In this document: in pieces, positions 1 to 32,000 of the stretch | How positions within the stretch are numbered: the stretch's first letter is position 1 | Layout of the letters: each line of letters opens with the position of its first letter | Assembly (NCBI GenBank): GCA_025839675.1 | Contig: CP104013.1 | Coordinates: forward strand, 780,001 to 812,000 | Length of the DNA: 32,000 nucleotides | Source of the DNA: Candidatus Lokiarchaeum ossiferum | GTDB taxonomy: Archaea > Asgardarchaeota > Lokiarchaeia > Sigyniarchaeales > Promethearchaeaceae | Direction: 5' to 3' | Notes under the pieces: model-generated | Seen by the model: the letters and a program-made list of their open reading frames with translations, nothing else | Databases searched by the model: none | What the model was told of the DNA's origin: nothing | Program-made: the position numbers and the translations under genes

Positions 1-52
1 TGGGGCTTCTGATAGGAATGTCCAATTATTTGCAGAAAAAACCATCCATGAT

Positions 53-1642
53 GTGATGACCAATAAAGAATTAATCTCTAAAATTTTGTCCGAAGAAGTA
101 TCAATAAATCCGGATCAAAGTGTGTTAATTGATGAATTTAATCATATTAAGGTCAAAGAATTGATCGAACGGACTCAAAATGTCTGGCGAAAAATGTTTA
201 TAGCTTGTGATCAACTCCTGTTCAAAGAAGGTAAATCGACTCTCGATGCTAGTAATGAACCTATAAATCAAATAGAATTTGCTAAACAATTCTCCGACTT
301 ATTTGGAGATAAATTAAAATATGATGCAAATATAATCCAGACATTGCTTGATTTAAGTCAGATTGGAAGAAAAACGATAAGTTCCAATCACATGAAAGCC
401 TATCGGGCTGATGAGTTTGTTCTACTTCATAATGAAATGCTTTCTTTTCTGGGAAATGCAAATCCTGATTCTCCGCTAAAACTGACTCGCGACCGATTAG
501 ATTATATTAGACAAAAGGACACTTTTTCGAGTTCCCTTACCATTTTTGAGGCTCTCATGTTGGATCAAATGAATCGCTATCTTGGTAACATGTTTATATC
601 AGAAGGTGCCTTCTATGACTGGATGAGCACAGGTTGGGTGGAGTTAAAAAGTGATTTTAATTATCGGCAATGGAATGCGCGCAGTGCCCCTCTCTTCCTC
701 AACCATTACCAAGAAATGATCTTCTATGATGCTACCAAGGCAAAAACCGCCACCCTGACTCTAACGATCAATGGGCAACCCGTCCCTGTGAAAGTGGAGT
801 GTGATTCCTATTTCGAAAAGAGGTTAGTCGATACTATTGGGGACCTAATGAAGACCTATCCAGCCGCCAATGAACGCTTTTCACGGGTGTTTGGTAGTGA
901 AATTTTCAAGCATTTGCCCCATAACCTTTTGGCGACGGTGCAAAAACAAGTTATTACGCGCGGAGGTATCAGGATGGCACGATATGATCCTGATATAATT
1001 GCTGCTTACACGGGTGAATCAGTTTTCGGAATATTGCAATCCATTGGAACACTTGCGTTTACTACCTCCTCAGAATTGAAAGAGGGAAAAATCTATCTGG
1101 ATTTAGGGCTCGTGTTTGGGGCCGTGGATGAATTTCGGGGAGTAATGATCGAAGCCTTAGGGTATGACGACTATGATCAATATGGGCAGCATTATGGGGA
1201 GAAAAAGGATAACTCGGCTCTGGCCTTGTTGGACGCCCACTTCGCCCAGATCTATGTGGCGCGGGAACAGGCCCGTGATGGCGATCCTGAATCACTCTAT
1301 ACATGGTATCAGAAAAATGCGAAATATATTGGGAAGAATGCGCCATTGCTCACCGAAAGCCAATATAAGCTGTTGATGGAACTCATAATGAAGAATCCGA
1401 ATGTACCCTTTGAAGAGCTGATGTTAAATCTAGCAGATAATTTTGAAGCTTATGGATTTCAGGATATTGAATCTGCCAAAGCATTTCAAAAAATATTTGG
1501 AATTGAAAAAGGTCCTCTTGGATATAAGAGTAATGAAAAAATGGATCCATGGTGGACTAATTATCAGAATTCCAAGCAAGGGATGATAGATGGGAGAATT
1601 AATTTGATTAATTCCCAATTGCATTACTTTTGGAGGAAATAA
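53..1642 (+). CDS. Hypothetical large protein, possibly 5'-truncated by the window edge. Its C-terminal ~170 aa (CT domain) recurs in the orphan copy at 2730..3281.
   Basis: 529-codon ORF. The frame has no stop between nt 2 and the first in-window starts (GTG53/ATG56), so the gene may begin upstream of the window. No catalytic motif recognised. A GC-enriched block at ~640..1385 sits in an otherwise AT-rich gene. A T8 tract follows the stop directly. Confidence 0.8.
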   Translation: MMTNKELISKILSEEVSINPDQSVLIDEFNHIKVKELIERTQNVWRKMFIACDQLLFKEGKSTLDASNEPINQIEFAKQFSDLFGDKLKYDANIIQTLLDLSQIGRKTISSNHMKAYRADEFVLLHNEMLSFLGNANPDSPLKLTRDRLDYIRQKDTFSSSLTIFEALMLDQMNRYLGNMFISEGAFYDWMSTGWVELKSDFNYRQWNARSAPLFLNHYQEMIFYDATKAKTATLTLTINGQPVPVKVECDSYFEKRLVDTIGDLMKTYPAANERFSRVFGSEIFKHLPHNLLATVQKQVITRGGIRMARYDPDIIAAYTGESVFGILQSIGTLAFTTSSELKEGKIYLDLGLVFGAVDEFRGVMIEALGYDDYDQYGQHYGEKKDNSALALLDAHFAQIYVAREQARDGDPESLYTWYQKNAKYIGKNAPLLTESQYKLLMELIMKNPNVPFEELMLNLADNFEAYGFQDIESAKAFQKIFGIEKGPLGYKSNEKMDPWWTNYQNSKQGMIDGRINLINSQLHYFWRK

Positions 1643-1650
1643 TTTTTTTT
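1643..1650 (+). terminator. Oligo-T tract (T8) directly after the stop of the large gene
   Basis: taa + tttttttt. Archaeal RNA polymerase terminates at oligo-T. It is followed by a TATA-like tatatataa ahead of the LRR gene. Confidence 0.35.
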
Positions 1651-1674
1651 GTATATATAACGGAATGAGAAGAC

Positions 1675-2676
1675 ATGAATCAACACAATTTAAAAGGGAT
1701 TTTACCCCCATATAATGAGGTATCAGAAGAAAAACAAAAATTCCTTGTATCTATTAAGGATATTATCTTAGATGCTTGGGAAATTTCAAAAAATGGACAT
1801 CTGATGGTCTATATTGATGAGGAAAAAATCATCAGGCAATTGACAATCGAAATGAAAGAATCATCCAAACAAGCGGAAATTGCCACTTTAATTGATAAAA
1901 TCCCCCATCATTTCAAACATCTTAATAAATTAATCCTAAATGTTGTTGGGATGGAAAAAATTCCCTTATGGCTTTCTGAACTTCACAATCTTCAACTTCT
2001 ATCAATTGGAAATGAATCCTTAGGAAAAATAGATATCGAGATTTTTTCATCGTTTCCTAACTTAAGAAGTTTATATTTAAAGGGAAGTTTCTTTTTTATA
2101 CCAGAAACTATAAAAAATCTAACCGGTTTGAAGATATTAAGTATATCTAGTGTCCCAAATCTAAAATTTTTTCCAGAAGCAATAGGCAAATTAAGTACGT
2201 TAACCAATTTATATCTTTCAAAAATTCAAGTTAGAAATTTGCCTGATTCTATTGGACAACTCGAAAATCTTTCCCAGTTATCTATTCAAGAAGCTACTCT
2301 CAAAAATCTGCCTGAATCTTTTGGATACTTGCAAAATCTCCAAAAACTCACTCTTCATGAAGTTGCTTTAGAAGAACTCCCCGAATCCATTGGAGATTGC
2401 TATCGGCTGAAGGAACTAGATATTAAGGATTGTAACAATCTCACCACCTTACCCAATTCCTTAGGAGATCTGCACAATTTGGAAAGCATTCATATCTATG
2501 GGTGTTTGAATTTGGAATCTATCCCTGATTGCATTGCAAATCTTCCTCAGCTCAAGTATGTTTATTTAATTGAAAATCACAAGTTGGAAATCCCCGTATG
2601 GACGCAAGCTCTTTTACTAAAGAAATTGGAGACTTTCAATGTAGATGGTTGTAAAACCAAGTGGATGAATCCATAA
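1675..2676 (+). CDS. Leucine-rich repeat (LRR) protein, partner 1 (333 aa): ~100-aa non-repeat N-terminal domain plus ~23-aa LRR units
   Basis: Tandem LxxLxLxxCxxLxxLPxSIGxLxxL units, e.g. LPESIGDCYRLKELDIKDCNNLTTLPNSLGDLHNLESIHIYGCLNLESIPDCIANLPQLK. ATG1675 is preceded by tatatataa (1652..1660). Paralog of 3325..4257. Confidence 0.85.
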   Translation: MNQHNLKGILPPYNEVSEEKQKFLVSIKDIILDAWEISKNGHLMVYIDEEKIIRQLTIEMKESSKQAEIATLIDKIPHHFKHLNKLILNVVGMEKIPLWLSELHNLQLLSIGNESLGKIDIEIFSSFPNLRSLYLKGSFFFIPETIKNLTGLKILSISSVPNLKFFPEAIGKLSTLTNLYLSKIQVRNLPDSIGQLENLSQLSIQEATLKNLPESFGYLQNLQKLTLHEVALEELPESIGDCYRLKELDIKDCNNLTTLPNSLGDLHNLESIHIYGCLNLESIPDCIANLPQLKYVYLIENHKLEIPVWTQALLLKKLETFNVDGCKTKWMNP

Positions 2677-2729
2677 ATTTATGTTTTACCTCTTTTTTAA
2701 CCGTTTGTAAAGAAAGGCTAGGATTAAAG

Positions 2730-3281
2730 ATGATAAGTTGCCACTCCATCTCCGATTTTTATAAAAATTTGGTGGATGAATTTCAGGGAATGATGATCGA
2801 AGCCCTCGGGTATGACGACTATGATCAATATGGGCAGCATTATGGGGAGAAAAAGGATAACTCAGCTCTGGCCTTGTTGGACGCCCACTTCGCCCAGATC
2901 TATGTGGCGCGGGAACAGGCCCGTGATGGCGATCCCGAATCACTTTATACGTGGTATCAGAAGAATGCGAAGTATATTGGGAAGAATGCGCCGTTGCTCA
3001 CCGAGACGCAGTATGGGGTGTTAATGGAACTGTTGATGACCAAACCAGGGAAATCTTTTGAGTTAATGATGAAAGATTTAGCGGTAAATTTTGACTTTTA
3101 TGGGTTCAAAGATAGAAATGATGCAATTAAATTCCAAGAATTATTTGGAATTGAAATAGATAGAAACTACCTATTTACTGGTTATGGTGAAATGACCCAA
3201 TGGTGGACTAATTATCGCAATTCTAAGTTTGAAATAATTAATGATAAAATCAATCTTTTCAAATCTGAATTAGATTTCTAA
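2730..3281 (+). CDS. Orphan 5'-truncated paralog of the CT domain of the 53..1642 protein (about 183 aa from ATG2730)
   Basis: Homology to the large protein starts abruptly at VDEF (nt 2772 = nt 1124) and runs to the stop. The 14 residues MISCHSISDFYKNL before it come from unique junction DNA. The track ORF start at GTG2661 overlaps the last codons of the upstream LRR gene and is less plausible than ATG2730. Whether it is expressed is unknown. Confidence 0.6.
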   Translation: MISCHSISDFYKNLVDEFQGMMIEALGYDDYDQYGQHYGEKKDNSALALLDAHFAQIYVAREQARDGDPESLYTWYQKNAKYIGKNAPLLTETQYGVLMELLMTKPGKSFELMMKDLAVNFDFYGFKDRNDAIKFQELFGIEIDRNYLFTGYGEMTQWWTNYRNSKFEIINDKINLFKSELDF

Positions 3282-3291
3282 AGCAAGACAG

Positions 3292-3301
3292 TTTTTTTTT
3301 T
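3292..3301 (+). terminator. Oligo-T tract (T10) after the orphan CT ORF
   Basis: A run of 10 T lies 11 nt after stop 3281 and is positionally homologous to the T8 at 1643..1650. Confidence 0.35.
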
Positions 3302-3324
3302 CTATAACAAAAAATGGTGACATC

Positions 3325-4257
3325 GTGAAAACAGAAGAATTGAAACAAATTACTTTTCCATTTTCAGAAATATCTGAAAATGAAAGAAATTTCCTAATAA
3401 AACTAGATGAAATTATAGAAAAAGCATGGAAAATCAAAAAAAAATCTGGTATGATGATACGAATAAATAATTCAGGAATATTACGAACTTTAGAAATTGA
3501 TGTAGTTGAAAATGTCGATAATGTGAAATTGATTCATCTTATTTATCAAATTCCAACCTTCTTTCCTGATCTTTTTAATTTGGGATTAAATATTTATGGA
3601 TTAAAAACACTTCCCAAGTCGTTTAATATTTTTCGACAACTGAAACAAATTTATTTGGGAAATGAATATTTAGAAGAAATAAATAAGGATTTTTTTTCTA
3701 ATTTCTCTCAATTAAAGAGTTTTGCAATCCGAGGGTTAATGAAATCAATACCGGTGTCGATAGGAAGATTATCAAATCTTGAAAGATTGCAAATCTCGAA
3801 ATCACCCCATCTACATTCATTACCACCTTCAATTGGGAATTTATCTACTCTTTTTAGTATGACAATTAAGGAAGTCTCTTTAAAAAATCTTCCCGAAACG
3901 TTGGGTCATTTGCACAATCTTCAAAAACTCACCCTTCATGATGTTTCCCTTGAAGTTCTTCCCGAATCCTTGGGTGATTGTTATCGATTGAAGGAGTTGG
4001 ATATTCGGAATTGTAATAATCTTACAACCTTGCCTGATTCGATTGGTGATCTCCATAATTTAGAATCCTTAAAAATATATGGCTGTTTGAATTTAGAATC
4101 CATTCCAGATTGTATTACCGACCTCCCACAACTCAAATATGTCTATTTTGTAGAAAATCCCAAACTGGACATCCCTGTGCGGACTCAAGCCCTTTTGCTG
4201 AAAAAATTGGAGACTTTTAATGTGGATGGCTGCAAAACCAAGTGGATGAATCCATAA
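3325..4257 (+). CDS. Leucine-rich repeat (LRR) protein, partner 2 (310 aa)
   Basis: Same architecture as 1675..2676. The first 176 aa align without gaps but are strongly diverged. Exactly one 23-aa LRR unit is missing. The last ~125 aa are near-identical, including the CKTKWMNP tail. GTG3325 is the start, because ATG3314 is in another frame and hits a stop. Confidence 0.85.
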   Translation: MKTEELKQITFPFSEISENERNFLIKLDEIIEKAWKIKKKSGMMIRINNSGILRTLEIDVVENVDNVKLIHLIYQIPTFFPDLFNLGLNIYGLKTLPKSFNIFRQLKQIYLGNEYLEEINKDFFSNFSQLKSFAIRGLMKSIPVSIGRLSNLERLQISKSPHLHSLPPSIGNLSTLFSMTIKEVSLKNLPETLGHLHNLQKLTLHDVSLEVLPESLGDCYRLKELDIRNCNNLTTLPDSIGDLHNLESLKIYGCLNLESIPDCITDLPQLKYVYFVENPKLDIPVRTQALLLKKLETFNVDGCKTKWMNP

Positions 4258-4262
4258 ATTTA

Positions 4263-4269
4263 TTTTTTT
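4263..4269 (+). terminator. Oligo-T tract (T7) after LRR gene 2
   Basis: taaatttatttttttc immediately after stop 4257. Confidence 0.3.
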
Positions 4270-4282
4270 CACTTGAATTTAA

Positions 4283-4341
4283 CTGGGATGAGAAGATCAA
4301 ATATTAGCAAAAATACATGGTCTCACCCCATCTCATCCCAG
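4283..4341. other. Perfect 11-bp inverted repeat (ctgggatgaga / tctcatcccag) with a 37-nt loop, in the convergent intergenic region
   Basis: Arms at 4283..4293 and 4331..4341 are exact reverse complements. It lies between the end of the LRR array and the 3' side of the GTPase gene. Confidence 0.4.
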
Positions 4342-4674
4342 ATTTAAATATAATCGATGTAAACAATTTTTTTTTGGGTGGTGAGCAAAACCAATAGTTA
4401 TGATGTGTTGACCAATTTAATAATCGTCAGATAGGGAAAAAAAGGAATGCGCTCAAAATTATCAGTGATACACTTCTAGAGAATTATCGAAATATGTTAA
4501 GTAATAAAGAAGGAGAATGATTTCTTTTTCAAAGATAGGTATCTTTTTTATTGATTTTACATCCAATTCAAAAAATGGTAATTTTATCCTCTTTTTCAAT
4601 GAAAATTGAACGAAATTCACGATATTTCCCGAGAAATGATCTAATAATGATGCAAAAAAAATTTTTAGATACAA

Positions 4675-5625
4675 TTATATTTCAGTGGTTTTTTGTTTTA
4701 ACACGCGGATAAAGGTAGAAATAGATTCTAATTGCAATTCTTTTTTGTAAATCAATCCAAAATATAATGGTAATTTCGATGAAACTTCATCTAAATAGAA
4801 TCGGGTACTATAGATATTTAAGCCTTCGAATTGAAGGTTTATCACCGGCATGATGTTATACATCTGTTCAAATTTGGTGAAAAACTTGATGAAAAGATCC
4901 CGAATTTCGATCGCATTAAATTTTGGAGATATATGATAACCCAGCCCAAAACCTTCAGGAGTGAAAACAATTGCAGCATCCAAATCATGAGTTTCTGAAA
5001 AAACCCCCAATTGAGAAGATATTTCGTCAAAAATCTGAGGATTGTCAAGCATGCTTTTTGAGAATGCTGTAATGACCCAAACTGGAACATCTTTAGAAGT
5101 TCGATACGCTTGATAGCCAAAACCTTTGCAATTCAAGATTTTATGAGCCTGTTCTTTGAATTGGGACATATTTTTCTCAATTATGTCTTGATTGGGAAAA
5201 TCGGGATCAATCTTGTTATAAAGTATTGTAATATTAGCATCTGGACTAAATTTTTTTACAGCCTCGACAACATTTTTAAAATAAGTAAGACTTTTCTCAA
5301 TCCAATCTGAATTCTGACAATCCACAACATAAAATAATTGAGCAATTTTTTTGAAATAAAGATCGGGGGACTCGAGGTATTTCAATGTGTATCGATCTTG
5401 ACCTCCAAAATCCCAAAGAGCTAATTTATGATGTAAAAATTCAGTTACTGAACGTTCCACCTTTCGTGTTGGAGTGATATTCAGAACTGCATCAAATTGA
5501 CGGAACAGAGTCTTTAAAAGCGATGTTTTTCCCGCTGCCATTAAACCTACTACGGCGATTTTTTTGGGATCATCGGGAATATCTTGTGCCTTCTTTTGGA
5601 TTTCAGTTTTTTTTTTTTCATTCAT
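4675..5625 (-). CDS. Rag/Gtr1-family small GTPase with a C-terminal roadblock/LC7-like domain
   Basis: G1 GLMAAGKTS, G3 LWDFGGQD, G4 NKID. The stretch LALWDFGGQDRY...LFYVVDCQ...KKFSPDANITILYNKID closely parallels eukaryotic RagA (LWDCGGQD...SPDAKIFCLVHKMD, from memory). About 130 aa after the G domain have an alpha/beta pattern typical of roadblock domains (DAAIVFTPEGFGLGYH). Confidence 0.75.
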   Translation of the reverse strand: MNEKKKTEIQKKAQDIPDDPKKIAVVGLMAAGKTSLLKTLFRQFDAVLNITPTRKVERSVTEFLHHKLALWDFGGQDRYTLKYLESPDLYFKKIAQLFYVVDCQNSDWIEKSLTYFKNVVEAVKKFSPDANITILYNKIDPDFPNQDIIEKNMSQFKEQAHKILNCKGFGYQAYRTSKDVPVWVITAFSKSMLDNPQIFDEISSQLGVFSETHDLDAAIVFTPEGFGLGYHISPKFNAIEIRDLFIKFFTKFEQMYNIMPVINLQFEGLNIYSTRFYLDEVSSKLPLYFGLIYKKELQLESISTFIRVLKQKTTEI

Positions 5626-5678
5626 CCTATGTTCATAAGTCTTAGGGCGGGTGAACCTAATAACTCATTGGCGAGACT

Positions 5679-5703
5679 TTTTTATACACGATGTGTATAA
5701 AAA
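5679..5703. promoter_or_regulatory. Perfect 11-3-11 palindrome tttttatacac-gat-gtgtataaaaa in the divergent GTPase/MerR intergenic region
   Basis: The arms at 5679..5689 and 5693..5703 are exact reverse complements. Each arm carries a TTTATA-like TATA element. The left arm lies ~24-31 nt upstream of ATG5711 of the MerR gene. Confidence 0.5.
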
Positions 5704-5710
5704 TATAATA

Positions 5711-6565
5711 ATGGGGGAACAAATCCAGATTAATATCGGAAGATTTTCTAAAATCTGTCAATTGACGCCCAAAGCACTCCGAATTTATGAAAAAAAAGGA
5801 ATTTTAAAACCCAAAATAGTAGATGACTTAACAGGATATCGATATTATTCTAATGATCAGATTCATCGGGGAATAATTCTATCGAAATTAGCATGGGCCA
5901 AGTTTTCATTAAAAGAAATGGAAGAATATTTGGATTTTTATCAAGAAGAAGATTTTCAATCTGCAGAATCAATTTTGAAGAAAAAAATCAATGAATTGGA
6001 AGAACAACAAGCTCAAATCTCATTAGCTAAACGTTTTTTATCCAAGATAGTCGAAAAAGATTATTTCACAATTCAGGATGAACGAATTCAGATTAAAATG
6101 ATCCCTGAATTACGAGTTGTGTCAAAACATGCAATCGGAATATATGGGGACACAATTCCTAGATTGATAGGTGAGATCTATAAATATATTTTCCAGCAAC
6201 CAAATCAAGAACTAATTCGAATCTCGGGACCCACGATTTTTTTGAGCTTTGATGAGGAATTCAAAGAATTTGATGCAGATATTGAAATTGCGATCCCAGT
6301 TACAGGTCCAATTAAATCGTCGGATGAAATAAAGGTCAAAAAATTACAGACAGCAATGATGGCAACAATACTGCATACGGGACCTTATGAGGAGGTAAAT
6401 GAAGCCTATGGAAAAATATTACTTTATATTCAAAAAAAGAAATGGAAAATAGTTGGGCCAAGTCGCGAAGTATATTTAAATAGTCCTCAAACGGCTTCAC
6501 CGGAAGAATTATTGACGGAAATTCAATTTCCAGTTGAAATAAACCCAAAGGAACAAAAAAAATAG
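5711..6565 (+). CDS. MerR-family transcriptional regulator with a GyrI-like/effector-binding C-terminal domain
   Basis: N-terminal INIGRFSKICQLTPKALRIYEKKGILKP...GYRYYSNDQI is the MerR HTH signature. It is followed by a coiled-coil linker and a ~150-aa C-terminal domain resembling BmrR/GyrI-like ligand-binding modules. ATG5711 is preferred over the track start GTG5651. Confidence 0.75.
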   Translation: MGEQIQINIGRFSKICQLTPKALRIYEKKGILKPKIVDDLTGYRYYSNDQIHRGIILSKLAWAKFSLKEMEEYLDFYQEEDFQSAESILKKKINELEEQQAQISLAKRFLSKIVEKDYFTIQDERIQIKMIPELRVVSKHAIGIYGDTIPRLIGEIYKYIFQQPNQELIRISGPTIFLSFDEEFKEFDADIEIAIPVTGPIKSSDEIKVKKLQTAMMATILHTGPYEEVNEAYGKILLYIQKKKWKIVGPSREVYLNSPQTASPEELLTEIQFPVEINPKEQKK

Positions 6566-6596
6566 AAAAGATTCAAGAAAGAAGGAGGCTTTTTTT

Positions 6597-7373
6597 CTAA
6601 GAGAGGAATTTATCCACTTCTAAAAACCCGCTCTCTTTAATGGCTTGATAAAAATTACGAATTTCTTCAACCGGTTGAGGTTTCGACCATTTGTCAAAAT
6701 ATAAACTTAGAGCATGATCATATCCTTCCTTAATCCTTTGAGCTTCCGAGACAAACCCTAAATTATTTTTATCATCATCATGTTCAGCAATGATTTCATC
6801 CATTTCAGCAGAAGTTAAGCGCGAATAACTTCCATAATGAATTACACCTTTTTTAATCCGCCCTTTTAGGGGTTTTTCTTTTTCCTCTGAATATCCCAAG
6901 CATAATGAAAGATAAGGGAAACAATATTTCGTGGGAAAATTTAAGATTTTATAAACCTCTTTCATATCTTCACGATGCAAACTCGTTGTGAAAAGGGATC
7001 CAATTCCAAGGGATTGTGCGGCCAAGGCGGCATTTTGAGCCGCTAACATAGCATCCATACTACTAATAGTGAACCCGCGCAATCCATCAATCGAATCAGC
7101 TATTTTATATCCCAACTTTTTAGCAAGATGGAGCCAGCGATAAAAATCGATCACAAAAACTAACGCTTTATTCCCCCCATAGAAATATTTTTTTAATAGC
7201 TTCGGATCTTCTATAACAATTATTGAGTAGACTTGTCGGTTCCCCGAATTCCCTGCACGTAACGCAGCATTTAAAATCGTATCAAGAATTGCACATGGAA
7301 TTTCTTTTTTTGCGAATTTACGGGTAGATTTCAGAGTAAATATTGAGTTTAGTGTTCCATTTTCCATTTTCAA
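6597..7373 (-). CDS. Nitroreductase-family flavoprotein
   Basis: TRKFAKKEIPCAILDTILNAALRAGNSGNRQVYSIIVIEDP and ...LAAQNAALAAQSLGIGS are typical nitroreductase-fold motifs. Confidence 0.75.
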   Translation of the reverse strand: MKMENGTLNSIFTLKSTRKFAKKEIPCAILDTILNAALRAGNSGNRQVYSIIVIEDPKLLKKYFYGGNKALVFVIDFYRWLHLAKKLGYKIADSIDGLRGFTISSMDAMLAAQNAALAAQSLGIGSLFTTSLHREDMKEVYKILNFPTKYCFPYLSLCLGYSEEKEKPLKGRIKKGVIHYGSYSRLTSAEMDEIIAEHDDDKNNLGFVSEAQRIKEGYDHALSLYFDKWSKPQPVEEIRNFYQAIKESGFLEVDKFLS

Positions 7374-7388
7374 ATCACCATGATAATT

Positions 7389-7844
7389 TTACTTTTCTTC
7401 GGAATATTTTCGAAGATTCGTGAACAAACGTTCAAGATACGCCTCAAATTCATCAATTTCAGCATTTTTAAAACCTTTATAATACAGAGCATTCATTTCT
7501 GCAGATATTTGCTGATATCCCGCTTCAATTTCTTTACTACGTTCCAAAACATAAACTAACTTCTTTCGCTCGTTACCAACAGGATGTTCAATTTTGAGAT
7601 ATCCATCGTTTCGCATGCGTTTTAGCATAGCAGAAAGTGTAGATTTACCGAGAGACGTACGTTTTGCTAAATCTCGAATAGAAATCCCGTCTTGTTCCCA
7701 CAATGCGAACAAAATTCGCCCTTGTCCGGGATTGATTTCGATATTGTATTCTTTTAACTTTTTTGAGAAAATCCTGCCTGAAATTTGATGTATTCGTGAG
7801 ATCAAGAACCCACCTTTGCGTACGACCTTCATTTTCCTTTCCAA
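7389..7844 (-). CDS. MarR-family transcriptional regulator
   Basis: Winged-helix core GQGRILFALWEQDGISIRDLAKRTSLGKSTLSAMLKRMRNDGYLKIEHPVGNERKKLVYV. It lies directly upstream of the nitroreductase on the same strand, so an operon is likely. Confidence 0.8.
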   Translation of the reverse strand: MERKMKVVRKGGFLISRIHQISGRIFSKKLKEYNIEINPGQGRILFALWEQDGISIRDLAKRTSLGKSTLSAMLKRMRNDGYLKIEHPVGNERKKLVYVLERSKEIEAGYQQISAEMNALYYKGFKNAEIDEFEAYLERLFTNLRKYSEEK

Positions 7845-7987
7845 ATAACTGTTCTTTGAAGAATTGTTCTATGTCGAACAATACCATATAACATATAAAT
7901 ACTTTTTCTTATTAAAACTTTAGCCAGTTATAAAAAAATGATTAGAAGATAAAGAAAAAAATATAATTTTTGATAATAGAAAAGAGA

Positions 7988-8260
7988 TTAGACTCGTCCA
8001 ACAACTAAAATTGATTTATTTTTCTCTAGCACTTTCTTCAATTCTATGCAAATATCTTTAGAATTGCTTATTTTAAATCTTTCCAATCTAGGTGCTAAAA
8101 AGTCTGAAAAAATAATAATCCAATCTTCAAACTCCATTTTTTCATGCTTAACACTCTCATGGTAATCCTTGATCGCAAATCTCAATATGCCTTTAGAAGC
8201 TAATATGGGTTTATTTATCATATTTGCTAGAACACTTCCAAAGAGGGTTAATGCATCCAT
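7988..8260 (-). CDS. Hypothetical small soluble protein (90 aa)
   Basis: Its ATG overlaps the stop of the upstream membrane-protein gene by 1 nt (translational coupling). No motif recognised. Confidence 0.5.
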   Translation of the reverse strand: MDALTLFGSVLANMINKPILASKGILRFAIKDYHESVKHEKMEFEDWIIIFSDFLAPRLERFKISNSKDICIELKKVLEKNKSILVVGRV

Positions 8261-9135
8261 TAATTTCCTTCCTCCATCATAGTGTTTAATTCTTCTTCTG
8301 AAAGTTCTTTAGTTGGTTTATTATACCTTTTGTCACATAAGAATACCCAAGCATAATAATTCCCAACTGCGAAAAGGACTGCACAAACTATTGAAATGAC
8401 AGTAAAAATTGCAGTAACTTGTGTACTTAAAAAGTAGGTAATCCCAGATGCAATTCCTTGAATAGAAAAAATAAATGCTGATAGAGTTATAATATTATAG
8501 CGCTTCTCGAGCCAACTCTCAATTGCATATTCTTTCAAGGAAAGTAAAGATAGGTGGGAAGAATAAGCAAAGAATAGAGATACTGTGATTTTACCCAAAG
8601 AATCCAAGATATTAAATGCAATATGAAGTTCACTCCCATCATCAGACAATCTGAAAACTCCGAGAATAAAAGTAGCGACATAAAGTAGAATTATAGACCC
8701 AATAAATATTTTCGATAACATGAGGCTACTTCTATAATAAGTTTTTATAACGAATAATAAAAGAAAAATCGTTCCAATGCCCTCAACAAGAGCAAATAAA
8801 ACATATACCTGAGAGGCACTAGCCATTCCAACCAATCCAAAGGCTGAAATTGAGACTATAAGATATTTAAGGCTCTGAAGTTGGACTTCTTTTTGTCGAA
8901 TCAGGAGTTTTACAGCTGTGCCTTCCATTATGAGCAATAGCGTTATTGAAGCTATGATGTAAAAGATAACTATTGGTTCCATAGCTAACCAAATTTGAGA
9001 AAACATTAATAGTTCAGGATTAAAAAAGAAACTTACATTGATTCTAAGAAGATTTCCAAAAAAATATTTGTTAGAAGTTAGGTATGAGGAAACTGCAAAA
9101 AGAAAAAAAGACAGTAAATTTAAGAATTCATCCAA
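8260..9135 (-). CDS. Hypothetical polytopic membrane protein (about 7-8 predicted TM helices)
   Basis: Repeated ~20-aa hydrophobic stretches throughout and an acidic C-terminal tail (ELSEEELNTMMEEGN). No family recognised. Confidence 0.6.
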   Translation of the reverse strand: MDEFLNLLSFFLFAVSSYLTSNKYFFGNLLRINVSFFFNPELLMFSQIWLAMEPIVIFYIIASITLLLIMEGTAVKLLIRQKEVQLQSLKYLIVSISAFGLVGMASASQVYVLFALVEGIGTIFLLLFVIKTYYRSSLMLSKIFIGSIILLYVATFILGVFRLSDDGSELHIAFNILDSLGKITVSLFFAYSSHLSLLSLKEYAIESWLEKRYNIITLSAFIFSIQGIASGITYFLSTQVTAIFTVISIVCAVLFAVGNYYAWVFLCDKRYNKPTKELSEEELNTMMEEGN

Positions 9136-9165
9136 AAAGTAAAATAAAAAAAATGTTGATTAAAA

Positions 9166-10674
9166 CTAAGAGAAATTTTTTAAATCTCTGCAAAAAAGAA
9201 TTAAAAATTTATACAACAAGGCAACAGACTCAATATTCACTCGTTCTTCAGGAGTGTGGGGATTTTCCACCGTCGGACCTAGAGATACCATCTGAATTCC
9301 GGGAATTTTTGCCCCAATTACACCACATTCCAGCCCAGCGTGTATTGCTTCAACCACAATTTCCTTGTTAAGAATTTCTTGATAATTTTGGGTCACAAAT
9401 TTTAAGAAAGGATTATTTGGTTCAGGATTCCATCCTGGATAGGATTTTTGAATGTCGACCTGCCAATTTAAAAGATACCCTAATTGAGCCATTGTTCGTC
9501 GGAAGGCTATCAAATCTGCATCTACACTACTGCGTGCGGAAATTTGGATTGAAACTTCCGATTCGGTTGTCGAAATTACAGCCAAATTATTGGATGTTTC
9601 AACTAGACCATGAATCGAAGGTGAAAACTGTAAGGGTCCACTAGGAATTAAATTCACGAGATGAATTAGATCTGAGCTATCGGAATTGCTTAAGAGAGAA
9701 AATGGATCGCTTTCCTTAAAATTTATAACCAATTTGGGTTCATGAGGTAAATAATATTTTAAAATAGCTTCTTTTTCATTATTTAACAATTGCTCCATCT
9801 TATCACTTTGATCTTCTGAAATCGCAAAAACAACTTTGGATTCACGTGTGATTGCATTTCTTTTACTTCCACCATTCCAAAGGGCAATATATACATTAAA
9901 ATAGTCTATAATTGCCGACATACAACGTGCAACTAGTTTATTAGCATTTGCACGTGGAAGTGCAATATCTACACCAGAATGCCCTCCGAAGAGCCCCGCA
10001 ATTTTTAATTCAAAGAATTTTAAACCTTGAATTTCTTCGGATTGAAATTTCTCAATGTTCTTCCGGAAGATCATATCTCCACCTCCTGCAGAACCAATTG
10101 TTATCGCTCCCAGATCTTCCGAATCAATGTTCATAAGCAATTTGCTTGTAATTCCCAAAGCTTCAACATCAAGGTTAAAAGCACCCGTCAATCCTGTTTC
10201 TTCATCAACGGTAATTAGCAATTCAAGGGGTCCATGTTCAATATCGGGATTTTTATCAAACATAAAAGCGAGAGCTATTGAAAGGGCAATTCCATTATCA
10301 GCTCCAAGAGTAGTATGATCTGCTTCAACCCACTCACCATTACTCTGAATTTGAGCAGTTATTGGCATAGTGTCAAAATCAAACCCTTCGGGTTTATCGG
10401 TTTCACAAACCATATCCATATGCCCTTGCATCAGGAGAGCTGGGACATTTTCCATTCCAGAAGTTGCGGACTTTTTAATTAAAATATTTCCAATAGCATC
10501 TTCAGTAATTTGGAGATTAACTCCTTCGATTTTGGCACGTTCTGACACCCATTGAACAATTTTTTTTCGAATCTTTCCTTCCTTTTTGGACTCTCTTGGA
10601 GTACTGTTAAATACTTCCTCGAAAATTTGCCAAACCAATTTCGGTTCTAGACTTGTTAAAGCCATATCTATCAT
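9166..10674 (-). CDS. pepD: Aminoacyl-histidine (Xaa-His) dipeptidase, M20C family
   Basis: N-terminus LEPKLVWQIFEEV...PRESKKEG, the metal-binding LMQGHMDMVCE, TTLGADNGIA and VDEETGLTGA match PepD-type M20 peptidases over the full ~500 aa length. Confidence 0.85.
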   Translation of the reverse strand: MIDMALTSLEPKLVWQIFEEVFNSTPRESKKEGKIRKKIVQWVSERAKIEGVNLQITEDAIGNILIKKSATSGMENVPALLMQGHMDMVCETDKPEGFDFDTMPITAQIQSNGEWVEADHTTLGADNGIALSIALAFMFDKNPDIEHGPLELLITVDEETGLTGAFNLDVEALGITSKLLMNIDSEDLGAITIGSAGGGDMIFRKNIEKFQSEEIQGLKFFELKIAGLFGGHSGVDIALPRANANKLVARCMSAIIDYFNVYIALWNGGSKRNAITRESKVVFAISEDQSDKMEQLLNNEKEAILKYYLPHEPKLVINFKESDPFSLLSNSDSSDLIHLVNLIPSGPLQFSPSIHGLVETSNNLAVISTTESEVSIQISARSSVDADLIAFRRTMAQLGYLLNWQVDIQKSYPGWNPEPNNPFLKFVTQNYQEILNKEIVVEAIHAGLECGVIGAKIPGIQMVSLGPTVENPHTPEERVNIESVALLYKFLILFCRDLKNFS

Positions 10675-10732
10675 GAAAAGTAGGAAGACTTCATTAAAAA
10701 AGATATATTTGGAGTTAAATATAAGAGTAAAC

Positions 10733-11740
10733 TTAACTTTCCAAGTGTTTTTTTTCTTCCCATTCTGAGATGATAGTGTCCAAAGTAGAATTAAAGAGTG
10801 CCAGATTAGTGATATTCAAAAAATTCCCTTGAATTTGCATTGGTAGTCTCATTTTCCAAATTATAATTTTTTGAATTAATTGATCCTCTGTTAAATGCAG
10901 TTGATGAGCGATTTCATAAAGAGGGATTTGTTTGATTTCGGCAAAAAGAGCTTTAAATTTCAACAAATAAAGACGTTCAGCATAAATTTTGTTATGAATT
11001 TCATTGGTTGAAATAGGATTTGCAGATTCTTTCATAAGACGTTTTGCCATCTTTTTCTCTTTTCGAATAAAGGCATGATCTTTAATACGAGCTAACTTCA
11101 GAGCAAAATTCCACCTTATTCTTGAGAATAGACCCACTTTTTCTTGCGATTTAGAGGTATCAGATCTTCTAGACCTTATTTCCAATGGCTTCTTTTGAGA
11201 TTTCTTTCTCAACCAAAAAGCAATACATAATCCCGTTATAAATCCAAAAATATGAGCCCAATTACTTGGACCTATGAAAAAGGAAGAAATAAGAAAATAA
11301 ACCATATAAAAAATCACAAAAAGATTATTTTTGGGAATAAACACAATCACAACACCCATAAGCCCATAGATTGCCCCAGAAGCACCCAATCCAATAGAAT
11401 CAGACGGCAGTAAAAGAAAGGAGAATAGACTTCCAATTAAACCAGAGAAGAAATAAGTAATTAAATACTGACGTTTTGTGAACATTTTTTCCAAGGTAGT
11501 TCCAAATATTAGTAAAGCGATCATATTATTCAGTAGATGTTGGGGTCCAGCATGCATAAACATGGAAGTAAAAAGTGTCCAAAGCGTTCTACCTTCCCAA
11601 ATGAGGTAATTTTTCTGAGCAAAGAAAAGGACTGAATCCATCCCTAAAACAAGATCTAAAAGAATATTTAACAAAAGAAAAAGAAATGTATTGAGACCTA
11701 TCAACACCAATGTAATCTTAGCATGCTTAAAATCAGTCAA
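10733..11740 (-). CDS. Rhomboid-family intramembrane serine protease with a ~158-aa cytoplasmic C-terminal extension
   Basis: MHAGPQHLLNNM, the catalytic GLGASGAIYG (Ser) and WAHIFGFITG (His), and 6 TM helices in the first ~177 aa. The start codon is TTG11740; an in-frame stop lies 30 nt upstream. Confidence 0.8.
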   Translation of the reverse strand: MTDFKHAKITLVLIGLNTFLFLLLNILLDLVLGMDSVLFFAQKNYLIWEGRTLWTLFTSMFMHAGPQHLLNNMIALLIFGTTLEKMFTKRQYLITYFFSGLIGSLFSFLLLPSDSIGLGASGAIYGLMGVVIVFIPKNNLFVIFYMVYFLISSFFIGPSNWAHIFGFITGLCIAFWLRKKSQKKPLEIRSRRSDTSKSQEKVGLFSRIRWNFALKLARIKDHAFIRKEKKMAKRLMKESANPISTNEIHNKIYAERLYLLKFKALFAEIKQIPLYEIAHQLHLTEDQLIQKIIIWKMRLPMQIQGNFLNITNLALFNSTLDTIISEWEEKKHLES

Positions 11741-11863
11741 ATCTAGTTCAAAGGAAATTTCGCTGCACCTCTAATCAAATAAAATTGTGCGACTTTATAG
11801 ATTTATGCATTTCAAAAATAAACCTCGCCTAGCTTTTTATGAATAAACTGACTTCTAAGCGTT

Positions 11864-12574
11864 ATGATAAAAAAAGTAGCGATGATTCGATTTGGAAGCT
11901 TAGGAATCAATTTTGGAGAGATTCCATCCCATGAATTGTATAAATTCAAAAAACAATTAGGAATCTGCGGAGAATCATCGGTAACACTCCTCCAAACAGA
12001 TCAAAAAAATATTCTAATTGATACAGGATTTAAAAATGAGGGAATGCTAAGCCCTAAAAACATTGCGATGAATCAACGGGAAATGATACATTTATTGGGC
12101 TATCATAGCCTAACACCCGAAAAAATTGATGAAATTTTCATTACACATTGGCATCATGATCATTTCGGAAATCTACCTATATTCCCAAATGCATCATTAT
12201 TTTTTGCGGGAGTATCAGAAAAATATGTAATGCAAAGATTAGCAAAAATTGGAATGACTATGGATATTTTTCAACTAAAGTCAAATGCCGAGTGGCATGA
12301 AGGGATTAGCACTTTGGCCACTCCAGGTCATAACAAATCGCATCATTCCATTATCATAAATTATAATGAGAAATGCCTTATTTCCGCAGGAGATGCGATC
12401 GTGGCGAAAGGATACTATGATTTTGATGAGATCTACCCTTATAATGGAGATTTTTATTCAAAAAAGATAGCTCTTCAATCGATGCATGCGATGATCCAAC
12501 GAGCAGATATAATAATCCCAGGTCACGACCAACCCTTTCAAAATTGGCGAAAAAAGAATATTGATGAAGCGTAG
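11864..12574 (+). CDS. MBL-fold metallo-hydrolase
   Basis: HxHxDH motif (THWHHDHFGN), a later TPGH and a terminal PGHD. Confidence 0.75.
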   Translation: MIKKVAMIRFGSLGINFGEIPSHELYKFKKQLGICGESSVTLLQTDQKNILIDTGFKNEGMLSPKNIAMNQREMIHLLGYHSLTPEKIDEIFITHWHHDHFGNLPIFPNASLFFAGVSEKYVMQRLAKIGMTMDIFQLKSNAEWHEGISTLATPGHNKSHHSIIINYNEKCLISAGDAIVAKGYYDFDEIYPYNGDFYSKKIALQSMHAMIQRADIIIPGHDQPFQNWRKKNIDEA

Positions 12575-12589
12575 ACCTGATTAACATCC

Positions 12590-13642
12590 CTATGAATATT
12601 CAATTTCAAAGCTCGTAGGTTGAAGTACATTGATGTTTTGAATTTTTCTGATTATAAGCATAACTTCTTGTCGTGTTATCACAGGAAAATTGTAATAATC
12701 GTTCATATATTTTGTAGGTCCTTTCTTTTCAACTCTATCTGCGATGAAAGATCGATGTTTTTCAATTCTATTTTCAATATATTCATTTATCTGTGAAGCT
12801 GAAGATTTGATGGTTTCTTGAATAATTTCACGAAATTTTTCATCGATTTCATAGCCAATAGAGTTTCTTTCTGAAGCAATTGCCGCAAGCATGGTAGTCC
12901 CTGTTCCTAAGAATGGATCCAAAATAGTGTCATCTTTTACCGAAAACATGTTGATTAATCGATAAGCGAGTTCAAAAGGATAGGCGGCGCTTCTTTCCCT
13001 TGTTTTTGAATTGTTAATACCTTGTGAAATTCCTTTAAAATCCCAAATATCTGAAAACCACACATTACGTTCTTCCCAGAAATAGGCACTTTCTCTTCGG
13101 TTTTGCTTTTCCGAATCAGATTTGAATTCCTTTTTATTTCCCTTCCGAAATATAAGAATATACTCGTGTTCTAAAGTCACATATGCCCCAGGGGGAAGCA
13201 TTCCCGAACCCATGAATTTGTTTGGGGCATTTGTTTGTTTCCGCCATAATATTTCGGGTAATGATTGGAATCCAAGGTTTATAAAACACTCAATAATTTT
13301 TGAGTGAGAGGGATATAATTGAAACCGTTTAGCTATGGTTCGGGTAGTATCTCCTATGTTAATACAAACAATTCCACCTGGTGTAAGAATTCTTGATATT
13401 TCCATCCAAATTTTATCCAATTCCAAATGCATTAAAGAAAAGGCAAGATTTCCATCTTTTTTTTCTAATGCCTCAGTTATTTTTGGATTCTGATTGGCAA
13501 AAATCTCATCCCACATCTCAATCATAGGATACGGGGGAGATGTAATTACAAGATCCACTGATTCAGGGGCAATTTCACTCATATTTTGAGCTGCTTTAAA
13601 TAAAATTCTATGCTTTGTGTTCATTCTGGGATTTTTCCTCAT
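12590..13642 (-). CDS. DNA methyltransferase, beta-class (motif IV before motif I); the SPPY motif suggests N4-cytosine specificity (N6-adenine possible)
   Basis: DLVITSPPYP (motif IV) lies near the N-terminus and ILDPFLGTGTTMLAA (motif I, SAM binding) near the C-terminus. The PF01555-like core includes LEHEYILIFRKG. The start is ambiguous (13642, 13624 or 13582), and the first two overlap the upstream gene. Confidence 0.8.
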   Translation of the reverse strand: MRKNPRMNTKHRILFKAAQNMSEIAPESVDLVITSPPYPMIEMWDEIFANQNPKITEALEKKDGNLAFSLMHLELDKIWMEISRILTPGGIVCINIGDTTRTIAKRFQLYPSHSKIIECFINLGFQSLPEILWRKQTNAPNKFMGSGMLPPGAYVTLEHEYILIFRKGNKKEFKSDSEKQNRRESAYFWEERNVWFSDIWDFKGISQGINNSKTRERSAAYPFELAYRLINMFSVKDDTILDPFLGTGTTMLAAIASERNSIGYEIDEKFREIIQETIKSSASQINEYIENRIEKHRSFIADRVEKKGPTKYMNDYYNFPVITRQEVMLIIRKIQNINVLQPTSFEIEYS

Positions 13643-14768
13643 CTAAGTGTTTTTGTACTCGATCATTTAAGTATTTCAATTCTAAAAACTTAAAATATTG
13701 CCCATACTGGAAAAAAGAGTGCCTTATTTGTTCTAAAATATCGACAAGAGCATCTCTTTTATCAGATTGAAGTTCTTCATTAGCTTTTTCTATCAATGAT
13801 ATAATTTTTTGAGATAAATCGTCAGCGTATTTCTTATTAATTCTTAATCTATTTATCATTCTAACATCCCATGATTGATTCATCAAATAATAATTCTTTC
13901 TATCATGAGGTTTTTTAATTACTTGAATCATTTTCCAATTCAAAAGAAGAGCTAAGACATCTGAAATTAAACTTCGTGCAAAATGAGTCGATTTTTCAAT
14001 ATCTTCTTGGGTCAATGGTCTATTTTCCAGTAATAGCTCCGTAGCTATCATTCTCCGTGCAGACATGAATTGTGATTCATTTAAAGTTAGATTGGCACTT
14101 AGTTGTTGATAAAACCTATTTTTTATACTGAAGAATATTTCAGATAATTCTTCAGAGAGAATAGGATTTTCTGCAATGGAATTTGAAGGTTGAGGAGGTT
14201 TCATTATTTCTTGTAAATATTTGAGATTTTCTGGGGAACTCATTAAATTATTATTAAGTAAAGAAGTGCCTTGAATTTGACCTGTATATATTAAATCTTC
14301 TAATTCTTTTGAAGTTTCAACAATAAGGTTGATGTACAGTGCTGATGATGCATAGAGTTTTTTTAGGAATACATAAAAATTTCTGAATCTGATGTGTTTA
14401 TCTACATAGGGTAAAATTTCTTCAATTAAGGGAGGGACAAAATCTGCTCTATTCTGATAGGAATCCATAATCCTTCGCAAAAATTTCAGCATAAATTCAC
14501 GAGGTGGGGTTTCTATAGAATAAAACTTCTTGCGTATTTTTGGTTTTTTTAGTTTTTCTAATTGAATATTCATTTGGATTAATTTGATGATTTGAGAAAT
14601 AGTCGTTTTGGAGTATCCAGTCAATTCTTCAATTCGATCTTGAGTTACTGGCTCTTGTTCAATAAATATTGCCATCATGCACCCAAAATAATTTTTTGGA
14701 AATAATAATCCTTGATGGGCTTCTTCCATTAATAGAATGAATTCCTTTTTTATTTCCTCTATACCCAT
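13608..14768 (-). CDS. Tandem winged-helix (GbsR/MarR-like, COG1510-like) DNA-binding protein, cotranscribed with the methyltransferase
   Basis: Two copies of the pattern 'spacer-(E/R)P(V/L)TQ(D/E)xIEexTgxSkxxISxxl..L...' followed by K(P)xxRKxxY: PVTQDRIEELTGYSKTTISQIIKLIQ...IRKKFYSIE and RPLTQEDIEKSTHFARSLISDVLALLLNWKMIQVIKKPHDRKNYYLM. Confidence 0.5.
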   Translation of the reverse strand: MGIEEIKKEFILLMEEAHQGLLFPKNYFGCMMAIFIEQEPVTQDRIEELTGYSKTTISQIIKLIQMNIQLEKLKKPKIRKKFYSIETPPREFMLKFLRRIMDSYQNRADFVPPLIEEILPYVDKHIRFRNFYVFLKKLYASSALYINLIVETSKELEDLIYTGQIQGTSLLNNNLMSSPENLKYLQEIMKPPQPSNSIAENPILSEELSEIFFSIKNRFYQQLSANLTLNESQFMSARRMIATELLLENRPLTQEDIEKSTHFARSLISDVLALLLNWKMIQVIKKPHDRKNYYLMNQSWDVRMINRLRINKKYADDLSQKIISLIEKANEELQSDKRDALVDILEQIRHSFFQYGQYFKFLELKYLNDRVQKHLDEEKSQNEHKA

Positions 14769-14992
14769 TTTTTCTAATCAACCTGAGATATGCTAAACTA
14801 TATCAAATCAATTTTTTAAATTTTTCAGAAAATTAATGTTAATAATAGCTTCTATAATTGGTAAGGAAAATTAAATATATATAAGTTTCTGAATTTTCTA
14901 AAAATATAGAAAATATTTAAATATTCTAATTGTCTTAATTAAATTATAACATAAATATTTTTTGATAACTAAAACCCGCGAGGATTAAAAAA

Positions 14993-16402
14993 ATGAACCA
15001 CACACAATTAGATCACCATTATACCCGGCCATTAACAAGCTGGGAACGCATGTTAAATTTGTCACCTTATTCTATTGTATCAATGGTTGCACGAATTAAT
15101 GGAAAAGTTACAGAAGAGATGGTCAACAATGCAGTCAAGAAAGTTCAGCAACGACACACACTTTTGAGAACAAAAATTTTGATTGATAAAAAGAATACTC
15201 CATGGTTTTCTTCTAAGGATGTTGAAGATATTCCTATTGAAGTAATTGATCGATCGAATGATGAAACTTGGATTAAAGTTTATGATGATGCCTGTAGATT
15301 TCCATTTGATTTTGATAAACGCCCTGCAATTAGATTTTACTTGTTAAAGTCTGAAGATGTGTCGGATTTATTAATATTTTGTCATCATATTATATGTGAT
15401 GGCATATCTTTAGCATATCTCGCAAGAGATTTAATGGAATGTTTAGGAAATCCAACATCCGATTTATCAATCTTACCAGATCCAATACCTCTCACTAAGG
15501 AAAATATCCCAGAAGATCAACAATTGAGTGGGTTTATTCAAAAAATCATGACAAAAATCAACTTGAAATGGGAAGCAGAAAAAATTGGTTTTGATCAAGA
15601 AGACTATCTAAATGTCCATAAAGTTTACTGGGAAAACTACCACCACAAATCAATTTCCATTGAACTTGATGAAGCACAGACAGCATTACTCATTAAAAAG
15701 TGTAAACAAGAAAACGTATCCGTAAATTCAGCCTTAAGTGCAGCTTTTATTGGAGCTCAAAGTAATTATAAAGAATTAAAATCTGGATTATCTATAACCG
15801 GAGTGGGAGTAAATTTGCGAAATAAGCTCACCCCTCCAGAGGGTGAAGGAATGGGCTTTTACGCTGGAGCAGTGAATATCAAATTTAAATATAATTCAAA
15901 GAAAAATTTTTGGGAAAATGCTCGTACATTTCATAAAACTGCTAAAAAAATGTATACCACCAAAAATTTCTTTAAAGATCCTAAAACTTTTGCAGTTCTG
16001 GAACCAAGTTTGATGGAAGCACGCCATATGAAATTATTAGGAGGATTAGTTCCTGCGGATTTTTCAAGATATGAGAAATTATCAGATTTCCACAAGCGTG
16101 AAGACACGCTCCAAAAACTCTTAAAACGGAGTAAAGCGGACACTCTAGACAAGATAGTAATGGGAACAGCAGTCACTAATCTCACTCGATTGAATTTTCC
16201 TCAAAAATATGGAGATTTGGAGTTAGATCGTTTAATAATGCAACCAGGTGGGGCTTTCCCTTTAGCAACAGTTAATCTCGTTATTGGAGTTGTAACTTGT
16301 TCTAATAAGATGAGTATATTATTGGAATTTGCAGAGGAGCAACTAGCCACAAAAATCGCTCTAGATATTAAAAAAATGGCTTTGAAGAATCTATTAGCAT
16401 GA
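14993..16402 (+). CDS. Stand-alone condensation-domain (NRPS C-domain / PapA5-like acyltransferase) protein
   Basis: The HHxxxDG active-site motif (CHHIICDGIS) lies at ~aa 131-137. The N-terminal RPLTSWERM...VQQRHTLLRTKI is typical of C domains. The ~470 aa length fits one C domain. GAGG lies about 10 nt upstream of the ATG. Confidence 0.7.
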   Translation: MNHTQLDHHYTRPLTSWERMLNLSPYSIVSMVARINGKVTEEMVNNAVKKVQQRHTLLRTKILIDKKNTPWFSSKDVEDIPIEVIDRSNDETWIKVYDDACRFPFDFDKRPAIRFYLLKSEDVSDLLIFCHHIICDGISLAYLARDLMECLGNPTSDLSILPDPIPLTKENIPEDQQLSGFIQKIMTKINLKWEAEKIGFDQEDYLNVHKVYWENYHHKSISIELDEAQTALLIKKCKQENVSVNSALSAAFIGAQSNYKELKSGLSITGVGVNLRNKLTPPEGEGMGFYAGAVNIKFKYNSKKNFWENARTFHKTAKKMYTTKNFFKDPKTFAVLEPSLMEARHMKLLGGLVPADFSRYEKLSDFHKREDTLQKLLKRSKADTLDKIVMGTAVTNLTRLNFPQKYGDLELDRLIMQPGGAFPLATVNLVIGVVTCSNKMSILLEFAEEQLATKIALDIKKMALKNLLA

Positions 16403-16490
16403 AATTTTTTTTTCCAATTTTTGGCTTTGAGGATATGATGATTCCCGAAATTAACAAAGAAATCAAAAAAAATAGCGGAAAAGGCTAAAA

Positions 16491-17357
16491 TTAGTCCATT
16501 TTTCCACGTTTCTTATTTATATCTGAGTCTTCTAATTCGAATATCTCTTCAATAATTACACCTAAGATTTTAGCCAGTTGCATCGCTAATGTTAATGAGG
16601 GTACATATTTTCCTTGTTCAAGATAAATAATGGTTTGGCGAGTCACATTGCATTTGTCCGCAAGTTCTGCTTGTGTTAAATTTTTTTTTTTCCGTAATTC
16701 TTTAATTTTTGATTTCATTTTACCACTTTCCTGCAATTTTGACAGCACGTAGGCAATGAATTGATCAAAAGCGAGATTGTTATTTTCAAAAACAATTCCG
16801 CCATATTTGGAGGTGTTCTCCGAGATCTTTTCAACAATATCATGAACAGAAGTTTTCTCTGTTATTGCTCTTACCATTTCTTCAGGATTTTTCAACCCCA
16901 TTAGCCTTCCTTCTGAAGTTTGAGCGGAAGAGCCAGCAGTTTCGATTTGAATCCTATAAAACCCGAGCATTTTTTCTAAAAACGATTGAACGAGGTTTAC
17001 ATTCTGGATTCTTTCATAATCAATTCGAGCTAAATGACTAGTAAAAACACCTCGCTTGACAAACAATTTTTTTTCTCCTAAAACCCACCAATGATTTTCG
17101 ACAAATTTTCTATTATACCATTTCATAAATGGGTAAAAGGGAAGGGTAATTCCAATGTAAGTTATTGGTAAACTTAGGATGGTCCATAAAATTGCCCCTT
17201 CGGTCAGAGTAAGGAAGAAAATATAGGAAAATACGCAAGCCCATATAAAAAGGGCCCACCATATACTTATAAAAAGCCATTTTTTCATTAAAAAATCAGG
17301 ATACATTGGATCAGGTCGATTTTTCTGTGTTTCATCTAAAATTGGATTTGTTATCAT
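16491..17357 (-). CDS. Membrane-anchored regulator: 2 TM helices, a bPH (YdbS/YdbT-type, PF03703-like) domain and a C-terminal XRE-family HTH
   Basis: A TM hairpin (WLFISIWWALFIWACVF / LWTILSLPITYIGITLPF) is followed by WWVLGEKKLFVKRGVFTSHLARIDYERIQNVNLVQSFLEKMLGFYRIQIETAGS (bPH). The C-terminal IKELRKKKNLTQAELADKCNVTRQTIIYLEQGKYVPSLTLAMQLAKILG is an XRE HTH. ATG17357 is preferred over the track's TTG17390. Confidence 0.75.
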   Translation of the reverse strand: MITNPILDETQKNRPDPMYPDFLMKKWLFISIWWALFIWACVFSYIFFLTLTEGAILWTILSLPITYIGITLPFYPFMKWYNRKFVENHWWVLGEKKLFVKRGVFTSHLARIDYERIQNVNLVQSFLEKMLGFYRIQIETAGSSAQTSEGRLMGLKNPEEMVRAITEKTSVHDIVEKISENTSKYGGIVFENNNLAFDQFIAYVLSKLQESGKMKSKIKELRKKKNLTQAELADKCNVTRQTIIYLEQGKYVPSLTLAMQLAKILGVIIEEIFELEDSDINKKRGKMD

Positions 17358-17388
17358 TTTTTTTTCTCTTTTTTTTCTGAATTTTTGC

Positions 17389-17411
17389 AAAATGTAAGGT
17401 ATTTCTTACAT
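17389..17411. promoter_or_regulatory. Operator-like site 1: aaaatgtaag-gtattt-cttacat (perfect 7-6-7 palindrome)
   Basis: It lies 32-54 nt upstream of ATG17357 of the bPH-XRE gene. A 23-nt near-identical copy sits exactly 50 nt further upstream. Confidence 0.55.
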
Positions 17412-17438
17412 CAATCTAATTTAAAAACTTCGATTATA

Positions 17439-17461
17439 AAAATGTAAGGTATTTCTAACAT
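17439..17461. promoter_or_regulatory. Operator-like site 2: aaaatgtaag-gtattt-ctaacat (one mismatch in the palindrome)
   Basis: 22 of 23 nt are identical to site 1, with a start-to-start offset of exactly 50 nt. It overlaps a TATA-like ttataaaaa. Confidence 0.55.
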
Positions 17462-17552
17462 TTAGTTAAATTTTCAAAAAAGTTCCAGAATACCCAATAT
17501 GAATAACCACTAAAATTTCACTACTTTAGTTATCAAAGTAATATGATTTTAA

Positions 17553-18179
17553 TTAAAATGGTGATATTATATGTTTTTTCAAGCACTTTTTTAGTTCTAA
17601 GAAATTTGAAAAGCTGTTTTCAAAATGGGAATTGAGAAAACTGCTCTTAACAGCAAAAACTACATCTGCTTGCAAAGCTCCTTGTAAATCGGAATTTCCA
17701 TCTCCAATAAATATCACTTTCTTTTTCTGAGTTTGATAAAATTTAACTTGATCAGCTTTAAAATCTATGGAATCAGGATAATGTAAAGCGGGAAATTCAA
17801 GGTTAAATCTTTCATCTACTACTTTCGCGGATACAACAGGTAGATCAAGATTATTTTCCAATAACACTGATTTGATGATGAAATCCAAGCCAGCACTCAC
17901 AATTACGAATTCAATTCCTTCTGAAAGACTAAAGGAAACAAACTCAGCAAATCCAGATCGAATTGGAACTGATCCTAATGTTCTTAAAATAGTAGAGATA
18001 TCCGCTCGGATCATTCCAAATTGTTTTCGCATACATTCATGCAAGTCTATCTGCCCCTTACTTAAAAGGTCATCATACAATTCCCAATCCCCATCAGCAA
18101 ATTGCTCTAAGATAGGGACACACGTATCTTGAAGTGAAATGGTACCATCAAAATCACATAATATAATATAGTCTGACAT
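17553..18179 (-). CDS. HAD-IB family phosphatase (MtnX / phosphoserine-phosphatase-like)
   Basis: The DxDGT nucleophile motif follows the Met closely (MSDYIILCDFDGTIS), a later VSAGLD is present, and GDGNSD is motif IV. The overall pattern resembles B. subtilis MtnX. ATG18179 is preferred over TTG18215. Confidence 0.7.
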   Translation of the reverse strand: MSDYIILCDFDGTISLQDTCVPILEQFADGDWELYDDLLSKGQIDLHECMRKQFGMIRADISTILRTLGSVPIRSGFAEFVSFSLSEGIEFVIVSAGLDFIIKSVLLENNLDLPVVSAKVVDERFNLEFPALHYPDSIDFKADQVKFYQTQKKKVIFIGDGNSDLQGALQADVVFAVKSSFLNSHFENSFSNFLELKKCLKKHIISPF

Positions 18180-18316
18180 CAGCGATATTATCAATAATAT
18201 AACATTAAATTTCAATCATTCAATATCTAAAATGAAGCTAAATCCCTCAGTAACTTTACTGTGATCCTAAAAAACAATGAATTCTTAAGGTAGAATTAAG
18301 GAGAAGAAAGTGTTTT

Positions 18317-19903
18317 ATGACAAAACGAAGTATTTTTAATGATGTAATTGGACCCTTAACCCGAGGTCCATCCAGTTCTCATACTGGAGCATCCTATTTT
18401 ATTGGAACTATTTCTCGATATTTAATCGGGGATGAAATTGACTCCGTGGAGATATTTTTTGATGAGAATGGTTCATTTGGAAAAGTCTATAAATATCAGA
18501 ATTCCGAATTTGGTTTCATAGCAGGATTACTAAACATTTCGATGGATTCTCACGAATTTCTTGAAGTCAAAAGAATAGCTAGAAGCAAAAATATAGCAGT
18601 TCATTTTCAAACTAAACGTTTACCTGAGGCGAATCACCCAAACTACATGGAATTAAAACTTTCTTCAAGACATGGAGAGAAAATCGAGTTAACTGCACGA
18701 TCTACAGGTGGTGGAACTATTGCCATAGATAGTGTGAATGGATGGAAGACTTCCATTGATGGCCAAACCTATGATCTTCTAATAAGGTTTCCAACTGAAC
18801 AAGAAGCAGAGATAAGAAATTATCTTGATATCCAATCAAAAAAGCTGGGAATGAACATAATGAATTTTCAAAAGCAAAAAAAATCAGAAATCCAGCAAAA
18901 TGCACAATTTCTTCAAGTAAAATTAGATTACAAAACCCCTATAACTTGGATCACACACCTAACATCTCTTCCAAATGTAAAAATCTGGACTTCCGAGCCT
19001 ACATTCAAAGTTATGAAAGGAAGCCAAATATTTAACTCAGCGAAGAAAATGAGAGAATATGCCGAAGCAGAAAGTTTATCACTTGGAGAAGCTGCTCTTG
19101 AGTATGAAATGAATTTATTACAAACTTCCAAGGAGAATATATTGAAGGAAATGGAAAAGAGAGTCGTAATTATGTTGAAATCGGTAGAAGCAGGATTAGA
19201 ATCTAAAATTGCAGGAATGAAGACTTTAGATAGCTCCGCTTCCAAGTTAGCCAACCAAAGTAATAAAAACGCACTCTTCAGTAATTCTCATAACACCTTA
19301 GCAGCAATTCGTGCAATGGCAACTATGGAAATTGCATCTTCCGGAGGATATGTTTGTGCAGCTCCAACAGGAGGATCTTCAGGCGTTATTCCCGCAACGT
19401 TATACACCCTATACCATGATTTTAATATAAACTTGAAGGACTTGGTATATTGTGCCTTCGCAGCAGGAGGGGTAGGATTAATTCATGCCATTCGATCAAC
19501 CTTTGCCGCTGAGGTGGCAGGATGTCAAGTGGAAATTGGAATTGCTGGAGCGATGGCAGCTGCAGCAGTAGTTGAAGCCGCAAGTGGATCAGTTAATAAT
19601 GCTTTGGATGCTGCCGCCATTTGTCTACAAAATACAATGGGCTTAGTGTGCGACTTAGTTGCTGGATTTTGTGAAATACCCTGTCATACCCGAAATGCGG
19701 TAGCCGCATCAAATGCATTCGTTTGTTGCGATTTAGTACTAGGGGGGTATTCAAACCATATCACCCTCGATGATTCAATTGATGCTTCCGATAGCTCAGG
19801 AAAGATGTTACCCTCCGAATTGCGATGTACCGCATTAGGAGGTATTGCTATCACGCCTTCCGCCCAAAGATTATTTAAGAAAGAACCAGAAGATGATATA
19901 TAA
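18317..19903 (+). CDS. sdaA: L-serine dehydratase (ammonia-lyase), iron-sulfur dependent, with fused beta-alpha chain
   Basis: The N-terminal SIFNDVIGPLTRGPSSSHTGA is the beta-domain signature. The C-terminal alpha domain has CAAPTGGSSGVIPA, AEVAGCQVEIG and cluster Cys residues (LVCD, FCEIPCH). Confidence 0.85.
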   Translation: MTKRSIFNDVIGPLTRGPSSSHTGASYFIGTISRYLIGDEIDSVEIFFDENGSFGKVYKYQNSEFGFIAGLLNISMDSHEFLEVKRIARSKNIAVHFQTKRLPEANHPNYMELKLSSRHGEKIELTARSTGGGTIAIDSVNGWKTSIDGQTYDLLIRFPTEQEAEIRNYLDIQSKKLGMNIMNFQKQKKSEIQQNAQFLQVKLDYKTPITWITHLTSLPNVKIWTSEPTFKVMKGSQIFNSAKKMREYAEAESLSLGEAALEYEMNLLQTSKENILKEMEKRVVIMLKSVEAGLESKIAGMKTLDSSASKLANQSNKNALFSNSHNTLAAIRAMATMEIASSGGYVCAAPTGGSSGVIPATLYTLYHDFNINLKDLVYCAFAAGGVGLIHAIRSTFAAEVAGCQVEIGIAGAMAAAAVVEAASGSVNNALDAAAICLQNTMGLVCDLVAGFCEIPCHTRNAVAASNAFVCCDLVLGGYSNHITLDDSIDASDSSGKMLPSELRCTALGGIAITPSAQRLFKKEPEDDI

Positions 19904-20877
19904 TGGAAGGAAAAAATCTACTCTATCTCTCTCGATCGGACATTGAAAAGATCAACATTCCCATGTCCGAAATCATTTCAACATTGGAAAAAATGTTTTT
20001 TGAGAAGGGTCAAGGGAGAGTTGAGATGCCTCCAAAGCCAGGTATTCATTTTTCAGAGGATTCATATATCCATGCAATGCCCGCTTACATTCCAGCTTTC
20101 CAATCAGCAGGTATTAAATGGGTCTCAGCTTTCCCAGAAAACCATAAAAAAAACCTCCCCTTCATTTCTGGACTGTTAATTTTAAATGATGCTACAACCG
20201 GATTTCCGATAGCTGTGATGGATTGTACGTGGATAACAGCTATGAGAACCGGAGCCGCAACAGCCGTAGCAGCGAAATATTTAGCGAACCCCAACAGTTC
20301 TCAAGTCGGAATATTGGCTTGTGGAGTCCAAGGCCGAAGTAATTTAGAAGCCTTATCTTGCGTATTTAATATCAAGAAGGTAAACGTCTATGATATTTTT
20401 GCACAATCTGCCCAGAAATATGCCGATGAAATGGGAAAAAAACTCGATCTTCCTATAGAAGTCATGAAAGATCCGCGATCTGCGGTATTAGGCAGTGATA
20501 TCATAGTCACAAGCGGTCCCATTCTAAAAAATCCTCACCCAACTATAGAAAAAGGATGGATGAAGGAAGGAGCTTTTGGAAGTGCAGTTGATTTTGATTC
20601 TTATTGGACAGGAGAAGCATTAGGTGAAGTTGATGGATTATTTACAGACGACACCCATCAAATGGACTATTATCGTTCTTTAGGATATTTTACAAACACT
20701 CCCCCCGTCAGTGCTGATTTGGGAGAATTATGTGTAGGAACAAAAAGTGGAAGAACCAATGCATCAGACCGAATAATTACAATGAATTTAGGCTTAGCCC
20801 TGGAAGATATGGTCGTGGCATCACTAATTTATAAAAAAGCACAAAAACTTGAAGTCGGACACATTTTACCTCTATAA
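19903..20877 (+). CDS. Ornithine cyclodeaminase / mu-crystallin family NAD(P)-dependent enzyme (possibly an archaeal-type alanine dehydrogenase)
   Basis: WITAMRTGAATAVAAKYLA followed by a Rossmann VGILACGVQGRSNLEAL. The start overlaps the sdaA stop (TAATG). Confidence 0.8.
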   Translation: MEGKNLLYLSRSDIEKINIPMSEIISTLEKMFFEKGQGRVEMPPKPGIHFSEDSYIHAMPAYIPAFQSAGIKWVSAFPENHKKNLPFISGLLILNDATTGFPIAVMDCTWITAMRTGAATAVAAKYLANPNSSQVGILACGVQGRSNLEALSCVFNIKKVNVYDIFAQSAQKYADEMGKKLDLPIEVMKDPRSAVLGSDIIVTSGPILKNPHPTIEKGWMKEGAFGSAVDFDSYWTGEALGEVDGLFTDDTHQMDYYRSLGYFTNTPPVSADLGELCVGTKSGRTNASDRIITMNLGLALEDMVVASLIYKKAQKLEVGHILPL

Positions 20878-21044
20878 AACCCGATTATTTTTTGTTTAAT
20901 TTATGGTAATTTCGCTAAATTTACATTTTTCTTCAAGAGATGTTCTTTGATAGGAAAATGAAGCAAGGAAAATTTCAGAAAAAGATCAATTTTATAATAA
21001 AAAAAAAAAAATACAAGTATTTTTTTGCAAACCTTTAAATAAGG

Positions 21045-21084
21045 GTAAAAACATGTAATAATTGTATTACACGTAAAACATGTA
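21045..21084. promoter_or_regulatory. Operator-like cluster: direct repeat GTAAAA(A)CATGTA x2 flanking the 7-4-7 palindrome tgtaata-attg-tattaca
   Basis: The direct repeats are at 21045..21057 and 21073..21084. The palindrome arms are at 21054..21060 and 21065..21071. Hexamers acatgt/acacgt/acatgt start at 21051, 21069 and 21078. The cluster lies 15-54 nt upstream of ATG21099, with a TATA-like tttaaataa at 21034..21042. Confidence 0.5.
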
Positions 21085-21098
21085 TTTTGGTGAAATCA

Positions 21099-21566
21099 AT
21101 GTCTGAAGAACAGAATGAAAAATTGAAATCAATTTCAATACGCGGTGTGGATGCTGAAATCTACAATCAGTTTTCCAATAAAATAAAGATGATGGACATT
21201 AGCATGGGAGATGCAGTCTCAAAACTAATGCAAGAAGTTGTTGATACATATGATGACAAGTTTCCGGACTTTTCTGCAAAATCACTTCGATTAAGTAGTT
21301 TAGCTCAATTAAAAATAAGTCATCAAAACAAATTGATGATTGCAAATGAAGATTTAGAAGAAACAGGTAGAGCTTTCAAGATATCTCATTGTGAAAATGT
21401 TGAATTTGCGAGTGATGTTAGCAAAGAAACTTTCTTAGCACATGTTCTAAAAATAACTCATTGTGAAACAGTTAGGTTTCCAAAAACGCTCCCACGTTTG
21501 CTAATTCTATCAAAAGTTGCTTTTTGCGAGAATGTTGAATTTTATGATGTGAAAGAGGAGAATTAA
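21099..21566 (+). CDS. Hypothetical protein: RHH-like N-terminus plus four ~23-aa 'K-I-s-H-C-x-x-V-x-F' repeats (paralog A)
   Basis: SISIRGVDAEIYNQFSNKIKMMDISMGDAVSKLMQEVV has a strand-helix-helix pattern. The C-terminal repeats are KISHQNKLMI / KISHCENVEF / KITHCETVRF / KVAFCENVEF. The track ORF begins at TTG21087, but ATG21099 is more plausible. Confidence 0.6.
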   Translation: MSEEQNEKLKSISIRGVDAEIYNQFSNKIKMMDISMGDAVSKLMQEVVDTYDDKFPDFSAKSLRLSSLAQLKISHQNKLMIANEDLEETGRAFKISHCENVEFASDVSKETFLAHVLKITHCETVRFPKTLPRLLILSKVAFCENVEFYDVKEEN

Positions 21567-21567
21567 C

Positions 21568-22161
21568 ATGGAAATTCGAACTTACAATATGGATGAATTA
21601 GTGAAATCTGCGAAACAAGAATTGTCCCAGCTCGAATTAAATCAACAATTGGATGAAAATTCCCTGGCACAAATAACAACATTTTTGGAGAGTTATTTGC
21701 TAGTCCAAAACACACATCATTATAGCAATCGCCAATCCATGGGCATTGTAATTGATAAAGTTCCTGAAGAATTATTCCAAAAATATTCCCAGATCCTACA
21801 AAACTTGCATGTTTCATCTTCTGACATGATTAATATTCTCATGCAGCATGTTATTGAAAACGAAAGTGTAGAGAACATTTCTTCTGAATTGACAAATTAC
21901 TTTCCCCTCCCTCCTGAAGCAAAGATAAGTCATCTTAACGAAGTAATTGTTTCTGCAGAAGATCTGGAACAAATTTCTGGAAATATTGCTATCTCACATG
22001 TCGGACGAGTTGTTATCTCGGATGATGTCAAAGAAATTCCATTTTTACAAAAAATTTATAAAATCACACATTGCGACATGGTCAATCTCCCTGCTAGTTT
22101 TTCAAAGATCGGATGCTTGAGCAAAATTCGCTTTTGCAGTCAAATAGAATTCAGTGTCTAA
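21568..22161 (+). CDS. Hypothetical protein: N-terminal extension, RHH-like segment and four 'K-I-s-H-x-x-x-V' repeats (paralog B)
   Basis: MGIVIDKVPEELFQKYSQILQNLHVSSSDMINILMQHVIEN is followed by KISHLNEVIV / AISHVGRVVI / KITHCDMVNL / KIRFCSQIEF. The start lies 1 nt after the stop of paralog A. Confidence 0.6.
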   Translation: MEIRTYNMDELVKSAKQELSQLELNQQLDENSLAQITTFLESYLLVQNTHHYSNRQSMGIVIDKVPEELFQKYSQILQNLHVSSSDMINILMQHVIENESVENISSELTNYFPLPPEAKISHLNEVIVSAEDLEQISGNIAISHVGRVVISDDVKEIPFLQKIYKITHCDMVNLPASFSKIGCLSKIRFCSQIEFSV

Positions 22162-22218
22162 CGAAGTATCATTTTACTCACACTTTTTTTACAATTTCCT
22201 ATCTGGAGAAAAAAAATT

Positions 22219-24009
22219 ATGCAAAAAACAGATGACAATAGAAAAAATCAAAAACATTTCTCAAAAGTATTACCTTACATAACAAAACATCGATTCTGGC
22301 TTATTTTACTTATATTCTGTGCAATTTTGGGAGGATTCATGGAAGTTATATTCCCATTTTTCCTTCTGAATTTGACAAATACTGCCATCAATAATCAATT
22401 CGCTGAATTTCAATCACTTTTGTTATGGGCCGTGTTATTCATGTTCATGAAATTGTTTCACAAATTTTTATACGAACAATCCTCTAATAGATATGAAATT
22501 CTCACAATTCGAGATTTTCGCAATTTGATTTCCACACGGATTCAAAAATTGCCTATTTCTTTCATTGAAACATTTCATTCGGGAGATTTAGTATCTCGTT
22601 TGAATAATGATGTTGATAAGATAACTGAACTACTAAGAAAGATCTATATTCTTATAATGCAACCAATAGTATTCATTCTGGGATTTATATATATGGCACT
22701 CATCTCATGGAAATTACTTCTTGCTACAATCATCCTTATTCCAATTTCAGCAATTTTATTTAACAAAGTAATCAAGCCAATAGGAAAAAATTCGAAAAAA
22801 GAGTTGGAAGAAATTGCCAAAGCGAATATAATTACTCAAGATGCAATTCGTGGTAACAATATAATTAAAGCGTTTAACTTAGAAAACACCTTTATAAAAA
22901 AATTTAGAAAGACGGTTAAAAAAGCACAAGAAGCGGGATTGGAAATCGAGAAAAGCAACGCAATCTCAGTAGCTCTTTTCATTGGATTAAGGTATATCCC
23001 TCAACTGGTTTGTCCACTTTATGGAGGTTATTTGGCGTATACAGGAGAAATCACAGTAGGAGGATTGCTCGCAAGTATGAGTTTAATATGGCTGGTATTC
23101 CTCCCAATCGAAAATATATTAGATTCTCTAAAAGTTTTTCGCGAAGTTACTCCTGCTATTAACCGAATCTTTGAAATCCTTGAACACTCTAAGGAAAATT
23201 CCCAAGTTCAATCGATAACATTTGATCATTTGCAGCATCCGATTGAAATAAAGAATTTAGTGTTCAATTATAGCAAAGAAAGGATGCTCCTTGATAATTT
23301 GAATCTCCAAATTAAGGAAGGAGAAACAACTGCCTTAGTTGGTCCATCCGGTTGTGGTAAAAGTACGATTTTAAAAATTCTTTGCGGTTTTTACGAACCT
23401 CAAGAGGGCGAAATAAGAATATATGGAAACAATTTATTTCTATCCAATCTCTCTCAGATTCGATCCAAAATTTCCTTGGTTTCCCAAGAATCCTACTTAT
23501 TTCCAACAACAATAAAGGAAAATATTGGATATGGCAAAATAGGAGCAACCGATGATGAAATTATATCAGCAGCCAAGTACGCTAATGCCCATAATTTTAT
23601 AATGCAATTGCCAAATGGTTATGAAACCGAAGTCGGAGAATGGGGATCAAAACTCTCCGGGGGAGAAAAGCAACGGATTGCACTTGCAAGAGCAATTTTA
23701 AAGGATGCCCCGATCTTGCTTCTTGATGAACCCACTTCTGCTTTGGATAATGTATCAGAAGCAATTATTCAAAATATCCTCGAAAAATATATGAAAAATA
23801 AAACAGTTATTATCGTCGCTCATCGTTTATCGTCATTAAAAAATGTTGATAACATAGTTGTTCTAAATAATGGAAAAATCGTAGAAAAAGGAACACACGA
23901 TGAACTATTGGGGTCCGACGGACTTTACAAACGGTTATATCTTAAGCAAATGAATGATATGAATTCCAAAAGTAAAAAAATGGAGGGGGCGATCATAAAT
24001 GCACAATAA
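22219..24009 (+). CDS. ABC exporter, fused permease-ATPase (type I exporter, MsbA/MdlB-like), subunit 1
   Basis: A six-TM N-terminal domain, Walker A GPSGCGKST, signature LSGGEKQR and Walker B ILLLDEPTS. Confidence 0.85.
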   Translation: MQKTDDNRKNQKHFSKVLPYITKHRFWLILLIFCAILGGFMEVIFPFFLLNLTNTAINNQFAEFQSLLLWAVLFMFMKLFHKFLYEQSSNRYEILTIRDFRNLISTRIQKLPISFIETFHSGDLVSRLNNDVDKITELLRKIYILIMQPIVFILGFIYMALISWKLLLATIILIPISAILFNKVIKPIGKNSKKELEEIAKANIITQDAIRGNNIIKAFNLENTFIKKFRKTVKKAQEAGLEIEKSNAISVALFIGLRYIPQLVCPLYGGYLAYTGEITVGGLLASMSLIWLVFLPIENILDSLKVFREVTPAINRIFEILEHSKENSQVQSITFDHLQHPIEIKNLVFNYSKERMLLDNLNLQIKEGETTALVGPSGCGKSTILKILCGFYEPQEGEIRIYGNNLFLSNLSQIRSKISLVSQESYLFPTTIKENIGYGKIGATDDEIISAAKYANAHNFIMQLPNGYETEVGEWGSKLSGGEKQRIALARAILKDAPILLLDEPTSALDNVSEAIIQNILEKYMKNKTVIIVAHRLSSLKNVDNIVVLNNGKIVEKGTHDELLGSDGLYKRLYLKQMNDMNSKSKKMEGAIINAQ

Positions 24010-25765
24010 TCAAAATAAAAGTGAAACCGCTCGCATATTTTCAATGTTAGGATCAAAAATATGGTTTTATGTTATCATAGTGATCATTTACAGCATCAAT
24101 ATCGCTTTTGGGTTCAATATGGTTTTAGCGTTCATTCAAAAAAATGTATTCGATGCTGCCATAACAGGGAATTTCAGTTTTATAAATAAAGCGATTCTAT
24201 TAGCTGTAGTTACGTTTGTTATTGGTGTTCCATTGTGGATGATCACACAATATACTTTGAGATCTATAAATAAGAAAGTCATTTCTCAAACCAGAATTAA
24301 TTTATTCCAGAAAATCGTTTGCTTACCAACATCAAATTTTGAAAATAAGCATAGCGGTGATTTGATTTCTCGGAGTACGAATGATATTAAAGTAATTGAA
24401 CCAATCTTCCGTTTTTGGATTGCTGATCTCGTTGTTGCACTCTTTTTTGGTGTGGGTGCGATTGGAGCCATATTTGTAATGGATTGGCGCTTTGGATTTC
24501 TCGCCCTTGGAATTGGGGTTTTGATCGTAATAATTAGCTTCAAGTTTGCAAAACCCCTAAGAAATCGGAGTAATTTAATCCAAAAATCTTTGGGAAATTC
24601 CACCGAACGACTTATCGATGTGATACAAGGTATACATGTCACAAAAATGTTTCAGCTTGAACAAAATGCTCACAAGTTTTATGAAAAATCAAATTCTGAT
24701 TGGGCTGACAATAAAATACAACATACTAACATCATTTCAATATATAATACTTTCCACTCGCTGTTTGAAGGAATACGAACCTTGGGAACTTTAATTTTAG
24801 GATTATATTTATTAACTGAAGGACAAATATCGATTGGAATTATTGTTGCTGCAATCCACTTGCAAGAAAATGCCGGATATTTCTTCAGCAATTTGGCAAA
24901 TAAGGTGACAGGAATTCAAACATCTTTTTCAGGAGCAAAACGAATATTTGAAATAATGGATAAAGACGTTGAAAGAGATGCCATAACTCCATCTGAGTCT
25001 CTTGAATTACCTGAATTGACTTCTAATGTGAATGATAATCAAATGATTAGGATTGAAAACGTAAATTTCAGTTACGATAACTCGCATAACTTAATTCAGC
25101 ACCTCAATATGCAAGTATCAGAAGGGCAGTTGATAGCATTTGTTGGAGAAAGTGGAGGAGGTAAGAGTACATTAATAAAATTGCTGTTAGGGCTATATCC
25201 GATTTCTCAAGGCAAGATTTTCATAAATAATAAACCCATAGACAACTTCACAAAAAAACTGCTCCGGGAAATGATTGCATATGTTCCTCAAAATGCTTTC
25301 TTATTTAATGGCACTATAGCTGAGAATATTCAATATGGAAATTCAAGCGCAACCACTGAAGAAATAATGGAAGCAGCAAAGGCAGCATACGCTCATAATT
25401 TCATAACAAAGCAAAAGGATGGATATAACACATTAGTAGGAGAACGAGGAACACACCTTTCAGGTGGTCAACGCCAACGTATAGCTATCGCACGAGCAAT
25501 TCTTAAGAATGCCCCTATATTACTTTTAGATGAAGCCACATCTGCACTCGATTCGGAATCTGAACAAGTAGTTCAAAAAGCACTTGACTCTCTTATGAAC
25601 GGGAGAACCACCCTTGCGGTCGCACATCGTCTTTCAACCATTCAACATGCGGATAAAATTTACGTTATTGGAAATGGAAAAATAGTAGAACAGGGAACTC
25701 ATGCTGAATTGATAAATCAAGAAGGTATTTATAAAAATCTTCAAAGCTTACAATATGAAGCTTAG
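23999..25765 (+). CDS. ABC exporter, fused permease-ATPase, subunit 2 (likely heterodimer partner)
   Basis: Walker A GESGGGKST, signature LSGGQRQR, Walker B ILLLDEATS. It overlaps the upstream subunit by 11 nt. Confidence 0.85.
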   Translation: MHNNQNKSETARIFSMLGSKIWFYVIIVIIYSINIAFGFNMVLAFIQKNVFDAAITGNFSFINKAILLAVVTFVIGVPLWMITQYTLRSINKKVISQTRINLFQKIVCLPTSNFENKHSGDLISRSTNDIKVIEPIFRFWIADLVVALFFGVGAIGAIFVMDWRFGFLALGIGVLIVIISFKFAKPLRNRSNLIQKSLGNSTERLIDVIQGIHVTKMFQLEQNAHKFYEKSNSDWADNKIQHTNIISIYNTFHSLFEGIRTLGTLILGLYLLTEGQISIGIIVAAIHLQENAGYFFSNLANKVTGIQTSFSGAKRIFEIMDKDVERDAITPSESLELPELTSNVNDNQMIRIENVNFSYDNSHNLIQHLNMQVSEGQLIAFVGESGGGKSTLIKLLLGLYPISQGKIFINNKPIDNFTKKLLREMIAYVPQNAFLFNGTIAENIQYGNSSATTEEIMEAAKAAYAHNFITKQKDGYNTLVGERGTHLSGGQRQRIAIARAILKNAPILLLDEATSALDSESEQVVQKALDSLMNGRTTLAVAHRLSTIQHADKIYVIGNGKIVEQGTHAELINQEGIYKNLQSLQYEA

Positions 25766-25926
25766 TCCATCTCAAATTCACCTTAGATTATGGACTACTT
25801 AAGGATTCAAAGCAAATTTAACATTTTTTTTAATTATCCTCTTCATTTACTTAGATATGCCATTTTCAGAAGTTTTTGAGTGGGTTAGAAAATCAGAATC
25901 TAAAATTAAGGATTCAAATATTTGTT

Positions 25927-26538
25927 TTACTTTTTGTGAGAATTTAGATGCAATCGGATTCCACCAGACTGAAAATGTTTGGAATCTATTAGAGCTAATA
26001 AATGGTCTTCATCTAAAAACCCTAACACCGTTTTACCTTCTTTAAATATCACCGGATGAAGATAAAGTTGATATTCGTCGATCAAATCCCACCTTATAAA
26101 GGATTGAGCAATTCCTGCGCCACCAACAACCGCAATATTTTTACCTGGTGTGTTTTTAAGTTGATGGATTTCGTTAGGGATATCCTTACTGATTATGCGT
26201 GAATTTTGCCACGTAGTGGATTGCAATGTAGTTGAAATGGCGATTTTTTGAAGTTCATTAGTGATTTCTGAAAATTTTTTTTGAAAATCGGAGCTGGATG
26301 GATCACTAGCCCGCGATGGCCAATAACTTTCCCACATCTGAAAGGTAACACGCCCAATAATTAAAGTATCGACGGATTTAAGAATATTCCAGATATCTTC
26401 AACCATCTCATCAAACTGAGATTTTGTATCAAATGGAGGAATCCACCCTCCAGCACTGATACCATTTAATCCCATACCCATTAGTAGGATAATTTTCCGA
26501 GTTGAACCATTTGTTGTTTTTTCATTCATGATTTTCAC
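25927..26538 (-). CDS. Dihydrofolate-reductase-like protein (RibD C-terminal domain family)
   Basis: KIILLMGMGLNG..., TLIIGRVTFQMW and NIAVVGGAGIAQSFIRWDLIDEYQLYLHPVIFKEGKTVLG follow the RibD_C/DHFR-fold pattern. Confidence 0.7.
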   Translation of the reverse strand: MKIMNEKTTNGSTRKIILLMGMGLNGISAGGWIPPFDTKSQFDEMVEDIWNILKSVDTLIIGRVTFQMWESYWPSRASDPSSSDFQKKFSEITNELQKIAISTTLQSTTWQNSRIISKDIPNEIHQLKNTPGKNIAVVGGAGIAQSFIRWDLIDEYQLYLHPVIFKEGKTVLGFLDEDHLLALIDSKHFQSGGIRLHLNSHKK

Positions 26539-26737
26539 GCCATAAAATACTCAATTTAAAAAAATAATAAGCTTTCTTCTTCAAATAATTAAGAAGTAAT
26601 ATTACTCATTTTTGATCAAAAGACTTTATCGATAAACATCAATTTTTAATAATTTCCAATGTTGTTATCGTGATACTTTAGAAAATTAACAGAAGGTTCA
26701 TCTTTTATACTGGAATCTTCCTATCATACATATACTC

Positions 26738-27868
26738 ATGGTAAATTACGAACCGAAATATGCTAAGTCTATTTTAAATAAAATGAAATACATCGATTCG
26801 TGGTTTTGGTGTCGTTATACGCTTAATGCATATAATGGGTGCGAACATGCTTGTACCTATTGTGATGCTCGGAGTGATCGCTACTATTTACATCAAGATT
26901 TTGACAAGAAAATTTATATTAAGACCAATGCTGCGAATTTATTAGATTCAAAGCTCAAAAATGCCCGATCACTTGAAAAAGATGTTATAGCAATGGCAGG
27001 GACATCCGATGGATATCAACCTGCGGAAAAGACTGCTGAGAATACAAAAAAAATACTTCAAGTCATTTTAAAACATGGTTTTCCGGTCAATATTTCAACC
27101 AAAAATAAATTAATTGTGCGTGATTTAGATATTTTCAGTGAAATTGCCAAAAAATCCTGGGCAAATATTGCATTTACAATTACGAGCGTAGATCAAGATC
27201 TCACAAGTTTTTTAGAACCACGCGCATCTACTATAGAAGAACGATTTTCGGCAATTAAGAATATTTCTCATCAATTTCCAGATATCAAGATAGGAATTAA
27301 TTTAATGCCGATTATTCCCTTGCTCCATGATGATCATAATGATTTGGAAGAATTAATTAAGAAAGGAAAAGAAGCAGGAGCACAATATATCTTATTTGCA
27401 CCCGGTGTCACCTTACGTGATAATCAAGGAAAATATTTTCTAAAAAGATTGAAGAAATATTTAGAACGCCAGAACAAGATAGATTTATTTCATCAATTTG
27501 TTTCGCATTTTGGACCGGAAGGGACACATCCCCAAGCATATTATCATCAAAAGAACATGGAAGTTTGGAACTTGTGTCAGAAATATGATATGAATATTGA
27601 AGTACCCCGTTGGATCCCATCAGATTATCGAAAAGAAAATTATAAAGCAGCAGAAATATTGTTAACTAAAGCACGAATTCTTAAATTTGAAAGAAAACCA
27701 TTTAAGGACATCTATTGGGCTGGGATGAATATCAATAATTTAAAACAACCCCTAGGACAATTACACAAACAAGGTAAGTTGAAAGATATATTGAAGAGCA
27801 CTTCAAGAGTTTATTCCCTAATTCAACCATACATAAAACCTCCAACATCTTTGGACAAGTTTTTTTAA
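26738..27868 (+). CDS. Radical SAM protein, SplB/COG1533-like ('DNA repair photolyase' family)
   Basis: A CX3CX2C cluster motif in LNAYNGCEHACTYCDARS near the N-terminus. Length and layout fit the SplB-like family. Confidence 0.7.
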   Translation: MVNYEPKYAKSILNKMKYIDSWFWCRYTLNAYNGCEHACTYCDARSDRYYLHQDFDKKIYIKTNAANLLDSKLKNARSLEKDVIAMAGTSDGYQPAEKTAENTKKILQVILKHGFPVNISTKNKLIVRDLDIFSEIAKKSWANIAFTITSVDQDLTSFLEPRASTIEERFSAIKNISHQFPDIKIGINLMPIIPLLHDDHNDLEELIKKGKEAGAQYILFAPGVTLRDNQGKYFLKRLKKYLERQNKIDLFHQFVSHFGPEGTHPQAYYHQKNMEVWNLCQKYDMNIEVPRWIPSDYRKENYKAAEILLTKARILKFERKPFKDIYWAGMNINNLKQPLGQLHKQGKLKDILKSTSRVYSLIQPYIKPPTSLDKFF

Positions 27869-27914
27869 TAAATTAAGAGTATTTTTACGTTCAACTTGAT
27901 TTAAATTATGTAAA

Positions 27915-29069
27915 GTGTTCAAATATCCCATATCAAAATCCAAACTTTACCTCTCGTTTGTGTTATTAGTCCTGATTTTTAACTCCTACATAGGATTAAA
28001 TTGGTTTTCATTGGGATATGGTGCAACTTCTGTCTCCTTAACGCAAGGGACAAAATCAGAGGCCATTTTTATCGAAGGAAATAGGGTGTATATCGTTGAT
28101 CAAGAAAAAGGGACAGAAATTTATGATATCTCGGATCCACTTAATATTTCTTTAATCTCCCAGTTTTCCCGCTGGGGAAACACTTCCAAGGGGTTATTTG
28201 TGAAAGAAGGTATAGGATATATCGCAGATGGATGGGGGCATGGAGTGCGAATAATTAATTTTACAGATAGTTCTTATGCTTATCAAATTTCACAGATTCA
28301 ACCTAAAAAATGCTTTATCAACGATGTTTATATCCAGAACAATACGTTATTCATAGCTGCGGGGGAATCAGGATTAATGATCTACGATATTGCTGACATT
28401 ACATATCCGCGATATTTATCTTCTTTCGGTAATGAATATAATTCCACTGACGGAATTTTTATTAAAAATAATTATGCATTTTTGGCAGATGGGAAAGATG
28501 GCTTAGAAATTGTAAATATCTCAAACCCATCCGCCCCAGAATTTATTGGAAATTATAGTATCAATACGGAATCTTATGGAATTACCGGAGATAATAACTT
28601 AATTTTCCTAGCGGATGGAACTAAAGGATTTAAAATTCTGAATGTTGAAGATACCACTAATATTTCAATGCTCGGAGAATATAAGGAAGAATTTGGCACC
28701 CTCTGGAATGTAATAGTCCAAAATGATGTGGCATTTTTAGCATATGGATTATCAGGACTAATTGCGGTCGACTTAACTAATTCTAAAATACCTCAGAAAC
28801 TTGAGAGTTATTACAGTGGAGGAAATACTGTCGATTTAGCAATTAGTGGCAAAATATTATATTTGGCAGACAATTGGCATGGATTAAAAAGATTGAATAT
28901 TACAAATGTGAGTCATTTTGAAAAAATAGAAAACTCAAATATTATTGATGACCAAAATGACCAATTTAGGGCACCCTTCTGGTTATTGGGAGGTTTGGGA
29001 ATAATTGTCCTTTTTGGATCACTATACATTAATCAAACTAAAAAGAGACCACTTCCAGAGAAGCTATGA
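27915..29069 (+). CDS. LVIVD-repeat (beta-propeller) surface protein with an N-terminal signal/anchor and a C-terminal TM anchor
   Basis: Repeated units such as GIFIKNNYAFLADGKDGLEIVNISNPSAPEFIG, GLMIYDIADITYPRYLSSF and GFKILNVEDTTNISMLGEY. Hydrophobic N-terminus LYLSFVLLVLIF and C-terminal FWLLGGLGIIVLFGSLYI. GTG start. Confidence 0.7.
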   Translation: MFKYPISKSKLYLSFVLLVLIFNSYIGLNWFSLGYGATSVSLTQGTKSEAIFIEGNRVYIVDQEKGTEIYDISDPLNISLISQFSRWGNTSKGLFVKEGIGYIADGWGHGVRIINFTDSSYAYQISQIQPKKCFINDVYIQNNTLFIAAGESGLMIYDIADITYPRYLSSFGNEYNSTDGIFIKNNYAFLADGKDGLEIVNISNPSAPEFIGNYSINTESYGITGDNNLIFLADGTKGFKILNVEDTTNISMLGEYKEEFGTLWNVIVQNDVAFLAYGLSGLIAVDLTNSKIPQKLESYYSGGNTVDLAISGKILYLADNWHGLKRLNITNVSHFEKIENSNIIDDQNDQFRAPFWLLGGLGIIVLFGSLYINQTKKRPLPEKL

Positions 29070-29073
29070 TATT

Positions 29074-29319
29074 CTACTGATTAAACTCTCTATCAAAATC
29101 ATTTGCAAGTTTCTTAAAAAAATAGAACCCTACAGCAATGATAATTAGAGAGATGATAAAAATAACAACTTGAACAAATACATGTGCATTCTTTGCATAG
29201 ATCTGAATTTTAGTTGGTGATATATAATTGATAATGACCGCTAGGGTAGCAATTATTAAAAAGATAATGACAGAAATACCCCAATACAGATTTTTTTGTT
29301 TTTTTTCCATGAACTCCAC
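29074..29319 (-). CDS. Small membrane protein (81 aa, 2 TM helices)
   Basis: Two long hydrophobic segments (WGISVIIFLIIATLAVIINYI; VQVVIFIISLIIIAVGFYFF). It lies 9 nt downstream of the GT-C-like gene on the same strand. Confidence 0.5.
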   Translation of the reverse strand: MEFMEKKQKNLYWGISVIIFLIIATLAVIINYISPTKIQIYAKNAHVFVQVVIFIISLIIIAVGFYFFKKLANDFDREFNQ

Positions 29320-29328
29320 TTTTTTATC

Positions 29329-30486
29329 CTAAAGAGCAACTTTATGATATTTACTGTAATATTTATCAAAATCCTCCCATGACCACATACCAGCACCGAT
29401 GGGGTATTGTTTATGAAAATCGGGTTTTTTCATTTGGAAATAATAGAGTAAGGGGATAAATAAAAAGATTAAGTAATGAGATTGTCCATAATTTGTAGTC
29501 AATGTAAATAAAATTACGGATAGAATGAAATACTTAATTAAAAACCATTCTTCATAAGAATCAAACCGTTTTGTAAATAGATAAACCACACATATAACAC
29601 CCAATATGAAAAACATAAATAATCGCGCTTCGGGACCAATTTGAATTGATCTACCGCTAATATTAAATAAAATTCGAGGAATTGAAAAGACTGACCAAGC
29701 ATCAAAATCATTTCCACAACTAGGGCACTTATTATAAGGCATATTACTGGAATAAGTAAAAAGACTTTCAATAAAACCCCCTGAAGGCCAAAAGATAAAA
29801 ATTAATCCTATAAAAATCGCTGGAAGCGCGCCAAGAATAAAAAATCCGAAATCTTTTAATCCTTTTTTCATGTGATAGACTGCATAGATTGGAACGAATA
29901 AATAGATTAATTGATAAGACATAGCGGCAAGAGTAATACAAAGACTGGATAAAATCGGATTCTTCAATTTATCGAAAGCTAAGACAGTTAATAGAATAGG
30001 AGCATAGATAAATACGGTAATACAAGTTGTTCCTACGGGAATGATCCAAAAGAATATCCCCCCATAATATAATAATTGGTTTTCCCTTGGATCTTTCTCA
30101 ATATGAGAAATTTGAGCATTTTTCTGACATTTTCGATCACAAGATCCGATTTTAGAAACATATTCCCCTATCAGAAAACTATAAACATTAATCATAATAG
30201 CCATTCCAATCCAGAGATTATTATACCAAATTGGAATCAACATAGCCGGTAAATAGACAAGCAAAGTAACAGGACCATAATTGAAAGGTTGTGAGAATTG
30301 TGAATTTCCCCAAGCAAGGAAATACTCTGATTTAGAATATGGATTTCGACCCCCCAATAATTCTTGGAGTGCTTGGTAGATTATTTCTGAAGCATCATTA
30401 TAAACTTCATCTTCATTAACGTATATGAAGATTAGAAGCATAAGTAGTCGTACTCCCAATCCAATCAAAAAATAATCTTTGCGCAT
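29329..30486 (-). CDS. Polytopic membrane protein, candidate GT-C-type glycosyltransferase (DUF2029/PMT-like)
   Basis: About 10 TM helices and an acidic first loop (VNEDEVYNDASE) after TM1, as in GT-C enzymes. The family assignment is tentative. Confidence 0.4.
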   Translation of the reverse strand: MRKDYFLIGLGVRLLMLLIFIYVNEDEVYNDASEIIYQALQELLGGRNPYSKSEYFLAWGNSQFSQPFNYGPVTLLVYLPAMLIPIWYNNLWIGMAIMINVYSFLIGEYVSKIGSCDRKCQKNAQISHIEKDPRENQLLYYGGIFFWIIPVGTTCITVFIYAPILLTVLAFDKLKNPILSSLCITLAAMSYQLIYLFVPIYAVYHMKKGLKDFGFFILGALPAIFIGLIFIFWPSGGFIESLFTYSSNMPYNKCPSCGNDFDAWSVFSIPRILFNISGRSIQIGPEARLFMFFILGVICVVYLFTKRFDSYEEWFLIKYFILSVILFTLTTNYGQSHYLIFLFIPLLYYFQMKKPDFHKQYPIGAGMWSWEDFDKYYSKYHKVAL

Positions 30487-30633
30487 AATAGATTTCTCGA
30501 ATAAATTGAATATTTGATCATTAATTAGATTTCTCGTTCAAAATCAAATCTAAAGTTACAAAAGTTTTTTGCTTATCATAAATTTAAGATCTTAGTAATT
30601 ATACTCATAATCAAATAGTAAGTGGGAAATTGA

Positions 30634-31260
30634 ATGAATAATCCATCAAATCAAGCAAAAATTAAAACAAATGACAATCATACAGAAGAAGACCCTTCGG
30701 AAATAATTATAGTAGAAGGGAAATTTAATGATAAAAAAGTCATACTCCCATTTTCCCTTACAAGCCAACAGCTATTTGATAAAAACTATTTTGGGACTCA
30801 ATTACCAGATAAACAACTCGAATTAGAAATAGTTGAAGCTTTACTCTTGATAGAACGAAGTCGTTTGAAAGTTTTCAATGTTCAAAATCAAGAAATGACA
30901 GCCGAACAAATTCTTGCGTTGTATTCAAAACATGATGAAAAAATCTGGGTCAAATATCTCGTATATCGAGATATTCGCCAACGTGGTTATATCGTGCGAA
31001 CGGGGTATGGTGAAGGGATAGATTTTCGAGTTTATCCACGAGGTTCAAGTCGAACCGTGGGTGTTGCGAAATATTTTATTTTCATCTTAGATGAAGAAAA
31101 TCCAGTTCATTTACAAAAGTTAGATAAAATAACCCAACAAACACTTAACTCACGGAAAGAACTTATATTAGCAATTGTAGATCGTCTTGGAGACCCTACA
31201 TATTATCAACTTGAACAATTTCAACTAAAAGAAAATACCAAAAAAGAAAAATTTTGGTAA
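30634..31260 (+). CDS. endA: tRNA-splicing endonuclease (EndA family) subunit; the catalytic His position is occupied by Val
   Basis: YLVYRDIRQRGYIVRTGYGEGIDFRVYPRG...SRKELILAIVD aligns without gaps to the M. jannaschii EndA catalytic domain (YLVYKDLR.RGY.VK.G.K.G.DFR.YERG...VRKKL..AIVD, from memory). Tyr134 and Lys175 are present and position 144 is Val. Confidence 0.8.
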   Translation: MNNPSNQAKIKTNDNHTEEDPSEIIIVEGKFNDKKVILPFSLTSQQLFDKNYFGTQLPDKQLELEIVEALLLIERSRLKVFNVQNQEMTAEQILALYSKHDEKIWVKYLVYRDIRQRGYIVRTGYGEGIDFRVYPRGSSRTVGVAKYFIFILDEENPVHLQKLDKITQQTLNSRKELILAIVDRLGDPTYYQLEQFQLKENTKKEKFW

Positions 31261-31322
31261 ACGACTCGCTGTAAATATTTTTTCACAAATTACTTTAAAC
31301 AAAAATAATGGAATGATTTAAA

Positions 31323-32000
31323 ATGCCCTATACCTTTTTACCCGATACATCTGTTATGTATAATCGCCGAATTCTTGAATTTATTGAAGATGGAGTGTTA
31401 GATAATTATCATCCTTCAGAATTGGAATCCGTTACTCAAGTAGAAGTCACTACGATTGTTCTCTCTCGTGTGATGTTATCCGAAATCGAAAATCAAGCAA
31501 ATCAAACAAAAGCTCAAGAAAATGTAGGTTTAGAAGTCCTTCACGAACTTTATAGACTCAAAAAGCAAGGAAAAATTTTAACTACCATCGTTGGAGAACG
31601 CCCAAAGTTAGAACAGATCAAACTTAATCCCGGAGGAGAGCTTGATGCATTAATCCGAGAAGATGCTTTAAAATCCAATTCAATTTTAATTACTGCAGAT
31701 GAAGTTCAGTCTTCAGTTGCATTAGTTCAAGGTATAGACGTTCTATATACAATGAATATGCCAGAATTAGATAATATCCAACCACATGAAGATCATGTTA
31801 AACAAATTCAAGATTTCTTTGACGATAAAACAATGAGTGCACATTTACGAGGACACTGCAAACCTATGGCTAAACGGGGTCGTCCTGGTGATTGGAAACT
31901 TGAGCCGATCAGCGAAGATATTATGGAACCTTCAGAAGTCGCTGAAATTGCCAATCGTATTATCCGAGATGCAAAAAACGATGAAAAATCCTTTGTTGAA
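31323..32000 (+). CDS. PIN-domain ATPase (archaeal COG1855 'PilT-family' PIN-ATPase-KH protein), 3'-truncated by the window edge
   Basis: This ORF is not in the supplied track because it runs off the window. My translation reads MPYTFLPDTSVMYNRRILEFIEDG...VLSEIENQANQ...IVGERPKLEQIKLNPGGELDALIRED...ITADEVQSSVALVQGIDVLY and is open for 226 codons to nt 32000. Confidence 0.65.
   Translation, partial: MPYTFLPDTSVMYNRRILEFIEDGVLDNYHPSELESVTQVEVTTIVLSRVMLSEIENQANQTKAQENVGLEVLHELYRLKKQGKILTTIVGERPKLEQIKLNPGGELDALIREDALKSNSILITADEVQSSVALVQGIDVLYTMNMPELDNIQPHEDHVKQIQDFFDDKTMSAHLRGHCKPMAKRGRPGDWKLEPISEDIMEPSEVAEIANRIIRDAKNDEKSFVE

Follow-up and report, generated by a model that had tools for sequence, protein, structure and literature searches.

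A polymorphic-toxin-like cassette locus with LRR partner genes in the Asgard archaeon Candidatus Lokiarchaeum ossiferum

Among the polymorphic toxin systems of bacteria, CDI (cdiA-CT/cdiI) and Rhs (rhs-CT/rhsI) loci encode a very large protein with a variable C-terminal module (CT) and, directly downstream on the same strand, a partner protein. Tandem 5'-truncated orphans composed of CT plus partner keep a segment homologous to the main gene, and recombination in this conserved segment can fuse an orphan to the main gene or displace the expressed CT, as described by the orphan recombination model for toxin/immunity modules (Ruhe et al., 2016; PMC4927057). Imm-LRR and Imm-Ank immunity classes as well as PD-(D/E)xK toxins are known in these systems (Zhang et al., 2012, PMC3482391; PMC6393860). 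In archaea, the PTS-like VARTIG loci of Thermococcales encode a large protein with a hypervariable C-terminal region generated by recombination, followed by variable downstream genes, and a function in conflict, immunity or self/non-self recognition was proposed for them (Makarova et al., 2021; PMC8416519). Giant genes of Asgard archaea, including those of the aloposon 'Otus/Ephialtes', encode proteins of several thousand residues, and truncated, fragmented giant-gene homologues were described at another genomic site (Wu et al., 2022; PMC8813620).

This work describes an archaeal polymorphic-toxin-like cassette locus, with a layout previously known from bacteria, in the Asgard archaeon Candidatus Lokiarchaeum ossiferum. 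A sequence-only reading of the region had likened it to CDI, Rhs and other polymorphic-toxin loci, and the main gene, its partner, the 5'-truncated orphans and recombination among them were all found; the similarity would extend to the classes involved, since Imm-LRR immunity proteins and PD-(D/E)xK toxins are known from bacterial systems. Unlike in CDI/Rhs loci, no T5SS, T6SS, T7SS, Rhs/YD or filamentous-haemagglutinin repeats, no VENN or PxxxxDPxGL pre-toxin motif and no transposase or integrase between cassettes are visible, CT-LRR co-variation is not detectable and the toxin and immunity roles are putative. Bacterial systems typically exchange unrelated toxin folds, whereas the Lokiarchaeum CTs belong to one new domain family in which only the C-terminal subdomain varies. 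VARTIG proteins carry Ig domains and their variable part is itself an Ig domain; in the Lokiarchaeum locus no Ig or other Pfam domain was detected in the large protein, the variable module is a nuclease-like CT paired with an LRR protein, and there are silent 5'-truncated cassettes. Aloposons, compared here by description, are tRNA-integrated and contain tandem giant genes and a ParA-like ATPase, whereas no tRNA occurs in the window (the whole 32-kb stretch of DNA that was analyzed).

The genes of the locus are arranged on the (+) strand in the order large-gene 3' end, LRR1, short CT ORF and LRR2. The open reading frames listed earlier (53..1642, 1675..2676, 2730..3281 and 3325..4257) were found again, and the direct repeat of about 1.5 kb reported with them (1124..~2686 versus 2772..~4267) was recovered by independent repeat detection and protein alignments. 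CT1 and CT2 are 69% identical over 170 aa (E 1e-80) and LRR1 and LRR2 share 51% identity (E 3e-114), a similarity that, by these protein comparisons, exceeds chance by far; a third copy is absent from the rest of the 32 kb. The identity between the two copies is strongly mosaic, with 94% (nt) in the CT head, 46% (aa) in the CT tail, 34% (aa) in the N-terminal part of the LRR protein and 83% (aa) in its C-terminal part. The genes neighboring the array are ordinary chromosomal ones.

The main large gene is represented by its 3' end (2..1642, +; 546 codons plus stop) and is truncated by the window edge. The earlier suggestion that the large protein might extend upstream of nt 53 holds, since the frame stays open back to nt 2, and for the same reason GTG 53 is not the gene start. 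This segment is 90% identical at the nucleotide level to positions 5257-6914 of L002, a related 123-kb contig from an independent assembly, where it closes a gene with a called length of 10,073 aa; about 2299 aa of the product are visible on the contig. The main gene has no match in Pfam, NCBIfam or PADLOC, and the visible ~2299 aa of the L002 protein contain no known domain, including no secretion or processing domain. In the large proteins a TM region separates an acidic, Lys-poor N-terminal part from a Lys-rich C-terminal part, and the C-terminal ~1000 aa, CT included, lie on the presumably cytoplasmic side. This amino-acid composition suggests that in the producing cell the CT faces the cytoplasm, a placement that would suit an effector tethered inside the cell at least as well as an exported toxin. 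Neither toxin activity nor an export signal nor delivery machinery was seen; the N-terminus of the protein lies outside the window.

The CT, a domain that the first reading did not recognize, represents a family devoid of annotation; no sequence match was found in Pfam or PDB families. Its AF2 model (pLDDT 86.4, pTM 0.87), Foldseek searches and residue conservation point to a PD-(D/E)xK nuclease-like core (758..1261, +) joined to a helical subdomain, and not to a housekeeping fold. The predicted core consists of a beta-hairpin (from 758), a helix with the S..E motif (CDSYFEKRL, 800-826), a low-confidence insert (~911-1093), a strand with a conserved Asp (YLDLGLVF, 1094-1117), a strand with a conserved Glu (MIEALGY, 1145-1165), a helix beginning YGEKKDN (1193-1213) and the strand FAQIYVA (1241-1261). 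Against BFVD the best match was a phage head-completion nuclease (E 1.4e-4, probability 1.00), followed by a phage endonuclease (2.5e-3) and then by endonuclease I, PD-(D/E)XK, DUF2726, DUF1064 and restriction endonuclease entries. Significant structure matches were confined to this viral library; the matches in PDB were weak and non-significant, about 15 of the 36 top ones being type II restriction enzymes or SfsA. With phage head-completion nucleases, endonuclease I and type II restriction enzymes the modeled CT shares the alpha-beta-beta-beta-alpha-beta order, the Glu of the first helix, the Asp on one strand and the Glu on the next, and conservation is seen at the S..E, D, E and K positions. 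Unlike in PD-(D/E)xK nucleases, Leu takes the place of the canonical Lys at the second residue past the Glu, a conserved Lys opening the next helix instead, and a family-specific helical subdomain with APLLT, AFG and WW.N motifs is present.

The conserved head of the CT (VDEF...APLLTE) lies at 1124..1360 (+) in its first copy and is 94% identical (nt) to 2772-3008, reaching 59/60 nt in the core. It stands out by a GC content of ~50% against a background of 33%. The six head copies available from two genomes are 88-97% identical (nt) around a near-invariant core of ~110 nt. Between the two heads of the window dS is 0.27, fivefold below that of CT tails 1 and 2 (~1.4; 1.38), which share 46% aa identity with a dN/dS of 0.31. 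The heads group by orthologous position and not by genome, which gives no hint of very recent conversion within a genome. Tail 1 (1361..1642, +; allele 'C') is a helical C-terminal subdomain with AFG and WW.N..NS motifs, and the tail contains confident helices and strands in both models. Tail alleles A to F are 39-70% identical (aa) among themselves; the two CTs of the window are, as had been proposed, diverged alleles of one domain, about half identical after LLTE. Orphan CT2 (2772..3281, +) combines head copy 2 (2772-3008) with tail allele 'F' (3009-3281). Its ORF runs from the candidate starts 2661 or 2730 to 3281, and NCBI lists a 163-aa ORF from ATG 2790 ('hypothetical protein [Candidatus Lokiarchaeum ossiferum]', P0001). 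It begins directly after the Asp strand; the half of the nuclease-like core that holds the helix Glu and the strand Asp is missing from it. In contrast to CDI/Rhs, the recombination tract thus falls inside the putative catalytic domain, short orphans being incomplete domains.

In the window, each CT is followed by an LRR gene. LRR1, the partner of CT1 (1675..2676, +; 333 aa), is of cytoplasmic type, matches Pfam LRR_14 (7e-27) and LRR_8, and starts 32 nt past the CT1 stop codon; LRR2, the partner of CT2 (3325..4257, +; 310 aa; NEF87_000633 in NCBI), matches LRR_14 (8.5e-19), starts 43 nt past the CT2 stop codon and lacks one 23-aa repeat present in LRR1. Neither protein has a TM or signal-like hydrophobic segment. 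They share 34% aa identity over the N-terminal two-thirds and 83% over the C-terminal 125 aa, where dS is saturated; this combination indicates that the C-terminal part was kept by selection at the protein level and not by recent conversion. Across modules the N-terminal two-thirds are 25-46% identical (aa), more variable than the CT tail, and the identities of the CT tails and of the variable LRR parts do not co-vary (Spearman -0.43, n = 6).

The junctions between cassettes are themselves conserved. The type-1 junction leads from the LRR stop codon to the head of the next orphan CT (2677..2771, +), and the view that its 85 nt were unique DNA had to be abandoned, as the sequence (85-95 nt) recurs with ~93-95% nt identity before two orphan CTs of L002, after LRR_A and LRR_C. 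The three copies differ at 9 of 95 nt, the split by codon position (4/1/4) being uninformative, and the candidate starts are GTG 2661, which overlaps the LRR1 end, and ATG 2730. After LRR2 there is a remnant of a second junction type (4258..4329, +), at which homology stops: positions 4263-4329 match L002 9677-9744 by blastn (79%, 68 nt, E 9e-11), where this sequence leads into the 5'-extended orphan C. Because of this match, the array is placed as ending at a cassette boundary and not at 4267.

Comparison with L002 was most informative on cassette exchange. This contig carries, in order, the main gene, LRR_A, CT_B, LRR_B, the 5'-extended CT_C (whose extension contains an in-frame stop), LRR_C, a truncated CT_D and a long orphan E of 879 aa. 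Of these cassettes A to E, three are complete CT-LRR pairs; the other two are the truncated CT and the long orphan. L002 therefore differs from the window in both number and order of cassettes, the kind of variation for which a search of related genomes had been proposed. CT1 and LRR1, which form the main-gene end in the window, correspond to a downstream orphan in L002 (96.6% nt). Along the main gene, positions 350-850 are 96-100% identical to the L002 main gene only, 850-1300 match both that gene and orphan C, and 1300-1650 are 96-100% identical to orphan C and only 74-82% to the L002 main-gene tail (50% in 1502-1551). Identity to orphan C continues through LRR1 to ~3035, where a second breakpoint falls at the 3' end of the next head. 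Since the window follows the L002 main gene until ~nt 1300 and orphan C afterwards, CT switching by a crossover inside the conserved head is supported by these alignments, in agreement with the earlier idea that a conserved pre-CT segment allows orphans to recombine with the main gene. CT1 and CT_C, an orthologous pair, show a dN/dS of 0.12, and LRR1 and LRR_C are 98% identical (dS 0.05, dN/dS 0.15), as expected under purifying selection; the C-terminal part of LRR2 is 90% identical (nt) to LRR_A. Conserved junctions, cassette variation and recombinant junctions bear out the description of the region as a cassette-type locus. The array is carried by only these two genomes, and their difference may reflect a deletion in L. 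ossiferum or a gain of cassettes in L002.

Beyond these genomes, ~17 distant relatives of the CT were found, always as C-termini of proteins (120-2296 aa), mostly as single units, and only in Asgard (Promethearchaeota) or metagenome contigs. An LRR gene lies directly downstream of the CT in 4/7 lineages (the window, L002, L003 and L004/L005), and the pairing of the two genes is found repeatedly in distant Asgard lineages. In L003 a single CT is followed by two LRR paralogues that are not separated by an orphan CT. The three lineages without an LRR neighbor have a weak Ank-like ORF, a membrane protein or nothing at this place (one each).

The reading we favor, with a probability of roughly 60%, is that the window contains the 3' end of a polymorphic, cassette-switching locus encoding a toxin-like CT and an LRR partner. 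A very large membrane-anchored protein ends in a module that combines the PD-(D/E)xK nuclease-like core with a variable helical subdomain, and the cytoplasmic LRR protein encoded directly downstream completes the expressed pair. Behind it lie silent orphan units, in each of which a junction and a GC-rich head of ~240 nt precede a variable CT tail and a separate LRR gene. Homologous recombination in the head, or further upstream for longer orphans, would join a downstream tail and LRR unit to the main gene, deleting or displacing the units between, so that the C-terminal subdomain and the partner change together; short orphans, which lack the first half of the nuclease-like core, could function only after fusion. 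In functional terms the preferred interpretation is an archaeal analogue of CDI/Rhs orphan switching in inter-strain conflict: the CT would act as an effector (toxin) of nuclease type, and the LRR protein would confer immunity by specifically binding or inhibiting it. Nuclease activity, toxicity, LRR-mediated neutralization and export or delivery are putative, as are the timing and rate of switching. What speaks against a toxin is that the CTs, even those of distant lineages, all represent alleles of a single domain family.

LRR domains sense or regulate in NLR/TLR-type immunity, and the module could instead be a membrane-tethered effector-sensor for defense or self/non-self recognition, not a delivered toxin, which we consider a tentative possibility of about one in four. 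The CT would stay cytoplasmic, its release or activation would depend on the hypervariable LRR proteins as ligand sensors or regulators, and cassette switching would diversify recognition specificity, as hypothesized for the VARTIG loci, a precedent for other readings of PTS-like archaeal loci (PMC8416519). The composition of the C-terminal ~1000 aa, the missing secretion or processing domain, the L003 arrangement, and the finding that the N-terminal two-thirds of the LRR protein are the most variable part of the module and do not co-vary with the CT tail are all in line with such a role. However, no known defense-system protein model matches (PADLOC), no ATPase or NACHT-type switch domain lies beside the LRRs, orphan units always pair a CT tail with an LRR gene, as expected if the pair must match, and the combination of main gene, partner, 5'-truncated orphans and recombination is a specific toxin/immunity signature (PMC4927057).

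Plain tandem duplication of the gene 3' end and LRR gene followed by neutral divergence, the null hypothesis of the sequence-only reading, would make the short ORF a decaying pseudogene. It would accommodate the missing N-terminal half of the domain in CT2, promoter consensus scans at background for this orphan, the in-frame stop in the extension of orphan C and the single units of most distant relatives, yet it is improbable and largely refuted. It is contradicted by dN/dS values of 0.1-0.5 and not ~1 (0.31 for the CT tails; 0.04-0.49 across all repeat segments, LRR ones included), by the intact CT2 tail and LRR genes, by junctions that are conserved between two genomes, by the recombinant, by cassette number and order that differ between close genomes with breakpoints exactly at the head edges, and by a head dS five times below that of the tail, a difference that neutral decay does not predict. 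Most improbable of all is a collapsed or mis-joined repeat mimicking a tandem arrangement. The region is hard to assemble, since the Logan short-read contigs, which come from four runs, all end within the conserved head; however, the copies are distinct outside it (46% aa in the tail, 51% in the LRR protein) and the window derives from a 6.03-Mb contig. Short contigs join the CT1 tail, LRR1, the junction and head 2 (1258-2837) as well as head 2, tail 2, LRR2 and the downstream genes (from ~2906), which confirms the order, and the unit structure is identical in the independent assembly L002.

The gene order proposed by the sequence-only reading was borne out, with a large open reading frame (ORF) that ends at 1642, a leucine-rich-repeat (LRR) gene at 1675-2676, then a short ORF that runs to 3281 and another LRR gene at 3325-4257, and the direct repeat 1124-2686 / 2772-4267 was found independently. 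The C-terminal modules of the large main gene and of the short downstream orphan (CT1 and CT2) are 69% identical (E 1e-80) and the LRR proteins encoded directly 3' of each (LRR1 and LRR2) are 51% identical (E 3e-114), both values being far beyond chance; no further copy of the repeat unit was found in the window. The frame of the large ORF is open back to nt 2, so the gene is cut by the window edge. The orphan CT2 ORF and LRR2 (NEF87_000633) lie on a 6.03-Mb contig and are annotated by NCBI as hypothetical proteins. Scans for bacterial-type promoters and terminators stayed at background level, such models being inappropriate for archaea.

Identity between the two copies is mosaic along the length of the repeat. 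Each CT contains a GC-rich head of about 240 nt (1124-1360 and 2772-3008, plus strand) that encodes VDEF...APLLTE and is 94% identical at the nucleotide level between the two copies (59 of 60 positions over the core, dS 0.27). The tails that follow share 46% of their amino acids (dS 1.4, dN/dS 0.31), and the N-terminal two-thirds of LRR1 and LRR2 share 34% (dN/dS about 0.48). The C-terminal 125 aa of the LRR proteins are again similar (83% aa identity); here synonymous sites are saturated (pS 0.72) and dN/dS is 0.04, which rules out gene conversion as the cause and argues for constraint at the protein level.

The arrangement was clarified by comparison with a related locus on a 123-kb ENA contig (L002), which carries three short CT-type ORFs. 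The call for its main gene is 10,073 aa long; the final 2299 aa can be seen, without interruption, and the start lies about 7800 aa further upstream. The order there is main gene, LRR_A, orphan CT_B, LRR_B, CT_C, LRR_C, CT_D, ORF E and contig end. One orphan is present in the window, compared with four (B, C, D and E) in L002. Orphan CT_C is 5'-extended and contains one in-frame stop, and within L002 11550-14643 CT_D is truncated exactly at the start of the 879-aa ORF E. Similarity of ORF E to the main protein is found at a conserved motif about 640 aa from the end of the main protein (47%) and at the CT domain (28%), which identifies ORF E as a long orphan belonging to a divergent allele. ORF E begins at this motif (RGS..E.HV..G.V.K...DLR.L..VF.E.DI.EMIDP), also kept in the main gene, which may mark a second, deeper recombination or demarcation point. 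Across the two genomes the head is 88-97% identical at the nucleotide level in all six copies and the upstream body of the main gene 96-100%, and the CT tails (alleles A-F) share 39-70% of their amino acids.

The 85-nt junction preceding CT2, which had been taken for unique DNA, recurs before CT_B and CT_D of L002, with 9 variable sites in 95 nt across the three copies. A second type of junction, located 3' of LRR_B in L002 (9677-9744), matches the window at 4263-4329, 3' of LRR2 (E 9e-11), and this homology ends exactly at the start of the next, 5'-extended orphan of L002. The array in the window thus stops exactly at a cassette boundary, which points to a loss of cassettes there or to their never having been added.

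Comparison of the window with the L002 main gene and orphan C in 50-nt steps revealed exchange between the main gene and the cassettes. Window positions 2-1650 align with the end of the L002 main gene, and positions 855-3035 align with the orphan C region at 96.6%. Between 350 and 850 the window is 96-100% identical to the L002 main gene and orphan C has no homology; between 850 and 1300 it matches both; and between 1300 and 1650 it is 74-82% identical to the main gene's own tail A (50% in 1502-1551) and 96-100% identical to orphan C. The main gene of the window is thus composed of the L002 main body and L002 orphan C, with a crossover between nt 850 and 1300 approximately. High identity continues through LRR1, the counterpart of LRR_C (dS 0.05), and the junction up to about 3035, a second breakpoint at the end of the next head, beyond which the tails diverge again. 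These breakpoints, located within the conserved head or at its edges, imply at least two exchanges between the genomes.

The pair formed by CT1 and LRR1 is therefore the end of the main gene in the window and a downstream orphan in L002, precisely the relationship that the cassette model of the sequence-only reading predicts. This pair would be expressed in the window genome, as the end of the main gene, and silent in L002, as an orphan, a pattern that agrees with the definition and supposed action of orphan cdiA-CT/cdiI and rhs-CT/rhsI modules (PMC4927057). The change could reflect deletion of A and B in Candidatus Lokiarchaeum ossiferum or their gain in L002. The heads group according to orthologous position, irrespective of the genome they come from, which excludes recent concerted evolution within a genome and indicates that their low dS results from older or recurrent homogenisation, or from constraint at the nucleotide level, rather than from very recent conversion. 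Cassette-switching genetics is well supported in the two genomes that carry the array, and both a neutral duplication and an assembly artefact were rejected. Short-read Logan contigs from four runs (SRR32148621-23, SRR22273277; contigs L001 and L021-L023) all have an end within the near-invariant core of the head, at window positions of about 1258, 2837 and 2906, which confirms the order of the parts and the head as a true repeat. Exact look-ups of LRR1, the orphan and LRR2 returned only short Logan contigs broken in the head, and a GTDB scan for sequence 5' of the window gave no match. The locus accounts for the breaks in short-read assemblies; it will be fragmented or collapsed in most short-read metagenome-assembled genomes (MAGs), and this may be the reason why few family members with genomic context were found.

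The large protein and CT of the window, as well as 2298 aa of the L002 orthologue, had no match in Pfam, NCBIfam, PADLOC or PDB sequences; a CT profile likewise matched nothing among PDB sequences, and a word-indexed homology search with the 546-aa fragment in the window returned no relatives. An exhaustive HMMER search recovered, for the last 190 aa or so, about 17 true distant relatives, the homology being always C-terminal, on proteins of 120-2296 aa; one match, P0006, a vertebrate protein with Ig repeats, was set aside as spurious. All CTs of the window, L002 and the distant relatives (P0002-P0019) belong to one domain family. In the collections searched, the CT and main-protein families occur only in Asgard archaea (Promethearchaeota) or on metagenome contigs. 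A scan of JGI metagenomes yielded no relative, and a DNA pattern for IG..APLLTE.Q gave 12 hits in GTDB, roughly as many as chance was estimated to produce; all of these came from bacteria or methanogens, and tblastn confirmed none. The alignment of the CT family is too divergent for the design of search patterns.

Structural modeling gave indications of the nature of the CT. In the AlphaFold model of the last 397 aa in the window, confidence is limited to the core and the C-terminal subdomain, and that of the last 252 aa of P0011, a complete distant relative of 2296 aa from a Promethearchaeota MAG, reached a pLDDT of 86.4 and a pTM of 0.87 (AF2). Foldseek retrieved nothing significant from the PDB, about 15 of the top 36 weak matches being type II restriction enzymes or SfsA; from BFVD it retrieved significant matches to a phage head-completion nuclease (E 1.4e-4, probability 1.00) and a phage endonuclease (2.5e-3), followed by endonuclease I, PD-(D/E)XK, DUF2726, DUF1064 and restriction-endonuclease entries. 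In the AF2 model and these matches, an alpha-beta-beta-beta-alpha-beta core of the restriction-endonuclease type is recognizable. Conserved in the family are a Ser/Glu helix, an Asp strand (YLDLG; window 1094-1117, plus strand), a Glu strand (MIEALG; 1145-1165, plus strand) and a Lys at the next helix. The Asp is present in 11 of 11 sequences and the acidic residue of the second strand in all 17 (Glu in 16, Asp in one); the canonical Lys position at +2 is occupied by Leu, and a nearly invariant Lys (YGxKK[DE]) is located at the next helix. At the profile level, Pfam searches at E <= 10 with 19 members gave only scattered single hits; weak matches to Vwaint (E 0.034) and TnsA_C (E 0.2) were confined to single members. 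On this basis a nuclease-like fold is supported, and catalysis is a plausible prediction. The short orphans start immediately 3' of the Asp strand and hence cannot code for the whole core. The locus names and bounds a new C-terminal domain family, consisting of a PD-(D/E)xK-like core and an APLLT/WW.N subdomain.

P0011 aligns with the last 2100 aa or so of the L002 main gene (34%), and both therefore belong to a conserved family of large proteins. The first 1180 aa of P0011, approximately, are acidic and poor in Lys, a transmembrane region lies at about 808-837, and the last 1070 aa or so are rich in Lys; the L002 main protein has an equivalent transmembrane region. This composition suggests a protein with an extracellular N-terminal part and a cytoplasmic C-terminal part. 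Asgard archaea are known to carry giant genes without an assigned function (PMC8813620). Searches for trafficking or secretion domains, RHS/YD and FilH repeats detected no such Pfam domain in the last 2298 aa of the L002 main gene or in the relatives P0011, P0015 and P0009, and no VENN pre-toxin motif was seen in the translated window.

The LRR proteins match LRR_14 (7e-27 and 8.5e-19) as well as LRR_8 and LRR_4, with the motifs in tandem, and they lack a signal or transmembrane segment; their similarity to the LRR regions of Xanthomonas XopAE/XopL is far below family cut-offs. Only three close relatives of this subfamily were found, all inside the window and L002 loci. An LRR gene lies on the same strand 32-43 nt 3' of the CT in the window and 79-156 nt in L003 and L004, two loci of distant CT relatives. 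Overall, an LRR gene follows the CT-bearing gene in four of seven lineages (window, L002, L003 and L004/L005); in the other loci the next ORF is weakly Ank-like (L008), encodes a membrane protein (L006) or is absent (L007). The linkage of CT and LRR is frequent, not universal. In L003 (17030-19236) the P0011 gene is followed by two LRR paralogues with no orphan CT between them, an indication that LRR duplication 3' of a CT gene recurs independently of CT cassettes. Across six module pairs, a small sample confounded by mosaicism, no co-variation was found between CT-tail and LRR identity, which counts against a simple cognate-pair model.

The locus shares with polymorphic toxin systems of the CDI/Rhs type a large protein with a strain-variable C-terminal module, downstream orphan cassettes of CT and partner that carry a segment homologous to the main gene, and exchange of these cassettes with the main gene by recombination; by position alone, directly downstream, the LRR gene would be a candidate for the cognate immunity gene. 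It differs in that a single CT family takes the place of the diverse, unrelated toxin domains borne by a CDI/Rhs scaffold, and in that the sequence searched contains no T5SS/T6SS/T7SS trafficking domain, repeats, VENN or PxxxxDPxGL. On account of these two differences from the classical systems, the locus is better described as working like a polymorphic toxin system than as a member of the group. Such systems are described as rare in archaea and mostly imported from bacteria (PMC3482391), and no description of a comparable system or locus was found in the literature on Asgard archaea and polymorphic toxins. VARTIG of Thermococcales consists of a large protein with Ig domains, the C-terminal one hypervariable; unlike VARTIG, the visible 2298 aa of the L002 main gene and its relatives contain no Ig-type Pfam domain. 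Asgard aloposons, integrated next to a tRNA, are marked by tandem giant genes homologous to Otus/Ephialtes and by a ParA-like ATPase encoded upstream of them; no tRNA was found in the window.

In polymorphic toxin systems PD-(D/E)xK domains are frequent toxins, and Imm-LRR and Imm-Ank are established classes of immunity protein (PMC3482391; PMC6393860). By analogy, a toxin role for the CT and an immunity role for the LRR protein would be the most economical reading. Comparable to what has been discussed for VARTIG (PMC8416519), an effector-sensor or recognition system tethered to the membrane fits about as well, as the CT looks cytoplasmic and the LRRs are extremely variable. In a further reading, the locus might be a kin-discrimination or interference system of the Lokiarchaeum lineage, not inherited from bacteria, in which a giant membrane-anchored protein, possibly displayed on cell protrusions, would bear a nuclease-type C-terminal effector and silent cassettes would reprogram, by recombination, the specificity of the effector and its hypervariable LRR binder; this proposal is considered unlikely as it stands, at roughly one chance in five. 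If true, it would represent an independently evolved archaeal counterpart of contact-dependent inhibition and, within the closest lineage to eukaryotes, an early case of specific recognition by LRRs. Independently of function, the locus displays the hallmark genetics of polymorphic toxin systems (an expressed end, silent cassettes and a swap between related genomes), is built from protein families that lack annotation and is attached to an unexplained Asgard giant gene. Few Asgard archaea are in laboratory culture, and L. ossiferum is among them, so surface competition or kin recognition, the role of the giant protein and the action of the LRR protein as specific inhibitor or sensor are directly testable.

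Downstream of the array lie ordinary chromosomal genes, including those for a small GTPase, a MerR/GyrI regulator and an M20 peptidase. The GTPase (4675-5625, minus strand, convergent with LRR2; 316 aa, Pfam 1e-21) is Gtr1/RagA- and Arf-like and represents a eukaryote-like signature protein of the kind typical of Asgard archaea; none of the other loci showed a connection between this gene and the cassettes. At 12590-14768 (minus strand; as seen on the source-strain contig L021) a gene for an N6_N4 DNA methyltransferase precedes one with a faint match to MarR_2, and the two may or may not constitute a restriction-modification or regulatory pair.

With regard to base composition, third-codon-position GC is 0.43-0.70 at 540-1440 and 2751-3020 compared with about 0.27 in six other genes of the window, a single 90-nt block (992-1081) within the GC-rich stretch having 0.30. 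The stretch comprises the conserved head, extends about 600 nt further upstream into the main gene, and could derive from GC-biased conversion among cassettes, including long orphans, or from a foreign source. Structured RNA was rejected as an explanation of the GC-rich head (fold z-score 0.01; no Rfam match in the window). Alternative-frame ORFs of 70-94 aa occur in the head at 1062-1346 and 2686-2943 (minus strand) and at 1164-1376 and 2812-3024 (plus strand); they recur in every head copy, L002 included, and most probably result from the high GC content and the conservation of the nucleotide sequence rather than being genes.

Follow-up and report, generated by a model that had tools for sequence, protein, structure and literature searches.

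A candidate polymorphic-toxin-like effector/LRR-partner system with putative recombination-driven cassette switching in an Asgard archaeon

Closest described systems

In the polymorphic toxin systems, represented here by CdiA-CT/CdiI, Rhs-CT/RhsI, and MafB/MafI (Zhang et al., 2012, PMC3482391), the extreme C-terminus of a very large protein varies beyond a conserved junction, and a small cytoplasmic partner gene follows immediately downstream. Behind it lie arrays of C-terminal fragments that look promoterless, each linked to a partner gene of its own and homologous over a stretch to the main gene, and displaced former 3′ ends of differing lengths occur. The locus described here, found in a window of 32,000 nt from Candidatus Lokiarchaeum ossiferum, resembles these systems in all of these respects. 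Orphan cassettes were found at 2772–4257 of the window, on a related contig (modules B, C, and D and an orphan of 879 aa), and in an array of another Asgard lineage. The partner is an LRR protein, and LRR proteins are among the listed immunity classes, Imm-LRR being recognized as such in polymorphic toxin systems (PMC3482391); a small LRR protein without an export signal adjoining the C-terminal domain has the Imm-LRR architecture.

The locus also departs from these systems. Its tips are homologous variants of one domain and not unrelated toxin folds swapped for one another, the junction lies within a single folded domain, and the partner gene consists of two parts, one variable and the other conserved and acting as the second homology arm. 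The organism that carries it is an Asgard archaeon. The locus yielded neither a known toxin nor a pretoxin motif (VENN, PxxxxDPxGL), a processing protease, or a secretion domain. It does not fit the contact-dependent inhibition systems (CdiB/CdiA/CdiI), which are defined by a VENN or equivalent motif, FHA repeats, and a CdiB transporter: the searched C-terminal part of the giant protein gave no Pfam match, and the junction motif is a different one.

In the colicin E-type DNases and their Im proteins ("dual recognition"), one toxin family and one immunity family co-diversify, with a conserved patch providing affinity and a variable one providing specificity, which is the logic proposed here. 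The Im proteins, however, are small four-helix bundles and not LRR solenoids, and orphan arrays are absent. For the colicins, both binding and toxicity have been proven, whereas for the Lokiarchaeum locus we infer them entirely.

Silent-cassette systems such as yeast MAT/HML/HMR, Neisseria pilE/pilS, and Borrelia vlsE also have a variable segment bracketed by conserved DNA, spares near one expression site, and flanks that evolve in concert. At the present locus, conserved flanks common with the donors were found on both sides of the cassette, with left arms 88–98% and right arms 91–97% identical within a type, and likewise in the second lineage. Silent-cassette systems vary one protein, whereas the present cassette extends over two genes; the locus showed neither a dedicated nuclease nor a recombination enhancer, and its orphans keep an in-frame ATG and may be expressed.

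The VARTIG modules of the Thermococcales (Makarova et al., 2021, PMC8416519) are likewise archaeal, with a large first gene, a C-terminal region made hypervariable by recombination, and variable genes downstream, and they are organized like a polymorphic toxin system without an identifiable toxin. Unlike the present locus, they have Ig domains, membrane-protein partners, and no LRR partner, and they recombine apparently between strains and not with local orphan arrays; no domain family is common to the two.

Parts of the locus and its mosaic structure

The features of the locus are listed in Table 1. The 3′ end of the giant gene was collinear, at 86–100% nucleotide identity, with the end of a 10,073-aa gene call on the ENA contig ERZ26802894 NODE_47 (hereafter L001); the N-terminus lies outside both the window and L001.

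Table 1. Features of the locus in window coordinates
Feature	Coordinates	Strand	Remarks
Giant gene, 3′ end (last 546 codons and stop); gene exits the window on the left	2..1642	+	Frame open from base 2
C-terminal domain, ~192 aa, undescribed family	1064..1642	+	HMMER relatives and AF2
Left arm copy 1: N-terminal alpha/beta half of the C-terminal domain, to ...APLLT	1124..1354	+	
Variable CT tip 1: helical C-terminal half of the domain	1355..1642	+	dS 1.6 vs tip 2
Intergenic spacer within the variable block: T8 tract, then TATATATAA	1643..1674	.	Read off the sequence
LRR protein 1, variable part	1675..2298	+	dS 1.3 vs LRR2
LRR protein 1, conserved part: units 6b–10 and C-cap; right arm type I	2299..2676	+	
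Inter-module spacer type 1; in-frame ATG at 2730 (MISCHSISDFYKNL-VDEF...)	2677..2771	+	
Left arm copy 2: orphan CT start, without the first ~20 domain residues	2772..3002	+	
Variable CT tip 2 (orphan)	3003..3281	+	41–49% aa vs every other tip
LRR protein 2, variable part; one LRR unit fewer than LRR1	3325..3879	+	
LRR protein 2, conserved part: right arm type II	3880..4257	+	
Type 2 spacer relic and first ~20 nt of longer arm; right end of array	4258..4335	.	

The C-terminal domain is marked by the motifs ExLG, YGxKKD, IGxxAPLL(T/S), AFG(I/L), and WWxN(Y/F)xNS. It was modeled by AF2 with a pLDDT of 85 and a pTM of 0.82, and the junction motif APLLT(E) falls inside the folded domain. Among 1.84 billion representatives, HMMER gave 18 true relatives, all of which match query residues ~351–542 only. 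The domain forms the extreme C-terminus of proteins 832 to 10,073 aa long. The six tips can be aligned with the distant relatives as a single family in which AFG(I/L) and WWxNYxNS are kept, the tips being 40–70% identical in amino acids, and the invariant residues of the domain are mostly hydrophobic (I, P, L, F, G, W). The domain had no sequence match in Pfam, NCBIfam, PHROGs, or the PDB and no fold match in the PDB or BFVD. The tips matched no known toxin in the same resources or in PADLOC, the 3′ end of the giant gene matched no Pfam, PADLOC, or NCBIfam family, and no Pfam family was found in relatives or in the final 2,299 aa of the giant protein. As a separate observation, a conserved D...ExL...K(D/E) pattern together with a beta-beta-beta-alpha-beta order in the model gives a loose hint of a nuclease-like core.

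The sole topology signal in the giant protein is a hydrophobic stretch of ~50–64 aa located ~1,290 aa ahead of the C-terminus, from which the C-terminal domain could be cytoplasmic; the sequence of a 2,296-aa relative (P0011) has no N-terminal hydrophobic segment. The LRR proteins matched Pfam LRR_14 at 7e-27 (LRR protein 1) and 9e-19 and LRR_8 at 2e-14. Since they show no hydrophobic segment, signal peptide, or transmembrane segment, they are probably cytoplasmic. The variable part of LRR protein 1 comprises a non-LRR N-terminal cap (~aa 1–81), LRR units 1–5, and the first strand of unit 6. The whole of LRR protein 2 is P0025 (NEF87_000633 of Ca. L. ossiferum), and the orphan product starting at MMIEALG... 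is P0001, annotated as "hypothetical protein [Candidatus Lokiarchaeum ossiferum]". The LRR gene directly follows the C-terminal domain in every complete module and in seven of the 10 loci with usable context, and is absent at the other three.

In the intergenic spacer, TATATATAA lies ~16 nt upstream of the start codon of LRR protein 1, and the second copy (3282–3324) has T11 followed by CTATAACAAAAAA; the T-tract and the motif after it may represent an archaeal terminator and TATA box. The type 1 spacer is kept at three orphan junctions (the window, L001 7952–8046, and L001 11566–11660), and the orphan proteins P0021 and P0022 of L001 were started by the gene caller at the matching ATG. Although the orphans lack the first ~20 residues of the domain, they retain this in-frame ATG and were called as genes, and they may therefore be expressed and not silent. 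At its right end, the array aligns with L001 9674–9750, the junction into the extended arm of orphan C, and similarity is lost beyond it.

Comparison of the window with itself by tblastn and blastn showed only two units, unit 1 (1124–2686) and unit 2 (2772–4267). The original prediction had described a strongly uneven identity profile between them, and nearly all of its figures held. The left arm contained the claimed 12 mismatches (1124–1354 vs 2772–3002, 219/231 nt or 94.8% identical; 97% at the protein level). Protein identity dropped to about half after APLLTE, as described, with the tips 46% identical in amino acids and 61% in nucleotides. The N-terminal parts of the LRR proteins, estimated at ~30–35%, were 35% identical in amino acids and 46% in nucleotides; they had been thought to align without gaps over aa 1–176, and the first gap was found at ~aa 177, a single one of 23 aa corresponding to one LRR unit. 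The intergenic spacers were 62% identical, and the variable block as a whole 51%. The C-terminal part of the LRR proteins was conserved again, but at 83% in amino acids and 77% in nucleotides (2299–2676 vs 3880–4257) and not at the 85–90% suggested.

A maximum-likelihood fit of two breakpoints placed them at 1355/3003 and 2297/3878, where breaks at ~1355 and ~2299 had been proposed. The LLR was 112, whereas the highest value among the 30 column shuffles that served as the null was 10.2. Since the fit lies far above the shuffles, the boundaries are sharp, at the predicted places, and beyond chance. The tip, the intergenic spacer, and the N-terminal part of the LRR gene form a single variable block between them that spans the gene boundary, again as predicted. 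The dN/dS was below 1 in all segments, yet strongly non-uniform (0.10, 0.26, 0.50, and 0.04 in order along the unit, the ratios in the variable block being rough because dS is saturated there). The profile is not one of uniform drift after duplication.

The two arms differ in kind. The left arm is homogenized DNA (dS 0.20, dN/dS 0.095), whereas the right arm of the window pair is kept by purifying selection at the protein level only (dS ~2.5, saturated; dN/dS 0.04), and its only identical stretch is the last ~30 nt (2653–2683), which spans the stop codon. Synonymous differences amounted to 8.5 of 47.5 sites in the left arm and 58 of 80 in the right arm (Fisher p = 1e-9). For this pair, the claim of conserved DNA on both flanks stands for the left side, but on the right it applies to the protein and not to the DNA. 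These values also bear on a plain tandem duplication with uneven divergence, in which relaxed or diversifying selection lets the tip and the LRR N-part change rapidly, purifying selection preserves the arms, and nothing is exchanged. Such a history would agree with the right arm of this pair, where saturated silent sites and a low dN/dS mean purifying selection alone, and with a dN/dS below 1 throughout; it conflicts with a left-arm dS of 0.20 against 1.3–2.5 elsewhere in the same units.

Related modules in other genomes

On L001, the 10,073-aa gene is followed by four such modules. Left arm copy 1 of the window was 88–98% identical to four further copies on L001, and the six left arms of the two genomes were all homogenized, with dS values of 0.09–0.33 versus 0.9–2.0 for the tips. 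The right arms fell into two types, each common at 91–97% nucleotide identity (dS 0.11–0.25) to cassettes with saturated variable parts. In type I, the C-terminal part of LRR protein 1 was 95.5–96.5% identical to those of LRR_B and LRR_C of L001 (dS 0.12–0.15), with the N-terminal part of LRR_B saturated. In type II, the C-terminal part of LRR protein 2 was 91% identical to that of LRR_A of L001 (dS 0.25), with the N-terminal parts just 20% identical in amino acids. Between types, the arm of LRR protein 2 was 76–78% identical to the type I arms. That each right-arm type is common at the DNA level to unrelated cassettes argues against tandem duplication without exchange.

Cassette 1 of the window (tip and LRR N-part) is also the cassette of the third L001 module, orphan C, with 99.4% identity over 1,022 nt; it adjoins the giant gene in the window and occupies an orphan position in L001. 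The core has six differences in 1,022 nt, versus flanks of ~90% and ~95% identity (difference density, Fisher p = 2e-4). One cassette at different array positions in two genomes, with arms more diverged than its core, is not what tandem duplication leaves behind. It supports the reading that cassettes are reshuffled via the conserved blocks, close relatives being available from two genomes and switching being read from this one comparison. The tips of window unit 1 and orphan C were 98.9% identical with zero synonymous and three non-synonymous differences. Over the variable block, for which this pair is the only unsaturated comparison, the ratio was 5 non-synonymous to 1 synonymous, versus 4:15 in the arms (Fisher p = 0.012).

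Orphan C carries ~290 nt of extra upstream homology, now with a TGA, which fits a displaced former 3′ end. Positions 2687–2990 of the window (spacer and arm) were collinear at 92–99% with orphan D of L001, and similarity collapsed at APLLTE. The coincidence of array ends with arm boundaries is a further point against plain duplication. The pairwise identities of tips and LRR N-parts were uncorrelated (Spearman −0.37, p = 0.47), a comparison of four distinct cassettes that is underpowered; it lends no support to the co-evolution of the two put forward in the original prediction, and their incongruence is a point in favor of plain duplication.

Another Asgard lineage (L029) repeats the alternation, with arms 97–100%, variable block 33–63%, and LRR C-part 80–97% identical. 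Its array has no adjoining giant gene, contains stand-alone C-terminal domain genes, and terminates in a relic made up of an arm alone, which breaks off at APL. Base composition follows the same division. GC3 in the window was 0.55 and 0.61 in left arm copies 1 and 2 and 0.38 in the LRR C-part, versus 0.33 in the tips, 0.19–0.24 in the LRR N-part, and 0.24–0.31 in background genes; in L029, the GC content was 56–64% in conserved blocks and 34–43% in variable blocks. GC enrichment of the arms is expected under frequent gene conversion, and its arm-specific occurrence in two lineages again speaks against duplication alone.

The original prediction attributed the exchange to double crossover or gene conversion in the arms. 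The reshuffled cassettes of the relatives agree with this, but within the window pair the right arms are only 77% identical with saturated silent sites. Being one of each type, they are ill suited to a double crossover with each other. To switch tips, it would be enough for the left arms to cross over once, with the loss of 1,648 bp.

Proposed mechanism, alternatives, and significance

We consider it likely that the locus is built of cassettes that are exchanged by means of the arms. The complete proposal, a polymorphic-toxin-like effector/LRR-partner system of Asgard (Promethearchaeota) archaea with recombination-driven cassette switching, is favored by a small measure. A toxin/immunity function, suggested by the architecture, is plausible but leans slightly to the doubtful side.

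In the architecture on which the proposed mechanism builds, a giant protein (~10,000 aa in the closest relative) ends in a domain of ~190 aa, the first half of which comes from the conserved, GC-rich left arm. The hypervariable cassette consists of the tip, the short intergenic spacer, and the N-terminal cap and first five to six repeats of the LRR protein, and the last four to five LRR units make up the conserved right arm. Orphan modules, each in the order spacer, arm, tip, and LRR gene, lie downstream. Cassettes would shuttle between the orphan sites and the expressed gene when conserved blocks undergo homologous recombination or gene conversion. In the simplest event, a crossover of left arm with left arm would delete the module between them and fuse the giant gene to the next tip, placing the cognate LRR gene of the new tip directly behind the giant gene; incoming cassettes would push out older 3′ ends, which would become orphans. 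The LRR protein would bind the C-terminal domain produced by its own cell and neutralize or guard it. By analogy with dual recognition, its conserved repeats might dock on the conserved half of the domain and its variable repeats read the tip, so that each tip would work only with its own partner. The dN/dS of 0.04 in the LRR C-part, even between arm types, suggests a conserved job beyond simple neutralization. Other points that count against the proposal are the lack of a toxin match, the mostly hydrophobic invariant residues, the membership of all tips in one homologous family, the incongruent identities of tips and LRR N-parts, the dN/dS below 1 in all segments, a C-terminal domain that could be cytoplasmic, the L029 array with no giant gene beside it, orphans that may be expressed, and the three loci lacking an LRR partner. 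That the effector reaches other cells, and how often and in which direction cassettes switch, are postulated parts of this scheme.

The alternative that survives best, although we hold it to be rather unlikely, is a non-toxic lock-and-key or identity module. Here the LRR protein would be a cytoplasmic adaptor on the tail of a giant membrane protein. Its conserved repeats would bind a conserved cellular partner, the variable parts would pair paralogous giants or mark kin, as in Proteus IdsD/IdsE, and cassette exchange would alter identity and not toxicity. The domain has no catalytic-looking invariant residues and no toxin match, the tips are all one homologous family, and the low dN/dS of the LRR C-part suggests a second, conserved interaction. 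In addition, the basic residues that follow the hydrophobic stretch are compatible with a cytoplasmic tail, as is the lack of export signals in the LRR proteins with an adaptor inside the cell. Against this, conflict systems have their hallmark in displaced 3′ ends and in arrays of orphans that carry homology arms, and a housekeeping adaptor pair needs neither silent or spare cassettes nor such divergence. The stand-alone C-terminal domain genes without a neighboring giant gene do not suit an adaptor either, and no conserved third partner was found beside the locus across the lineages examined.

Surface variation, in which an exposed tip is switched to evade viruses or predators for which it is the receptor (cf. 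pilE/pilS and vlsE) and the LRR protein serves as a chaperone specific to the folding or export of its tip, seems improbable. Conserved blocks around a variable cassette with spares downstream are indeed the layout of gene-conversion variation, and the tips hold one fold while their surfaces vary. There was, however, no sign of tip exposure, a chaperone has no need of repeats that are hypervariable in one half with a precisely linked boundary, and a partner gene in every cassette is typical of immunity genes and not of antigenic-variation donors. Plain tandem duplication is the least probable of all, being largely contradicted by the left-arm dS, the right-arm types, the moved cassette, the GC3 enrichment, and the array ends described above.

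To our knowledge, inter-cell conflict and self-recognition systems of archaea are almost unstudied. No such system of Asgard archaea was found described in the literature searched, which did not extend to a 2019 survey of archaeal polymorphic toxins. Ca. Lokiarchaeum ossiferum is one of the few cultured members of the Asgard archaea, the archaeal group closest to the eukaryotes, and with the host in culture the locus is directly testable. If the polymorphic-toxin-like reading holds, the locus would provide a new effector family and a new layout of specificity, in which the partner gene is split into a swappable and a fixed part. A bolder form of this idea, which we regard as unlikely, is an Asgard two-gene identity/conflict cassette in which an undescribed effector domain ends proteins of ~10,000 aa and is read by a modular, receptor-like LRR partner, one half of this partner is swappable and sets specificity while the other is fixed for docking or signaling, and spares are moved by gene conversion through two arms. 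If true, it would be an archaeal blend of polymorphic-toxin, mating-type-cassette, and LRR-recognition logic of a ribonuclease-inhibitor or NLR-like kind. The proposed system would also offer a naturally diversified, defined set of protein/LRR pairs in which the evolution of recognition specificity could be studied. It would illustrate concretely how arms mediate cassette switching in a lineage that is near the origin of eukaryotes and rich in LRR proteins.

Gene layout and the variable block

The window's giant gene was followed by an LRR gene (LRR1) and by an orphan, a module lacking the giant gene body, with its own LRR gene (LRR2). Both the orphan product and LRR2 (NEF87_000633) are annotated proteins of Candidatus Lokiarchaeum ossiferum. 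Comparison of the window with itself revealed no further copies of the unit. The window also contained no tRNA genes, and a hallmark of site-specific integration was therefore dropped as a candidate.

The global alignment of the two units reproduced the identity values of the original prediction. A two-breakpoint likelihood fit placed the breaks at 1355 and 2297 (LLR 112 vs at most 10.2 in shuffles), confirming the proposed variable block between conserved segments with sharp boundaries near 1355 and 2299. The N-terminal parts of the LRR proteins aligned with one gap of 23 aa, corresponding to one repeat unit. The same fit returned 1430/2313 and 3039/3918 for other pairs; across pairs the right boundary was nearly fixed, and the left boundary shifted by up to about 75 nt into the tip.

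Coordinates and properties of the features in the window, with identity from the global alignment and dS and dN/dS from a codon-based comparison of units 1 and 2
Feature	Unit 1 or single position	Unit 2	nt identity	aa identity	dS	dN/dS	GC3, window	GC, contig L029	Remark
Giant-gene 3′ end	open at window start, stops at 1642 (+)								long ORF, from ORF reading
LRR1 gene	1675-2676 (+)								333 aa, directly after giant gene
Orphan CT		2772-3281 (+)							second copy of last ~170 codons of long frame
LRR2 gene		3325-4257 (+)							310 aa, after orphan CT
Left arm	1124-1354	2772-3002	219/231 (94.8%)	97%	0.20	0.095	0.55-0.61	56-58%	
Tip	1355-1642		61%	46%	1.6	0.26	0.33	36-43%	
LRR N-part	1675-2298		46%	35%	1.3	0.50	0.19-0.24	34-36%	
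LRR C-part (right arm)	2299-2676	3880-4257	77%	83%	~2.5	0.04	0.38	62-64%	
Background; whole contig							0.24-0.31	44%	
T-tract and TATA-like box	1643-1674	3282-3324							
Other-frame ORF pair	1062-1346 (-), 1164-1376 (+)	2686-2943 (-), 2812-3024 (+)							70-94 aa
Stretch past LRR2 stop	4258-4335								~80 nt
Opposite-strand neighbor	4675-5625 (-)								316 aa

The two arms differed in kind, with a marked synonymous contrast between left and right (Fisher p = 1e-9). The left-arm DNA is either young or homogenised. In the window pair the right arm, rather than being a recent DNA arm, matches the variable block in age and is kept constant by protein-level selection; only its last ~30 nt, spanning the stop codon, were identical. 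The earlier description of conserved DNA on both sides thus held for the left arm and was overstated for the right arm when the window is considered alone. The lone unsaturated comparison of variable blocks gave five nonsynonymous changes to one synonymous, versus 4:15 in the arms (p =.012), which is compatible with the cassette (tip, intergenic spacer, and LRR N-part) being under relaxed or diversifying selection, or with silent differences imported into the arms by conversion.

Several further features of the locus were recorded. An in-frame ATG at 2730 was conserved and retained by the orphans. Upstream of each LRR gene lay a run of T8 or T11, then a TATA-like box (TATATATAA / CTATAACAAAAAA) 15-25 nt from the start codon. 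Such an arrangement would be consistent with the giant-gene transcript being terminated there in archaeal fashion and with the LRR gene having its own promoter, which would yield a short-leader or leaderless mRNA. The pair of ORFs in other frames was alike in both arm copies and most likely represents a by-product of the GC-rich arm sequence, not genes. The product of the array's neighbor on the opposite strand had a small-GTPase-like domain at its N-terminus (TIGR00231, E 5.7e-7, below cut-off). Small-GTPase-like proteins are common in Asgard archaea.

Related arrays and cassette relocation

Comparison across modules supported the proposed exchange of cassettes through conserved blocks. The left arms of six modules were all 88-98% identical (dS 0.09-0.33), with tips at dS 0.9-2.0. 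The right arms fell into two types, between which dS was saturated, and the window carried one of each. Type I (LRR1 and, from the closest relative, LRR_B and LRR_C) showed 95.5-97% identity (dS 0.11-0.15) even though LRR_B and LRR1 were saturated in their N-parts (dS 1.5); type II (LRR2 and LRR_A) showed 91% identity (dS 0.25), and its N-parts shared only 20% of residues. Right-arm DNA has therefore been exchanged or homogenised among members of the same type.

The closest relative, contig L001 (ENA ERZ26802894 NODE_47), carried a gene called as 10,073 aa with the same domain at its end, followed by LRR_A, orphan B with LRR_B, orphan C with LRR_C, a truncated orphan D, and an 879-aa "long orphan" ending in a divergent domain copy. 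The first cassette of the window matched orphan C plus LRR_C with 6 differences in 1,022 nt (1304-2325), whereas the flanks were ~90% (855-1303) and ~95% (2326-2800) identical (difference density p = 2e-4). Thus, the cassette that the window's giant gene expresses occurs in L001 as a downstream orphan. Orphan C kept ~290 nt of extra upstream homology broken by a TGA (L001 9917-9919), where the giant gene in the window has GGA (1026-1028); the fragment had acquired this nonsense codon upstream while its C-terminal domain part remained intact, which is how a displaced former 3′ end should look. The spacer and arm of orphan D aligned collinearly with window 2687-2990, and similarity collapsed directly past APLLTE.

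Similar traces were noted elsewhere. The stretch past the LRR2 stop resembled L001 9674-9750, after which similarity stopped; in L001 this stretch represents a second type of spacer, followed by the extended arm of orphan C ("MHVVTPYPAAN..."), and the window copy appears to be the remnant of one more cassette junction, marking the array end. The 879-aa ORF (L001 12004-14643) followed truncated orphan D, began with similarity to a part of the giant protein ~900 aa before its C-terminus, and ended in the divergent copy (GFELLG...YGPLKD...IGERAPHL...FQNRFGL...FWTNYATSG); it appears to have been displaced from the 3′ end of a paralogous giant gene and is far longer than the other such fragments. 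Identity of the giant genes (window 1-1123 vs L001 5256-6378) was mosaic, with 86-90% at 1-300, 100% at 451-650, and 88-93% at 850-1000, which suggests that recombination tracts also lie a good way upstream of the arms.

An independent replicate was provided by L029, a JGI contig from another Asgard lineage, whose array ended, after three CT-LRR modules, in an arm-only relic stopping at APL. Identities were 97-100% in the arms, 33-63% in the variable block, and 80-97% in the LRR C-part, and LRR C-part, spacer, and next arm formed one continuous conserved block. The array is best viewed as conserved blocks alternating with variable ones. The conserved blocks were GC-rich in both lineages, a pattern expected of GC-biased gene conversion, which may account for it. 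The whole giant gene was also much GC-richer than the genome (41-50% GC and GC3 0.44-0.56 vs ~33% and ~0.28; window 600-1380 and 2800-3000, L001 1-6600), except for an AT-rich part from window base 1 to ~600 (L001 ~5401-6000), and GC fell sharply at the arm/tip boundary.

The C-terminal domain and its LRR partner

An exhaustive HMMER search of 1.84 billion representatives yielded only 18 true relatives, those with names coming from Promethearchaeota MAGs. All matched just the last ~190 residues, and arm and tip therefore form one domain. Its fold was predicted confidently (pLDDT 85, pTM 0.82); in an AF2 model of the whole 546-aa C-terminal piece only this domain was confident (upstream pLDDT <50). 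The domain had no match in Pfam, NCBIfam, PHROGs, PADLOC, PDB sequences, or PDB/BFVD folds, with nothing under E 0.2 in Foldseek against PDB and BFVD. No family match was found for the giant protein upstream, and a word-index homolog search with the 546-aa piece returned no match. Scanning genome contigs with the protein gave chance matches only, and the degenerate pattern IGxxAPLLTExQ gave 22 matches there (~26 expected by chance, our own estimate), every one of them in methanogens or unrelated bacteria. In a metagenome scan QHYGEKKDN was matched twice, by chance, and a viral contig scan found nothing. A PD-(D/E)xK nuclease core (D13, E30-x-L, K48; strand-strand-strand-helix-strand order) was dropped, as neither sequence nor fold matched.

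An LRR gene directly followed the domain in seven of the 10 loci with usable context (window, L001, L029, L026, L027/L028, L030, and L035). One exception had no gene nearby downstream. The other two belonged to one sub-branch (P0005 and P0009, with APLIT/APLLD variants and a long insertion; L034 3795-4520 and L033 3520-5175), the downstream gene encoding a multi-pass membrane protein in one and a product with ankyrin-repeat-like matches (E 7e-4 to 9e-3, below Pfam cut-offs) in the other. No hydrophobic segment was found in the LRR proteins; the giant protein had a hydrophobic stretch of 50-64 aa ~1,290 aa before its C-terminus. Identity at concave LRR positions was just slightly below that at core positions, and diversification focused on the concave face was consequently not adopted.

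Candidate function and mechanism

Polymorphic toxin systems include a named class of LRR immunity proteins (PMC3482391). The locus shares its architecture with polymorphic toxin loci carrying orphan cassettes, but it lacks their unrelated toxin domains, and no known toxin, pretoxin, or secretion module was found there. Colicin DNase/Im pairs would be alike in the proposed logic, mating-type or pilS-type cassettes likewise have two arms, and the Thermococcales VARTIG module (PMC8416519) is likewise archaeal, toxin-less, polymorphic-toxin-like, and hypervariable. No description of the domain family was found in the literature searched; the archaeal polymorphic toxin survey (Makarova et al., 2019, mBio) lay outside the search.

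The original prediction, partly supported as a whole, had also invoked co-evolution of tip and LRR N-part. Their identities were not correlated over four cassettes, an underpowered comparison that counts against co-evolution, and congruent phylogenies, absent with these four, were not adopted. Because every tip belongs to one family and a catalytic signature is not evident in the domain, a nontoxic identity or adaptor role for the CT/LRR pair is a serious rival.

The best-supported reading is a polymorphic-toxin-like effector/partner system, whose cassettes would be moved by homologous recombination in the conserved blocks. The LRR solenoid may bind the domain such that the conserved half is contacted by the conserved repeats, and the tip by the variable repeats and the variable cap. 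The upstream homology of the orphans came in three lengths (~170, ~260, and ~880 codons), indicating that older 3′ ends were displaced repeatedly. If the two left arms of the window crossed over, 1,648 bp would be lost and the giant gene would be joined to tip 2, leaving LRR2 immediately downstream.

Follow-up and report, generated by a model that had tools for sequence, protein, structure and literature searches.

An array of CT–LRR cassettes behind a giant gene

The window analyzed here is a 32,000-nt stretch of the genome of Candidatus Lokiarchaeum ossiferum B-35 (contig CP104013.1, positions 780,001 to 812,000), and all parts of the array described below lie on its forward strand. The window opens with the last 546 codons of a 'main' gene (2–1642), which have 90% nucleotide identity to the 3' end of a 10,073-aa ORF on the related metagenome contig L006. 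Within this gene lies the main copy of what we refer to as the left homology arm (1124–1360), which codes for a constant N-terminal subdomain of the C-terminal (CT) domain (VDEF...APLLTE) and contains a near-identical tract (1160–1287) that matches 2808–2935 at 127 of 128 positions. The gene ends in a variable and AT-rich segment, CT tip A (1361–1642), the protein of which is 97% identical to the tip of the L006 orphan E_o2. A leucine-rich-repeat (LRR) gene, LRR gene 1 (1675–2676), the putative cognate partner of tip A, follows; its N-terminal two thirds are variable and its last 130 codons are conserved, and its conserved 3' block (2284–2687) is the right homology arm of type I. The subsequent spacer (2677–2771), which is conserved in the L006 orphans E_o1 and E_o3, includes an orphan leader with an ATG at 2730 (MISCHSISDFYKNL). 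Read from this ATG, the orphan CT gene NEF87_000632 spans 2730–3281, while the PGAP annotation starts at 2790 and gives a protein of 163 aa. The orphan gene consists of the second copy of the left arm (2772–3008), including its near-identical tract (2808–2935), and the variable, AT-rich CT tip B (3009–3281). LRR gene 2 (NEF87_000633; 3325–4257), the partner of tip B, ends in a conserved 3' block of type II (3865–4268) and is followed by an array-terminal flank (4258–4329), the same sequence that in L006 is present after LRR-b and directly before a displaced older 3' end. Both arms start with the 10-mer GTGGATGAAT (1124–1133 and 2772–2781), which is also present in another reading frame near the 3' ends of both LRR genes (2661–2670 and 4242–4251).

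The locus is, in other words, a CT–LRR array in which each cassette comprises an arm, a variable block, and a conserved LRR 3' block, the variable block comprising the CT tip plus the first, N-terminal two thirds of the LRR gene. The giant gene carries one cassette as a fusion; the remaining cassettes lie downstream as orphans. An assembly artefact was ruled out because four Logan unitigs built from independent short reads (L001–L004) match the window exactly; they terminate 30 nt into the exact repeat runs, which is where unitigs with k = 31 should stop at a true two-copy repeat.

Sequence divergence within and around the arm

An earlier note on this DNA, made from the sequence by hand count, had reported one mismatch between 1160–1285 and 2808–2933 and six synonymous third-position changes in the next ~70 nt. 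Ungapped alignment of the main and orphan arms at an offset of 1648 reproduced these counts. The single mismatch, at 1216/2864, is a synonymous TCG/TCA change in a Ser codon; the near-identical run extends to 1287/2935, and the six mismatches that follow (1288, 1297, 1303, 1315, 1324, and 1345) are all synonymous third-position changes, as is a further one at 1357, the first non-synonymous change being at 1359. On the 5' side, homology begins abruptly at 1124/2772 with five differences within 1124–1159. Overall, there are 13 mismatches in the 234 nt of 1124–1357 versus 2772–3005, and a repeat search recovered the same pair. Among codons that can change synonymously, 1/42 differ in the core as opposed to 14/36 in the 3' flank (Fisher p = 6e-5), and the longest run with at most one difference covers 42 codons (permutation p = 0.002). 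The note had further contrasted the core with the LRR block, and this is borne out as well: the last 130 codons of LRR1 and LRR2 differ with pS = 0.72 and pN = 0.10. Because this block belongs to the same duplicated unit, the arm is far younger than the cassettes that it joins.

Four more arms were identified on L006, where they lie after the 10,073-aa gene in an array of CT and LRR cassettes. The comparison covers two genomes and six arm copies, i.e. W_main and W_orph in the window and four copies on L006. Across the six copies, pS is 0.04–0.26 in the core, 0.14–0.87 in 1289–1360, and 0.5–0.8 in 1361–1453, while LRR 3' blocks of type I and type II differ from each other with a pS of ~0.7. The synonymous divergence of the core is 3–5 fold below that of its flanks in practically all of the 15 pairs. 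The description of the synonymous sites as frozen was nevertheless too strong: E_o1 has a core pS of 0.15–0.26 and differs from W_main by four synonymous and four non-synonymous core changes, with its ORF intact. Judged by their sequences, all arms but E_o1 descend from a very recent common ancestor. Because the W_main core is one difference away from E_o3 and likewise one from W_orph, the data do not show genome-specific concerted evolution.

Probable exchange at the arms and its alternatives

B-35 and L006 have different CTs on their giant genes, with breakpoints at the arm. The cassette on the giant gene in B-35 corresponds to a third, displaced cassette in L006, with the array-terminal flank and a 270-nt relic of the gene body, which has since acquired a stop codon, in front of it. 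Window positions 855–3035 align to L006 9744–11924 without gaps at 96.6% identity, yet the mismatches are unevenly distributed, with 6/923 (0.65%) in the unique part versus 62/1230 (5.0%) in the parts repeated between cassettes (p = 5e-10). A cluster of five mismatches marks the 3' edge of the core (1267–1303), and at several of the clustered sites (1270, 1288, and 1297) E_o2 carries the base of its neighbour E_o3 and not that of its ortholog W_main. Sites 1157, 1270, 1288, and 1303, in pairs only 15–130 nt apart, occur in all four allele combinations and are therefore incompatible with one another (mosaic). Beyond 3008, downstream of the second core, B-35 and L006 no longer have the same CT tip. 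Alternatively, the unique part might be so little diverged because that cassette was recently transferred horizontally; such a transfer would still entail recombination at the arms, though of a kind distinct from ongoing conversion.

Taken together, the identity pattern, the mosaic sites, the divergence in the repeated parts, and the difference in the fused CT argue for gene conversion or crossover in the arm. We conclude that the core is, with a probability of roughly 0.8, the centre of a ~240-nt homology arm (1124–1360 and 2772–3008) that allows exchange of a CT tip together with its partner LRR by recombination. The earlier proposal of a gene-conversion or recombination tract that serves as the substrate for CT swapping has thereby gained support from the low core pS, the ortholog divergence in the repeats, the mosaic sites, and the CT switch. 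The arm codes for the constant N-terminal half of the ~170-aa CT domain. Mechanistically, general homologous recombination, presumably carried out by the archaeal homologous-recombination machinery, would take place between arms, and non-reciprocal gene conversion would hold them near-identical; identity peaks mid-arm and drops toward the hard 5' edge of homology and the diverging 3' tip. A crossover would switch the pair of CT tip and LRR fused to the giant gene, or would push the old 3' end downstream. Exchange between the arms may still be under way.

We also considered that the identity might be the passive remnant of one recent event, either a duplication or a cassette insertion with a crossover in the arm, and involve no recurrent conversion. 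This reading has in its favour that the window holds a single arm pair with a single near-identical patch and that L006 directly shows the displacement of a cassette by one integration. However, more diverged homologous sequence borders the patch on both sides (5/36 differences on the 5' side and 7/70 on the 3' side), and the LRR block of the same duplicated unit is already at the pS of 0.72 reported above. Moreover, because several site pairs among the six copies are incompatible and E_o2 and E_o3 share variants against W_main, more than one exchange is needed, and we regard a single event as unlikely. Synonymous sites in a GC-rich segment of an AT-rich genome might instead be preserved by base composition, by selection at the level of translation, or by a locally reduced mutation rate, given that GC3 is 0.63–0.67 in the core as opposed to about 0.28 in other genes of the window. 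The earlier note had called the core conspicuously GC-rich, which is correct in that its GC content is 0.51–0.56 compared to 0.34 for the whole window, but the property is not specific to the core, the body of the giant gene having a GC3 of about 0.5 over at least 5 kb. Because the entire gene body is GC-rich, the core needs no special explanation in this respect, and GC-biased gene conversion, which we considered as the source of the GC-richness, is not needed either. The whole gene body nonetheless differs by up to 10–12% between the genomes (window 2–301 and 902–1001), so that a GC-rich composition alone does not block divergence, and the GC3-rich segment 1289–1400 has already reached a pS of 0.14–0.87. 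Of all explanations, we give this one the least credence.

Only marginally more credible, and clearly less so than a single event, is the idea that the tract harbours a functional element at the nucleotide level, such as a structured RNA, a DNA site for protein binding, or a gene overlapping the coding sequence, and that selection on this element would freeze synonymous sites. Synonymous-site identity is indeed very high in five of the six copies and in two genomes, alternative frames without stop codons are present, and the 10-mer GTGGATGAAT is kept at the start of each arm. A structured RNA or DNA element, which the earlier note had named as the alternative, nevertheless found no support from folding, covariation, Rfam, or inverted repeats. 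Specifically, the predicted RNA folding is no better than that of shuffled sequences (core, z = +1.58; arm, z = -0.01), RNAalifold on the six copies detected 0 compensatory pairs, with a covariation term of -0.69, and the sole inverted repeat, of 8 nt, is located outside the core and present in just one of the copies. A search of positions 1–4600 against Rfam 15 (E <= 1) returned no match in the arm, the sole match being a chance miRNA at 4271–4344. The four ORFs in other frames that the note had termed spurious do exist in the window; as overlapping genes they were rejected because stop codons interrupt them in related copies (E_o3 and E_o1) and because the observed substitutions alter their amino acids. 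The intact ORF of E_o1, despite its eight core changes, also speaks against frozen sites. Finally, orthologous cassettes diverge more in the arm than in unique sequence, which is contrary to extra constraint.

The encoded proteins and known cassette-swapping systems

An LRR gene lies directly after the CT segment twice in the window, three times in L006, and also in L007, L009, L010/L011, and L012. Going by the architecture of the cassettes, a CT tip and its LRR protein would form a cognate pair with a putative effector/immunity (toxin/immunity) or recognition role. The pairwise identities of CT tips and of LRR N-termini correlate with a Spearman rho of 0.10, a value that, coming from five cassettes only, is uninformative. 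CT tips are 48–70% identical among cassettes, with body and arm conserved. The predicted structure of the CT domain is confident (pLDDT 85.5) and shows an alpha/beta domain; the domain had no match in Pfam, NCBIfam, or PDB sequences, and Foldseek of the model against the PDB gave no match (best E = 0.26). In the alignment, the invariant residues of the domain (G, I, P, L, F, G, and W) suggest no catalytic site. Pfam identified no domain in the 546 aa encoded in the window or in the C-terminal 2,299 aa of the giant protein, and the latter contain one hydrophobic segment, ~1,300 aa before the C-terminus. A word-indexed protein search with the 546 aa as query returned no match, and neither did a scan of JGI metagenomes or a search of GTDB representative genomes with the peptide patterns YDDYDQY/YTWYQKN and then ..APLLT. 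The Ig-repeat protein P0018 was rejected as a family member because it matches just NYTWYRQNGEQIG-like repeats.

In classical Rhs elements, the conserved body is GC-rich and the variable tips are AT-rich, and the Lokiarchaeum locus shares this composition. As in Rhs loci of Enterobacteriaceae, orphan CT fragments lie downstream of a large gene, and each has its own partner gene after it; the orphans retain a near-identical conserved upstream piece and old 3' ends are displaced downstream. In the rhs locus of Salmonella, which is the closest documented mechanism, 522 bp are common to the main and orphan copies (95% identity), evolved lineages deployed the orphan toxin, and homologous recombination across the shared 522 bp was proposed as the mechanism (Koskiniemi et al. 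2014, PMC3967940). The Lokiarchaeum locus differs from Rhs in several respects: the host is an Asgard archaeon; Pfam detects no YD/RHS repeats in the C-terminal 2,299 aa; the junction is GAVDEF rather than the PxxxxDPxGL core-tip junction; the CT tips are all members of one domain family, with the shared arm located within the folded domain and not upstream of it; three orphans have their own conserved leader including the ATG; and the partner is always an LRR gene, with the CT only a putative toxin.

The locus has the architecture of polymorphic toxin systems in that a variable C-terminal module, a downstream partner gene, and orphan cassettes with exchange between strains are all present. 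Likenesses to CDI cdiA-CT/cdiI orphan arrays and to polymorphic toxin systems in general (Zhang et al. 2012, cited in PMC6393860) are CT/partner cassettes after a very large gene, cassette content that varies between close strains, and the location in a strain-specific island. Unlike those systems, the Lokiarchaeum sequence examined has no VENN/pre-toxin motif, TPS, secretion or trafficking domain, or toxin fold; of CdiA features, there was no TPS, FHA, or pre-toxin Pfam match in the last 2,299 aa and no VENN in the translated junction. Among archaea, the VARTIG module of Thermococcales is a locus of unknown function that encodes a large protein with a C-terminal domain hypervariable through recombination and that has an organisation which, like that of the Lokiarchaeum locus, resembles polymorphic toxin systems (Makarova et al. 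2021, PMC8416519). While VARTIG has Ig domains (arCOG07710) and variable downstream genes, the Lokiarchaeum locus, from a member of Promethearchaeota, combines a new alpha/beta CT domain with a fixed LRR partner; no Ig-domain Pfam match was found in the C-terminal 2,299 aa of its giant protein.

By analogy to these systems, the locus would represent Rhs/CDI-like swapping of orphan cassettes in an Asgard archaeon with a protein family not described before. C-terminal cassette swapping by recombination is a hallmark of bacterial contact-dependent competition, and the same genetic logic is now seen in L. ossiferum, which is among the few cultured Asgard archaea. Much more tentatively, and at less than even odds, the locus might be the first recombination-shuffled effector/immunity or kin-recognition system in Asgard archaea, a Promethearchaeota invention in which a swappable C-terminal subdomain of a ~10,000-aa protein would be read by a cytoplasmic LRR protein and in which the arm would act as a specificity switch within a culture and between strains. 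The locus offers a testable way into how Asgard archaea compete with or recognise their neighbours. Because short-read assemblies break exactly at the arm, such arrays are likely under-assembled in metagenome-assembled genomes of Asgard archaea.

Near-identity of the two arm copies

In an ungapped comparison at an offset of 1648 nt, the core of the homology arm in the giant main gene (1160-1287; arm 1124-1360) differs from that of the orphan C-terminal domain (CT) gene (2808-2935; arm 2772-3008) solely at 1216/2864 (TCG/TCA), so that the near-identity described in the earlier note is borne out by computation. The same holds for the six differences just 3' of the core (1288, 1297, 1303, 1315, 1324 and 1345), which, like that at 1357, are all synonymous and confined to third positions, and the first non-synonymous differences between the arms are found from 1359 on. 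Homology starts abruptly at 1124/2772, with 5 differences in the initial 36 nt. A repeat search of the window recovered the core/arm pair and a second pair consisting of the 3' parts of the leucine-rich-repeat (LRR) partner genes LRR1 (1675..2676, +) and LRR2 (3325..4257, +). Of the silently variable codons, 1/42 differ in the core vs 14/36 in the 3' flank (Fisher p = 6e-5), and only 0.2% of permutations yield a 42-codon run with at most one difference. With a synonymous divergence (pS) of 0.72 in the LRR 3' block of the same repeat unit, the suggested contrast between a near-identical core and a synonymously diverged LRR block is real. Short-read unitigs from independent runs (L001-L004) match the window exactly and end 30 nt within exact repeat runs, precisely at the edges of these runs (1258, 2837 and 2906), a pattern that fits a genuine two-copy repeat at k = 31. 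Because Logan unitigs break at exact-repeat edges, fragmentation or collapse of CT/LRR arrays is expected in short-read Asgard metagenome-assembled genomes.

Exchange between paralogs or a nucleotide-level element

We computed pS over six arm copies, i.e. the main and orphan copies in the window (W_main and W_orph) and four copies on a related metagenome contig (L006), which include the orphans E_o1, E_o2 and E_o3. Across pairs, pS was 0.04-0.26 in the core, 0.14-0.87 in 1289-1360 and 0.5-0.8 in 1361-1453, with the exception of the orthologous pair W_main/E_o2 (pS = 0 in 1361-1453); in the additional paralogs, the core thus does not diverge at synonymous sites as fast as its flank. Within the W_main/E_o2 cassette pair, the unique sequence (tip A, i.e. 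the variable 3' part of W_main, the intergenic region and the N-terminal part of LRR1) is mismatched at 6/923 nt (0.65%) vs 62/1,230 nt (5.0%) in the segments repeated between cassettes (p = 5e-10), and five of these 62 mismatches bunch at 1267-1303. At several of these sites (1270, 1288, 1297), E_o2 agrees with its neighbour E_o3 and not with its ortholog W_main, and all four allele combinations are present at 1157, 1270, 1288 and 1303. Exchange between paralogs accounts for both the low paralog divergence and the raised ortholog divergence of the arm. The LRR 3' blocks behave similarly, forming two deep types with pS of ~0.7 between and 0.10-0.24 within types.

A structured RNA or DNA site in the core, which the earlier note had offered as the alternative, would impose nucleotide-level constraint and predicts that the arm is less diverged between orthologs, whereas it is more diverged. 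Moreover, the folding and covariation checks were negative: predicted folding of the core is no more stable than that of shuffled sequence (z = +1.58; arm, z = -0.01) and RNAalifold on the six copies returned zero compensatory pairs. The arm has no match in Rfam, the core contains no inverted repeat, and the alternative-frame ORFs are broken in E_o3 and E_o1, making such an element unlikely. The core is GC-rich, as had been remarked (GC3 0.63-0.67 vs ~0.28 in the other genes of the window), but this is no special property of the core, because GC3 is ~0.5 all along the last 6.9 kb of the L006 giant gene bar one AT-rich patch; in the window, GC3 is up from about 540 already. The variable tips and LRR genes are AT-rich like the genome; the core is the final piece with gene-body composition, and the composition boundary is the constant/variable junction. 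The AT-rich patch in the giant-gene body lies at window 1-540 (L006 5101-5850; GC3 0.17-0.37).

We conclude, with a probability of roughly 0.8, that the core and arm are a gene-conversion/recombination tract. The six-copy pS, ortholog mismatches, mosaic sites and cassette displacement (see below) all support this reading, which the earlier note had preferred, with the arm as homology substrate. Upstream of the arm, the identity of the giant-gene body to L006 is also mosaic (88-89% at 2-301, 99-100% at 502-801, 90% at 902-1001), which suggests additional exchange inside the gene body.

Cassette displacement and a proposed mechanism

Profile searching of 90%-identity clusters yielded three close relatives, all on the one ENA metagenome contig L006. 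Here, the end of a 10,073-aa ORF is followed by LRR-a, E_o1, LRR-b, a 63-aa gene-body fragment, E_o2 (98% identical to the window main CT), LRR-c (the counterpart of LRR1), E_o3 and an 861-aa ORF (12058-14643), which overlaps the end of E_o3 and ends in a divergent CT-family domain (last ~185 aa; hmmsearch E = 1e-19). Window 855-3035 aligns ungapped with L006 9744-11924 at 96.6% identity, indicating that the cassette fused to the giant gene in strain B-35, the source of the window, is a displaced third-position cassette in the relative. Upstream of that L006 cassette lie the "array-terminal" sequence also found 3' of LRR2 in the window and a 270-nt gene-body remnant, now with a stop codon; beyond 3008, the tips of the B-35 orphan and E_o3 differ. 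We take the gene order, terminal sequence, remnant and differing tips as direct evidence for cassette replacement and displacement, with one junction at the arm 3' edge. The first 58 aa of the 861-aa ORF are 47% identical to the giant-gene body, and this ORF looks like a displaced 3' end, older and longer, from a giant-gene paralog.

The arm provides direct repeats of about 130-240 nt at 94-99% identity, 1,648 nt apart. Homologous recombination between them would yield conversion patches, commonest mid-arm and bounded on the 5' side by the abrupt start of homology at 1124 and on the 3' side by the increase in mismatch density, as well as crossovers joining the giant gene to tip B (the variable 3' part of W_orph) with deletion of tip A and LRR1; a crossover following duplication or DNA uptake could add or displace cassettes. 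Because the variable block (CT tip, short intergenic region and LRR N-terminal part) is contiguous and flanked by conserved sequence, a matched tip and LRR, putatively a recognition pair (toxin/immunity or other), would travel as a single unit.

The 10-mer GTGGATGAAT lies at the first base of each homology arm, where the frame reads VDE, and in another frame (..WMN) at the 3' end of each LRR gene, so that the same 10-bp direct repeat bounds each cassette. It occurs at four sites in the window (1124-1133, 2661-2670, 2772-2781 and 4242-4251; 0.13 expected) and seven in L006 (6379, 7936, 8047, 9658, 10013, 11550 and 11661; 0.07 expected), whereas the more distant loci (L005, L007-L012) lack it. 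The repeat could be a microhomology remnant of cassette formation or a coincidence. The spacing of TTTATAAAAA (2756-2765), ~27 nt upstream of ATG 2790 (the PGAP start of the 163-aa orphan), would fit a candidate archaeal TATA box for a leaderless orphan transcript; in the L006 orphans, a TATA-like motif is harder to discern (TTTTAATGAAAA). T runs (1643-1650 and about 3290-3301) are present 3' of both CT stop codons.

Distribution, known systems and the CT family

Exact protein look-ups assign the window to Candidatus Lokiarchaeum ossiferum B-35, an Asgard archaeon (phylum Promethearchaeota), in which the orphan CT gene is NEF87_000632 and LRR2 is NEF87_000633. The locus is absent from the second L. 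ossiferum genome, CP163304.1 (L005), which is not homologous to the window again (95-96% identity) until 4751, within the adjoining small-GTPase gene, marking the CT/LRR array as a strain-specific island. Next to the Arf/Rag-like GTPase gene of CP163304.1, an HTH gene and five SBP_bac_5 genes replace the giant-gene/LRR array (comparison of window 4258-4750). A further strain indel relative to this genome spans window 7942-9166, where the ORFs have no Pfam match.

In Salmonella, the main and orphan rhs copies have a 522-bp region in common (95% identity), recombination across this region is the proposed route to deployment of the orphan toxin, and the orphan toxin is deployed in evolved lineages (PMC3967940). 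The Lokiarchaeum arm and cassettes match the behaviour of Rhs and CDI orphan modules, and the locus resembles the archaeal VARTIG module (PMC8416519); membership in the Rhs, CdiA or VARTIG families was rejected because their defining domains are absent. Our literature search found no description of this locus or family and nothing on L. ossiferum giant proteins; for polymorphic toxins of Asgard archaea, it gave general reviews only. Phenomena of this kind are known; what is new is the protein family and the lineage.

An exhaustive profile search defined the C-terminal ~170-190 aa of the main protein as a domain family, the N-terminal boundary of which approximately coincides with the repeat start. 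The CT domain has no match in Pfam, NCBIfam or PDB sequences, and a Foldseek search of the PDB with its confident AlphaFold model (pLDDT 85.5) was also negative (best E = 0.26). In this model, arm 1124-1360 encodes the N-terminal alpha/beta half and the variable part encodes the C-terminal half, which is mostly helical with a short beta-hairpin. Family members, those named being from Promethearchaeota metagenome-assembled genomes, either form the C-terminal end of long proteins (832, 951 and 2,296 aa) or stand alone as short ORFs, and in every locus retrieved one or two LRR genes lie immediately downstream of the CT-domain gene. In two more distant Promethearchaeota loci (L009 17048-19236 and L007 1237-3615), two LRR genes in tandem follow the CT gene, uninterrupted by an orphan CT; those in L009 are 55% identical to one another, and such tandem genes may represent extra (orphan) partners.
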